This document shows, one piece after another, positions 1 to 64,000 of a stretch of 64,000 nt of DNA; the first letter of the stretch is position 1, and the number at the start of each line of letters is the position of its first letter. Origin of the DNA: Tubiluchus corallicola (Eukaryota > Animalia > Priapulida); the NCBI GenBank assembly GCA_030141605.1, contig JAQGDQ010000745.1:1-64000 (forward strand), given 5' to 3'. A model generated the notes under the pieces. It was not told the origin of the DNA, searched no databases, and worked only from the letters and a program-made list of their open reading frames with translations. The translations under genes were made by a program, and so were the position numbers.

Positions 1-138
1 AGAACAGTAATATGGAACGCATTCCTCACTCTCCAAGAGTTCAGTTCTCGATAGACTGTTGGCTAAGTCCGTGTCTTCTTTACTAATTTCCAAATCACAA
101 ATCTTTTCATTAAAGGTTTCAACTTCCACGTTGTGCAT
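1..138 (-). CDS. Possible coding exon running off the left edge (MHNVEVETFNEKICDLEIS...)
   Basis: 46 open codons after TATCAG|ATG; no recognisable motif. Confidence 0.2.
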   Translation of the reverse strand, partial: MHNVEVETFNEKICDLEISKEDTDLANSLSRTELLESEECVPYYCS

Positions 139-793
139 CTGATACTAATTACACAGACTCAACTTACATCTACCCCCCCCCCTTAATCCATAAAACGATT
201 AAAAGTGAAATTTTAAAAATTATGTAATGTAATACGTGTTATGTTAGTTTTGTAATGTCAAATGTATAAATAGTGTAAATGTAATGAGTGAAATTTATGT
301 AATGCAAAGCATGTTTCTGTTAATTGTGTCACGTCAAATGTATATATAGTGTAAAATATGTCATGTAAAATTTAATGTACTTTTGTAATATTGTTTTGTA
401 AAAATATTTTAATATGGTGTTAGTAAATATGTTCATTATATTGTATATAGTTTGCACTTTAGTTTTTTTAGTCAGCACTGGACGCATTTGTCTTGAACAG
501 TGTTGTTATTTTAACATTACGCTGAGGCTTACTCAATTTTATTATAATGAGTGAACCATTTATTTTAATGACAAATAAAGAATTAATATATATATATATA
601 TAAATGGCTACCGTTTTCACTAAAACACCTTATTTCAACAACAAATGACAATGCAACAAACCCTTTGAATAAACGTCGTTCATGATGTTACACGAATGGC
701 AAAAATAATCCAGGAATTTACAAGCAAGTTTTTCCTAAAATGAAAGAACCTTAAGCACCTGCTTAAGCAAACACGTCACCATTTTTCCCACAT

Positions 794-2252
794 AATCATC
801 TGCAACATTTCAACCATAACATTGTTTCAAAGACATGGCTTGTGCATGAGCAAAAACATCGCCATTTATTTCAATGAAATCATCTGCAACATTTCAACCA
901 TAACATTGTTTCAAGAACATGGCTTGTGCATGAGCAAAAACATCGCCATTTATTTCAATGCAATCATCTGCAACATTTCAACCATAACATTGTTTCAAGA
1001 ACATGGCTTTTGCATGAGCAAAAACATTGCCATTTATTTCAATGCAATCATCTGCAACATTTAAACCATAACATTGTTTCAAGAACATGGCTTTTGCATG
1101 AGCAAAAACATTGCCATTTATTTCAATGCAATCATCTGCAACATTTAAACCATAACATTGTTTCAAGAACATGGCTTGTGCATGAGCAAAAACATTGCCA
1201 TTTATTTCAATGCAATCATCTGCAACATTTAAACCATAACATTGTTTCAAAGACATGGCTTTTGCATGAGCAAAAACATTGTCACTTATTTCAATGCAAT
1301 CATCTGCAACATTTCAATCATAACATTGTTTCAAGAACATGGCTTTTGCATGAGCAAAAAGATTGCCATTTATTTCAATGCAATCATCTGCAACATTTAA
1401 ACCATAACATTGTTTCAAGAACATGGCTTTTGCATGAGCAAAAACATTGCCATTTATTTCAATGCAATCATCTGCAACATTTCAACCATAACATTGTTTC
1501 AAGAACATGGCTTGTGCATGAGCAAAAACATTGCCATTTATTTCAATGAAATCATCTGCAACATTTCAACCATAACATTGTTTCAAGAACATGGCTTTTG
1601 CATGAGCAAAAACATTGCCATTTATTTCAATGCAATCATCTGCAACATTTAAACCATAACATTGTTTCAAGAACATGGCTTGTGCATGAGCAAAAACATT
1701 GCCATTTATTTCAATGCAATCATCTGCAACATTTAAACCATAACATTGTTTCAAAGACATGGCTTTTGCATGAGCAAAAACATTGTCACTTATTTCAATG
1801 CAATCATCTGCAACATTTCAATCATAACATTGTTTCAAGAACATGGCTTTTGCATGAGCAAAAAGATTGCCATTTATTTCAATGCAATCATCTGCAACAT
1901 TTAAACCATAACATTGTTTCAAGAACATGGCTTTTGCATGAGCAAAAACATTGCCATTTATTTCAATGCAATCATCTGCAACATTTAAACCATAACATTG
2001 TTTCAAGAACATGGCTTTTGCATGAGCAAAAACATTGCCATTTATTTCAATGCAATCATCTGCAACATTTAAACCATAACATTGTTTCAAGAACATGGCT
2101 TGTGCATGAGCAAAAACATTGCCATTTATTTCAATGCAATCATCTGCAACATTTAAACCATAACATCGTTTCAAGAACATGGCTTGTGCATGAGCAAAAA
2201 CATTGCCATTTATTTCAAGGCAATCATCTGCAACATTTAAACCATAACATTG
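794..2252. repeat. 84-bp minisatellite, about 17 copies
   Basis: Unit AATCATCTGCAACATTT(A/C)AACCATAACATTGTTTCAAGAACATGGC...; inverted copy at about 2270-2370. Confidence 0.95.
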
Positions 2253-2681
2253 AACAACAACAACATTATGTATGAAACATTGCAGATGACTATGTTGGCA
2301 ACGTCTTTGCTCATGCACAAGCCATGTCCTTGAAACAACGTTATGGTAGAAATGTTGCAGATGATTGTTTAGGATAACTAGCCATGTCTTTGCTCAAGTT
2401 TGTGCTGTCAATTATTTTCATTTTACGTTTGTTTCCATTTGCAAACAGTGTGTGAATAACAAAAGATGACAAGAAAATGTTTATTTGTTTTTGTTTATTT
2501 GTTTATTTTGTAAACACAAGAAACAGTGAAGACGATTCAGTAATTAACAAAGTACAACTATAATTTTTAACCATTCTTGGAACCCTTCTGCCATTCACTC
2601 GGAGCCAAGCTGGCTGTCTCAAAGACGATCAACTTTTCACATCTTGCTGCAAAGATTTCTGCCATTGCCTGACAGTCGACG

Positions 2682-2858
2682 TCACGGTATGTGATGTTGT
2701 AGTTCGGCAACACTCACCAAACTTTCGGACAGAGGTTTATCTACGTCGAATATGAACTGTCCGTGTTCCGTGCGACGGCCGGTCTTGTGGGTCGGTTGTG
2801 GCAGATCTGAGTGGTGTGACGGCAACGGCAACGTGAAGAAGAATTCGTGCAACAGGGC
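2682..2858 (-). CDS. CDK20: CDK20 terminal coding exon 10 (ALLHEFFFTLPLPSHHSDLP...FDVDKPLSESLVSVAELQHHIP*)
   Basis: ATTCAG acceptor; ALLHxxFFTxPLP and FxVDxPLxESL match the CDK20 C-terminus; TGA at 2684-2682; three AATAAA on the minus strand at about 2480-2510. Total CDS is 1020 nt (339 aa). Confidence 0.85.
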   Translation of the reverse strand, partial: ALLHEFFFTLPLPSHHSDLPQPTHKTGRRTEHGQFIFDVDKPLSESLVSVAELQHHIP

Positions 2859-3337
2859 CTGAATATGGCAAAACCAGTAATGAAAATCTAGAGAAATAAT
2901 GAACTACGAAAACAGACCACATTAACAATGGTCGCTTCTCAAATAACATTTGCATTCTGCAGTAAAATCTTTATTAATTACTTAGCAGTAGGTCTGCAAA
3001 AGAGGCTGTGTTTTTATTGCTGTTTGTTTGTCTGTCTGTCTGTGTTGTGTTTTGTTTCTCTCGGAAGGCTCGTAGAGAAAACCAGAAAACACGCCATCAA
3101 ATTAAACTAGTTTATTATGCGAGAATTCTACAACATAAAAGTATGAAGGAACGCGAAATGTTTACAGTAAATGTGATAATCTAGAAACGTGAAAGCGCAT
3201 CTGAGAATGTGAGAATACGAGGATACAAGAGAATAAACTCCAGCGGCCAGCTCTGCCTTATGAACTATGAATTCATTTTCACACATCAAAATACAATATT
3301 ATACACATTAATAAATTTATTTTAATTAATAAAATGA

Positions 3338-4433
3338 TTTGAGTAGTGCGAGGTGAGTGTACGACCACACGGTCATTAATACACTCACCTTACTTAAATG
3401 AAAAAATGATTATAGTTATGCATGCTTCTGTAGATAACTTAATGTAAATAAGGATGAAGTAAATGATGTAATAATTTGAGTAGTGCAAGGTGAGTGTACG
3501 ACCATATGGTCATTAACACACTCACCTTACTTAAATGAAAAAATGATTATAGTTATGCATGCTTCTGTAGATAACTTAATGTAAATAAGGATGAAGTAAA
3601 TGATGTAATAATTTGAGTAGTGTGAGGTGAGTGTACGACCATACAGTCATTAACACACTAACCTTACTTAAATGAAAAAATGATTATAGTTATGCATGCT
3701 TCTGTAGATAACTTAATGTAAATAAGGATGAAGTAAATGATGTAATAATTTGAGCAGTGCGAGGTGAGTGTACGACCATACGGTTATTAACACACTCACC
3801 TTACTTAAATGAAAAAATGATTATAATTATGCATACTTCTGTAGATAACTTAATGTAAATAAGGATGAAGTAAATGATGTAATAATTTGAGTAGTGCGAG
3901 GTGAGTGTACGACCATACGGTCATTAACACACTCACCTTACTTAAATGAAAAAATGATTATAGTTATGCATGCTTCTGTAGATAACTTAATGTAAATAAG
4001 GATGAAGTAAATGATGTAATAATTTGAGTAGTGCGAGGTGAGTGTACGACCATACGGTCATTAACACACTCACCTTACTTAAATGAAAAAATGATTATAG
4101 TTATGCATGCTGCTGTAGATAACTTAATGTAAATAAGGATGAAGTAAATGATGTAATAATTTGAGTAGTGCGAGGTGAGTGTACGACCATAACGTCATTA
4201 ACACACTCACCTTACTTAAATGAAAAAATGATTATAGTTATGCATGCTTCTGTAGATAACTTAACGTAAATAAGGATGAAGTAAATGATGTAATAATTTG
4301 AGTAGTGCGAGGTGAGTGTACGACCATACGGTCATTAACACACTCACCTTACTAAAATGAAAAAGTGATTATAGTTATGCATGCTTCTGTGGATAGCTTA
4401 ATGTAAATAAGGATGAGGTAAATGATGTAATAA
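3338..4433. repeat. 137-bp tandem repeat, 8 copies, each with a hairpin
   Basis: GAGTAG recurs at 3341, 3478, 3615 and so on; internal inverted repeat AGGTGAGTGT/ACACTCACCT. Confidence 0.95.
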
Positions 4434-5591
4434 TAGCAATGGTATAAGAGCAATAAACCTGAAAGTTGAGAAAGGAAAACATAATATGTAATTACGATTT
4501 TGAGTGAGCTTTAAAGAGTGAAATTTTTTTAAATAGTTACGAATATGAATTATGTGATTATCTGTCAATGCACCACTTACTTGTATTACAATGCACCATA
4601 TTGCTTACTTGTATATACAATGATATATATATATATATATATATACACCCACACCCACATACCCACACACACACACACATATATATACTCAAATTTAAGT
4701 GGGGGAGAAGAGATTAAATTATACATTATACTTGCAGTAATAACTATAATTGTATAGAACATTTAAATATAATTGATGATAGGGATGTAGCCATCATAAC
4801 CATTAAAGATGGGCTATGGGGAGGGAGGCTTATATATCAGTGCAAGGGAACAATCTAGAAATAGAAAGTTCTAGAAACTTCTACAAGGTAAGAAGATTGT
4901 TCTACTATACTATAGAACATCCTACAATATTCTATTTAATTCTAGTGGATCTCCATAACAATCTGTTTGCTTATTAGCAGAATGACACAAAAATTGCTTT
5001 CACAAGAAACTTTGCAGAAGGCAAGGAAGAATCCCGTTAATCTTTGTTGTAGATTCCTGGCCAGTGAAAGAAACAGACGGGAAAAAAACACCCAAAAGTG
5101 GGCCATTTATTGCCCATTTTTTTCACAAAATTTTGGCAACCACCACAAGTAATTTGGGGGTCATTGGGGAGTTTTACAGCTCTTTGAAAAGAGGAGAAGA
5201 CAGGGTAGTTCTTATTTCACAAACACAACACCAGGATGAATGAGTACGAATTGCTTCCGGGTTCCCTTTCAGAGAACGACTGCTCGGATGACAGGTGCCA
5301 TTGTTATGACGTCATACCTTTCTTAATCTGCTTGCAGACTTTGCTTATAAACTGCCTTTGTTATGCAAACATGGCATGCGTATCAGTGTATTAAAGGTCA
5401 AGGAATATTGACATACACTATGTGGAATGTTCATGCATTATTAATGTAGTACTTAGCTACAGTAAATACAGCGTTGGTTGTTTTTTCATCAAGTGTCACG
5501 TGTACATGTTTACGATTATTCCGGTTTGGAAGGAGGTCTGTGTTCTACTGAGTGCCATTATAATTTTCTTACAGTGTGAAATGTATGTATT

Positions 5592-5642
<51 letters not shown>

Positions 5643-5694
5643 GTTATATATATATATATATATATATAATCTCCAATGTAAAATCAGTTGATTA

Positions 5695-6127
5695 GTAAGC
5701 TTTTTCACAGTTCCAGCGATTGATGATGATTGTGAAAAGGTCAAAGGTTAAGTGAACCATGCAAGGCATTTGCACACACTTGACAACGCCTCGCAGCCCA
5801 TGCTGTTGTAATAGTACCAGTTTTAACAGCTAGCTAGAACCTTACCTAGTTCATTTTTTCTTGTTCTCAAGCAAGATTCAGCTAGTAAACCACTCTACGC
5901 ACAGGTTAATGCATAACTAAGTAAAGTTCACGTAAAACAAATGAAGTTACTGAACTGATGCGGCAGGCAGCTTTGCTTTACAAACTATTCACGTCACAAT
6001 TGCAGCTGAGACGCGCCACTGTTGTACACTTAACCTCTGACCTACAGCACGTAAAACAACTGAAGTTACTGAACTGATGCTTAAAGTCTGACCTACAGCA
6101 ACTGCGCACAATGGAACTGTGAAAAGA
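5695..6127. mobile_element. TIR-bearing interspersed element (TTTTCACAGTT...AACTGTGAAAA family)
   Basis: Related copies at about 7700-8790, 19530-19890 (inverted), 23830-24150 (inverted) and 32115-33095. Confidence 0.65.
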
Positions 6128-6140
6128 CTGATTTTCTTAC

Positions 6141-6296
6141 CTCATTGGCCGGTATCCTCTTTTTTGACGAGTAAATTAAGAATTGCTTGAGCAATGTAAC
6201 GGCAAGTGGGGGTGCATTTGGGACGACTTGTTCCAGTGGAATGCCCGGTTGCTCCTGAAAACTTATCTTCTTATAATCGGGTAGCTGAGTCATGCC
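6141..6296 (-). CDS. CDK20: CDK20 coding exon 9 (GMTQLPDYKKISF...KRIPANE)
   Basis: TTTCAG acceptor and GTAAGA donor; 156 nt; LPDYxKISF is typical of CDK20. Confidence 0.93.
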
Positions 6297-6477
6297 CTGA
6301 AACAAAAGAGCAGCTCTTTTTTGGTTCATTAATCATATGTCCGAAAGAGAATTAGAATTTATTGCTAGATTTACCATAGCCATACGAGCTTACAACGATA
6401 ATTTGCACAGAAATGATTAAATTAACACAAATTTTGACGCAGAAAACATAAATATATAATTTTATTGAAGCTCCTGA

Positions 6478-6652
6478 TATGCCTCTGGACATTGGTATGC
6501 CTCTGGACATTGGTATGCCTCTGGACATTGGTGTGCCTCTGGACATTGGTATGCCTCTGGACATTGGTATGATTCTGGACATTGGTATGCCTCTGGACAT
6601 TGGTATGCCTCTGGACACCGGTATGCCTCTGGACACTGGTATTCCTCTGGAC
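6478..6652. repeat. 18-bp minisatellite (GCCTCTGGACATTGGTAT), about 10 copies
   Basis: Read directly. Confidence 0.9.
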
Positions 6653-6739
6653 AGCACCAGGAAGATCTTGTGCTGGTACTGACCAGATTAATGGTAAATT
6701 TCAGAAACAAAAACAGATATGCATTAAATGATCTACCTC

Positions 6740-6754
6740 TATCTCTCTCTCTTG

Positions 6755-6787
<33 letters not shown>

Positions 6788-6833
6788 ACTTACACACTCT
6801 CTCCCTCTCTTGCTCCCCCCCTCTCTCTCTCTC

Positions 6834-6867
<34 letters not shown>

Positions 6868-7197
6868 GCTCTCTCTCCCTCTCTCTCACTCACTCACACA
6901 CACACTCTCTCCCTCTCTTGCTCTCTCTCTCTCTCTCTCGCTGTCTCTTGCTCTGTCACTCTCTCCTCTCTGTCACTCTCTCGCTCTCTCTCTCCTCTCT
7001 GTTACTTTCTCTCTCTCTTCCTCTCCCCCCATCTCTCTCTCTCTCTCTCTCTCTCGCTGTCTCTTGCTCTCTGTCACTTTCTCCTCTCTGTCACTCTCTC
7101 GCTCTCTCTCTCCTCTCTGTTACTTTCTCTCTCTCTTCCTCTCTCTTTCTTGCTCTCTCTCTCACTCACTCACTCACACACACTCTCTCCCTCTCTT

Positions 7198-7273
<76 letters not shown>

Positions 7274-7325
7274 GCTGTCTCTTGCTCTCTGTCACTCTCT
7301 CGCTCTCCTTCTCTCCTCTCTGTTA

Positions 7326-7370
<45 letters not shown>

Positions 7371-7385
7371 ACTCTTTTTCTCTCT
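6740..7385. repeat. (CT)n-rich compound microsatellite
   Basis: Read directly; similar tracts at 10330-11300 and 24800-25270. Confidence 0.95.
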
Positions 7386-7572
7386 TTCACGAAATTTGGC
7401 AGAGGTGTGACTGGGCTCGCCAAACAAGGCTACAACGACTAAAACTTCAAACTTTTATCAAAAACAGACACACATGCGCATGTGTTTTGAGACTTTTACC
7501 GAGAACAAACGCCATTATTACTTATTTGCCAAGACAAAATAAAACAGCAGTTGCAACTCAAGCTCCACCTAC

Positions 7573-7644
7573 CGGCCAAGTTTCTTCCGTGGGAGTTCCA
7601 AGCACTTGAAGAACGCAACGTAATTGGTCTATGTCGTTCTCACC
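7573..7644 (-). CDS. CDK20: CDK20 coding exon 8 (GENDIDQLRCVLQVLGTPTEETWP)
   Basis: TTTTAG acceptor and GTAGGT donor; 72 nt; GENDIxQL...LGTP...WP CDK motif. Confidence 0.92.
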
Positions 7645-7859
7645 CTAAAAGACCCAAAACGAATAAATTAAAACAATAAAATGAGAGTTGCTTGCTTACA
7701 AGGATATGATTGATGATGATCGTGAAAAGGTCAAAGATTAAGTGATGCAGACAACGCATTTGTGTACACTTGACAACGCCTCGCAGCCCGGTAACAGTTT
7801 TAACAGCTAGCTAGAACCTTACCTAGTTCATTTTTTCTTGTTCCCAGGCAAGATCCTGC

Positions 7860-8690
7860 TAGTAAATCACTTTACATACAGACTAATGCATAATTAAGTA
7901 AAGTCCACGTAAAACAACTGAAGTTACTGAACTGATGCGACAGACGACTTTGCTCTACCCACATGTAAATCACTCTACACACAGACTAATGCATAATTCT
8001 GTAAAGTCCACCTAAAACAGCAGTGGTTACTCAACTGATGCGACAGATGACTTTGCTCTACCCACATGTAAATCACTCTACACACAGACTAATGCATAAT
8101 TAAGTAAAGTCTTCCTAAAACAGCAGAAGTTACTCAACTGATGCGACAGACGACTTTGCTCTACCCACATGTAAATCACTCTACATACAGACTAATGCAT
8201 AATTAAGTAAAGTCTTCCTAAAACAGCAGAAGTTACTCAACTGATGCGACAGACGACTTTGCTCTACCCACATGTAAATCACTCTACATACAGACTAATG
8301 CATAATTAAGTAAAGTCTTCCTAAAACAGCAGAAGTTACTCAACTGATGCGACAGACGACTTTGCTCTACCCACATGTAAATCACTCTACATACAGACTA
8401 ATGCATAATTAAGTAAAGTCTTCCTAAAACAGCAGAAGTTACTCAACTGATGCGACAGACGACTTTGCTCTACCCACATGTAAATCACTCTACATACAGA
8501 CTAATGCATAATTAAGTAAAGTCTTCCTAAAACAGCAGAAGTTACTCAACTGATGCGACAGACGACTTTGCTCTACCCACATGTAAATCACTCTACATAC
8601 AGACTAATGCATAATTAAGCAAAGTCGTCCTAAAACAGCAGAAGTTACTCAACTGATGCGACAGACGACTTTGCTCTACCCACATGTCAC
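7860..8690. repeat. 103-bp tandem repeat, about 8 copies, inside a TIR element
   Basis: ACATGTAAAT recurs at 7961, 8064, 8167, 8270 and onward. Confidence 0.92.
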
Positions 8691-9296
8691 GTGACGGTTG
8701 TAGCTAAGACGACGCATTGCTGCGATGCACTCACCCTTTGTCCTACAGCCACTGCGCGTGCGTACAACGAAACCGTGAAAAGGCTTATTAGTTAGTAATT
8801 CGGTGTAATTTGTGGAAAATGTGTCTGCTCAGTTGTTAAGGTTATTCGCTGTCAACTAGTCCACGCGTTAAGCTCTAGTCAAAGCGACAGGTGAAATAAT
8901 CATCTTATGGTTAATAATGAATTTAATCATCATCTCACAGGTATGTCAGTCTGTTCACACTCCACTAATGGGCAAATTTGTCAGGTGTGCATATTGTAAT
9001 TGCCATATTTGGTCGATAATAAGCAACGCACGTTTTTGCATGTACTTCATTAGTATGTCAGGATTGTCACAGGTATTACTAATTATACGAGACCATTAGC
9101 AGATGGTAGTCCTTGTCTAGGTTAGCGATTCTAGAGTAAGAATGGTAGTGTCATGCTGGAGACGGGTTTAAAGGAAAGAACAACTCATTTAGTATGTAGG
9201 GTTTATTTTACTGTTATCACTTAAGCTCAGAAAAATGCACAAAGAAATTAGCAGAGAATCGCCTATGAAGCTTAAATTTAAAATATACTACATCTG

Positions 9297-9750
<454 letters not shown>

Positions 9751-10094
9751 ACTTTACGTTGTAATTTGTCTCGTGTTTTTTCTCTTTTTTAATTGTTATT
9801 ATTTGTATTGATTGTACCTCATGGGTACGAATAAATTATAGAAATTACATTACACTATTGTACATCTCCAGACTTACTTAATAAATTACTGATCAAAAAT
9901 GGTTGCCCGGTTATACAGTTATTTGTAAGTAACAATGTACAAAGCAGAATCTATTTATATAGTCCACCACATCATTTAAAATCTCAGCATATTGAACAAT
10001 GAAATACATTTAAAATTTCTCAGAAACATAAAATTTAAAAGACATTAAAAACCAAAAAAACAATAAAAATTAAAAAACAATTTATCATAAAAAG

Positions 10095-11271
10095 TACAAT
10101 TTAAACAAATGTGTTTTAAGACGTTTAAAACAATCTAATCAATTTGTAGAACGTTTAGCAACAGGTAAGTTATTCCAGAGATACAGAGCTCAGACAGGTA
10201 AACACTTTTTCACCATAGAATGCAGTATTGGGAATTGGATGATGTAAATTCATTTGTTCATTAGCATTAGAACGAAGAGTTAAAAGCATTAGAAGCAATT
10301 CACTCCTTTCTTTGTCGCAGCTTATTTGTTTTCTCTCTCTCTCTTCTCTCTCCCCCACTCTCTCTCTCTATCTCACTCTCTCACTCCCACTCTCTCTCTC
10401 TCTTCTCTCCCCCCCCACTCTCTCTCTCTCTCTCTCTCTCACTCCCACTCTCTCTCACTCCCACTCTCTCTCTCTCTTCTCTCCCCCCCCACTCTCTCTC
10501 TCTCTCTCTCACTCTCACTCCCTCTCTGTCTGTCTCTCTCTCTCTTCTCTCTCCCCCCACTCTCTCTCTCTCTCACTCTCTCACTCCCTCTCTCTCTCTC
10601 TCTTCTCTCTCCCCCACTCTCTCTCTCTCTTCTCTCCCCCCCACTCTCTCTCTCTCTCTCTCACTCCCACTCTCTCTCTCTCACACTCTCTCTCTCTCTA
10701 TTCTCTCCCCCCCCCCACTCTCTCTCTCTCTCTGTATTAGGAATTGGCTGATGTAAATTAATTTGTTCATTAGCATTAGAAGCAATTCACTCCTTTCTTT
10801 GTCGCAGCTTATTTGTTTTCTCTCTCTCTCTTCTCTCTCCCCCACTCTCTCTCTCTCTCTCTCACTCTCACTCCCTCTCTGTCTGTCTCTCTCTCTCTTC
10901 TCTCTCCCCCCACTCTCTCTCTCTCTCACTCTCTCACTCCCTCTCTCTCTTCTCTCTCCCCCACTCTCTCTCTCTCTTCTCTCTCCCCCCACTCTCTCTC
11001 TCACACTCTCACTCCCACTCTCTCTCTCTCTCTCTCCTCCCCCCACTCTCTCTCTCTATCTCACTCTCTCACTCCCACTCTCTCTCTCTCTTCTCTCCCC
11101 CCCCCCCACTCTCTCTCTCTCACTCCCACTCTCTCTCTCTCACACTCTCTCTCTCTCTATTCTCTCCCCCCCACTCTCTCTCTCTATCTCACTCTCTCAC
11201 TCCCACTCTCTCCCCTCTCTCTCTCACTCCCACACTCTCTCTCTCTCACACTCTCTCTCTCTATTCTCTCC

Positions 11272-11308
<37 letters not shown>

Positions 11309-11910
11309 AGGAATTGGCTGATGTAAATTAATTTGTTCATTAGCATTAGAACGAAGTGTTCTTACTATATTACAGCGTATTAAAAAACTATTAAAGTATG
11401 CAGGTGCCAACCAATGTAGTATTTTGTAGGTGATACAAAGAACTTTAAACTGATTTCGCAACAACGTAACTCTCTTAGAATGGGTGTAATATGATCGTAT
11501 TTTCTAGTTTTCGTAACTAGACGGGTAGCAGAGTTTTGAATTAGCTGGAGTTTGCTAATTTCATGTTTAGGGAGTCTAAAATTCTCTACCATTACAGGTT
11601 AAACAAATCAAGTCCCTATCAGCATTTAAAACAAAATTAAAATCACTAATATTAACCAGATATGAAATACCATCACACCAGTACGACAACATACACACTA
11701 ATTCAGAATTCGTATATCCACGGCCATATTAATTAAATCATAATTTTTTTCATTTTTTTGTGCATAGTTGAAAATATGTTTGATTTTATTCGTCGTTACT
11801 TTCCATTACTGCACAGTAGTTTAGATTGCAATATATATATATATATAAGTAAACTATTGCAATAATCAAGTTTGGACGTTACGAAGGTATGTATTTTACT
11901 CTTAGTTGTT
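10095..11910 (-). mobile_element. L2-clade LINE 3' fragment, interrupted by CT-rich expansions and a 246-bp insert
   Basis: Minus-strand peptides FVTSKLDYCNSLL / [32 protein letters not shown] / FYGEKVF / LKTHLFK are typical of the C-terminus of L2 ORF2. Confidence 0.7.
11585..11830. repeat. 246-bp interspersed repeat, copy 1
   Basis: Near-identical direct copy at 17098-17342; this copy splits the L2 fragment. Confidence 0.8.
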
Positions 11911-12055
11911 TGTATAAATAACATGCAGATAAATTTCATTAATTCTATTAAATTTAATAAAGCGCAATAAAATAAATATTTGATTTTACACTGACTTATT
12001 TTACGTTTCATTTCCTTTAACATTTTCATAGAAATTATTGCCACGATTTTAAAAC

Positions 12056-12235
12056 TGCAAAATCCCTGCAAATATTGACACGTATGCACGATGACGCAGT
12101 TGCATTGATGACGTACAATCGTTGCCATGGAAACTGTTCGTCCGTTAAAACCATTATGCAAAATCCCTGCGAATATTGACACGTATGCACGATGACGCAA
12201 TTGCATTGATGACGTACAATCGTTGCCATGGAAAC
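12056..12235 (+). promoter_or_regulatory. Duplicated (101-bp period) promoter module with two perfect RFX X-boxes and CRE-like sites
   Basis: GTTGCCATGGAAAC at 12121-12134 and 12222-12235, each preceded by TGACGCA and TGACGTA; ends about 110 bp upstream of the ATG at 12343. Confidence 0.65.
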
Positions 12236-12342
12236 TTTTCAACTTAGTTGTTGAAGTAACGCAAACGAGTTTATTCTCCGTCTGACGCTCGGCTGAGGAA
12301 GTTGGTGTTGGATGTCTCTCTTTTTACCAACTAAAGAGAAAC

Positions 12343-12349
12343 ATGGCTG
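12343..12349 (+). CDS. Nested protamine-like gene, coding exon 1 (ATG GCT G)
   Basis: AAACATGG Kozak context followed directly by a perfect G|GTAAGT donor; phase 1 joins the Arg-rich frame of exon 2. Confidence 0.72.
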
Positions 12350-12495
12350 GTAAGTAGGCACAGAGACATGTTATAGCGTCAAAAAGCAGATAAGAGGATA
12401 AACCTTCATTAAGGCAATTAATGCCTTCAGTAATAAGGAGAATTAGGAAACTGATGTTAAAACCAATTAAGGTTTTAATAAACTTTGCTTTCCAG

Positions 12496-12857
12496 GTGGA
12501 ATTTCTCGCCTTGAGAGACGACGTTCCCGTAGACGATCCCGTTCCCGTTCTCGCCGACGTTCTCGTTATGGAAGACGTTCTCGCCGACGTTCTCGTTATG
12601 GAAGACGTTCCCGTCGACGTTCTCGTTATGGAAGACGTTCCCGTCGACGTTCTCGTTATGGAAGACGTTCCCGTCGACGTTCTCGTTATGGAAGTCGCGA
12701 ATGGCCTGACCAGCCTTATCCTGATCCTTGGGGATCACCTCAAAGGCCATGGCCTCCAAGGCCACCACCTCCAAGGCCACGACCTCCAAGGCCTCAGCCT
12801 CCGCCTATACCTGATCCTTGGGGATACCAAAGGCAACGACCTCCAAGGCGGGGGTAG
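12496..12857 (+). CDS. Nested protamine-like / sperm nuclear basic protein-like gene, coding exon 2 (122 aa total)
   Basis: CTTTGCTTTCCAG acceptor; spliced frame reads MAGGISRLERRRSRRRSRSRSRRRSRYG(RRSRRRSRYG)4SREWPDQPYPDPWGSPQRPWPPRPPPPRPRPPRPQPPPIPDPWGYQRQRPPRRG*; 47/122 residues are Arg; TAG at 12855-12857; GC-rich island in an AT-rich intron. Confidence 0.72.
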
Positions 12858-12942
12858 GCCCATCTTTGCCGAAATACAAGCTCTGCAAAACTTCACGGTA
12901 TGGCAGCCTTACTGAGAATATTTGTTGAATTGGAACTGCAGG

Positions 12943-13200
12943 TTATTTATTTTGACTTACAATGATGTATGAAATTGTACCGTAATTTATTAGCATTTCC
13001 GGAGTTGCAGTCAAACACAACATTTTACTATTGTACATGAAGATACTGGTTACAAATGCACTGAGAAGACGCAAATTTGTTTTGAGGGAAAGTTTCTTGC
13101 TGGAGAGAATTGATTTATCTTTGATAAAACAATATATTGCTTGCTGTTTCATATTTTTCGTCTCATCAATTATGATGCCATTATTCAAAATTTTAAATCG
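12943..13200 (-). mobile_element. Degenerate LINE (RTE-like) reverse-transcriptase fragment
   Basis: Peptide KLSLKTNLRLLSAFVTSIFMYNS resembles the post-RT region of RTE-type LINEs; it lies inside the predicted 3'UTR intron of the nested gene. Confidence 0.4.
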
Positions 13201-13243
13201 CACTTAGAGCACCTTACTAACACATGATTTTTTTCTTTTTCAG

Positions 13244-13450
13244 AAATATTATTGAAAATTCTCCCTAGCAAAATTGAAATGACAAATTTACAAGCAGAAG
13301 GGAAAAAGTTTCTGCCACAAAAAGTTTTCGATCTTCATCATTACTGTAACGTCAGATGAGCTTAGCTTCAGTGGAAAATCAACCTTTCATACTTGTACGA
13401 AATTGTTAAATGTTTTTTAAAAAAAATAATAAAGTTTTGGCTTAAAGCAT
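13244..13450 (+). other. Probable non-coding 3' exon of the nested gene
   Basis: Donor ACG|GTATGG at 12898; perfect branch point TACTAAC at 13215-13221; long U-tract and CAG acceptor at 13241-13243; AATAAA at 13428-13433. Confidence 0.55.
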
Positions 13451-14074
13451 TTTTTGGTTTTATTGTATTGCGATTATGTGAAAAATCTGTGAAATTGTAT
13501 CATAATTATTACAAATGTTGTGATAATTTTTGCAACCAGTGTCGTCATAGTTATTTTATGCAGAAAATTAAAGCCATCTAATGAATGTAATACGGAGTCT
13601 GAACTGGACATCAGCATGATTTACACGCCCTATGTGGAGGCTGCAAGCCATTATCCGTGCACTCCATCAAATGCAGGGATTACTATGGCGTCAGTTGTGA
13701 GGTAATTATTCAAATATGAGGAACAACTGCTAACTTTTATAGACAAGTAAATGTATATTTTAGAGAGTAAATTTATGACACCACCACCACCGCCACCACC
13801 GCTGCTGCTGCTGCCTCTGCATTGCTACTACTACTACTACTACAAACACCACCACCAACACCAACACCACCACCACTACTACTACTACTACCACTACTGC
13901 TGCTGCTGCTGCTACTGCTACTGCTGCTACTACTATTACTACTACTACTACTACTATTACTACTACTACTACTATTACTAGTACTACTACTACTACTACT
14001 ACTACTACTACAAACACCACCACCACCACCACCACCACTACTACTACTACCACTACTACTAGTGCTACTACTGC

Positions 14075-14105
<31 letters not shown>

Positions 14106-14115
14106 ACTACTACTA

Positions 14116-14147
<32 letters not shown>

Positions 14148-14234
14148 TTTGCTGCTGCTGCTGCTGCTGCTGCTACTACTACTATTACTACTACTACTGC
14201 TACTACTGTACTGCTACTACTACTGCTGCTGCTG

Positions 14235-14266
<32 letters not shown>

Positions 14267-14309
14267 GCTATGGCTGCTACTACTACTGCTACTAAATCCA
14301 CGATTAAAA

Positions 14310-14482
14310 GGGGCTGCATGGTCTAGCGGTTATAGCACAGGATTTGCAATGCAAAGGTACCCCGTATTGACTTTTTGCGACTTACGTCAGCCCCAAGTTT
14401 TGCCTCAGCTGTTTTATGCATAATACGTCGTTAGAGACTGTTTGTGTGAAGAAGCAGCACAAATTAGAAATGATGATGATGA
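14310..14482 (+). mobile_element. Possible degenerate tRNA-derived SINE
   Basis: A-box-like TGGTCTAGCGG in a tRNA-like 5' end, decayed B box, (ATG)n tail. Confidence 0.3.
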
Positions 14483-14649
14483 TAAGATCAAACAGAGAAA
14501 ATGTAATTAGCCCAGAGAAGGTAAGTAAACAAGGATGTTATGAGCTTTCTGCTATCCACAAGACATTTATTATAATAAGATAAATGTCAGGGAGATAGTG
14601 AAGAGCCAGTAAACTCAGCAGAGGGCTAACAACTTCTACTTCTATTTGT

Positions 14650-14883
14650 GCTCTACTAAGCGGAGTAGCTGCATCAGCAACCAACGGCTAGAGGGAGGAG
14701 GAGTGGAACCCCGAAGGACCAGTACAGCATGCTCACTGTGACTCCTGCAGCCAACCTGGTGCTAAACGTATCGCTCCGCTTTCCTTTGGACTATACCAGG
14801 GAGGAAGAGAGGGGGTTCCTGATGTCTGGGCAACTCAGGATCCCCCCATACACCTTGCCCAGGCGTGCGCCCTGGAATGGCCA
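14650..14883 (+). mobile_element. Diverged partial copy of the SINE body / RTE 5' region
   Basis: CTCCTGCAGCCAACCTGGTGC...TATCGCTCCGCTTTCC...CCTTGCCCAGGCGTGCGCCCTGGA is shared with the minus strand of 22780-23070. Confidence 0.7.
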
Positions 14884-14924
14884 AAGTAAAAGAAGGAAAA
14901 GGTTATTGTCATGATGAATGGTAA

Positions 14925-16090
14925 GGTGAAAGGTCATGATTACAATGAACAGAGAGGTGAAAGGTCATGATTACAATGAACAGAAGGGTTAAAGGTCATG
15001 ATTACAATGAACAGAAGGGTTAAAGGTCATGATTTCAATGAACAGAAGAGTTAAAGGTCATGATTTCAATGAATAGAAGGGTTAACGGTCATGATTACAA
15101 TGAACAGAAGGGTTAAAGGTCATGATTACAATGAACAGAAGGGTAAAAGGTCATGATTTCAATGAACAGAAAGGTGAAAGGTCATGATTACAATGAACAG
15201 AGAGGTGAAAGGTCATGATTACAATGAACAGAGAGGTGAAAGGTCATGATTACAATGAACAGAAGGGTTAAAGGTCATGATTACAACGAACAGAAGAGTT
15301 AACGGTCATGATTACAACGAACAGAAGAGTTAACGGTCATGATTACAACGAACAGAAGAGTTAACGGTCATGATTACAACGAACAGAAGAGTTAACGGTC
15401 ATGATTACAATGAACAGAAGAGTTAACGGATTACAACGAACAGAAGAGTTAACGGTCATGATTACAACGAACAGAAGAGTTAACGGTCATGATACCAGTG
15501 AACAGAGAGGTGAAATGTGACCATCACTATGAACAGAAAGGTGCGAGGTCATAAATGTCGTGATAACAGGTCAAAGGTCACAATCACCAATATAAAAAGT
15601 CAGTCGCTATAACAATGAAAGGTAAGGTGAAAGGTCATAATTGCCATGTACAAAAAGGTGAAAGTTGACTATCACAATGAACGAAAAAGGGAAAGATTGC
15701 GATTACAATGAACAGAAAGATGAAAGGTCACTGTCACCACGAACAGAAAGGTGAAAGGTCACTGTCACCACGAACAGAAAGATGAAAGGTCACTGTCACC
15801 ACGAACAGAAAGGTGAAAGGTCACTGTCACCATGAACAGAAAGATGAAAGGTCACTGTCACCACGAACAGAAAGGTGAAAGGTCACTGTCACCACGAACA
15901 GAAAGATGAAAGGTCACTGTCACCACGAACAGAAAGGTGAAAGGTCACTGTCACCACGAACAGAAAGATGAAAGGTCACTGTCACCACGAACAGAAAGGT
16001 GAAAGGTCACTGTCACCATGAACAGAAAGATGAAAGGTCACTGTCACCACGAACAGAAAGGTGAAAGGTCACTGTCACCATGAACAGAAA
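14925..16090. repeat. Two related 31-bp minisatellite blocks (AAAGGTCA...GAACAGA)
   Basis: Block 1 at about 14925-15520 (AAAGGTCATGATTACAATGAACAGAAGGGTT); block 2 at about 15715-16090 (GAAAGGTCACTGTCACCACGAACAGAAAG[A/G]T, alternating). Confidence 0.9.
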
Positions 16091-17097
16091 TGTGCGAGAT
16101 CACAAATGTCATGATAAGAGGTCAAAGGTCACAATAACCAATATAAAAAAGTCAGTCGCTATGACGAAAGATCGAGGTCACAATCATCGTATGTCATCTA
16201 TCGGTCTGATTGCCTTGAGGGGTGCCTGGAGAGAGGAAAGTTATCCAGAACATAATATGAGAGCAGTTTCTGGACGTCACAAGCCGAGGATGGAAAATGC
16301 CTCCCTTCCTGTAAATCCTTGTCTGGAATTTTCAGCACTACCTACAGCTATAGAAGATCTTCAAACCAGATTTTGCCATTTCAGATAAAGATGACAAATC
16401 TGTCCTTAATTCTACAGAAAAACCGGCAGCATTAGCAGAAGAAGATCAAATGCACATCTGCTATCTGCGCCAAATTTCACACATCAACTGCTTTAATATT
16501 TTGCCCTGGTTCTTTTACTGATGAGATAAGCAAAAGTAGGGAAACATAAGGAGAAACGAAAAGGATGAACTTCCCCTGGGATGACCAACTGCTCTAATAT
16601 TTTGCCCTGGTTCTATTAGTAATGAGATGAGCAAAAGTAGGGAAGCACAGGGAGAAGAGAAAAGGATGAACTTCCTCTGGGATGACCAACTGCTCTAATA
16701 TTTTGCCTTGGTTCTTTTACTAATGAGACGAGCAAAATTAGGGAAGTACAAAGAGAAAATGATGAACCTCCCCTGGGATGACATTAAGCATCTTTTACTG
16801 GTTGTCTCTGTACAGCTTAGTGTGATATGATCTTTACCCTGGATATTTGTCCTAATTAGTTTTTTATTGCTTGTTCTGCAATTAATGACAGGATTTGGAA
16901 AAAAAGGTAAATCTGTTATTCTGGAATGGTTTGCTGATGTTGTTAATGTATTTAAATATAAAAAGCAGAGTAAAATATTCTTTGTGCGCCCAATCATTGA
17001 AGCAACAATGATCAACATTCAATCTAAAACAAATTAGGACAAATACCCACTATGGAACGAACTCTGTAATCAAATAAGCAATTCTACTTTGGAATTG

Positions 17098-17342
17098 TCT
17101 ACCATTACAGGTTAAACAAATCAAGTCCCTATCAGCATTTAAAACAAAATTTAAATCACTAATATTAACCAGATATGAAATACCATCACACCAGTACGAC
17201 AACAAACACACTAATTCAGAATTCATATATCCACGGCCATATTAATTAAATCATAATTTTTTTCATTCTTTGTGCATAGTTGTAAATATGTTTGATTTTA
17301 TTCGTCGTTACTTTCCATTACTGCACAGTAGTTTAGATTGCA
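17098..17342. repeat. 246-bp interspersed repeat, copy 2
   Basis: Near-identical to 11585-11830. Confidence 0.8.
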
Positions 17343-17559
17343 CTGACACATTTGCCTTTAGCAGTGTAAGTTTTTATTAACTAACACTGATTGATCATCT
17401 CTGTAAAGTTTTTATCAGTGATTATCAATGTATTTTAATGGCAAATAAAGATTATTATATATTCTTTATTATTATTAAGATTAAGATTATTAAGATATAT
17501 ATATATATAAACACACATTCCTACCCATATCAAGACATAGGAACGACCTGGACATTTAA

Positions 17560-18107
17560 AGGAAAACCAGACGATTGTTTAGACTCAATCTCATTTTAAT
17601 TAACTGTCCAAAATGTAGATTTTCTTGCTTATAAAAGTTAACAATTGTTTCTTATATTTGAATAATTAGCTTAGACAGTTAATTAACGGCAACAGAACAC
17701 AGCTATTGCTTACGTCAGAAACTAACCGCAGTTTGTGCAATGGCAGGCGTCTTCCCTTGCGCGTCAAACACGTTTGCGTAAGTGTTACAGTACTGCGTAA
17801 ATGCATGATGTCACGAGAAATGGGCTTTACGTCATAGGACGTCAGAAACTAACACTGCAGTCCATGATCATAGTTATCACGGTACCACCTTCTATTTGTC
17901 GGCCACGCGAATGTGACAAAAAGGCGCCGCTGCCAATCTTAGTAGATTCACTGAGCCGCGCGTAGCTTTGAAAGTTTAACAAAATTTGAGTATCCGAGGT
18001 AATTATTATTTAATCTAAGCTTTGATTTAAAAATGCTGTTGTAGTTTTCAATATTTTAGAGCAAACTTTATTCTGAACTCATGTTTACACAATCATCTCG
18101 TTTTCCT
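17560..18107. mobile_element. Kolobok-like element, second copy
   Basis: Highly similar to 21317-21862; more diverged inverted copies at about 24160-24540 and 30740-31280. Confidence 0.72.
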
Positions 18108-19019
18108 TTAGGTACCAGCCATTATTATTTTGCAAGTAAAAATTTACATTCATGATGTTAGTTTTTTGCTCTTACATGTGCTTTGCTAGAGAGATGAACA
18201 CTGCACCTTCATCTTGAAAATGTGTTGCACGAAAAACAGGCGCTGTACGTTTAGTTTAATTCAGTTTAGTTTATTCCATTTGCCATAACAGAATAACGCA
18301 TAAATATGGTGAAAATGCAAAATACCAAATTAAAAGCAACAAGCAGGTAATTAAGAAAGTTGATTAATGGATAATTGGGGTTGTTCAAAAAGAAAACTTC
18401 TGAAGGTCAGCCCCAATAAGGCAAATAGAAAGGAAGGGATAGATGCAAGAATAAAACGTGGGAAGAAAAGGAGTAGGAAAAGTGAAAGGATATGAAAATA
18501 TGAAAGTGAGAGAAAAAAATTGAAACATAAAAAATTAGATTCAAGTGAACAAATTTTTACGTTTTTATTCGTTTTTTTACGTTTTTTATTTACATAACAG
18601 TTCAGTTGTGACATAGCGCACACTTGTAGTGAAATCGTGTGCTGGCACAGCAGTAAGCTTGAATTTGAATGTTTAAATTTCAAATTGCAGAGACCGTGTG
18701 AATAATAGTCAGTGCTATACAGTAGTGCTGTACTTCAATAAACACGTGTATTGCACTTGTGGCGTGTTTACGCTGTTTCAAAAATCACGTTCACTTCTGA
18801 CGTCATCGCCAGCTGTGCTCTCCAGCCAGCATTTAAGTCAATATTTAATTATCAGAGACACTTTGACATTATCAAAAATGTTAAAGTGTATGTGTTTCAT
18901 TACACTTCAAAATAGAACAGGACATGAAAAACTGACTTGTTTTCCTTTAAATGTATTTCTCGAGCAAATCGACACATGCTGATTTCCATCACACACTGGC
19001 ATGGTCACTTATTATAGCA

Positions 19020-19504
19020 CAGGGGTGTGCAAATTATCCATTAAACTTTCCCGCAATTCCTGCGGGCCACAGGCAGTTTGATCAAGGAGCCAAGTATAGA
19101 AAGGCCTAATAACGATTTTTTTGCATCCGACCTGCGTACATCATTACTACTACACTCGAGAAACTATTTTAGAAGTTATTAAAATTTATATTACAAACCA
19201 TATATTTCTACTTTCAGGACAGATAGTGGTAATTTCATTACAATGCATATTAGTAATGTGTATCACACAGTCTGTGTAGTACAGTGACATTAAGCTACAA
19301 CCGTCTTGTAAGGCTTAATGGCATCCGATCTAGTAGAAAAAACTACCCGCACTATCTTTGGGATCGTGGCACGGACTTCAGCTGGATACACTCAATTAAT
19401 CGCCAGGGCCGCACTTTCATTAGGTTGACAAATCTCTTCGCGGGCCGCACAAATTCTCTCGGCGGGCCGAAAGTGGCCCGCGGGCCGCAGTTTGCACACC
19501 CTTG
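19020..19504. mobile_element. Non-autonomous hAT element, family A
   Basis: Same TIRs and body; TSD TTATAGCA/TTATAGAT (6/8). Confidence 0.82.
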
Positions 19505-20834
19505 TTATAGATGAATGTGGCTGGCATAGACCTAAAGCCTCTTCACTGCTTCATTGTACAGTTGCTATAGGTCAAAGGTTAAGTGTACCACAGCAACACA
19601 TATTAACTAAAACCATCATGTGACATGTGGGTAAAGCAAAGCAATCTGCCACATCAGTTGTTTTACATGGATTAAACTTAATTGTGCTTTAGTCTGTGAT
19701 TTACTATCAGAATCTTGCTTGGGAGCAAGAAAAAATGAACTAGGTCAGATTCTAGTTACCTGTTAAAAGTGTTACTATTACAATAAGCATGGGCTGCGAG
19801 GCGTTCTCAAGTGTACACAAATGCGTCGTCTGGTACACTTAACCTTTGACCTTTTCACAATCATCATCAATCGCTGGAAGTGTGAAAAGGCGTACTATCA
19901 TAATAGTTTTGGCACGGATATAAACCAATGTGCCATGGTGATTTTCATTTGCTAATTGGGTATTAATCATCCACCAATAAGACAGAAAAACAGTAATGAG
20001 ACTTCTGGAGTTACCATCCATTTAATAACCAGAACTAGTATCGCTTCATTTCAGTCGTAGATATGTGCTCTAACTACACAGCTGTTTTGCTTTATTTTTC
20101 AAGTTAATCATGTGAAATGTACTTAGCAACGGAGATTCCATTTTAACGAATCTGTACCTATAACAGTACAGAGCGTATGAGACTAGCAGCTAGTGCCCTC
20201 TATTGGCAAGTAAAGCAAACAAAGTCTGTAGCAAAATCTGCAACTAAAACAAATCAAGTTGCTGCTCAGGCAAAATGTCAGACAGAAAAATGCGTAAATC
20301 ACAAGAAAACCCTCCACTTATATAAAGCTTAAAAAATTCGTCTTAAAATATTATACGACTTATATATATATAGTTTTGGTATTTTGGTAATATTGTTTAG
20401 CATGATAGTTTTGGTAATATTGTTTAGCATAATTATTGATGTGAGGTAGTCTAAGTGGACTTAAAATATCAGTTACCTTGTTTCATGCATAATATAAAAT
20501 ACCCAACTATCAAGGATACATGATACCTAATTGTCTCAAAAATGCCTAAGTACTGGCCGCTCCTATGCAAAAGTATATAAAACTGTCTGCAATTGACTCA
20601 AATAACTCCGCACAATTGATTCTATATTTTTACACATAGAGATGTACATGTGGTTACACTGATGTACGTGATGTAAACAAAGTGACGGCCTGCCAACTAG
20701 CGGTCAGCTTGTGAAATAATGTACTGGGTCCGTAAAAATTTTCTCAACGAATTTACACGATTTACAAAAATGGCACTACTGGTCTTCCAAAAACTCGGAA
20801 TTCCGCGTATCTGGGAAAAATTCTCATCCCTGCA

Positions 20835-20990
20835 GTAGAGAAAATTCAACGAAGAATGACCAGATTGATTCCAGGAATTTTCCCAGCGTATTCATAAAGG
20901 CTTCAGGAAATTGGTCTGACCAGCCTTGAGTATAGGCGCATGAAACAAGATATGATACAAACTTTTAGAACTCTACATGGTGTGGACGAA
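20835..20990 (+). mobile_element. CR1-like LINE fragment
   Basis: EKIQRRMTRLIPG...LQEIGLTSLEYRRMKQDMIQTFRTLHG is the typical CR1 ORF2 C-terminal signature. Confidence 0.65.
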
Positions 20991-21127
20991 ATCCGGTCAA
21001 CCTCGAATATAAGGGATGCCTCCGGACCGGAAAAAACTGTCCCTTATATCCGAAGTTGATTCAGACCGACAGTGTATCTAGACCTGTACACAGCATCTAT
21101 CAGAAAAAAGCTAAGCTGGATAGATTG

Positions 21128-21302
21128 GCCTATTTGGCTTCTGTTAACTACTTAATTAGTGCATAAGAGGCTCTGCCTATATAAACTGGTTGTATGTTTG
21201 TAAATTTACCACTGATGATGACAGCAGTAGCTTGTCGAAACATTTGGCATGATTTTAACTTTTTAATGTAAAAGTTTTAATAAAGTCGTGCTGTTTTTAA
21301 CT
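21128..21302 (+). mobile_element. Penelope-like pLTR remnant with a minimal hammerhead motif
   Basis: CCA-CTGATGA-TGACAGCAGTAGCTTGTC-GAAAC...TGG followed by AATAAA...TTTTAACT; second copy at 25914-26100. Confidence 0.5.
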
Positions 21303-21316
21303 AAAAAAGTTCTTAA

Positions 21317-21862
21317 AGGAAAAGCGGACGATTATTTAGACTCAATCTCATTTTCATTTAGTGTCCAAAATATACATTTTCTTGCCTATAAAAGTTAGCA
21401 ATTGTTCATTATGTTTGAATAATTAGCTTAGAAAGTTAATTAACGGCAACCGAACACAGCTATTGCTTACGTCAGAAACTAACCACAGTTTGTGCAATGG
21501 CGGGCATCTTCCCTTGCGCATCAAGCGTGTTTGCGTAAGTGTCACTGCTTAAACGTGTGATGTCACCGGAAAATGGGCTCTACATCAAATGACGTCATGA
21601 AACAAACACTGCAGTTCATGATCACGGTTAACACGGTACCGCCTTCTATTTGTCGGCCACGCAAATGTGACAAAAAGGCGCCGTTGCCAATCTTAGTAGA
21701 TTCACTGAGCCGCGCGTAACTTTGAAAGTTTAACGAAATTTGAGTATCCGAGGTAATTATGATTTAATCTAAGCTTTGATTTTAAAAAAGCTGTTGTAGT
21801 TTTCAATATTTTAGAGCATTCTTTATTCTGAACTCGTGTTTACATAATCGTCCAGTTTTCCT
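21317..21862. mobile_element. Kolobok-like non-autonomous DNA transposon
   Basis: TTAA-AGGAAAAGCGGACGATT...AATCGTCCAGTTTTCCT-TTAA: TTAA TSD with AGG/CCT termini. Confidence 0.75.
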
Positions 21863-22006
21863 TTAACACAGAACAAGTCAAGGGACCGATTCACGGGGTC
21901 AGGTCAACGGGGCCGGGCCCACATAAAACTGATACCGTTCCATCTCTGACAAAAATACTAAACCGAAAGGAAAGCTATGCGACCAAACATGTTAAAATCA
22001 GCTCAC

Positions 22007-22058
22007 CGAAAAAAGGGGAGATCGATTCAGCATTTCACCAAATATGCAGCCAACAGCC
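22007..22058 (-). CDS. CDK20: CDK20 coding exon 7 (W-AVGCIFGEMLNRSPLFS)
   Basis: TTTCAG acceptor and GTGAGC donor; 52 nt; kinase subdomain IX. Confidence 0.92.
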
Positions 22059-22249
22059 CTGAAAGAAACAGCAGTTGTACAGTTTAAGATTGCATCCGGT
22101 TTTGTTATTCCTGTACACAGATACAGTACAAGTGAAGAGGTCAAAATTCTGGTCGTCACAAACTAAAAGGCACGAAAGGCAGAAAGCGAATCATTTGTAA
22201 GAAAAGTTACTGTAGATACATAAATTATGAGCAAAATATATTATATTAT

Positions 22250-22655
22250 GTTGTATTGTATTGTATTGCTTTGTGCTGTACTGTACTGAACTGTACTGAA
22301 CTGTACTGAACTGTACTGTACTGTACTGTACTGTACTGTACTGTACTGTACTGTACTGTACTGTACTGTACTGTACTGTACTGTACTGTACTATACTATA
22401 CTATACTATACTATACTATACTATACTATACTATACTATACTATACTATACTATGCTATGCTATACTATGCTACACTATGCTACACTATGCTACACTATG
22501 CTACACTATGCTACACTATACTACACTATACTACACTATACTACACTATACTACACTATACTACACTATACTACACTATACTACACTATACTACACTATA
22601 CTATACTATACTATACTATACTATACTATACTATACTATACTATACTATACTATA
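22250..22655. repeat. Pentamer microsatellite (CTGTA/CTATA/CTACA)n
   Basis: Read directly; continues at 23216-23390 on the other side of the SINE. Confidence 0.95.
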
Positions 22656-23215
22656 CTTGTTGGCATCCTTCTGTCTTGGAAGACAATAGAGTGTGCGCCA
22701 AGAGAGTCAGTTATTGATCACATTGATGGAGCTGCAGTGTCGACTGTGGCTGAACAATCCGATCCTTGAACCACTGGAGTGGCCTCTCCAGGGCGCACGC
22801 CTGGGCAAGGTGTATGGAGATCCTGAGTTGCCCAGATGACAGGAACTCCCCTCTCTTCCTCCCTGGTGTAGTACACAGGAAAGCGGAGCGATACATTTGG
22901 CACCAGGTTGGCTGCAGGAGCTGCCAGAGTCAATGAGCATCCTGCACTGGTCCGTCTTCGGGGCTCCACTCCTGATTTGGAAGGTTTACTCCTCTACACA
23001 TGGCCGTTGGGTCACTCGACCTCCTCCACACTCTAGCCGTTGGCTGCTTGTGCAGCCCCTCCGCCTAGTGTCGAGATACAGTGTGGGCATCCCGCAGGCC
23101 TACAGCACCTGGCATTAATAGGCGGTCACCCATCCAAGTACTAACCAGGCTCTACGTTGCTTAACTTCGATGATCAGACGAGAACCGGTGTTTTCAACGT
23201 GATATGGCCGTAGAT
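22656..23215 (-). mobile_element. 5S-rRNA-headed SINE (SINE3 type) with an RTE-like body and tail
   Basis: 23215-23097 is a near full-length 5S sequence without a TTTT terminator, fused to a ~440-bp body that recurs at 14650-14883; it ends GGATGCCAACAAG-(TATAG)n and has pentamer microsatellite on both flanks. Confidence 0.75.
23097..23215 (-). pseudogene. 5S rRNA-derived sequence (head of the SINE)
   Basis: TCTACGGCCATATCACGTTGAAAACACCGGTTCTCGTCTGATC...AGTTAAGC...TAGTACTTGGATGGGTGACCGCC...GTGCTGTAGGC matches metazoan 5S, with substitutions near the 3' end. Confidence 0.85.
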
Positions 23216-23469
23216 AGTATACTATACTATACTATACTATACTATACTATACTATACTATACTATACTATACTATACTATACTATACTATACTATACTAC
23301 ACTATACTACACTACACTACACTACACTACACTACACTACACTACACTACACTACACTACACTACATTACATTACATTACATTACATTATATATTATTAT
23401 AAAATATATTAACACAAATTATTTAATAAAACAGTAAATAAATCCATTAGGATAAACAAGTAAATTTAC

Positions 23470-23532
23470 CATAAATCCACCCCCTCATCGTACTTCTTCG
23501 CACCGTAAAGCAGTTCTGGCGCTCTATACCAT
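23470..23532 (-). CDS. CDK20: CDK20 coding exon 6 ([22 protein letters not shown])
   Basis: CTAG acceptor and GTAAAT donor; 63 nt; APE motif. Confidence 0.94.
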
Positions 23533-24837
23533 CTAGATATAAAAACGAAAACAAGCTGTTAATCGCTCCATACTTCTAACGAGCTAATTAATGTACAAGT
23601 TTCGCCTGATAGACTGTATGAAACTTCATTTGCACAACGGCAAAAAACGTACAAAGGTCAGACAGGGTTTTGAACTCAAGACATTTCACTAATAAACCGT
23701 TAAAATACTAAACAAAATGATACCAAGTTAAATCTCACGTGATATTGATACAGATACTTTTTAGTCATGTAAGCGATAAGTTATGTCAGGCTGTTAATTT
23801 GTACATCTTGGAGTATGTGTAACAGGAAAAAACTGCACAGTTCCTGTAGGCCAAAGGTTATGTATACCACTGCATCTTAACTACAACCATTACGTGTGGG
23901 TAAAGCAAAGCCATCTGTCGCATCAGTCCTGTAACATCAGTTGTTTTACGTGTACGTGGACTTTACTTAATTACGCATTAGTCTGTGCATAGAGTGATTT
24001 AATAGCAGGACGGGTCCTTGCTCGAAAACAAGGAAAAATGAACTTGGTAAGGTTCTATCTAGCTGTTAAAACTGTTACTATTATAGCAGCATGCAGCATA
24101 GCTGCTAGGCATTGTCAAGTGTACACTGATGTGTTGTCTGGTGCGATTAACCTTCAGTGTCAGTGAATCCACCAAGACCAGCAATGGTGACTTTTTGTCA
24201 TATTCGCATGAACGACAAATAGGTGCGGTACCATGACAAGCATGATCATGAATTGCAGTGCGTGATGTCAGCGTGACGTAGAGCTCATTTTCGTGACATC
24301 ACATCAGTGTCTTTTAGAAGTCTTTGTTTACACAAATGTGCAATTGCACAGGGAAGATACCTACAGTTGCGCAAGTCGTGGTTAGTTTGTGAAGTAAGCG
24401 ACAGCTAAGTTCGGTTGCCATTAATTAACTTTCCAAGGTAATTATTCAAATATGAGAAACAACTGCTAACTTTTACAGGCAAGAAAATGTACATTTTAGA
24501 TGGTAAATTAAAATGAGATTGACTCCCACTTTCCTTAAACATTTTAAGAGTAAAGAATTCAAGAACATAAATACATGTGCTGCCAGTCTATCAGACACAT
24601 ATTAACGAATGCTGGAACTGTGAAAAAGCTTACTCAACATGCACTGCATAACGTTTCACTAAGGACAACAGCAGGTACCTTCTGCCGCACTCAAATTACT
24701 CAAACAAATTATACATCTCGGGAGCATAGACCCGCATCTTTACCCCTTTCTCTGCAATTTGTCATCCTGCATGGGCCACTGTTCCTATTTGGGGCAACTC
24801 TCTCACCTCTCTCTCTCTCTCTCTCCTCTTTCCCTTT

Positions 24838-24965
<128 letters not shown>

Positions 24966-24982
24966 TCGTTTCTATCTCTTTT

Positions 24983-25235
<253 letters not shown>

Positions 25236-25271
25236 CACTCACTCTCTCTCTCTCCTTCTCCCTCTCTCTCA

Positions 25272-25400
25272 GTAAGGTATGCAGGTGTCAAACCCTGCAT
25301 TATTTTGTAGGTGATACAGGAATTTTAAATTGAATTTGGAACCTTCTCGGTAACGAATGTAACTCTCTTAGAATAGGTGTAATAGGATCATATTTTATTA
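25272..25400 (-). mobile_element. Short L2-like fragment related to 11395-11500
   Basis: [13 protein letters not shown]...FKI peptide and DNA similarity to the 11.4-kb copy. Confidence 0.55.
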
Positions 25401-25456
25401 TGCTCACTGCTCCTATTTGGGGCAATTTGTACAAAAAACAACATTTTTTACCACAC

Positions 25457-25578
25457 CTAGTCGCCACCTGGTGGCTGTACAGTCGTTCCTCGTCACTGCT
25501 GAACACTCTGGCTAACCCAAAGTCGGCTATCTTCAATTTTCCTTTCGTTGAGATGAGCAAATTAGCCGGTTTCAAATC
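25457..25578 (-). CDS. CDK20: CDK20 coding exon 5 ([10 protein letters not shown]...[10 protein letters not shown]...LYSHQVAT-R)
   Basis: TTCAG acceptor and GT donor; 122 nt; DLKPAN, DFG and the CDK20-type T-loop Y(S/T)HQVATRWY. Confidence 0.95.
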
Positions 25579-25913
25579 CTGAAATGTCGAAAACGAAGCA
25601 AAAATGCGTGATTTGAAATACGGGCAACTGTCTCACCAGTCAGTTCGATTTAAATCAATTTATTTATTTCACATCGGTATCATATCATAGTAACATACAT
25701 GCATATCATTATGTGATTTCAGTTCAAGTTTTAATATTAAAATTTACAAACATACTAGATTAATAAGACTTATTAAAAAAAGAAAATTTATCTATGTACC
25801 CTAATAAGCCTTCTCTTAGTCCACAAAGCAGTTCAATTTCTTTAACTTTATTCTCAAGCACTTAGCTATTTGTTACTGTATCAATTTTTTTCTACTGGTC
25901 TGCTTAATCATTA

Positions 25914-26100
25914 CCTATTTGGCTTCTGTTAACTACTTAATTAGTGCATAATGTTCTATACTGTAGTCTTTGACTATATAAACTGGTTGTATGCCTGTAA
26001 ATTTACAACTGACGATGACAGTAGCAGCTTGTCAAAACGTTTGGCATGATTTTGACTTTTTAGTGTAAAAGTTTTAATAAAGTTGTGTTGCTTTTTAACT
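25914..26100 (+). mobile_element. Penelope-like pLTR remnant, second copy
   Basis: CTGACGA-TGACAGTAGCAGCTTGTC-AAAACGTTTGG; same flanks as 21128-21302. Confidence 0.5.
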
Positions 26101-26334
26101 ACAAATGTGCCTGTGATAGAAATTGAAAGTGAAAAATGTACAAAAACCAGACAGGGTATTGAACTCAAGACCTTTCACTACTGAACCGTTATTCTACTAT
26201 ATAAAACTAAAGCAAATCAATGGTTCTAAATCGCAGCTTGTGGGAATGAGAAATAGAAAAATGGAAGAGAATCGTAAAAATTCTGCGAATAGTATCTATC
26301 AGTTTTGAGTTTTCGAGTTTTTAATTTTACTAAC

Positions 26335-26523
26335 CCTGTGCATGATCCCATTTGCGTGCATGTACGACACTCCCTCTAGTAGCATAATCATGTAAGCTTT
26401 TATGTCGGCTTCGCTGAGGGGATGTTCCGCATCTCTGATAAGCGAAGTCAAATCAGTCTGCATGTACTCAAACACGAAGACGAAACCCATCCCGTGCGGG
26501 AACACTTCTATCAACCGCACAAT
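26335..26523 (-). CDS. CDK20: CDK20 coding exon 4 (IVRLIEVFPHGMGFVFVFEYM...GIMHR)
   Basis: TTGTAG acceptor and GTTAGT donor; 189 nt; VFPHG, FEYM hinge and HR of the HRD motif. Confidence 0.94.
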
Positions 26524-27760
26524 CTACAAGCAGAACAGATGCTGTGATCAGTAACAACCCATCCCGTGCGGGAACACTTCTATCAACCGCACAATCTGCA
26601 AGCAGAACAAATGCTGTCATCAGTAACAACCCATCCCATGCGGGAACACTTCTATCAACCTCACAATCTACAAGCAGAACAAATGCTGTCATCAGTAACA
26701 CCCCATCCCGTGCGGGAACACTTCTATCAACAGCACAATCTGCAAGCAGAACAAATGCTGCCATCAGTAACAACACATCCCATGCGCGAACACTTCTATC
26801 AACCTCACAATCTACAAGCAGAACAAATGCTGTCATCAGTAACACCCCATCCCGTGCGGGAACACTTCTATCAACCTCACAATCTACAAGCAGAACAAAT
26901 GCTGTCATCAGTAACAACCCATCCCGTGCGGGAACACTTCTATCAACCTCACAATCTGCAAGCAGAACAAATGCTGTCATCAGTAACAACCCATCCCATG
27001 CGGGAACACCTCTATCAACCGCACAATCTGCAAGCAGAACAAATGCTGTCATGAGTAACAACCCATCCCATGTGGGAACACTTCTATCAACCGCACAATC
27101 TGCAAGCAGAACAAATGCTCTCATCAGTAACAACACATCCCGTGCGGGAACACTTCTATCAACCTCACAATCTGCAAGCAGAACAAATGCTCTCATCAGT
27201 AACAACACATCCCGTGCGGGAACACTTCTATCAACCGCACAATCTGCAAGCAGAACAAATGCTGTCATCAGTAACAACCCATCCCATGTGGGAACACTTC
27301 TATCAACCGCACAATCTGCAAGCAGAACAAATGCTGTCATCAGTAACAACCCATCCCGTGCGGGAACACTTCTATCAACCGCACAATCTGCAAGCAGAAC
27401 AAATGCTCTCATCAGTAACAACACATCCCGTGTGGGAACACTTCTATCAACCGCACAATCTACAAGCAGAACAAATGCTGTCATCAGTAACAACCCATCC
27501 CATGCGGGAACACTTCTGTCAACCGCACAATCTACAAGCAGAACAAATGCTGTCATCAGTAACAACCCAGCCCATGCGGGAGACACTTCCGTCAACCGAA
27601 CAATCTACAAGCAGAACAGAATGCTGTGAACAAGGTAACAACCCATCCCGATAGCGGGAGACACTTCTACCAACCGCACAATCTACAAGCAGAACAAATA
27701 CTGTCATCAAGGTAACAAATCCATCCCGTAGCGGGAGACACTTCTATCAACCGCATTCAA
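26484..27760. repeat. 72-bp minisatellite, about 17 copies, built from the CDK20 intron 3 / exon 4 junction
   Basis: AACCCATCCC recurs at 26484, 26556 and onward; the first unit overlaps exon 4. Confidence 0.95.
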
Positions 27761-27810
27761 ATACTACAAGACAGAAGTGCACAATTCTGTCAACAGTATA
27801 CATACCCATC

Positions 27811-29855
27811 CGAAGTGCACAAGGTTCAAATATAATAGGAGAGAAGTGCACAACGATTCAAATATAATAGGACAGAAGTGCACAAGGTTCAAATATAATA
27901 GGAGAGAAGTGCACAAGGTTCAAATATAATAGGAGAGAAGAGCGCAAGGCTCAAATATAATAGGAGAGAAGTGCACAAGGTTCAAATATAATAGGAGAGA
28001 CGTGCACAAGGTTCAAATATAATAAGAGAGAAGCGCACAAGGTTCAAATATAATAGGAGAGAAGTGCACAAGGTTCAAATACAATAAGAGAGAAGTGCAC
28101 AAGATTCAAATATAAGAGGAGAGAAGTGCACAAGGTTCAAATATAATAGGAGAGAAGTGCACAAGATTCAAATATAATAGGAGAGAAGCGCACAAGGTTC
28201 AAATATAATAGGAGAGAAGTGCACAAGGTTCAAATATAATAGGAGAGAAGATGCACAAGATTCAAATATAATAGGAGAGACGTGCACAAGGTTCAAATAT
28301 AATAGGACAGAAGTGCACAAGGTTCAAATATGATAGGAGAGAAGTGCACAAGGTTCAAATACAATAGGAGAGAAGTGCACAAGGTTCAAATATAATAGGA
28401 GAGAAGTGCACAAGATTCAAATACAATAAGAGAGAAGTGCACAAGGTCCAAATATAATAGGAGAGAAGTGCACAAGGTTCAAATATAATAGGAGAGAAGT
28501 GCACAAGGTTCAAATATAATAGGAGAGAAGTGCACAAGGTTCAAATATAATAGGAGAGAAGTGCACAAGGTTCAAATATAATAGGAGAGAAGTGCACAAG
28601 GTTCAAATATAATAGGAGAGAAGTGCACAAGGTTCAAATATAATAGGAGAGAAGCGCACAAGGTTCAAATATAATAGGAGAGAAGTGCACAAGGTTCAAA
28701 TATAATAGGAGAGAAGTGCGCAAGGCTCAAATATAATAGGAGAGACATGCACAAGGTTCAAATATAATAGGAGAGACGTGCACAAGGTTCAAATATAATA
28801 GGAGAGAAGCGCACAAGGTTCAAATATAATAGGAGAGAAGTGCACAAGGTTCAAATACAATAGGAGAGAAGCGCACAAGATTCAAATACAATAGGAGAGA
28901 AGTGCACAAGGTTCAAATATAATAGGAGAGAAGTGCACAAGATTCAAATATAATAGGAGAGAAGTGCACAAGGTTCAAATATAATAGCAGAGAAGTGCAC
29001 AAGGTTCAAATACAATAAGAGAGAAGTGCACAAGATTCAAATATAATAGGAGAGAAGTGCACAAGGTTCAAATATAATAGGAGAGAAGTGCACAAGGTTC
29101 AAATATAATAGGAGAGAAGTGCACAAGGTTCAAATATAATAGAAGAGAAGCGCACAAGGTTCAAATACAATAGGAGAGAAGTGCACAAGGTTCAAATATA
29201 ATAGGAGAGAAGTGCACAAGGTTCAAATATAATAGGAGAGAAGTGCACAAGGTTCAAATATAATAGGAGAGAAGTGCACAAGGTTCAAATATAATAGGAG
29301 AGAAGCGCACAAGGTTCAAATATAATAGGAGAGAAGTGCACAAGGTTCAAATATAATAGGAGAGAAGTGCACAAGGTTCAAATATAATAGGAGAGAAGTG
29401 CACAAGGTTCAAATATAATAGGAGAGAAGCGAACAAGGTTCAAATATAATAGGAGAGACGTGCACAAGATTCAAATATAATAGGAGAGACGTGCACAAGA
29501 TTCAAATATAATAGGAGAGAAGCGCACAAGGTTCAAATATAATAGGAGAGAAGCGCACAAGGTTCAAATATAATAGGAGAGACGTGCACAAGATTCAAAT
29601 ATAATAGGAGAGAAGTGCACAAGGTTCAAATATAATAGGAGAGAAGTGCACAAGGTTCAAATATAATAGGAGAGAAGTGCACAAGGTCCAAATATAATAA
29701 GAGAGAAGTGCACAAGGTTCAAATATAATAGAAGACAAGTGCACAAGGTTCAAATATAATAGGAGAGAAGTGCACAAGGTTCAAATATAAAAGGAAAGAA
29801 GCTGACAAGGTCCAAATACAATAGGAGAGAAGTTCACAAGGTTCAAATATAATAG
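27811..29855. repeat. 31-bp minisatellite (AGGAGAGAAGTGCACAAGGTTCAAATATAAT), about 66 copies
   Basis: Read directly. Confidence 0.96.
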
Positions 29856-29871
29856 CAAAGGCTTTACTTAC

Positions 29872-29911
29872 ATTCTCATTTTCCTCTATCTGTTGCAAAG
29901 CTTTAATTTCC
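29872..29911 (-). CDS. CDK20: CDK20 coding exon 3 (R-EIKALQQIEENEN)
   Basis: TTGTAG acceptor and GTAAGT donor; 40 nt completes the split Arg codon; REIKALQ matches CDK20. Confidence 0.92.
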
Positions 29912-30552
29912 CTACAAATAGAGTAAAACATCTTAAAAACGCTTGCAAAACAAAACTACACAAAACTGTCCAGAAACAATTATGATTTCATTTACAAACA
30001 TTCCGCATCATCACCATCATCATTGTCATCATCAACATCATCATCAACATCATTATCATCATCATTATCATCATCACCATCATCATCGTCATCATCGTCG
30101 TCGTCTTAAAAACACTTGCAAAACAAAACTACACAAACTGTCCAAAAACAATTAGGATTTCATTAACAAACATTCTGCATCATAACCATCATCATTGTCA
30201 TCATCAACATCATCATCAACATCATTATCATCATCATTATCATCATCGTCATCGTCATCGTCTTAAAAACACTTGCAAAACAAAACTACACAAAACTGTC
30301 CAAAAACAATTACGATTTCATTTAGGAACATTCCGCATCATCACCATCATCATTGTCATCATCAACATCATCATCATTATCATCATCGTCATTGTTGTCA
30401 TCATCGTCATCTTCCTCCTCCTCCTCCTCATCATCATCATCATCGTCATCGTCATCGTCATCGTCATCATCGTCATCATCATCATCGTCGTCGTCATCGT
30501 CATCAGTGTTATGATCAATATCACCACCAGCAACTGCTAAACAACAACACAC

Positions 30553-30626
30553 CTCAAGACGCTGCTTGGAATTCCTTCTTCAATCTTCTTCAGGTGGATT
30601 TTCTTGAGAGCAACGATTTCACCTGT
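30553..30626 (-). CDS. CDK20: CDK20 coding exon 2 (TGEIVALKKIHLKKIEEGIPSSVL-R)
   Basis: TAG acceptor and GT donor; VALKK catalytic lysine motif; start of the PSTAIRE-like helix (PSSVLRE); 74 nt. Confidence 0.92.
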
Positions 30627-31388
30627 CTAAGACGAGCAAAAGACGAACGTTTTTAAATGAAAAAGCCGATTTAAGAAATTTACTTTATTGAAAAGGAAAC
30701 ATTTCTATACAGCAGTAAACAAGAGCACATAGAGAAACTTGGAGGAAAACTGAACAATGGTGTAAACATTAGTTCAAAATAAACTATGTTCTAAAATAGT
30801 GAAAACTACAATAGATTTTTTAAATCAAAGCTTAGGTTAACTAATAATTACCTCGGATAGTTAAATTTCATTAAACTTTCAAAGCTACGCGCGGCTCAGT
30901 GAATCCACTAAGACTAGCAATGGTGCCTTTTTGTCACATTCACATGGCCGACAAATAGGCGCGGCACCATGACAAGCATTATCATGAATTGGAGTGTTTG
31001 TTTGTGATGTCAGTGTGACGTAGAGCTCATTTTCGTGACATCACATCAGTGTCTTTTAGAAGTCTTTGTTTACGCAAAAGTGCAATTGCGCAGGGAAGAT
31101 ACCTACAGTTGCACAAGTCGTGGTTAGTTTGTGAGGTAAGCGATAGCTGTGTTCGGTTGCCATTAATTAACTTTCCAAGGTAATTATTCAAATATTAGAA
31201 ACAACTGCTAACTTTTATAAGCAATGAAATGTATATTTTAGATGGTAAATTAAAATGAGATTGACTCCCACTTTCCTTAAACATTTTAAGAGTAAAGAAT
31301 TCAAGGACATAAATACATGTGCTGCCAGTCTATCAGAGGCATATTAACCAATAGGCTAACTAGGTCATAGCCTAGGGTGCCAGTCTAT

Positions 31389-31792
31389 CAGAGGCATATT
31401 AACCAATAGGCTAGCTAGGTCATAGCCTAGGGCGCCAAAGTTTGAAGGCGTCACATGTTAAAAAAATTCTTATTCTCGACGGAAAAAGTGTATAGTTTCA
31501 TATTTAGGTATAGGGCACATTTTATAACACACCACAGGCAGTTATTGAGCTCAGCTTTTATATAAGTGCCACATAATGAACAGGTGCAAGGTATTAGACA
31601 ATAAGCAGTTGTGGAGCCTACTTGAATATAAGTCCTATGCAAATGCATGTAATTAATAATGTATTTAGGTTAGTAACACACTACAAGTAATTGTTTAATT
31701 TGATGTTACATAAGCAACCATAAATTCACAATAGAGATGGGCGGGGCAGAACTACCAGCTTAGGGCATTGGTAAAGTCTTGATATGCCCCTG
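31389..31792. mobile_element. Probable hAT-type MITE, family C
   Basis: Termini CAGAGGCATATTAA / TTGATATGCCCCTG; flanks CAGTCTAT/CAGTCTAC. Confidence 0.55.
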
Positions 31793-31896
31793 CAGTCTAC
31801 TAGAGCTAATATTTTTCTCATTTTGTCACACAAAAATTAACAGAAGTTGGAAAACAAATTAATGATGCTCAAAAATAATTATAATTTCTATCATAC

Positions 31897-31971
31897 CTCA
31901 ATGCGTCGAGCTTTAAACACAACACCGTGTGCACCTTCGCCAATGCGACCCGAGATGCTGTATTGCTCCAT
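31897..31971 (-). CDS. CDK20: CDK20/CCRK coding exon 1 (MEQYSISGRIGEGAHGVVFKARRIE)
   Basis: ATG at 31971; glycine-rich loop GEGAHG characteristic of CDK20; GTATGA donor; 75 nt, phase 0. Confidence 0.93.
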
Positions 31972-32236
31972 TAACCAAAACAAACGATGCTTAGTTGATA
32001 CACGCAACCAGAATGCACGTTATACAGAGGAAGAAGAGGCAGAGCGGGACGACACTGGAAGAGAGGGCAAAAAGATTTCTGTTATTGCACGGCAAGTTTA
32101 CAACTGCAAATAAACCTTTTCACAGTTTCAGTGATTGATGATGATCGTGAAAGGGTCAAAGGTTAAGTGTACCAGACAACACATTTGCGTACACTTGACA
32201 ATGCCTCGCAGCCCATGCTGCTATAATAGTAACAGT

Positions 32237-32870
32237 TTTAACAGCTACCTAGAACTTTGCCTAGTTCACTTTCTCTTGTAACAGCTAGCTAGAACCTTAC
32301 CTAGTTCATTTTTTCCTGTAATAGCTAGAACCTTACCTAGTTCATTTTTTCTTGTAACAGCTAGAACCTTACCTAGTTCATTTTTTCTTGTAAGAGCTAG
32401 CTAGAACCTTGCCTAGTTCATTTTTTCTTGCAACAGCTAGCTAGAACCTTACCTAGTTCATTTTTTCTTGTAAAAGCTAGCTAGAATCTTACCTAGTTCA
32501 CTTTTTCTTGTAACAGCTAGCTAGAACCTTACCTAGTTCATTTTTTCTTGTAACAGCCAGCTAGAACCTTACCTAGTTCATTTTTCCTTGTAACAGCTAG
32601 CTAGAACCTTACCTAGTTCATTTTTTCTTGTAACAGCTAGCTAGAACCTTACCTAGTTCATTTTTTCTTGTAAGAGCTAGCTAGAATCTTGCCTAGTTCA
32701 TTTTTCCTTGTAACAGCTAGCTAGAACCTTACCTAGTTCATTTTTTCTTGTAACAGCTAGCTAGAGCCTTACCTAGTTCATTTTTCCTTGTAACAGCTAG
32801 CTAGAACATTACCTAGTTCATTTTTTCTTGTAACAGCTAGCTAGAACATTACCTAGTTCATTTTTTCTTG
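32237..32870. repeat. About 40-bp tandem repeat (AACAGCTAGCTAGAACCTTACCTAGTTCATTTTTTCTTGT), about 16 copies, inside a TIR element
   Basis: The unit is single-copy in sister elements at about 5825-5865 and 7800-7840. Confidence 0.92.
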
Positions 32871-33689
32871 TTCCCAAGCAAAATCCTGCTAGCAAATCAC
32901 TTTAAGAACAGACTAATGAATAATTAAGTAAGGTCCACGTAAAACAACTGACGTTATTGGACTGACACTGCAGATGGCTTTGCTCTACCCACACATCACT
33001 TGACAATTGCAGTTAAGATGCATTGCTGTAGCACACTTAACCTTTGACCTTTGCACAACTGCGAGTGCACACAACAAAACTGTGAAAATGCTTATTAATA
33101 CTTCTCTGACTTGAATAACATATCCGTTTACAAGATTTTCGAAACAAAATGGTACACAAATGTATGAGAGTAACACGAAGACTGTTACTACAAAGACCAA
33201 AATAAGTTTAAAAAGTTCTAGCTGTAAAAATTCTGCTTTAAAACTGACAAGTCTGGCCATTTTTACTCAAATAGTAAATATGATGTAAGTAAGTAAGTAA
33301 GTATCCTTATTTATCACCTTTTTTACAAGAAAAACACAGAGCATGAAATGATAATATGATACAAAGTGGCAAGATTATTAAATGAATAAATTATCTGAGT
33401 CAATGATGTGTGAGGTGAATCAATCAATGAGGTGAATCTGAGTCAATAAGTGATTGGTGAAAGGGTGGCAAAAAACTAAAAGTTACCAAAGTCAACCACC
33501 CTGTAAGTAATGTTGCTATTAGTAATATGCGCAATTATCTTGACGAAGATTTCAGAATAAGGTGTGTAAAACTATTGAGATTAAGTTTAAATTTGAACAT
33601 AAATATCATGGACATAAAGGCATAATAAATACATATAATGTTGTTATTCTAAGCAATGTGTAGATTAAACGCAGACAGAATTGCCTTAC

Positions 33690-33960
33690 CTCTTAACTTT
33701 CATTTACATGTTACTTTTGTTAGTTCGTTTCCAATAAGGCATCTAGATAGTCATGAGGCCACTATCTGCTGTAAAATTACATTATAATGAATAGTACGAA
33801 TGGCTACATACATATATGTTGTATATACGATGAAAGTACAAACTTGCGCATTTGAAAAACGAAGAATATTTTCACCACCACAAGCTCATTTCACAAAATC
33901 ACGGTCACTTGGTCGCCATATTATACTGTAGTAATGTACGAAGCACGTGCACCTGGCAAC
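33690..33960 (-). promoter_or_regulatory. Putative CDK20 promoter and non-coding first exon
   Basis: AG|GTAAG donor at 33689; ATATGGCG (YY1-like, often near a TSS) at about 33915; RFX half-site GTTGCCAGG at 33960-33952; pyrimidine-rich acceptor at about 32055 upstream of the ATG exon. Inference only. Confidence 0.3.
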
Positions 33961-36079
33961 GCTAGCAAGGGGTGATCAATAACAGACACCAATCAATATC
34001 AAAAGCAGAACAGGAACACCTGAACTTTTTTCAGCATAGCAGGCGAGTCTGTTAAAAATGTTATCCTAAACATGGCGTGCGAGTCACGACCAATTTTATT
34101 CAATTTCAATTTATTTATCTCTTTATAGCGTTACAATAAAACATGATTAATAAAAGAATCTCTAATAAGTTTTGAAAAATGGTTAAAATGATTAGATAGA
34201 TCTAGAACTAGAGAAAGGATAGCAAAGAGACTATAAAGTCACCTAGTCTGCTATCCTTTACCAAATATAGATAAAAAGATTTTTTAGACACTGGTGGGCA
34301 TTAATGTTATCAGTCTAATTCAGGAAACAATAGTAATTTTTAAAATTAGGACATTTGCTATATAATCCAGAGAAAAGAGTATACATGTAGTTTAATTAGC
34401 GGGCAACAAAATAAGGTCAATCTTGATTAAACTAAAAACTCAGACCATAAACTAACAACTGCAAACCATAGTAACTGCTTCTTTTAAGTAAAAAAACAAA
34501 GTTATCTTTTAAAATTGTGAAAAGCTTATTTGTTGACGGGTCAATGGTAATGGTAATTTTATTTTTTTCCATAAATTTACAATGATTTGACAATAAAATA
34601 CACAAAAATACAAACGAATATGGGAGAAAGGGTGGCGAAAAACCAAAGGTTATCGAGTCAACCACCTTTCTCAAAGACTGTAAACAAAAAGATGCTAATG
34701 ACAGCAGAACACAACAATTAAAAAATACATAAACGTAAAAAAATACAAAAAAAAACAAAAACACAACAACAGCAAAAAACAAAAACCAAAAACATGACAA
34801 ATTTATGAACTACTAAGCAACTCATTGAAAATACCTCACAATTGTTTGCAGGTCAATGCAGTGGCAAATTCACCTTAATGAAAAACTGGTGAAAAAACAG
34901 AATGAGTTTTTTGCCATCTGAACCAGGCTTTAAACACTGGAAAGAGAAGGTAAAAGAAGGACACATGAACACAAGGCTTTACAGAAGCTGTTCCATCAAA
35001 GTTTTAATATTAATTTGAAACTTGATTTTTTATCTTAAAACTTGGTTAATTTAGTACAACATGCTGAATACCTTACAGTAGCACTTTATTTAAATTTTGG
35101 CTTTCACATTACTCCGTGATTTCATCAGTAGTTGGCTCACCTGCTGTTAATTAGCTTTTTAACCTATTATTATCAAAATCATTATTACATTATCACTTTT
35201 ACATAAAAAACTAGTTAAAATCATGCCAAAATGATGACAGCAGCAGCTAATCTTTAAAAGTTAAAGTTAAAATCATGCCAGCCATTTAGACTAGCTGCTG
35301 CTGTCATCATTTTGGCATGATTTTAAGTTTTAACTTTTTACGTAAGTTTCAATAAGTTGCGTTGTTGTTTTTAACTATAAATGTTTTTATGTGCCCACAA
35401 AATTTTTTTGTATATGATTATAAAAATCTCTTGTATTTGAAGAAACTCCAGATATCTGAACTAAATCAGAGCAGAATGTTTTTCCTGATTGTAGTAAAGC
35501 CCAGTGTAAACAATTTTGTACTAAAGTCTGCGTTTTGACTCATCCGCCAGAAGTATTATTAATTTTTAATACGTCCAACAAAATTAGGAAACTAAGAAAT
35601 TCTACGGTTTGGCGAATAAGTTTCAATAAGCGTTAGATGCGCGATGAAACTCAAGCGAATAATAATTTTCTTGCATGAGCTTTTCTTTGAAGTTGTTTTG
35701 CACAAAGAACAAGTAACTCTTTGAATATGGATGCAAATGTGTTAAATAAATGAATTATCTTTCACTGTAAGCTGCCACCTTTGTCTTATCCCATCCTGAT
35801 TGCTGATTGGCTATTGTGCTGTGATTGTTTCAAGCAGTAGGATATCATCATCATCATCATCATCATCATCCAATGAATCACACGTCCAGGGACATAATTC
35901 TGCTCACCTCCCTATGCCAGATTATCATCATGATCCAATGAATCACACGTCCAGGGACATAATTCTGCTCACCTCCCTATGCCAGATCATCATCATCATC
36001 ATCCAATGAATCACACGTCCAGTGACATGATTCTGCTCACCTCCCTATGCCAGGACTCCCTGCTTGCCGCAATGCCGCA

Positions 36080-36352
36080 AGTGGATTTATTTCTAAGGAT
36101 CAATGCTGAAGTATTTAAATCTTTCTGTGCAAACAAATGTTAACATTTGTCCTCCTGCAGGTTTTTTAGCTGGTTCAATGGCTTGTTGAAGAGCTATCTT
36201 CACTGGAACATCATCAGGTAGTCTCTAAGCATATGCCCAATCCATCTTAAACGGCGTCTTTTTATTTTTCTTGCCCAAGGTTCTTCTTTTATTTTTTCAT
36301 ATAGATCTTTGTATGAAATTTTCCTTGGCCATCTAATACTCAAAATGTTTCT
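36080..36352 (-). mobile_element. RTE-like LINE 3' fragment
   Basis: Minus-strand peptide RNILSIRWPRKISYKDLY...IKRRRLRWIGHML. Confidence 0.6.
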
Positions 36353-37115
36353 GTAATTTCGCCAGGATATTACCAACATACTGCAACTTGAAATGTTTTG
36401 CGAAACGCACCGCTTCCCGTTTCTGCATGGATGCCAAAGATGTCCGCTATTGTTTTAGTTCTGATTTATTCATTCTAATTAACGTTTGAATCACTAATGG
36501 CAACTAGCCAAACCGACTACAGTGTGAATAAACAAAATTCTAGGTAATTTTAAGCTGGTTTTAACATTTATTATAATATTTCATTACAACAACAACGAAA
36601 ATGCTTGTAAGATAACAAGAAAGGTAACAACTGTTTACACACACAAGATGAGTTAGTTATCGAGTTCATAACATACGATTAAATAGACACGTTATTAGAC
36701 GTAATTCCGTACAACTTACACAAGTTAGACTATGCTCTAATTGATTGTCACAAGATTATTTTACTTGAATAGAATGACTAAAGGAAAGACCAAGTCTTCT
36801 AAGAAGTTAGGCTTATTTCAATGTTCGCATAAAATGTTAGAAGGATTTAGTAATAAAACTGTAATAAGTGCCTCGTGCAACTAGTAAAATCACTTTAAAG
36901 TCGCGATCAGTTCACGCTTGAACGCTTCCATTTTCAATGCCCATTCTTCTTTCAATGACGTCATTCGTCTTGAACAAAAGTAGCTCACTGTCAACCTTCA
37001 TCAAAAGTATAATAAGTTTTTACAAAAAAAATAGCTAATGTTGATAGCTGATTTTGAAATACTTTTGCATGAATATTAGGTACGCTGCAGAAATTCAGCT
37101 GTAGTAACTAAATTC

Positions 37116-37595
37116 TATAGGTTTTACATGTCAAATGTAGACCTGCGTTAACTCAAATGTAGATTTAGGTAGTTCAAATGTGTCTTGGTAACTCAAACGT
37201 AGACTTAGGTAGTTCAAATGTGTTAACAATAGTTTTCAAGAAATCTTAAGCGTTTTTGGTAAGTCAAATGTGACATTGGAATCTCAAATGTGGATAGGTG
37301 TTAAAGTTTAAGGATGTTAAATTTAATCTTTTTTAATTTCAATTTAATAATTGCTCCTAAGTTAAAATAACAACATTATGGGCATACCAATAGATGCACT
37401 ATCTTTGGATTATCTTTTTCTAATTTGCACTTAAATAACTCAATTACTGATTTATTCAAAGTAATGCATCTACATTTGACTTACCTAAGTCACATTTGAG
37501 TTACCAAAACACATTCGAAATTCCTATGTCTACATTTGACTTACCTAAGTCACATTTGAACTTTCCTGTGTCAACATTTGACGTGTAAAACCTAT
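37116..37595. mobile_element. MITE with long imperfect TIRs and TCAAATGT subrepeats
   Basis: TATAGGTTTTACATGTCAAATGT ... ACATTTGACGTGTAAAACCTATA. Confidence 0.65.
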
Positions 37596-38141
37596 ATTGT
37601 ATCATTATAATATTATAATTAGAGCAACAATACAATACGAAACAAAATAAGACACTATTCGCAGTACAGGAGATGTTTTTATAACTTTTCTCATTTAGCT
37701 TGGTATCACTCACATGGATACAATTTACACCACACACAATAACAATAACCTATTTAAATATTTGCAGACTTACAATACTTTTTACAACAGTACTGTACAG
37801 CTGGAATGTTAATTAAAAATAACCTAACAAATATTAACTATAAGCTTTATACATAGCAAACCTTTACAGTTACTATCACACCATAAGAGCACACTCGTGC
37901 CTCGGTTTGCCGAACCTCGCTTTCACGGATATCGGAAGACTCGGACAAAATCTGGAACGCTAAGAAGTCCCGCATACTAAGGACAGTCCGCTGTTTTGCC
38001 AGCTGACCGTTAGCTAGCGGGCTGTCACTTTGCTTACATATTGTATCAGTGTAACCAAGCAACGTGTAACTACTGTACTTAGCACGCATGATTGCTCCTA
38101 CTATGTATATTATAGTACACACCAAAAAAGAGGTATAAATG

Positions 38142-38197
<56 letters not shown>

Positions 38198-38205
38198 TAC
38201 ATATA

Positions 38206-38397
38206 CAGCCGACCCTCGTTAAACCGGACCCCATTAGCCCAGATATCGGATAAGACGGACGTCATCCGTGGTAAAGGAAATTGACCGATTTCAAAGTTCC
38301 GGCTCGGTCAGAAATCGGTCAGTTTCCTTTACCACGAATGACGTCCGTCTTATCCGATATCCGGGCTAAGAGGGTCCGGTTTAACGACGGTCGACTG
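38206..38397. mobile_element. Tc1/mariner (pogo-like) foldback MITE
   Basis: TA-CAGCCGACCCTCGTTAAACCGGACCC ... GGGTCCGGTTTAACGACGGTCGACTG-TA; almost entirely palindromic and inserted in (TA)n. Confidence 0.8.
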
Positions 38398-39168
38398 TAT
38401 CTATACATATATATATATATATACATATTTGAGTCAAATGCTGACAGTTTACTAGCGCCCATACTAGACATTCTAGAGCCCATACTAGACATTTTTGAGA
38501 CAATTGGGCGACTGATTCTACATTACTGTGAGTCTAATACACGGCACCTACTGTATTAGCTTAGTATCGATAAGCACAGACAATTGGTGAATTCGGACCG
38601 ACATCTCCCCGCTTCTGTCCAACAAACCGAGATATGAGCGTACTATCAAACAAGCTGATTTATTCTAATGATATGATGCTGCCGATCAGCATCCTATGTT
38701 TTCCTGCTCTCCCTATGTGATAAAGATGGTGAAAGATGCTAGAAATGATGCGAGAGAAACATCTGCAACACACAAAATTTGAAGCACTGAATGCCGGATG
38801 CTGCACTGTCAGAGCAAAAACGGCTGCAGAGTCATCTTTTCCACGGCGTTTTCCGTTCAAGTGCAGTAACTTTGACATCTGGAACTGCAGGTCAAATGGC
38901 TAAGTAATAAGAAACCAGAAACAAGTCTTTGCTTACAAATTGCTAGAAAACAGTCCAGGGGTTTGCAGTACAACCAAATTTTATAGCATCACAATCTTTT
39001 TGCATTGTTTTGTGGCGTGTCATAGCAACCAATCCCTCGCCTATTCCAGCGCACATGCATTAATGTACAAGTAACCCCTATGCAGCATTGTTAAACAACA
39101 TCGAAATCTCCATGGCTATAGAGCTATAGACGAGCTATAGAGCACGTGTAACTGCAATTTTTGCTCAT

Positions 39169-41472
39169 TCATTGTTTAGCAATCACTAAATCAGTATCAC
39201 TGCTGCCACCTTTCAGTGGAAACATCAAAACTTTCGACTGCATAAAAGAAAGATCCGGTAACCGGTCCAGTATTTTTATGGCTTCGGTGCTTAAGTTGCT
39301 TCTGTCGCCTTTTTTCTCCCGCGGAACGGTTGACCGACTGCTCGCTAGTAACCTCGCTATCGGATGAGTAGGCGAACACGGCAACTGTTTAGTGGGAGAC
39401 TCCGACGAAGACGGGCTTGCTAGCTCCAATATGTCAGCATCCAGGTCACGTCCACTTGATCCACTGGAGCTCATCTTGTCCGCGAAGAAATCCAGATCCA
39501 ACAATGCAGATCCGCCGTCCGACAACGGATTTGTCAAACCGCTCGACACCCAATCAAATTCGGCTGCGGGGAGGTTTTCGGGAGACAGGTGGTGCTCCGC
39601 CTGAGCTGATTCGCCATTGGTTGTTGCAGGTTTGGCATCTGTATCCAGAACTTTGATTGGTTCTAACAAGCCGAGATGAGAGGCAAACACGGGCATCATT
39701 GGCTGCTTTTTTGATATAATATTCCTAGTATCGACGCCAAGAGATTTCATTAACAAGCGATTGTTTGTAGACTCGCTCCACTGATATGACAATGCTACTG
39801 TACCTTCAATGTCCTTCAAGCTGTCCCACACTGACGCACCTGCACTAAAATTGCTACTATCATCCTCAGAAGAACTGTCCTCAGGAGGTTTAGCTTCTTT
39901 TAACGTTGCCGGCAAAAGTATTAATGAGTTTCTCGGGTTAAGGTTCCCCGGTTCACTCGGGAAAGCACCGAGCACCAACCTCTGCAAATTCGACTCGGGA
40001 TCGCCTTGATCGGTTGTTCTTTCGTGATCCAACGGAGGAGGTAAATCGTGCCTCTGAGAATCGTTGTATTCGCTTGGCGTAATATTGCCAGCACTATCAA
40101 AATCAGCAAAACCGCAGTCGAATCTAGCCTCAACCGATGCAGCCTCCCAACCTACAGCAGCTGTTTCCCAACCTACTGTAGTCGTGCTCGCAGAAGAACC
40201 GCCGTCAACGGGAACAGCCGACGAGAAATCAGCAAAATCGTCATATTCGTCTAAAGGGTCTACAGATCCTGGAATGTCAGAAGACATTTCTTCGTCAGTT
40301 GCCATAACCGTGTTTGGTAGTGGCAGATCCAAGTCAGAAATGTCACTTACTTGAGCATCGGTAGGAGCAGCCGATGAGAAGTCTGCAAAGTCATCACCGT
40401 CTTTGTCGACGACTTGGTGAGTGGGAATGTCAACTTCCACCCCTTCTATCATAGAAGAAGCCAACGCCATAGATGAGGAATGAGAAAAATCGTCAGTTTC
40501 AATGTGAAAATCTGACGGCTTTACTAAGTCTAGATCCTCATTATAATGCTCTGGAACGGAGCTCAGTTTTGGTAGATCATACCCTGATGGGTCAGCTTCT
40601 GGATCAAATGATGGAGCAGAACCGAAACGGTCAAAATCGTTATCAGCATCGCCTTCAAGATGCACCTCGGTATTGGCGTCGTTGATAAGCTCATCAGTTT
40701 GTGTCTTGGAATTGTCCGAGTCAGAATACGAGACGACTGAAACATTTGGAGGAGGATGCTCATCACAATCACTAGCATCTATGTCAGTTTCTAGGTATGA
40801 GTGGATAGACTTCCACGTTTTATCTTCTATTGGACCATCAAGTAATTCGTCAGCGGGGTCAGCCCGAAATCTTTCTCTGGAACTAAGAACAGGTGAATTG
40901 TTATCTATTTCATTTTTATAACTCTGATCGGCCAGATCTGCTACCTTCGCATCTTGCCTTTGCTCTGTCAAATGGCGTTCAGACGAGTCGGAAACAATAT
41001 AAAGCCCAACTGGCTTACTCATGTGCTGAGCAGAACTCGCATCAGCCTCAATGGCAGAGCTCGTTTGATCAACTACTTTATCAGTAACTTTATCAAAAGT
41101 TTCAGAAATGTCATCATACTCGAGCCTGCCTGTATCTGTAGGCTGCTCAAACTCAACGGGAGTATCAGTGAACAGGGTTGGGTCAGAGAAATGACCAACA
41201 GACGTGTCAGCAACCTTTGACGGCGAGTACCCAGCAAATACCGTGTGATCTAATGGCGGCGGCGAAAAACCTTTCCAACTTTCCTCATCGGACTTATCAA
41301 AAGATTCCGAAAGGTCTTGGGTACAATGAGGAGTAGATTCCTCGCTTCTCGTATGACCTGCCCTTTGTTCTTCTACAAAAGAATGGTCGTACTCTTTTCC
41401 AGACTTCGAACCTTGTGCGTCTTCACATGTCTTGAACTCGGCAAAGTCTCCGAAGTCGTCGTCGTCATCCAT
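39169..41472 (-). CDS. AFTPH: Aftiphilin (AP-1/clathrin accessory protein), intronless CDS, 767 aa
   Basis: N-terminal DDDFGDF and repeated FADF gamma-ear-type motifs; PPPLD motifs; clathrin-binding region [20 protein letters not shown]...LGVDTRNI; LLDLD clathrin box; C-terminal LPDLSFMxxKVLMFP. In-frame TAA just upstream of the ATG. Confidence 0.9.
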
Positions 41473-41673
41473 GGTGATGTGTGGTCCCAGGTGTTAATTA
41501 ATCACAGCGTGCACTATCTGTATGGATTGTCGGTTCTCTGCATCTTGGCCATGACAACTAAAAGTGTAATAGCGTAGATATAATTACTAGAGTCAGTGCC
41601 AGCACCTGTGTTTGAGGGATAACAACAATTATTTTAACAATTTGTTATTTCGATTGTTTGGTTAGGGTTAAGG

Positions 41674-42158
41674 CAGGGGTGTGCAAATTATCTGACTAGC
41701 CGGGCCACATTAAACTTACCCGCAATTCCTGCGGGCTACGGGCAGTTTGATCAAGGAGCCAAGTGCAGAAAGGCCTAATGTCGATTTTTTTTTTGCATCC
41801 GACCTGCGTACATCATTACTACTACACTCAAGAAACTATTTTAGAAGTTACTAAAATTTATATTACGAATCATATATTTCTACTTTCAGGACAGATAGTG
41901 GTAATTTCATTACAATGCATATTAGTAATGTGTATCACACAGTCTGTGTAGTACAGTGACATTAAGCTACAACTGTCTTGTAAGGGTTAATGGCATCCGA
42001 TCTAGTAGAAAAAACTACCCACACTATCTTTGGGATCGTGGCACGGACTTCAGCTGGATACACTCAATTAATCGCCCGGGCCGCACTTTCATTAGGTTGA
42101 CAAATCTCTTCGCGGGCCGCACAAATTCTCTCGGCGGGCCGCAATTTGCACACCCCTG
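41674..42158. mobile_element. Non-autonomous hAT element, family A
   Basis: Same TIRs and body; TSD GGTTAAGG/GGTTAGGG (7/8). Confidence 0.85.
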
Positions 42159-43830
42159 GGTTAGGGTTTTCAAAGTTACTACTACACAGGTGGTCATTTT
42201 TTTATACGAGAAAGTCCCATGGACTGCCAAACGTGCAAACTTCCATCGAAACGGTACCCATCTGATGTGGTTTTGTAAGCAAAAAGTGTTTGGTAAATTG
42301 AGAAAAAATGTTATGGCCCTACTGTGAACCAATGTCAGGAGCAGTGGCAGCTCATGCATAGGCACTGTGGAACTGCAGCACCCCCTATTTTCACACAATA
42401 TTATTGATAATAATCAATAGATCTGTCTTCTTTAGTTCTTTCTCTGTACTTGTACGGAGGGGGTAGTAATGAATGCTTCATATCCCAGCACATGCCTGAA
42501 CCCAGGTAGAAAAAGTACTGTCGCTCATACAGTTTGCCGTCAGTTGTCACGTGCTTATCGTGAATGCATCAAGCTTGAACTGCGATAACTTAGACTATTA
42601 GTGAGCAAAAAAATTTTTTGTATAGGATTTTATCAAGTTTATGAATAAACTTTCATATGTTTGTTTGTTTAAAATTACAATTACAAAATTAAGATGACAC
42701 CTGTTTGTTTCATTTTACACAGTATTAAAACAATGGCTACAAATTTTGAAGCAGTACCCCAGTAATCTTAGCTACAAGCCGCCACTGTTAATGAAGCCAA
42801 ATGAAACTCGTTCCTATCGACACACTTTTTGGACAATAAACAGCTTGACAAAAGCAGCTTTAGCAGTCAATAAACACAATGGAGGGAATGCAAAAGAGGT
42901 GATCAAAAAGTAGAACTGATGCTTCTTCTTTGTTTTTAGTGGTGCCAAATTGTGATTTAGCCTCAGAGTGGAGCGCGGGAGGGGGGGTGTACAAATGATA
43001 GGCGTCATTTCAAATTCTGCTATAGAAAAAGGGGGGATAGCTAGTCGATAATAAACTTAGTTTGCAAAATCTGCTAATCAAAACTAGTTTTCTTTACTTA
43101 AAAAATAGTACACACAACGTTTCTTTGCTGCAGTTTAAGCCTTTCTTTAGTCCTTGAAAACATACGCAGCGACAAATCTTAGTAACTGTGAGTCTTACTG
43201 ATAAGCAAGAAAGTAAAATCTTGTTTCAAGTGAATTAAAAGGTTTATATTACAGTTACGAGAAATTACTGCCATTTTAGTGTACATGAGTGCACCTGAAA
43301 TTGTGAGTATGTTTAACAAAAATATTTGACATTGTACGTAATGCTGGCACCAGGGCTGAGTCGGTTAGGCTTTTCAACTACCATTTTTAACGTTATTAAT
43401 TGGGGTTGGTTAATTGCTTAACCATTACCAATAACGTCATGCATATAGCATAATATCGAATACTGCCGTTTTTATTTCTCGACTGTTATGGTGTCAATAC
43501 ACACCTGCTGCGTGGCAGATAAGTAACTGTATTCAACTCCATTTTGAGAAGTTAATGTAACAGAGTTGCAGCAAGCAAAAATTAATCTCCTTGTAGAATT
43601 TTCTTTGAAAAATATCGAAATACTAACCGCATACATTTTAGTTAAATATATTTGTATTTCGTCTGTTTTCTTTCGCATTTTCATTTTTTTTTCAAATTAA
43701 TAGTTGACTCATTCTTTGCATGTCTAAGTGGTGTAGTTCAAATCTTGCACGCACCAGCAAGAATGTCAAACAAGGAGGCATCCTCGTAACATACGCAAGC
43801 GAAAAACTTTTTGTAATTCACCATTTAGAT

Positions 43831-44330
43831 CAGGGGTGTGCAAATTATCTGACTAGCCGGGCCACATTAAACTTTCCCACAATTCCTGCGGGCCACAGGC
43901 AGTTTGATCAAGGAGCCAAGTACAGAAAGCCCTAGTAACGATTTTTTTGCATCCAACCTGCGTACATCATTATTACTGCACTCAAGAAACTATTTCAGAA
44001 GTTGTTAAAATTTATATTACAAACCATATATTTCTACTATCAGGACAGATAGTGGTAATTTCATTACAATGCATATTAGTAATGTGTATCACACAGTCTG
44101 TGTAGTACAGTGTTATTAAGCTACAACCATCTTGTAAGGGTTAATGGCATCCGATCTAGTAGAAAAAACTACCCGCAATATCTTTGGGATCGTGGCACGG
44201 ACTTCAATTGGATACACTAAATTAATCGCCTGGGCCGCACTTTCACTAGGTTGACAAATCTCTTCGCGGGCCGCACAAATTCTCTCGACGGGCCGCAAGT
44301 GGCCCGTGGGCCGCAATTTGCACATCCCTG
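43831..44330. mobile_element. Non-autonomous hAT element, family A (500 bp)
   Basis: TIRs CAGGGGTGTGCAAATT / AATTTGCACATCCCTG; perfect 8-bp TSD ATTTAGAT. Confidence 0.88.
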
Positions 44331-46625
44331 ATTTAGATGGTTCTTAGGCAACTAGATTAATTGAAACAATGTTGCAAATGGTACAATTTTATGTGAGCAA
44401 GACATTGCTAACTACATACTTGCAACTCAGAAAGGAAATTTGGTGGAAATGGCAATTTTGGGAAACTGGACCATGGTGGCCATGACCAAATCAAAATCTG
44501 TCAGTGTATGTGTAAAGTCCCGAGTCAGGAAAAAGCAGAAACAAGTCATAATAAAACCCCCTCTATATAGCAGAGTCGATACATGAATGATTGGCATAAA
44601 AGCTAGTAACCACCTGGGTATAATATTGGCTATGAGCCGTTTTACTAAGCATACTGCTACTGCTCATTTACTTCATACAGAAATGAGTGTGCATTCGGCT
44701 TCTTGCAGTGCTTCAAAGTACAAAAAACAATTTTTGACTCTATAATTAATGTAAATCTTTTTTTATTGTGAGAAGGTGACTGCACGTGGCTAAGACAACT
44801 ACGAAATTCTAGTACTAGCTGGTCTAGGTAGGAATTCGAACGGCAAATCAATATTTCCGTCACAGAGGTTATACTAATAGCGAGTGCAGTGCAATTTGAG
44901 TTAGCAAAAACTTTGGAATGCCAAAGACGTGCTCAGAGATGATATGAAAAAGAAAAACAGTTGACTCTGTAAAGTAAAAGTAAAAAACGCCAATTTCTAG
45001 TAATAGGCCAAAACGGTTTACAAATTTAAGAATCCTGTTGATTTTCACTGGTTTCCCTAAGTACTGTTGTTATAATCCTAGTAGCGTAATAATAATTAGT
45101 ACCTATCGTTTGCCGTGGCCTTACGTCCAAAGTAAAAAATACAAGATGTCAAAAATTCATTACATTTTCGGACTAAATCCACAAACTAAGCAAATTGTGC
45201 AAATTAAACTGCGGAAATCTTTGAAACCCAATCTGCTCGCGTCTTCGCGCAAGCTTTCTGTTTTCTTTTGTTTTTTTATGGAACCGTTCAATTCATCTGA
45301 ATCTGATAATTACAGTGCGTTAAAATTTGCCCAAAATAAAATATCACAAAACTACAGTGCACACGAAACAGATTTGTTCATTTTTAATAATGACAACGAT
45401 GGCAGATCTATAAAGAGCAATCATGAAACATTGGTATAATAATGTATATCACAATTTTGCTGTAATAGTAGAAAATTAGGAATACTGATGCGAATCTCTA
45501 CATTAAGGCAAGTGACATCAGCTGTTGCCAGTTACCATAGCCTCCGGCGAACTTTGGGGCTTAACTGAAATCTCCACAAGGCACCCCAATAACCAAGATG
45601 ATGGCTAGCTGTTTAAAGGCTGTAGTATTGCAATATTGCCAGCTGACATCCTTAAGGACTGGTTTCAGTTTGGAAGCCCAGTAATTTCTCGCTGACACTT
45701 GCCTTAATGCGCATAACAGCAAGTCCAACTATAATTATTTTAACTACTTCGGCACCATGTGGCCAATCCAGTTAATCACAGAAACCTGGTGAAACTTGGT
45801 AACAGCTGAGCATAGAAATAATAATTGGTTTCTGAAAAAACAACTCTCATAAATTAAAATGATAACCAATAACAAAATATGTAATCTCAAATAACTTCGA
45901 GACTTCAAATTCGTAATCCAATTATAATAAAGGTTATTGAAATTTCAAATTGCCTGAAAAAATCCAGTGAAGTAGATTGGACTAGACTACACATAATTTG
46001 TTCACATAAAACTTCCTTTTAGTCTTTGTTAATTCTTCTTCATGAATTTCTTATCTGACTGATGGCACTTTGCCTGGTATTATAATGCATTCTAGCCATA
46101 ATGGTAAAACTCTATTGTCTTTCCGTAATCACATAGGAAAATGATTATTAAAATACTTCTTACACTACAGTGAACATACCAAAGATATTATAACACTCTG
46201 ACAACAGTGCCGACAACAACAGCAACATGGCAACAGCAGCAGCTGGTGCTTCCTATCAAGATCCCAACAATTTTATTATGCACTGCCCACTTTACCAACA
46301 AATCCGCCGAACCTAGTATATCTATCCTATAAATGAACTTTCTCGGAATAATATCCAAATACTACTATGTGGTGATATCTCACTTTTTCTTGATTCTAAC
46401 AATGCTATAGTATCCGCTAGCAGCCTAGCATTTCCTTTATTATACATTATGCGCAGTTTAATTAGATCTAAAATTAAATCTATGGTTCATTAAAATCTCT
46501 GAATTCTAACTTACAGTGCAAATTCTTTACTCTCGCGTTCCCGTCACTCCAACACTTTCATCTTTCTTTTATTGGCTTCATTATCACTCATTCTCTTTTT
46601 GTAGCTTAACATCAACACCAAGCAC

Positions 46626-47042
46626 TAGGGGTGAGCATCGAACGTTCGAGTTCGAACATTCGAATCGAATTCGAATGCTCGAATTCGATTCGAACGAGTT
46701 TTTTTAGTTCGAACTCGATTCGAATCCAAAACTATAGATGAGAATAATTCAGCACTTCAATCACATATGTTCCTGATCATTAAAATGATTGAAACATCAT
46801 GCAATTAGCATAATTTAGCTGTGATTTCTGCACACAACTTTAAACAAATTACTAGTCATTTTATTGCAGAGCAAAATCGAGTGATATGCTTGATCTTTGT
46901 ACGACTAATTTTTACTGGTGGTTCGAAAATCGTTCAGTCTCAATTCGAATTCGAAACACTGAACTTCGGTTCGATTAGAATTCGAAAGTCACAAATTCGG
47001 TTCGATTCGAATTCGCTTTCTGGTAGAGAATGCTCACCCCTG
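46626..47042. mobile_element. Non-autonomous hAT element, family B (TTCGAA-rich subtermini)
   Basis: TIRs TAGGGGTGAGCAT / ATGCTCACCCCTG; perfect 8-bp TSD CCAAGCAC. Confidence 0.85.
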
Positions 47043-47139
47043 CCAAGCACATCATTACCAACTTTTGCACACCCGCTATTCAAAAAGAAGTTGCATAACT
47101 TTCTCATTCCCGCTTTGTTTAATGCATAACTAACAGTTC

Positions 47140-47470
47140 TTGTAATCGTGAACCCAACTTATGACGCATCTACTTGCGAAGAGTTATCAAGGACGTTTGG
47201 GTTAAAGAAATTACTTCCGAGTACAGCCAAATCCTAATTTCCAGTATGCCTCTTAGAATGAAGGCAGTGATTGAAAACTTCGGCGGCCATACAAAGTACT
47301 AAATTGTTCAAGGACTGTGACTATTTTTGGATAAAAACATACAAACTATGCTGTGGTATATTTATCTAGAAGAAAGAATTAATAGTTTTTAGATGGAACC
47401 GTGATAAACGATGGTTTTGTCAATTTTCATGAAAAAAATCACATTGGTCTTAAACTTTTGCAAATGATTG
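47140..47470 (+). mobile_element. Tc1 transposase C-terminal relic with right end
   Basis: VIKDVWVKEI...LISSMPLRMKAVIENFGGHTKY* is the conserved Tc1 C-terminus; followed by a TIR-like AAACTTTTGCAAATGATTG-TA. Confidence 0.7.
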
Positions 47471-47496
47471 TACTTGCTGAAGAATAGCTTTTATAT

Positions 47497-47884
47497 TAGG
47501 GGTGAGTATCGAACGTTCGAATCGAATTCGATTCGAACGAGTTTTTTTTAGTTCGAACTCGATTCGAATCCAAAACTATAGATTCGAATAATTCAGCACT
47601 TCAATCACACTTGTTCTTTATCATTAAAACGATTGAAACATCATGCAATTAGCATAATTTAGCTGTGATTTCTGCACACAATTTTAAAGAAATTACTAGT
47701 CGTTTTATTGCAGAACAAAATCTAGTGATATGCATGATCTTTGTAAGACTAATTTTTGCTGGTGGTTCGAAAATGTTTCGATCTCAATTCGAATTCGAAA
47801 CACTGAAGTTCGGTTCGATTCGAATTCGAGTCACAAATTCGGTTCGATTCGAATTCGCTTTCCGGTAGAGAATGCTCACCCCTA
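47497..47884. mobile_element. Non-autonomous hAT element, family B, second copy
   Basis: Same TIRs and body as 46626-47042. Confidence 0.8.
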
Positions 47885-48531
47885 TTTATATAGGTTATAT
47901 CTGTTACCCTATCAGCAATTACCCATTGTTTTTTATGATAAACATATTTATGTTTGTAGTGTTTCTTATCAAATAAAAATATTGTTTTAACTAACAGCAG
48001 CAGTGAGACAACAACAATAAAAGACGAGCAACAATGAATTTCAAATAGAAGCCTCACAATGAAAAAAATACCATATAAGACGGGTAGTATACTTCAGTAG
48101 TATATTGAAAGAAATGCACCAACAAAAACAAATACGTGTATATTACAGTTTATACAGTTTTAAAAATAACAGTGACATTATTCAACGGCCGAGGGCAGGC
48201 AAAAAATAAAATACGCTATTTGTTCTATAAAAATTGTAGTCACAGACTAGATGTTTCCAAAAACAAAAGAACGGCAACTGATCATTACAAAGTACAAACA
48301 CGCTGTAGTTCGTTATTTGCAATTAATTTCTCATGGTTGCTTTCAGTTTTGCCTGTAGAAGGATGCATAATGTTAGGTGACAATTCACAAACTGACAAAA
48401 ACAGGACAAGTGCTTTGCCTGGTTTGAAGAATAACTGTAAAACTACAAAAGTAACCCTAAAATAGTTTTGGAAGGAGTAATGACACAAAATCAATAAGAA
48501 AATATGAAAACTGCCTATCCAGTAACATTAA

Positions 48532-49281
48532 CTCTTTCAGGACCGCACCATTCAAAATAGGTTCTGTAGGGCCCATGACTTTTCTGCTACTGTATGAGCA
48601 CAGACATAACTAAATGACTACAAATTAGGCACTGTTCTATGCGAGAGAAGATTGGTTATCCAACCATGCTATTTGTTTAAACATTTATGAGTGATTTAAT
48701 TGGCTAAGTTTAAGTAAAACACGTCATTTCAGGCACTCCAACTTAGCCTATTGAGTAGCTTGGTCTGGTGTACATTTGCGTGATCGTATACAATATAATT
48801 GATCACCTGCTTGCTCCAGCCCAAGATGTGTAGCTCTGCTGCTATTCCAGGAAAAACTAACCGATCAGCCAATGACAAATTAAGATCGATTCGTCTTTTA
48901 ACAGAAATTTCTCCTTAAAATAGTGTAGATTTGAGGATAAAGTGTAATCCAGGACAAAGTGTAATCCTGACTATCCAGACACAGGTCAGAATCTTTTGTC
49001 TGGATACTTGAATTTTCTGCATTAGCCAATGTCACACAAGTGGATACTGTACATTGTTACAGTGCAAAAATTTCAGTTAAAGAAAGCTTCTTTCAACTTA
49101 TTCATCAAAAATCGATTTTTAATTTGTCTAAGATAAGCAAATGCATTTCATGGATGAAAATTCATTGTGTGAGGAGTAGAAACCTAGAAAAAGCATCACA
49201 TATAATGTAATCGCTGCTTAGTGAGAGCACTTTTTCATGAAGCCATGCAAAATGCAGCAAACGCTTACGGTGCTGAAGGAG
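48532..49281. mobile_element. piggyBac-like non-autonomous element
   Basis: TTAA-CTCTTTCAGGACCG ... CGGTGCTGAAGGAG-TTAA. Confidence 0.6.
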
Positions 49282-49387
49282 TTAACATACACAGTCAATT
49301 ATAATTACATTAACAAGCATTTAATTGGATGTAATTAATGAATAAAAAATGTTTGACTTTTTGCAAGTGATCAGTCAACATAGAATA

Positions 49388-49735
49388 AGCCACAGCTGGG
49401 GAGATCTGGCTGGTCATCGTCACCTAGTATAGCCACAGCTGGCGGAGATCTGGCTGGTAATCGTCACCTAGTATAGCCACAGCTGGCAGAGATCTGGCTG
49501 GTCATCGTGACCTAGTATAGCCACAGCTGGTGGAGATCTGGCTGGTCATTGTGACCTAGTATAGCCACAGCTGGCGGAGATCTGGCTGGTCATTGTGACC
49601 TAGTATAGCCACAGCTGGCGGAGATCTGGCTGGTGATCGTGACCTAGTATAGCCACAGCTGGCGGAGATCTGGCTGGTCATCGTGACCTAATATAGCCAC
49701 AGCTGGCGGAGATCTGACTGGTCATTGTGACCTAG
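49388..49735. repeat. 44-bp minisatellite, 8 copies
   Basis: Unit AGCCACAGCTGGCGGAGATCTGGCTGGTCATCGTGACCTAGTAT. Confidence 0.92.
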
Positions 49736-50145
49736 AAGCTGCTAATCTAATAAGATGAATAGACACTAAACAGTGATGCAAGACTAACAATAAAAGCAGT
49801 GAAATATCGAATATCATAAAAAACTGTAAGCTTTTGTTTGTATGTTTTTTCTTAATGTGCCGCACACTTTCGTAGTAGAAACTAGACATTCATTTCCACT
49901 TAGCACAGAAAGACTATGAAATACATTTCTGGAGCTTTCAAAACCAGCATTTTAAGTTAAATGATAATTTGTGTGTAATTCCAGCAAGACTTGAAACTGT
50001 CACGCTATACACACGAGTCAATATCAAAAACTAAACTCAACAACCTGCATGGCTGCCACAAATTAATCACAAAAAAAGAATATTCATATCCAACAAAGAC
50101 TGACTAGATTTCTTAAGCATGAAGTACTAATTCTCTGTTGAGCAC

Positions 50146-53100
50146 CTACTCAAGCCTTACTAGAAGGCCATACAGAGCAGTTGCTCCCCTTTCTTTTGTA
50201 AACCACTCGATTTCATTGTTGCTGAAATGCGGATCGATCGCGTGGTTGACTCCAATCGATTGAGGTCCAACTCGGTAACAGCCGGGCCGTACGCACACTT
50301 GGAATGCGACTCTAACCTGAGTCTGTTTCTTCGAGTCGATGTCGGTCCACTCCTGTCGAGTCGCAAACAAATCGTTATCGATATAACGAATGGATGGAGA
50401 CAAAAATATCTGACTGATGTCCTCTTTGCTTTTGTATTTTCCGCGAGAAGCGTATGGAGTGAGCGCCTTTCCGCCTAAAGCCACGTCGCCCGGAAGAAGT
50501 AATTCTCCGTGGTCGAGTATTTTTCTGATGGCGGCGATGCGCGTACCATGAAACGCAACATGCCAATTTTCACTTGCATTAATGTTTTCAAATCGCGGGG
50601 CAATCCGCAGGCCAAACCGGCACCAGCCAAAAGGAACCGTGTAGTCTTTAGGCGGGTCTCCTCCTTTGATGCACCGACTGTCTTCTTGGATGCTATAACA
50701 TTTTTCGCAGAAACACACATTCTTTTCCGGACAGAAATACACAGCGGGTAAGCCAAGAAGATCAACAAAGACCGAGCAGGCTTTCATATAATCACAGTTT
50801 TCCACTGGCCTTGCTTCAATGGTTCGTTGAGGTGTAACTTTCTCCGTCTTGTTACTCTCGATGTCTGCCTTTTCCTTGTCCTCTCCTTGCTGAGAAGTCG
50901 AAGAACTGCTATCGTCAGACGCCGCGTCATTTGTCACAATGCTCACCTGATTGCAACGACCATAGAGATCGACTAGGACAAAACACAACCCCGGCAAATC
51001 CGTCGCAGCCACGCCTCGGTCCACACCATTCACGTACATGTGCAGACTGTTATGGTAATCGATTAGCAACCCTACCCTACCGCTTGTTAAAGTATCTAAA
51101 TCTGGCCCATAGCACTCTTTTATCTTTGCCTTATTATGAAAAACAGATTGGCCCTGTATGATCCACACGGCTCCTTCCATCGAGACTGCATTACTGGGAA
51201 AGACAATTTTGTCCAAATGTGTACCGACAATGCCAACGCGCAGTCCGGAAGACCATCTGGAGTTTGACTGGTTAATCTCAATTTCAAACAACTGCTGTCT
51301 CACAAGCGGCTGATTGCAGACAGCTATAGCTTGATCATATCCGGCCTTTCTCGTAGCCGTGCGATTGCGATTGGACAGATTGATGTTCCGTCCGTGTCTA
51401 TTGTGAAAGACGTGCGAAATCGGCGCTTTCGTGTCGACGTCTCCATCTTCGTCGAACGCCTCTCGGTTCAGAAAGTGCACAAGTGGCGCACGAGGACTCA
51501 CAAGAGGAACTTCAGCTATGGAGTTGCTTACGATGCTGATGCCGTCAACCGTGCCGTAAACATCAACAAGGGCGTGCACTTTCTTCGGTATATGCGTAGC
51601 TGCAACTCCCATGTCTTCACTGTTTACGAACAAGTGCAGCGTGCCGTCCGAGCATACCATAACTCCAACTTTCGTGCCGACTTCAACGCGATGTAAAGAA
51701 GGGACAAAGTTTTCCTTGAGAACCACATTGTTTCGCAAAACGCTCGAGCCGCTTATTAGCCAGGTAACTTTTGATTTGTTATCTGCAAACTCTTTAGCAG
51801 ATGCGGGCAGACTAGAATTAGGCATGTTGTCGTGAATGGTGAACGTCGTCACACCAATTTCTAGTGAACCTGAGTACAGTTGAGTCATTGAGTCCACTTG
51901 TATTTCGAATAGCTCATCCAATTTCATAGGATGAGAGCTGAAAACCAAACCACAATTATAGTTTTTCTGCCTCACAGCAGAACATGCCCCATTTTTCAGG
52001 AGTATGTTTTTCCCGGTACACATGCACAGACGATGAGTAATTTCAGCTGTGAGACGCGCTGGTGACACGTCAGTTTGCATGAGCTCCAGCACGTGATTCT
52101 GTGGTTGCACCGGTTTACTGTTCTGATTTAGAATCGTAACTTGAGCACACTGCCCGTACAAATCTATCACAGCATACACACCTTTAATATCACCTTTACC
52201 GGGAGGAACATCTGTACAGGCAACCCCCATATCAGCGCCGTTCACGTAAAAGTGCAGAGTACCGTCTGCCAAACGGCTCATGCCGATGCGGGATCCGACC
52301 ATCAAAGTGTCCAGATCGCAGGCGTAACCATTGCGAATGGTTGTTCCATCTTGCATGATGGCCGACCCGCTCAGCATCCAAGTTTCATAATCTATGTCGG
52401 TCATCGTGTTAGGAAACTCTAGCTGATCCGGTCTGATCGTCGTTACTCCGGCCTCTATAGACCCCGACCAACGCTCCACCATTTTTTCGATAACCACCTC
52501 GAACATTTCGCCATCTTTTAGCGGTCGCTTGGACGTGACGATGGCATCGTTGAATTCGCCGTGAGCATTTGGCCGGGAGGCCGTTAATCCATTGTTAGTG
52601 ATTGTTGCATTACGACCATGAAGATGGTGGAACTGCAGTGGCTCTTCCTCTTCCTCTGCGACCGCTTCGTCATTAGCATCAGCAGTTTGATCTACGTCTT
52701 CTATTGTTGACACGGGTATCAGGGATGTTGCCGAATGATCAACAATATGAGCTTTTGCTGCCTGGCCATATAAGTCTATCACTCCGTAGACATTCTCCGG
52801 CACGTCTGTGGCAGCGCATCCCTGATCGACGGAATTTACGTAAAAATGCACGTTTCCGTTGTTCTTTCTCAACACGCCGACGGTGTCGCCACATTTTAGA
52901 CGATCGAGATTTTGGCCGTATTCTTCCAGCACGGTCGTACCGTTGTGCATGACGCCGTTGCCGGTCATCATCCACGTTCCGCTGCGAATGTTCGTCATGG
53001 TGGCGGGGAAGTCCAGATCTAGCGGCAAATGAGTCGTTACACCAATTTCGATGGAACCGGCCCATTTATCTATGATCTGATCGACGGCAATTTCAAACAT

Positions 53101-54498
53101 TTCGTTGACACGCAGTGGCCTGTTAGTTAACACGACCGCGTTGTTAAAGTCCACGGTGGCATTGGGACGTATGGCAGCTCTACCGCCCTCTACGACCCGA
53201 GCATGAGAACCGCAGTGAGGATGAAAAAGCAAGGCGTCCGCTTCCGAATCTAGAGCGGCGAAAGACGGCAGGTTGGACGTGCAGTCGCTCATCTGCGTGT
53301 ACATTTGCGTCAGCTGCTGAAACAGCGTGTGCGCCCTGTTCTCAAAGATGGCTCCCAGGCTCTGCTGTAGGCTGGTGCGGCGGTCACTTTCCTGCGCAGT
53401 TAGCGTGACCTTCACGGCCATGCCGTAAAGGTCGACAACCGCAAAGACCACGCTCGGAACTCGGCTGGCAGCTATGCCCTGGTCGACACCGTTGATGTAA
53501 TAGTGAAGATTACCGTTTGTCTTGCGTATCATTCCGATCCTGTCTCCCTCCATCAGCTCGTCGAGATTATAGTCTCCGTATTCCCTCCGCGTTCCTTTGC
53601 CGTTCGTCAGGATTCCGCAGCCGCTCATCATAATCGTTCCCGATCTCATGTTCGTCATGGTGGCGGGGAACTCCATCGTGTTCGGATTGTGGGTGGTTAT
53701 CCCGACTTCTATGGACCCGGACCACTTATCTACTAGCCTGTCCAATGTTATTTCGAACATTTCGTTGTCGTGGAGAGGTCTGTTAGACATGATGACACCG
53801 TTGTTAAATTCGTCGAGAGGTCGCCGTCGTTCGGCCGTTCTATTCCCGCTGGATAGCCTAATTAACGAGCCGCACCTTTCATGAAATTGCAACCTGTCTT
53901 CTTCGTCGCTGTCATCATTACAATTATTTTCCTTTGTATGCCCATTATTCATGGCAACTAAACTTTCGTTAATTGCCTCGTTTGCTATGATTCTTGTTTC
54001 TACGCTCTCTGTAATTGTCACTTGCACGCACTTTCCATACATGTCGACGATGACAAATACTTTTTCTGGAATGCCTCTCGTGGCTTCTCCGTAATCGGTT
54101 CCGTTCACGAAGAAATGCAGCGCTCCTCTGGTCGTGCGCATGACACCGACTTTGTCGCCCTCGCAAAGCCGGTCCAAATCGAAGCCGTATTCGTCGACGA
54201 TCGACCGCCCGTTCATGAGTATGCAGTTGCCGGAAAGCACCCAGGTGCCTTCGCGAAAGTCCGTGGCGCTAGCCGGAAACTGAAGGTTGTTTGGATCGCA
54301 CGTCGTGACGCCAATCTCGATGGAGCCGCTCCACGAATTGATCTTTTTGTCCACTCTCACCTCGAACAGCTGATTGTCCTGCAGCACGTCTCTGCTCATG
54401 ACCACCCCGTTGTTGAACTCTTGCGTGGGGTGGTTGCGATATGCGGTCTTATTGTTGTTGCTCAGAGAGACGAGTATACCGCATTTGGTGTGGAACAT
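50146..54498 (-). CDS. NEURL4: Neuralized-like protein 4, intronless CDS, about 1450 aa
   Basis: Six NHR repeats (FHxxxG...FNNGVVxSxRPL...WSGSIEIGVT...YGVIDLYG) and the C-terminal Cys-rich plus ART-like region (FHGT...LSPSIRY...EIEWF). The first true ATG is at 54498 (GCCATG); the ORF-track start is a GTG. Strong acceptor at 54578 suggests a 5'UTR intron. Confidence 0.93.
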   Translation of the reverse strand: MFHTKCGILVSLSNNNKTAYRNHPTQEFNNGVVMSRDVLQDNQLFEVRVDKKINSWSGSIEIGVTTCDPNNLQFPASATDFREGTWVLSGNCILMNGRSIVDEYGFDLDRLCEGDKVGVMRTTRGALHFFVNGTDYGEATRGIPEKVFVIVDMYGKCVQVTITESVETRIIANEAINESLVAMNNGHTKENNCNDDSDEEDRLQFHERCGSLIRLSSGNRTAERRRPLDEFNNGVIMSNRPLHDNEMFEITLDRLVDKWSGSIEVGITTHNPNTMEFPATMTNMRSGTIMMSGCGILTNGKGTRREYGDYNLDELMEGDRIGMIRKTNGNLHYYINGVDQGIAASRVPSVVFAVVDLYGMAVKVTLTAQESDRRTSLQQSLGAIFENRAHTLFQQLTQMYTQMSDCTSNLPSFAALDSEADALLFHPHCGSHARVVEGGRAAIRPNATVDFNNAVVLTNRPLRVNEMFEIAVDQIIDKWAGSIEIGVTTHLPLDLDFPATMTNIRSGTWMMTGNGVMHNGTTVLEEYGQNLDRLKCGDTVGVLRKNNGNVHFYVNSVDQGCAATDVPENVYGVIDLYGQAAKAHIVDHSATSLIPVSTIEDVDQTADANDEAVAEEEEEPLQFHHLHGRNATITNNGLTASRPNAHGEFNDAIVTSKRPLKDGEMFEVVIEKMVERWSGSIEAGVTTIRPDQLEFPNTMTDIDYETWMLSGSAIMQDGTTIRNGYACDLDTLMVGSRIGMSRLADGTLHFYVNGADMGVACTDVPPGKGDIKGVYAVIDLYGQCAQVTILNQNSKPVQPQNHVLELMQTDVSPARLTAEITHRLCMCTGKNILLKNGACSAVRQKNYNCGLVFSSHPMKLDELFEIQVDSMTQLYSGSLEIGVTTFTIHDNMPNSSLPASAKEFADNKSKVTWLISGSSVLRNNVVLKENFVPSLHRVEVGTKVGVMVCSDGTLHLFVNSEDMGVAATHIPKKVHALVDVYGTVDGISIVSNSIAEVPLVSPRAPLVHFLNREAFDEDGDVDTKAPISHVFHNRHGRNINLSNRNRTATRKAGYDQAIAVCNQPLVRQQLFEIEINQSNSRWSSGLRVGIVGTHLDKIVFPSNAVSMEGAVWIIQGQSVFHNKAKIKECYGPDLDTLTSGRVGLLIDYHNSLHMYVNGVDRGVAATDLPGLCFVLVDLYGRCNQVSIVTNDAASDDSSSSTSQQGEDKEKADIESNKTEKVTPQRTIEARPVENCDYMKACSVFVDLLGLPAVYFCPEKNVCFCEKCYSIQEDSRCIKGGDPPKDYTVPFGWCRFGLRIAPRFENINASENWHVAFHGTRIAAIRKILDHGELLLPGDVALGGKALTPYASRGKYKSKEDISQIFLSPSIRYIDNDLFATRQEWTDIDSKKQTQVRVAFQVCVRPGCYRVGPQSIGVNHAIDPHFSNNEIEWFTKERGATALYGLLVRLE

Positions 54499-56160
54499 GG
54501 CGTCTAAATTGAGAGACACTCTAAAGCGGATGATTTCTTTATCTACTCATAGTAATGCACTTTGCTAATCACAGACCCTAAAAGTAAAAAAGGACAATAA
54601 ATTACTTCTATTACTTCTATGTCAAAACAACCTACTCTTTAAAATATTGAAAGGAAACATGCTATGGAAATAATCAATAATATTTGCGTCATCAGCAGAC
54701 TTTGTCAGACGGTGCCATTTCCAAGAATTCTTATTATCCGCTATGATGTACGGTAGTTGATTATTTCCTTGCCTCGCCCACACTGCAAAGTCACTTACAA
54801 TGCTTGGTCTGAGCCAAGAAAAAGTGAAACAAAATTTTATACCGATTTTTAATCGAAAATTAGGGGTGTGTGTTATACACGTGCGCGCGTTATACTCGAA
54901 TAAATACGGTAATTGTGTTAAAATGTATATGTTTTATCAGACTTGAAAATGGGGTAGTGCATGAAAAATCATCCCATCTTCCTTTAACTCCAGAAAATTG
55001 AACCGAGCACATATAAAAAAGGCGGAACATGTAAATTGAAACTCCCTGGAATAACAATTAGCCACAGCTATTTTTTACCGTAAGTCATTTGAAACAGGTT
55101 TATAGAACATTGAGTAAAGTTTGAAAAAATAATCAGTGCATTTGTAGCACACATGTCACTAACTAAGCAAAAGTTTAAAGGACAACAAAAGAGGTACCTG
55201 AAGTAGGTTTCAAAAAAAATCACCTTAAAAAATTATATTACGTTACAGCAGTTTCATGCGTATATCGTACTCACGTTAAAAGGAATTTTTGTTACTTTTC
55301 ATTTTAAATCTCCGGCAATACTGTTCCAACCGCGCCATTACATGACGTGAATCAGGGGAAGAAAAGGAAATTTTAAACTTTCCCAAATGTCCCAAAAAAC
55401 TTGCAAATCTATATTAGCTAACATTTCGCTTTACTGCTGGAAAGACGTATGTAACTAGAAATAATAATTTATAATGTTCTTGCCAATTGATGAAATGTCG
55501 CTGACTCACCCTCCAGGGTGCGCTCCTCACTAACCAAAAAATTATTGGCAAGATACAGTAATTTAAATTTTACTTAATTAGCAACATGTATGCTACGAAT
55601 GCTTTGATTATTTTTTCAAACTTTACTCAATGTTATCAAAACTTGTTTCAAACGACCTGCCATTAAAATGGCTGCACATAATGCTCATCGCGGGAGTTTA
55701 AATTTACACGTTTTATACAGCGTTACTGTCGACGCAAGCCCTGCATAGGAAAGGTAGTACGTAATAGTGAAATGTTTAGTGAGGTGCTTTATATCTTGAA
55801 CATAAGCGAGCAAAAAAATAGGAATTCAAATTATATCTATGCATGTATACACTAACCAAGATTAAACTGATGTAAATGTACTCCAAGGGAAAACTCCGAG
55901 TTCTGAGCTCATGGAGTTGCATTGTTCACAGATTTTCAGGAGGGCATTTGCGGCCCTACAGGTCCTGAAAATAAACAGATAATAAACACTTTGAAAGTGC
56001 AATTATAATCACATTTAGCAGCCCATTCTCGGAAAATCTAACAAAATGAGTACGCAAAAACTTGAAAAAAATAGCTGTTTTTACAATTATGAATTTATTC
56101 CACAGCAACACAAACACACATGCAAGTTGATATTACATTGCAAAAAAAGTAAATAAACTA

Positions 56161-56615
56161 CCGTATTTTCCCGTGTATAAGAGACCCTTGTGTATAAGAG
56201 ACCCCTTCAATTTTTAGGCAAAAATTCTGGAAAAAAGTTTTTTCAGACGGACATTTTTAGAGGGTAGAGTACAACTTTTTTCAACTCAGTGCGGTACTGA
56301 AAACAAAATAAAACCAGTTAACGTGTTGTAGAAAAAGAGTACTGGTATATATTAAAGTGCGTACCTATAAACCTGTAACAGGAAAAGAGAAAACGCGGAG
56401 ATAATGCCTGTGTCATGATGCTTGTATTGCTTACAACCGCTTCATAGTCGAACGCGACACGCAAAACAGTTGTAGAGCACTTATTTCTTTAAAATCATTA
56501 GTGTCACAATTTATGCATCTTATTGAAAAGACTTACTCCCATGTATAAGAGACCCCCTATTTTTAAAGTGAAAATTCTGAGCAAAAAAGGGTCTCTTATA
56601 CACGGGAAAATACGG
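56161..56615. mobile_element. Tc1/mariner-type MITE
   Basis: TA-CCGTATTTTCCCGTGTATAAGAGACCC ... GGGTCTCTTATACACGGGAAAATACGG-TA; perfect ~27-bp TIRs. Confidence 0.82.
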
Positions 56616-58171
56616 TATGCGTGTTACTGTGAGGAGGAGGAACGAGCATTGAGCTTTCGAGTCCTCCTCCAGATAAGTGAAACAATTGACAATTAACATT
56701 ACATTTTCATCAGCTATAACGTACATTAGAACAAAATAAGTTTTGTTAGTAACTTAAGATCAGAATGAGTAATATCTATATAATAATCTTTATTTGCCAT
56801 TAAAATACATTAATAATCACTGATAAAAACTTCACAGAGATGATCAATCAGTGGAACTGGGAGCCTGCCATAGCAAAATTTTATTTTAACATGAATCGCT
56901 GAAAAATACGTTTGGAAAAATATCGGTTCACTGTGATTATTTTTGCAACCCTTTCCAATTTGCCTTACTTTCCACCCCATTTTCCCTGACTTTTTACCAA
57001 ATTATTTGTTTCCTTGACTTTTCCACGACTTTCCAGGGCAGTCTGTATTTTCATGGATTTTCCAGGATTTTTCCCTGACGTTGTGGCACTGAACAAAACA
57101 GCTATACACGTCTGCACATAAATAGTAGAGGATTCTTTCTACTATTTGTTTGCAAGTGAAAATCAGACGCGTAATTTTTCCCAATATTTTCGTGTCTCTT
57201 TATAATACCAGTAACAGTGTGCCGGTAACGAAAGGGGTAAGATTATTGCTTTGCTAGTATTAATACAGATACGGTAGGTTAACTTTGGTTTTATACAGTT
57301 TGGCACTTTGTAGTCCAAAAATATTAATCGAAGACTCACCATAAGAAATTAAAAATTTCACTATTTTAATGAACAATAAATAATAAGCTAGGCTCAAGCC
57401 GCTAAAAGTATTTTTACTTTCTTAATAAACTAGCAATTTACTTTACAGAAACAAGCACAACCACAATAATTATTTTTTCTAGTCACGAACAAGAGAGCAG
57501 TTTACATCAGTTGCAAAATTTAGTTCCCTAGTGCGACGACAGAGAGCAGCATAATTTTTGTCAGATGATTAGTGATTGATTGATCGGAGGCTACAAATAA
57601 TTTGTGTACGTTTCTGCCTTTTGCATTTACTTTATATTTATGTGGTTTTAGGACTAGAAGAATTTACGCTCTTAGCTGTAGATAGAACTGGGTGGGTTTG
57701 TTCTCATCAATGGTAATTCCTCAAGTCTACAACTTGCGGAATGAGACTTTGATGTTGGTGATTCTTGTGACAAGCAGCATACAACCACGTTGAACGTAGT
57801 AATTATTATTGATAATACTCCAATACAAGATGTTTACCAAAACAAATTTTTGGGAGTCATATTAGACAAAAATTTTAGTTGGCTAAATAGTGCAATTATT
57901 ATAATGTTTTTGCTTCCCGCTTGATTACATACTAAATTCTTGCCGTTGGTCACGCCTGAGTTTAAACTTTTTGCCGGGAATTTTGTCTCTAACCCGTTGC
58001 TGTAACAACTAGATTAGTTCAACATGAAATTGTCTCAAGGTCACTCCATGCAGAGCTTGGCTTTCACTACTCAGTATTTAACATGCAGTGTTTAAACGGG
58101 GGAGGAGAAATTGCTAGCAAGTCTAGGTAGGCACTGGTAAGAAAGATAGGTGGTTTCAAGCAAACAGAAAG

Positions 58172-58545
58172 TTTTGTTGTTGTTGCTGCTGCTGTTTTGT
58201 TGTTGTTGCTGTTACTCTTGTCTTTGTAGTTGCTGCTCTTGTTGTTGTTATTGTCGTTGTTGTTGCTGCTGCTGTTGTTGTTGTTATTGCTGCTGTTGAT
58301 GTTGTTGTTGTTGCTGCTGCTTTTGTTGTTGTTGTCATTGTTGTTTTTGCTGCTGTTGATGTTGTTGTTGTTGCTGCTGCTTTTGTTATTGTTGTTGCTA
58401 CTCATTTCTTTCCTTTGTTGTTGTTATTGCTGCTGTTGATGTTGCTGCTGCTGCTGCTGTTTTATTGTTGTTGTTGTTGTTGTTGTTGCGACTCTTGTCT
58501 TTGCTGTTGCTATTGCCATTGTTGCTGCTGCTGTTGTTGTTGATG
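58172..58545. repeat. (GTT/GCT)n microsatellite
   Basis: Read directly; similar tract at 63735-64000. Confidence 0.9.
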
Positions 58546-58915
58546 TTAATCAGTAGAAATATGAATAAAACTCATAAAATGTTTAATTTATATGGTTTAA
58601 GCAGCATAGATCCATTGATTTTTGGTTCTGCAACCTATCTCAATTCGTTCACATTACTTCCTATGGAACTTTTGGTTTCGTTTAACATCATTTCGCTTAG
58701 CGTCGCGTTTTGCCGGAACGCATTAGCGTCGTTAAGCGAGAACTTACTTTACCATTATATGTACCAAAAAATTAAATTTTGCAGATGGGGACTGTGGGAA
58801 AGGGCTGACCGTTGGGGAGTGGGCACTAAAAACAATCTTGCCTAGGGTGTCAACCTACGTAGTGCCGGCCCTGCGAGTTCAGAAGTTTTCACTTTTCCGT
58901 TTTTTCATTTTTCAG

Positions 58916-59039
58916 ACATGCGAATACTGGCTTGACCATGATAAAAACTGAAGGCATCGTTCAAACTTTGGAAGGAAATCAGAATGAAAGGTCTTGTAAT
59001 GTCATCGTACAAACGTCTGAAGCTACACATGGGATACAG
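58916..59039 (+). CDS. Putative exon of a C2H2 zinc-finger gene (HANTGLTMIKTEG...THGIQ)
   Basis: Long pyrimidine tract plus TTCAG acceptor, CAG|GTAATG donor; open frame ending in phase 0, compatible with the next exon. The start could be the internal ACCATG. Confidence 0.5.
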
Positions 59040-59399
59040 GTAATGATAGCTTTTCTTATTTGTCAGTATGAACAAAGATAAGATAATATAAGATAAGATA
59101 AGATAAGATAAGATAATATTTATTTTCATCAGTATGATATAAACAGTACATATTTGTAAAACATGAGCTTAAAGCTCGTAAACCGATATCAAACAATGTA
59201 TATGAGCGATAACATGGTAATAATATGTACTTCTTAAAATCTTTGGATGCCACCAGAGGTATTGGTACAAGAAAAATTTATAACTACATAAAGACAGTAA
59301 AAATTTGAGACAGTAAAATTTTAGGCAGTAACATTTTCTAAAATACACAAAAAGCTATCTAGGTCAATAAAAATTTTTCCTGCCAACATTTCAGCATTT

Positions 59400-59710
59400 A
59401 ATTACGACTTAACTTAACATTTACATGATACACCAGTCCATGAGTTAATTAGACGTTTAAATTCCCCAAGATTTTCGGCCATTTGGAGACAGTTTGGTAA
59501 TTCAGTGTGGCTCCATAATAGGAGAAACTTTTCTTGCCACGTGTAACACCATCACATGTAGGGTGTTCTGCAGTGTTCATTTTTCTGAGGAAGTAGCGGT
59601 TTTGCTTTCGTTCCTCTATCAGTCCATAGAGATAGGACGGGCAGTTTTTGGACAGAATCTTGAATACTTCCACAACAATGAGACGTTGTCTCTGCAGTTG
59701 AAGAGACATA
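59400..59710 (-). mobile_element. CR1/L2-group LINE 3' fragment
   Basis: Peptide SLQLQRQRLIVVEVFKIL..CPSYL...GKKSFSYYGATL resembles the ORF2 C-terminus of CR1-group LINEs. Confidence 0.5.
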
Positions 59711-61698
59711 AATTCATTGAATTGATTGATTACCTTGATTGATTGATTTTAGGACAAAGTCCATATTACAATACAGTACTAATCATAGTTAACAAACAAA
59801 CATGATACTTCATTCCCATTATTGAACATTATCTTATTATAAACTAACACATTCGTATAATAATTCATCTTTCATTCGTCTGAAATTCAAAATCTGAAAA
59901 TTTTTTATTACATGGTACATGCGCATTAATTAATTACATTAGTAACAATTCTGAGAGGGTTGCTGACCTCGATAACTTATAGTTCTTTCGCCACCCTTTC
60001 GCCACTAATCAATAATTACTTTTGCACTTTGTAATATTATTGTACTAGCAAAGGCCCCGCAAAGAATTGTGCGTATAAATACACTCATAATAAATAAAAC
60101 GCGAACATCCCACCTAGTGTTCGTTTATTTTCCTAACGCAAAGCCAGCAGCTTTTACTGAATTAAAGTTATAAGGTTACAGACAGAGTATAATGGATGAC
60201 GTCAGAACAATGGCATTGTGTCAGCAGTTTTCCAAGCGAAAATTGCCGAAAATGGAAAATCTAATTAACTCGTCGGTACTCCTTTTGGTGGACCTGCCCT
60301 AAAGTGCAGTCCACATCATCATGTAGCCCCGTTCTTCCTCTTTCTAAAGAGCCGTATATCTCCTTTCGAAAGTCCCACCAGGCGTTGCCAGAATTTTTTC
60401 TGCATGCTGTTTGGTCAAAATTTCGAAAAAATCGCGAGTTGGGTCCGGGAAAACGCCCGTTACGCGAATTCTAAATATGCCTACTACACCCTCCGCTGAA
60501 CGGGCTATCTATCCATGGCCAGCACCACCCTCGGCCCATTCCCGTTCTCCAGATCTCAGACGTATAAGATATATATATATATATTATGCCCATACCAGTA
60601 GAATTAATATATACGACGTTGACTTACTTACACTATAAATCAATACAGCAATTGTCAATTAATAGTTTCTGATAATTACAGCCAACCTCGGACATAAGAG
60701 ACCTTTCTGCGCGAATATTTCCACATGTCAGCAGAAAAGCTGGAGTTATGCTGCCTCGTGACATTCTAATTCTCGTGACCTGATGACATTCTAATTTTGC
60801 GATTCTACACACTTGGAAATAATTATATTATCCCGCGTGCTGAAACTTTCCAGTTTAAACACGCACATGGAAAGCGCGCCTAAGACAAAGGCATGACAGT
60901 CGGACAGTCAAATGTTAAAGCAAAATCGGACCCGATCTTAAACTGTAGGTCAAAACAATCTAATCTTTAAAATATTGAAAGGAATCAAACTATTTTTTCA
61001 AAAATGACTTGCATGAAAGAATTATTACCACACAAGCAATTTCGCATTTGCACCACTAGTTCTTCGCTGTTACATGCATTTCGCCACTAGCACCTGCATT
61101 TTGGAGATGTGTTGCACAAAAAACAGGTGCTGCACCTCTCAATTCTGAGGTGTTTGTTTGTAACGTACTGGACACGTTTGACAGCTCATGTGTGAGCACA
61201 GCGGTAAATTTGAAATTTGAATTTTCATCTTAAAACTTGCCTAGTTTTAGTACAACACATCTCAGTGTAGCAATATCTCACTGTAGCAATGTACTTCAAT
61301 TTTCGCTTTTGCAAACACGTGCAACACGCTCGCAGAATGTTTTTGCTGTTGGACATTATGTTGGTTTGTGATGTCATTAATAGGTTGGCTCTCACACCAT
61401 TAATTCAGATTTTAATCTCTTATTTAATTATTAGAAACGCTTTTGCGGCATTATTGCTGTTAAAATGAATAGTTTTTACCGTACTTCAAAAGAATATGAA
61501 AAATCATCCTGTCTTCCTTTGTCCCACATTCGTGTAGGCTTTTGTTCTGCTAGGACGCGTTATGCATTACAAAACATGATTATGTTAATACGTGTTGCAG
61601 TTTAGTTTAGACATAATTTATTTAGGATTGGATCAGACAGTTTGAACAACATGATCTAGGATCCTCACCACAACAGACTTTATACACTATTTACAAGA

Positions 61699-62200
61699 AC
61701 ATTTACAGTAAGAATTGACTATAACTACACAAGCTGACAAGTTTTACTACAAGATTACATTATACATTAGTAACATTTACAGTAAGAATTGACTATAAAT
61801 ACACAAGCTAACAAGTTTTACTACAAGATTACATTATACATTAGTAACATTTACAGTAAGAATTGACTATAACTACACAAGCTAACAAGTTTTACTACAA
61901 GATTACATTATACATTAGTAACATTTACAGTAAGAATTGACTATGACTACACAAGCTGACAAGTTTTACTACAAGATTACATTAGACATTAGTAACATTT
62001 ACAGTAAGAATTGACTATAACTACACAAGCTGACAAGTTTTACTACAAGATTACATTATACATTAGTAACATTTACAGTGAGAATTGACTATAACTACAC
62101 AAGCTAACAAGTTTTACTACAAGATTACATTAGACATTAGTAACATTTACAGTTAGAATTGACTATAACTACACAAGCTGACAAGTTTTACTACAAGAAC
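61699..62200. repeat. 74-bp minisatellite, about 7 copies
   Basis: ACATTTACAG recurs at 61699, 61773, 61847, 61921 and onward. Confidence 0.92.
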
Positions 62201-62258
62201 ATTAGTAGAAAATGACGGTTAAAAAATATTAATGTACGAATATTTAATCGTGTTACAG

Positions 62259-62408
62259 TTTACTGGTCAAGACCTTGGCAAATGTTCGCAAGAATACGCT
62301 GCGTTCATACAAGATTCGGTTCACCAAGATGTGGAACAGTTCGGAGTTGAGCAGTCTACCGTACTCAAGCCTGCTGCCGTACCCGAATTAACCGAAGAAT
62401 CATTCGTG
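62259..62408 (+). CDS. Putative exon of a C2H2 zinc-finger gene (FTGQDLGKCS...EESFV)
   Basis: TTACAG acceptor and GTGAGT donor; 150 nt; only the phase-0 frame is open. Confidence 0.55.
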
Positions 62409-62662
62409 GTGAGTGAGTTAAAACGGCAACCATTTGTAATGCTCATTCTTTCTTAACAAATGATTCTGGCATGTGCTTTGTACAATAAATGCATTGTTTA
62501 AGTTTTTATAAATGCTTGTGCTGCCATCTGCTGAAATTATTTTTGAAAGTTATAGAAATTGGTTTGTCTTTATATAAATGTTTTGCCATTTATTATATTA
62601 CTAATGTATACTTTATAAGGAATTTTATCATTCATATATAATTCCTTAATAATATATAATTT

Positions 62663-62700
<38 letters not shown>

Positions 62701-63598
62701 AATCCTGTCTTTTATAATTTTAATTTTGATATTTTGCAAGTTCAAGCAGTCGGATGATACACACAAGTTTAATCTGTTTTTCGAAGTCCAAACTTGTACC
62801 GTGTGTTCGTAAAATATTGACACACTTACATTTTTATGTGTGCAAACCAAAACCTGTAAGTATTCATAGTTAAAACTACATTATGATGCTTCAAAGTAGA
62901 ATGCAAAACTGTAAAAATTTTTTTTATAAGAAGAAATGCTAAATATATTGGACTTTTGCATTCTAGCATCAAATTATCAAGAAAATGTATGAAAAATACT
63001 AAAAATCCAATTTTATCACTTTTCTCGCTAGAAAATAGGATTGGAATTGTAAAAAACTTGTATTTTCAAACTCCGATAGTATCTCGTGGAAGCCGTTACT
63101 TTGCTTCGGGTTCTTTCTGTCGTCAAGCCCACATCGTTGTCAGGAAGAGCCATCTATTGGATTTAAACATAACCTCAACGTGTTCTTGTAAAGTCTGTAG
63201 CAACCAACATTTGTGCGGTTGCTAAGTGTTTTCTAGAAACGCGACAAAAAACAATGGCTGACTTTAACAGAGATTTTCTGAAGGCTATGTTTTTCAGTGC
63301 ACAGCCTGCACCTCAACTTCAACGTGGATCATCTCAGCTTAGAAATAACATAGAGCGATGAACTTGGCATCAAAATAATCTTAATGAATAGGAGATTCAG
63401 GATATGAGAATAACTAGAAAAGCTTAATTGCTGACTTACTGACAATTTTGCTATGCAAGCACATATTTCTTCTTCTTGTCAACAGATGACGCCACAAGCT
63501 CAACCATTTGAGGTGGTTTTTATGTGTTTTTTACGTCTTGCTTGTAAAAACGGAATGAGTCACGTTCAAATCGAATGTTTTTATTTTATCATTGACAG

Positions 63599-63718
63599 TT
63601 GATTGAAAAGGATGGGAACACCGTTTCTTCCGATCTTCAGTGGGGATTCTGCTACACCTGTACAGGTTGCTCGGAAAAGTTTGCCAGCGAGACTGAGTTC
63701 CTTAACCATGTTCGTTTG
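63599..63718 (+). CDS. Exon encoding most of a C2H2 zinc finger (LIEKDG...YTCTGCSEKFASETEFLNHVRL)
   Basis: GACAG acceptor and GTAAGA donor; 120 nt, phase 0; Y-x-C-x2-C-x3-F-x5-F-x2-H spacing. The second His would lie in the next exon outside the window. Confidence 0.65.
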
Positions 63719-64000
63719 GTAAGAAAATTGTTTTTGATGTTGTTGTTGTTGTTGCTGCTGTTTTGTTGTTGTTGTTGTTGCTGCTGTTTTGTTGTTGTTG
63801 TTGTTTTTGCTGCTGTTGATGTTGTTGTTGCTACTCATGTCCTTCTTGTTGTTGTTGTTACTGTTGATGTTGTTGTTGCTGCTGCTGTTTTGTTGTTGTT
63901 ATTGTCGTTGTTGCTGCTGTTGTTGTTGTTGCTACTCATGTCCTTGTTGTTGTTGTTATTGCTGCTGTTGACGTTGTTGCTGCTGCTGCTTTGTTGTTAT

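What the first reader, a model, noticed from the sequence alone, without database searches (positions are those of the whole stretch)
12343..13450. Hidden protamine-like gene nested antisense inside a CDK20 intron
Seen in the sequence: ATG GCT G|GTAAGT (12343-12349) splices in phase to TTTCCAG|GT at 12496. This gives a 122-aa protein whose residues 10-68 are 36/59 Arg, built from five 30-bp RRSRRRSRYG-type units. A third, non-coding exon is marked by a donor at 12898, a perfect TACTAAC branch point, a U-tract/CAG acceptor and AATAAA. The ORF track misses the gene because this frame has no start codon in exon 2. Established knowledge: Arg clusters with SR dipeptides and Tyr are hallmarks of protamines and sperm nuclear basic proteins (e.g. 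in cephalopods and other invertebrates), and CDK20/CCRK regulates cilia and flagella. Inference: this is a lineage-specific sperm chromatin protein gene inside a ciliary kinase gene, possibly co-expressed in spermatids.
Basis: partly seen in the sequence, partly recalled or inferred. Interest (0 to 1): 0.88.

Follow-up and report, generated by a model that had tools for sequence, protein, structure and literature searches.

The report
Protamine-like gene family with proline tail
Lying backwards inside an intron of a kinase gene of an unplaced invertebrate is an intact reading frame, predicted to be spliced from three exons, for a very arginine-rich small protein with an unusual proline-rich tail; it is likely one of several copies and likely packs DNA in sperm, but its expression is untested.

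Summary
Every coordinate of the observation checks out. The reading frame is 122 aa, with 36/59 Arg in residues 10-68, and it lies antisense in a 14.4-kb intron of a CDK-family gene (the CDK20 label rests on recalled motifs).

New here:
(1) Contigs of one public run (X1, apparently DNA) carry at least three forms of the gene, with introns. Start codon, splice signals and frame are kept while the leader, introns and tail differ. It is likely a multi-copy family under selection, not a lone orphan or a transposon.
(2) A duplicated RFX X-box-like palindrome and CRE-like half-sites lie 110-250 bases upstream of the ATG.

No homologue was found. Splicing and testis expression are untested.

Best reading: a protamine-type sperm DNA-packing protein or its precursor (about 0.7). 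It is not filed as a canonical protamine: it is oversized and carries a 54-residue Pro/Trp tail. Co-expression with the kinase is unsupported, and the nesting is probably incidental.

The parts
12056..12240 (.). Upstream 101-bp tandem duplication (1.8 copies, 96% alike); each unit holds an X-box-like palindrome and two TGACG half-sites
   Evidence: one X1 contig skips about one unit (joint 12036-12151)
12121..12134 (.). X-box-like site, distal copy
   Evidence: one mismatch to the published GTNRCC-N-RGYAAC
12222..12235 (.). X-box-like site, proximal copy, about 110 bases before the ATG
   Evidence: no variant listed here in X1, while 7 substitution and 5 insertion rows lie at 12247-12272
12283..12288 (+). 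CRE-like half-site close to the presumed transcription start
   Evidence: 5 TGACG in 12050-12342 against 0.46 expected (4 of the 5 come from the duplication); CRE label recalled
12343..12349 (+). Coding end of exon 1 (Met-Ala-first base of codon 3); the 5' end of the exon is unknown
   Evidence: no variant listed at 12343-12355 in X1; the three upstream ATGs give only 8-18 aa
12350..12495 (+). Intron 1, phase 1, 146 bases (predicted)
   Evidence: one X1 form has a diverged intron that ends in an aligned pyrimidine tract and CAG in the same phase (table 7, phase)
12496..12897 (+). Exon 2: coding to TAG 12855-12857, then 40 untranslated bases
12546..12694 (+). Five 30-bp units coding an Arg/Ser/Tyr/Gly decapeptide; the presumed DNA-binding domain
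   Evidence: both differences between unit types are silent in this frame and replacements in the rival frames
12693..12854 (+). 54-residue tail: 23 Pro, 10 Arg, 4 Trp, with two PDPWG motifs (12720, 12810) that arose by an internal 90-bp duplication
   Evidence: the tail differs between X1 forms
12898..13243 (+). Intron 2 (predicted) in the 3' untranslated region, with branch point TACTAAC at 13215-13221
   Evidence: an X1 contig over 13160-13311 differs around, but not in, the branch point and AG
13244..13450 (+). Exon 3, non-coding (predicted), AATAAA at 13428-13433; the 3' end is approximate
   Evidence: an X1 contig over 13338-13463 has 11 other letters and 4 gaps, none listed inside the AATAAA
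7645..22006 (-). Host intron of a CDK-family (CDK20-like) kinase gene that starts at 31971 on the minus strand

Best explanation
This is an intact reading frame, predicted to be a spliced three-exon gene and likely one member of a multi-copy family, whose very basic Arg/Ser-rich product likely works like a protamine (or its precursor) and would pack DNA in maturing sperm. Shown: the intact frame, splice signals and poly(A) signal; the antisense position in a kinase intron; variant forms that keep the frame. Inferred steps: (1) RFX and CREB/CREM-type factors bind the upstream X-box-like and CRE-like sites and switch the gene on in germ cells that build a flagellum. (2) The stop lies only 40 bases before the last junction, so the mRNA would escape junction-dependent decay (rule recalled). 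(3) The protein has no signal peptide or folded domain; it would enter the nucleus, be phosphorylated on its many SR/RS serines during loading, displace histones and neutralise DNA through about 37 arginines in residues 1-68. (4) The Pro/Trp tail, which varies between copies, is most likely a stiff, unstructured spacer or a piece trimmed off during maturation, leaving an 8.8-kDa protamine-sized core. The position inside the kinase intron is most likely the landing place of one DNA-level duplicate.
For: Composition: 47 Arg, 0 Lys, 5 acidic residues, computed pI about 12, 15.2 kDa; residues 9-68 are 98% Arg/Ser/Tyr/Gly; 15 SR and 13 RS dipeptides; highest 11-residue hydropathy is -0.6. Arg clusters, pI of 12 or more, precursor cleavage and multi-gene microheterogeneity are described for invertebrate protamines (PMC12216123 passages); serine phosphorylation at deposition (PMC11607694 passages). 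Selection on the frame: of the 25 substitution rows in X1 over 12190-12990, 14 lie upstream or in the leader, 3 in intron 1, 5 in the 362-base coding part, 2 in the 3' untranslated part and 1 in intron 2; all 8 insertion rows lie outside the coding part. Rows 12536 and 12653 are silent in this frame and replacements in both other plus frames; the three rows 12645-12647 are one Arg-to-Ser codon in one contig. A variant tail replaces 63 bases by 24 and rejoins before the same stop; loose ends at 12503, 12611, 12640, 12768 and 12849 all read as stop-free Arg/Ser/Pro/Tyr/Lys-rich peptide in this frame (translated by hand with the phases). An out-of-frame upstream ATG at 12312 is destroyed in four X1 contigs. 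More than two forms exist: three letters at 12314, at least three tail types and two exon-2 starts. RFX2 is a major regulator of spermiogenesis acting through X-boxes near transcription starts (PMC4498915 passages).
Against: Nothing here shows the tissue or the protein. The unprocessed chain (122 aa, 15.2 kDa) exceeds the sizes given for protamines (50-110 aa; 3-10 kDa), and no Arg run is longer than three. High arginine content alone does not define a protamine (PMC12216123). A Pro/Trp tail has no counterpart in the papers read. The X-box has one mismatch to the published consensus; at that tolerance the window holds 9 matches (4 of them these two sites read on both strands) against 3.8 expected, and the exact-match pattern was recalled and chosen after seeing the site. 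The RFX2 passages do not name protamine genes as targets. Two variants after the stop (12879, 12897) are silent in the rival acidic frame. All variant evidence comes from one run of unknown make-up, laid at 80-88% likeness; it could pool individuals or related species, and variants near contig ends are not listed. One X1 joint (13423 to 13525) would remove the AATAAA.
Confidence: 0.7

Rival explanations
1. A real gene family for a basic, disordered nucleic-acid-binding protein with another job, for example a transient spermatid transition protein, an RS-domain RNA or speckle protein, or a structural protein of ciliated cells under RFX control.
For: The evidence for a real gene is the same. X-boxes mark ciliary genes in general, not only sperm genes. 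SR/RS dipeptides are abundant and the Pro-rich tail resembles protein-binding linear motifs (recalled).
Against: No RNA-recognition or other folded domain (0 Pfam families). Tiny size, Arg without Lys and several rapidly diverging copies fit sperm basic proteins best.
Confidence: 0.17
2. A secreted peptide precursor: either an RYamide-type neuropeptide precursor (Tyr-Gly followed by dibasic sites) or a Pro/Arg-rich antimicrobial or adhesive protein.
For: Two of the 9 weak hits of the 1.84-billion-protein search carry SRYGR repeats and a third carries RYGK repeats, each behind an apparently hydrophobic N-terminus (8 of the 9 were read). The tail is Pro/Arg-rich.
Against: No hydrophobic stretch anywhere. 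Exon 1 codes only 2 1/3 codons and shows no listed variant in X1. Cleavage at the basic runs would release only tripeptides. The hits match the repeat alone, not the tail.
Confidence: 0.04
3. The other open frame of exon 2 (acidic Asp/Val/Leu/Met repeats, open from 12394 to 12915) is the real product.
For: It is open across all of exon 2; two variants after the TAG are silent in it.
Against: No ATG in 12200-12349 splices into it as a long frame. All four informative single-base changes in the repeat region are replacements in it and silent in the Arg/Ser frame.
Confidence: 0.02
4. A non-coding repeat, a non-autonomous mobile element or a dead duplicate whose arginine frame is a by-product of a CG-rich minisatellite.
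For: The window is full of minisatellites (73 rows). The block has several forms in X1 and a LINE-like remnant lies beside it. No protein homologue was found.
Against: Complete, correctly phased splice, branch and poly(A) signals; no indel listed in the coding part; frame-keeping tail variants; no terminal inverted repeat and no shared 9-mer or longer between the two edge zones. This particular copy has no lesion.
Confidence: 0.07

Closest known systems
P-type sperm nuclear basic proteins (protamines) of invertebrates, e.g. squid, honeybee, spider and Monodonta protamines as reviewed in PMC12216123 (passages), PMC11607694 (passages), PMC13148410 (introduction)
   Same: Small, Arg-dominated, pI about 12, Ser-rich; several variant forms; possibly a precursor to be trimmed
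   Different: 122 aa and 15.2 kDa; the core is five near-perfect decapeptide repeats with Arg runs of at most three; a 54-residue C-terminal Pro/Trp tail (the precursor pieces described in the passages read are mostly N-terminal); no Cys; no detectable sequence similarity; presence in sperm not shown
Protamine-like (PL) proteins derived from histone H1/H5 (Spisula, Mytilus, tunicate, Nasonia Nv-PL1/2; PMC13148410 introduction)
   Same: Basic, in the 6-40 kDa range given in PMC11607694, with a disordered basic region
   Different: No winged-helix domain and no lysine
Vertebrate protamine P1 genes (bird and marsupial type; recalled, no call)
   Same: RS-rich N-terminus, Arg-Tyr-Gly motifs, small intron-containing gene, CRE-type promoter element
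   Different: No homology shown; extra 3' untranslated intron, X-box-like site, Pro/Trp tail; the resemblance is probably convergent
RYamide-type neuropeptide precursors (label recalled; P0121, P0122, P0126 look like these)
   Same: Repeated Arg-Tyr-Gly-basic motif
   Different: No signal peptide; spacers are pure Arg/Ser

Membership tests
Protamine (P-type SNBP) | Arginine-rich with Arg clusters and pI of 12 or more | tested here: met
   47/122 Arg, 54% in residues 1-68, pI about 12; runs of at most three; criteria
Protamine (P-type SNBP) | Size 50-110 aa, 3-10 kDa | tested here: not met
   122 aa, 15.2 kDa unprocessed; residues 1-68 alone would be 8.8 kDa, but trimming is untested; criteria
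Protamine (P-type SNBP) | Expressed in spermatids and replacing histones in sperm chromatin | not testable with these tools
   needs gonad RNA and sperm protein
Protamine (P-type SNBP) | Match to a curated protamine profile | tested here: not met
   0 Pfam families at E up to 0.1; weak test, since protamines of different phyla are not alignable
Protamine-like (PL, H1-derived) | Winged-helix globular domain | tested here: not met
   no Pfam hit; no hydrophobic core; criterion
Secreted peptide precursor (neuropeptide or Pro/Arg antimicrobial) | N-terminal signal peptide | tested here: not met
   highest 11-residue hydropathy -0.6
Transposable element | Terminal inverted repeats, target-site duplication or transposase/RT coding | tested here: not met
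   (self-comparison of 11850-13700; edge zones 11850-12250 and 13400-13700 only); the true edges of the duplicated unit are not known
RFX target promoter | X-box GTNRCC-N(0-3)-RGYAAC near the transcription start | tested here: inconclusive
   perfect 5' half-site, one mismatch in the 3' half; binding untested
CDK20/CCRK (host gene) | Orthology to CDK20 among CDKs | tested here: inconclusive
   CDK family shown; subfamily from recalled motifs only

The most novel reading that the evidence does not exclude
An independently evolved, RFX-wired protamine family in an animal lineage with no described sperm chromatin proteins: a repeat-built Arg/Ser core fused to a copy-variable Pro/Trp (PDPWG) tail that stays on the mature protein and recruits a partner or spaces DNA fibres, with the sperm-packing gene placed under the ciliogenesis transcription programme.
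Probability: 0.2. Interest if true: 0.7.

Novelty: new variant of a known kind. Interest (0 to 1): 0.46.

Why it matters
Sperm DNA-packing proteins are known from few invertebrate groups and are routinely missed by annotation, because they are short, repetitive and, as here, start in a micro-exon. A candidate family from a lineage that falls outside the sampled molluscs, annelids, arthropods and deuterostomes would add a data point on whether protamines arose repeatedly or from histone H1: this one shows no H1 domain and looks built from tandem repeats. The Pro/Trp tail and the X-box-like promoter give two concrete, testable departures from textbook protamines. The nesting inside a kinase intron is probably not significant.

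Tried and rejected
Expression: no RNA holder listed; this is no evidence either way. X1 contigs run straight across the exon/intron borders, so it was read as DNA, and the lack of splice joints in it says nothing. X2 held next to none of the words and matched only flanking repeats. No whole genome is held, so other copies could not be located or counted.

Depth: summed contig depth in X1 was higher over 12210-13424 (7.6-163) than over 13506-13667 (1.1-3.7), but the tool states this is no copy number, so it was not used as a count. X1 has no cover at 12703-12756 (first PDPWG) and 12048-12128; a hole proves nothing.

Homologues: none at E up to 1 among 7990 candidates, none for the tail at E up to 10 among 590 candidates (both limited to 65-209 aa). 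One search gave 9 weak hits, all centred on the repeat; 8 of the 9 were read and none is a relative. No usable Atlas hit. 0 Pfam and 0 NCBIfam families. No locus in metagenome contigs or viral contigs. Rfam: one chance-level match, 10 bits against a cut-off of 70.

Other ideas dropped: that the block splits a LINE copy was rejected, because the X2 joint 11847-13703 rests on a TA run. Shared X-box control with the kinase: no strict X-box near its start; a one-mismatch site at 31705 in its first intron is at chance level.

Lineage: a FastTree of the neighbouring NEURL4 protein with 37 of the 120 listed hits (chosen by me, mostly invertebrates) leaves the window outside the well-supported lophotrochozoan and arthropod clades and outside the deuterostome rows, in no strongly supported set.

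Literature: searches listed no paper on a Pro-tailed invertebrate protamine or on a protamine inside CDK20. The library lacks most subscription journals, where much sperm-protein biochemistry was published, and no supplements were read. The two motif-string searches found nothing.

Full report
Observation. A 7-base coding end of exon 1 (12343-12349) is followed by GTAAGT, and a pyrimidine tract with CAG ends at 12495. Joined in phase 1 the frame gives 122 residues ending at TAG 12855-12857, with 36 of 59 Arg in residues 10-68. Tandem Repeats Finder reports five 30-bp units at 12546-12694. A second donor lies at 12898, 40 bases after the stop, followed by TACTAAC at 13215, an acceptor before 13244 and AATAAA at 13428. 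Only 1 of 9 TACTAAC sites in the window has a pyrimidine tract and YAG behind it, and the short ATG-donor pattern occurs at 2 places in 64 kb. The junctions remain predictions from DNA.

Host gene. Minus-strand kinase exons run from 31971 to below 2900. The exon ending at 22007 joins in phase to the one starting at 7644, so the locus is antisense in a 14.4-kb intron. Pfam and the solved-structure search show a CDK-family kinase. That it is CDK20 rests on recalled motifs. CCRK's role in ciliogenesis was seen only as a search listing (PMC5574612).

Which frame. Exon 2 has a second open plus frame coding acidic Asp/Val repeats. No upstream ATG reaches it: the three upstream ATGs give 8-18 residues. 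The two differences between repeat types are silent in the Arg/Ser frame and replacements in the others.

Related DNA. One public run, X1, holds 0.39 of the words. Its contigs cross exon/intron borders, so it was read as DNA. Over 12190-12990 the 25 substitution rows fall as 14 upstream or in the leader, 3 in intron 1, 5 in the coding part, 2 in the 3' untranslated part and 1 in intron 2. All 8 insertion rows are outside the coding part. Two coding rows are silent, and three form one Arg-to-Ser codon in one distant contig. No row touches the ATG, the first donor or the proximal X-box-like site. One form has a diverged intron 1 that still ends in an aligned tract and CAG in the same phase. One replaces 63 tail bases by 24 and rejoins before the same stop. 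Other loose ends read, by hand translation with the phases, as stop-free Arg/Pro/Lys/Tyr-rich peptide. An out-of-frame ATG at 12312 is destroyed in four contigs. Contigs over the 3' part differ around, but not in, the branch point, acceptor and AATAAA. Three letters at 12314, at least three tail types and two exon-2 starts exceed what one diploid locus can give, so a multi-copy family with introns is likely; only one copy is in this window. Against: it is one run of unknown make-up laid at 80-88% likeness, so pooled individuals or species are possible; variants near contig ends are not listed; two post-stop variants are silent in the acidic frame; and one joint (13423 to 13525) would remove the AATAAA.

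Upstream region. A 101-bp duplication (12056-12240) carries two copies of a 14-bp palindrome at 12121 and 12222, and four of five nearby TGACG half-sites. The palindrome has a perfect RFX half-site and one mismatch to the published X-box (10.1101/2021.02.03.429678 and PMC10530576, passages). With a recalled pattern chosen after seeing the site, these are the only matches in the window (0.44 expected). With the published pattern at one mismatch there are 9 matches, 4 of them these sites, against 3.8 expected. RFX2 regulates mouse spermiogenesis through X-boxes near transcription starts, but the passages read do not name protamine genes as targets (PMC4498915). This is suggestive, not shown.

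Homologues and lineage. None were found. The neighbouring NEURL4 is at most about 62% identical over the whole searched region to listed proteins. In a quick tree with 37 of 120 hits it falls outside the sampled lophotrochozoans, arthropods and deuterostomes without strong support. The lack of homologues may therefore reflect poor sampling of the lineage as well as fast evolution.

Mechanism. The protein has 47 Arg, no Lys or Cys, pI about 12, 15 SR and 13 RS dipeptides and no hydrophobic stretch. The likeliest role is that of a protamine or its precursor: germ-cell transcription through RFX/CRE-type sites, phosphorylation of serines during loading, histone displacement and charge neutralisation by the repeat core, with the copy-variable Pro/Trp tail as a spacer or trimmed piece. 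All of these functional steps are inferred. Arg clusters, high pI, precursor cleavage and multi-gene microheterogeneity are described for invertebrate protamines (PMC12216123 passages; PMC11607694 passages; PMC13148410 abstract and introduction). The first of these also warns that arginine content alone does not define a protamine.

Membership. It works like a protamine by inference but is not filed as one: the unprocessed chain is oversized, the runs are short and presence in sperm is untested. It is not an H1-derived PL protein (no winged helix), not a secreted precursor (no signal peptide) and shows no transposon ends. Earlier unchecked notes of this scan report protamine-like genes inside introns of unrelated hosts in two other genomes. 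Together with the several copies, this suggests the nesting is incidental.

Verdict. A real gene is very likely (about 0.9), and a sperm DNA-packing role likely (about 0.7). It is a new variant of a known kind, interest 0.46. Searches listed nothing describing such a Pro-tailed protein, within a library that lacks most subscription journals.

Noticed in passing
window 26484-27755 (minus strand): A 72-bp tandem array (17.5 copies) duplicates the splice acceptor and first 13 codons of a kinase exon. Of 17 acceptors, 15 lead to a stop within 30 codons and only the last gives the intact kinase. How splicing skips 16 decoy acceptors is unexplained; an assembly artefact was not excluded.
   Followed up: partly
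window 50149-54546 (minus strand): NEURL4-like gene as one uninterrupted 1466-codon open frame with six Neuralized repeats and a SPRY domain, although the neighbouring kinase gene has many long introns.
   Followed up: partly
window 39172-41493 (minus strand): 774-codon open frame with the aftiphilin clathrin-binding box.
   Followed up: no
window 6478-6653: 18-bp minisatellite (9.8 copies) in the next kinase intron, open on the minus strand as Cys/Pro/Glu/Tyr hexapeptide repeats within a 107-codon frame; probably non-coding.
   Followed up: no
window 11380-11900 and about 25300-25400: Remnants resembling the C-terminal end of a LINE reverse transcriptase (label recalled); one X1 contig runs from the first remnant into the upstream region of the gene, so the duplicated unit may reach at least 11852.
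   Followed up: partly
window 31705-31718: One-mismatch X-box-like site in the first intron of the kinase gene; at chance level.
   Followed up: partly
window 19428-19469, 42100-42143, 44254-44297: Three copies of a short GC-rich doublet that probably marks a dispersed small mobile element.
   Followed up: no
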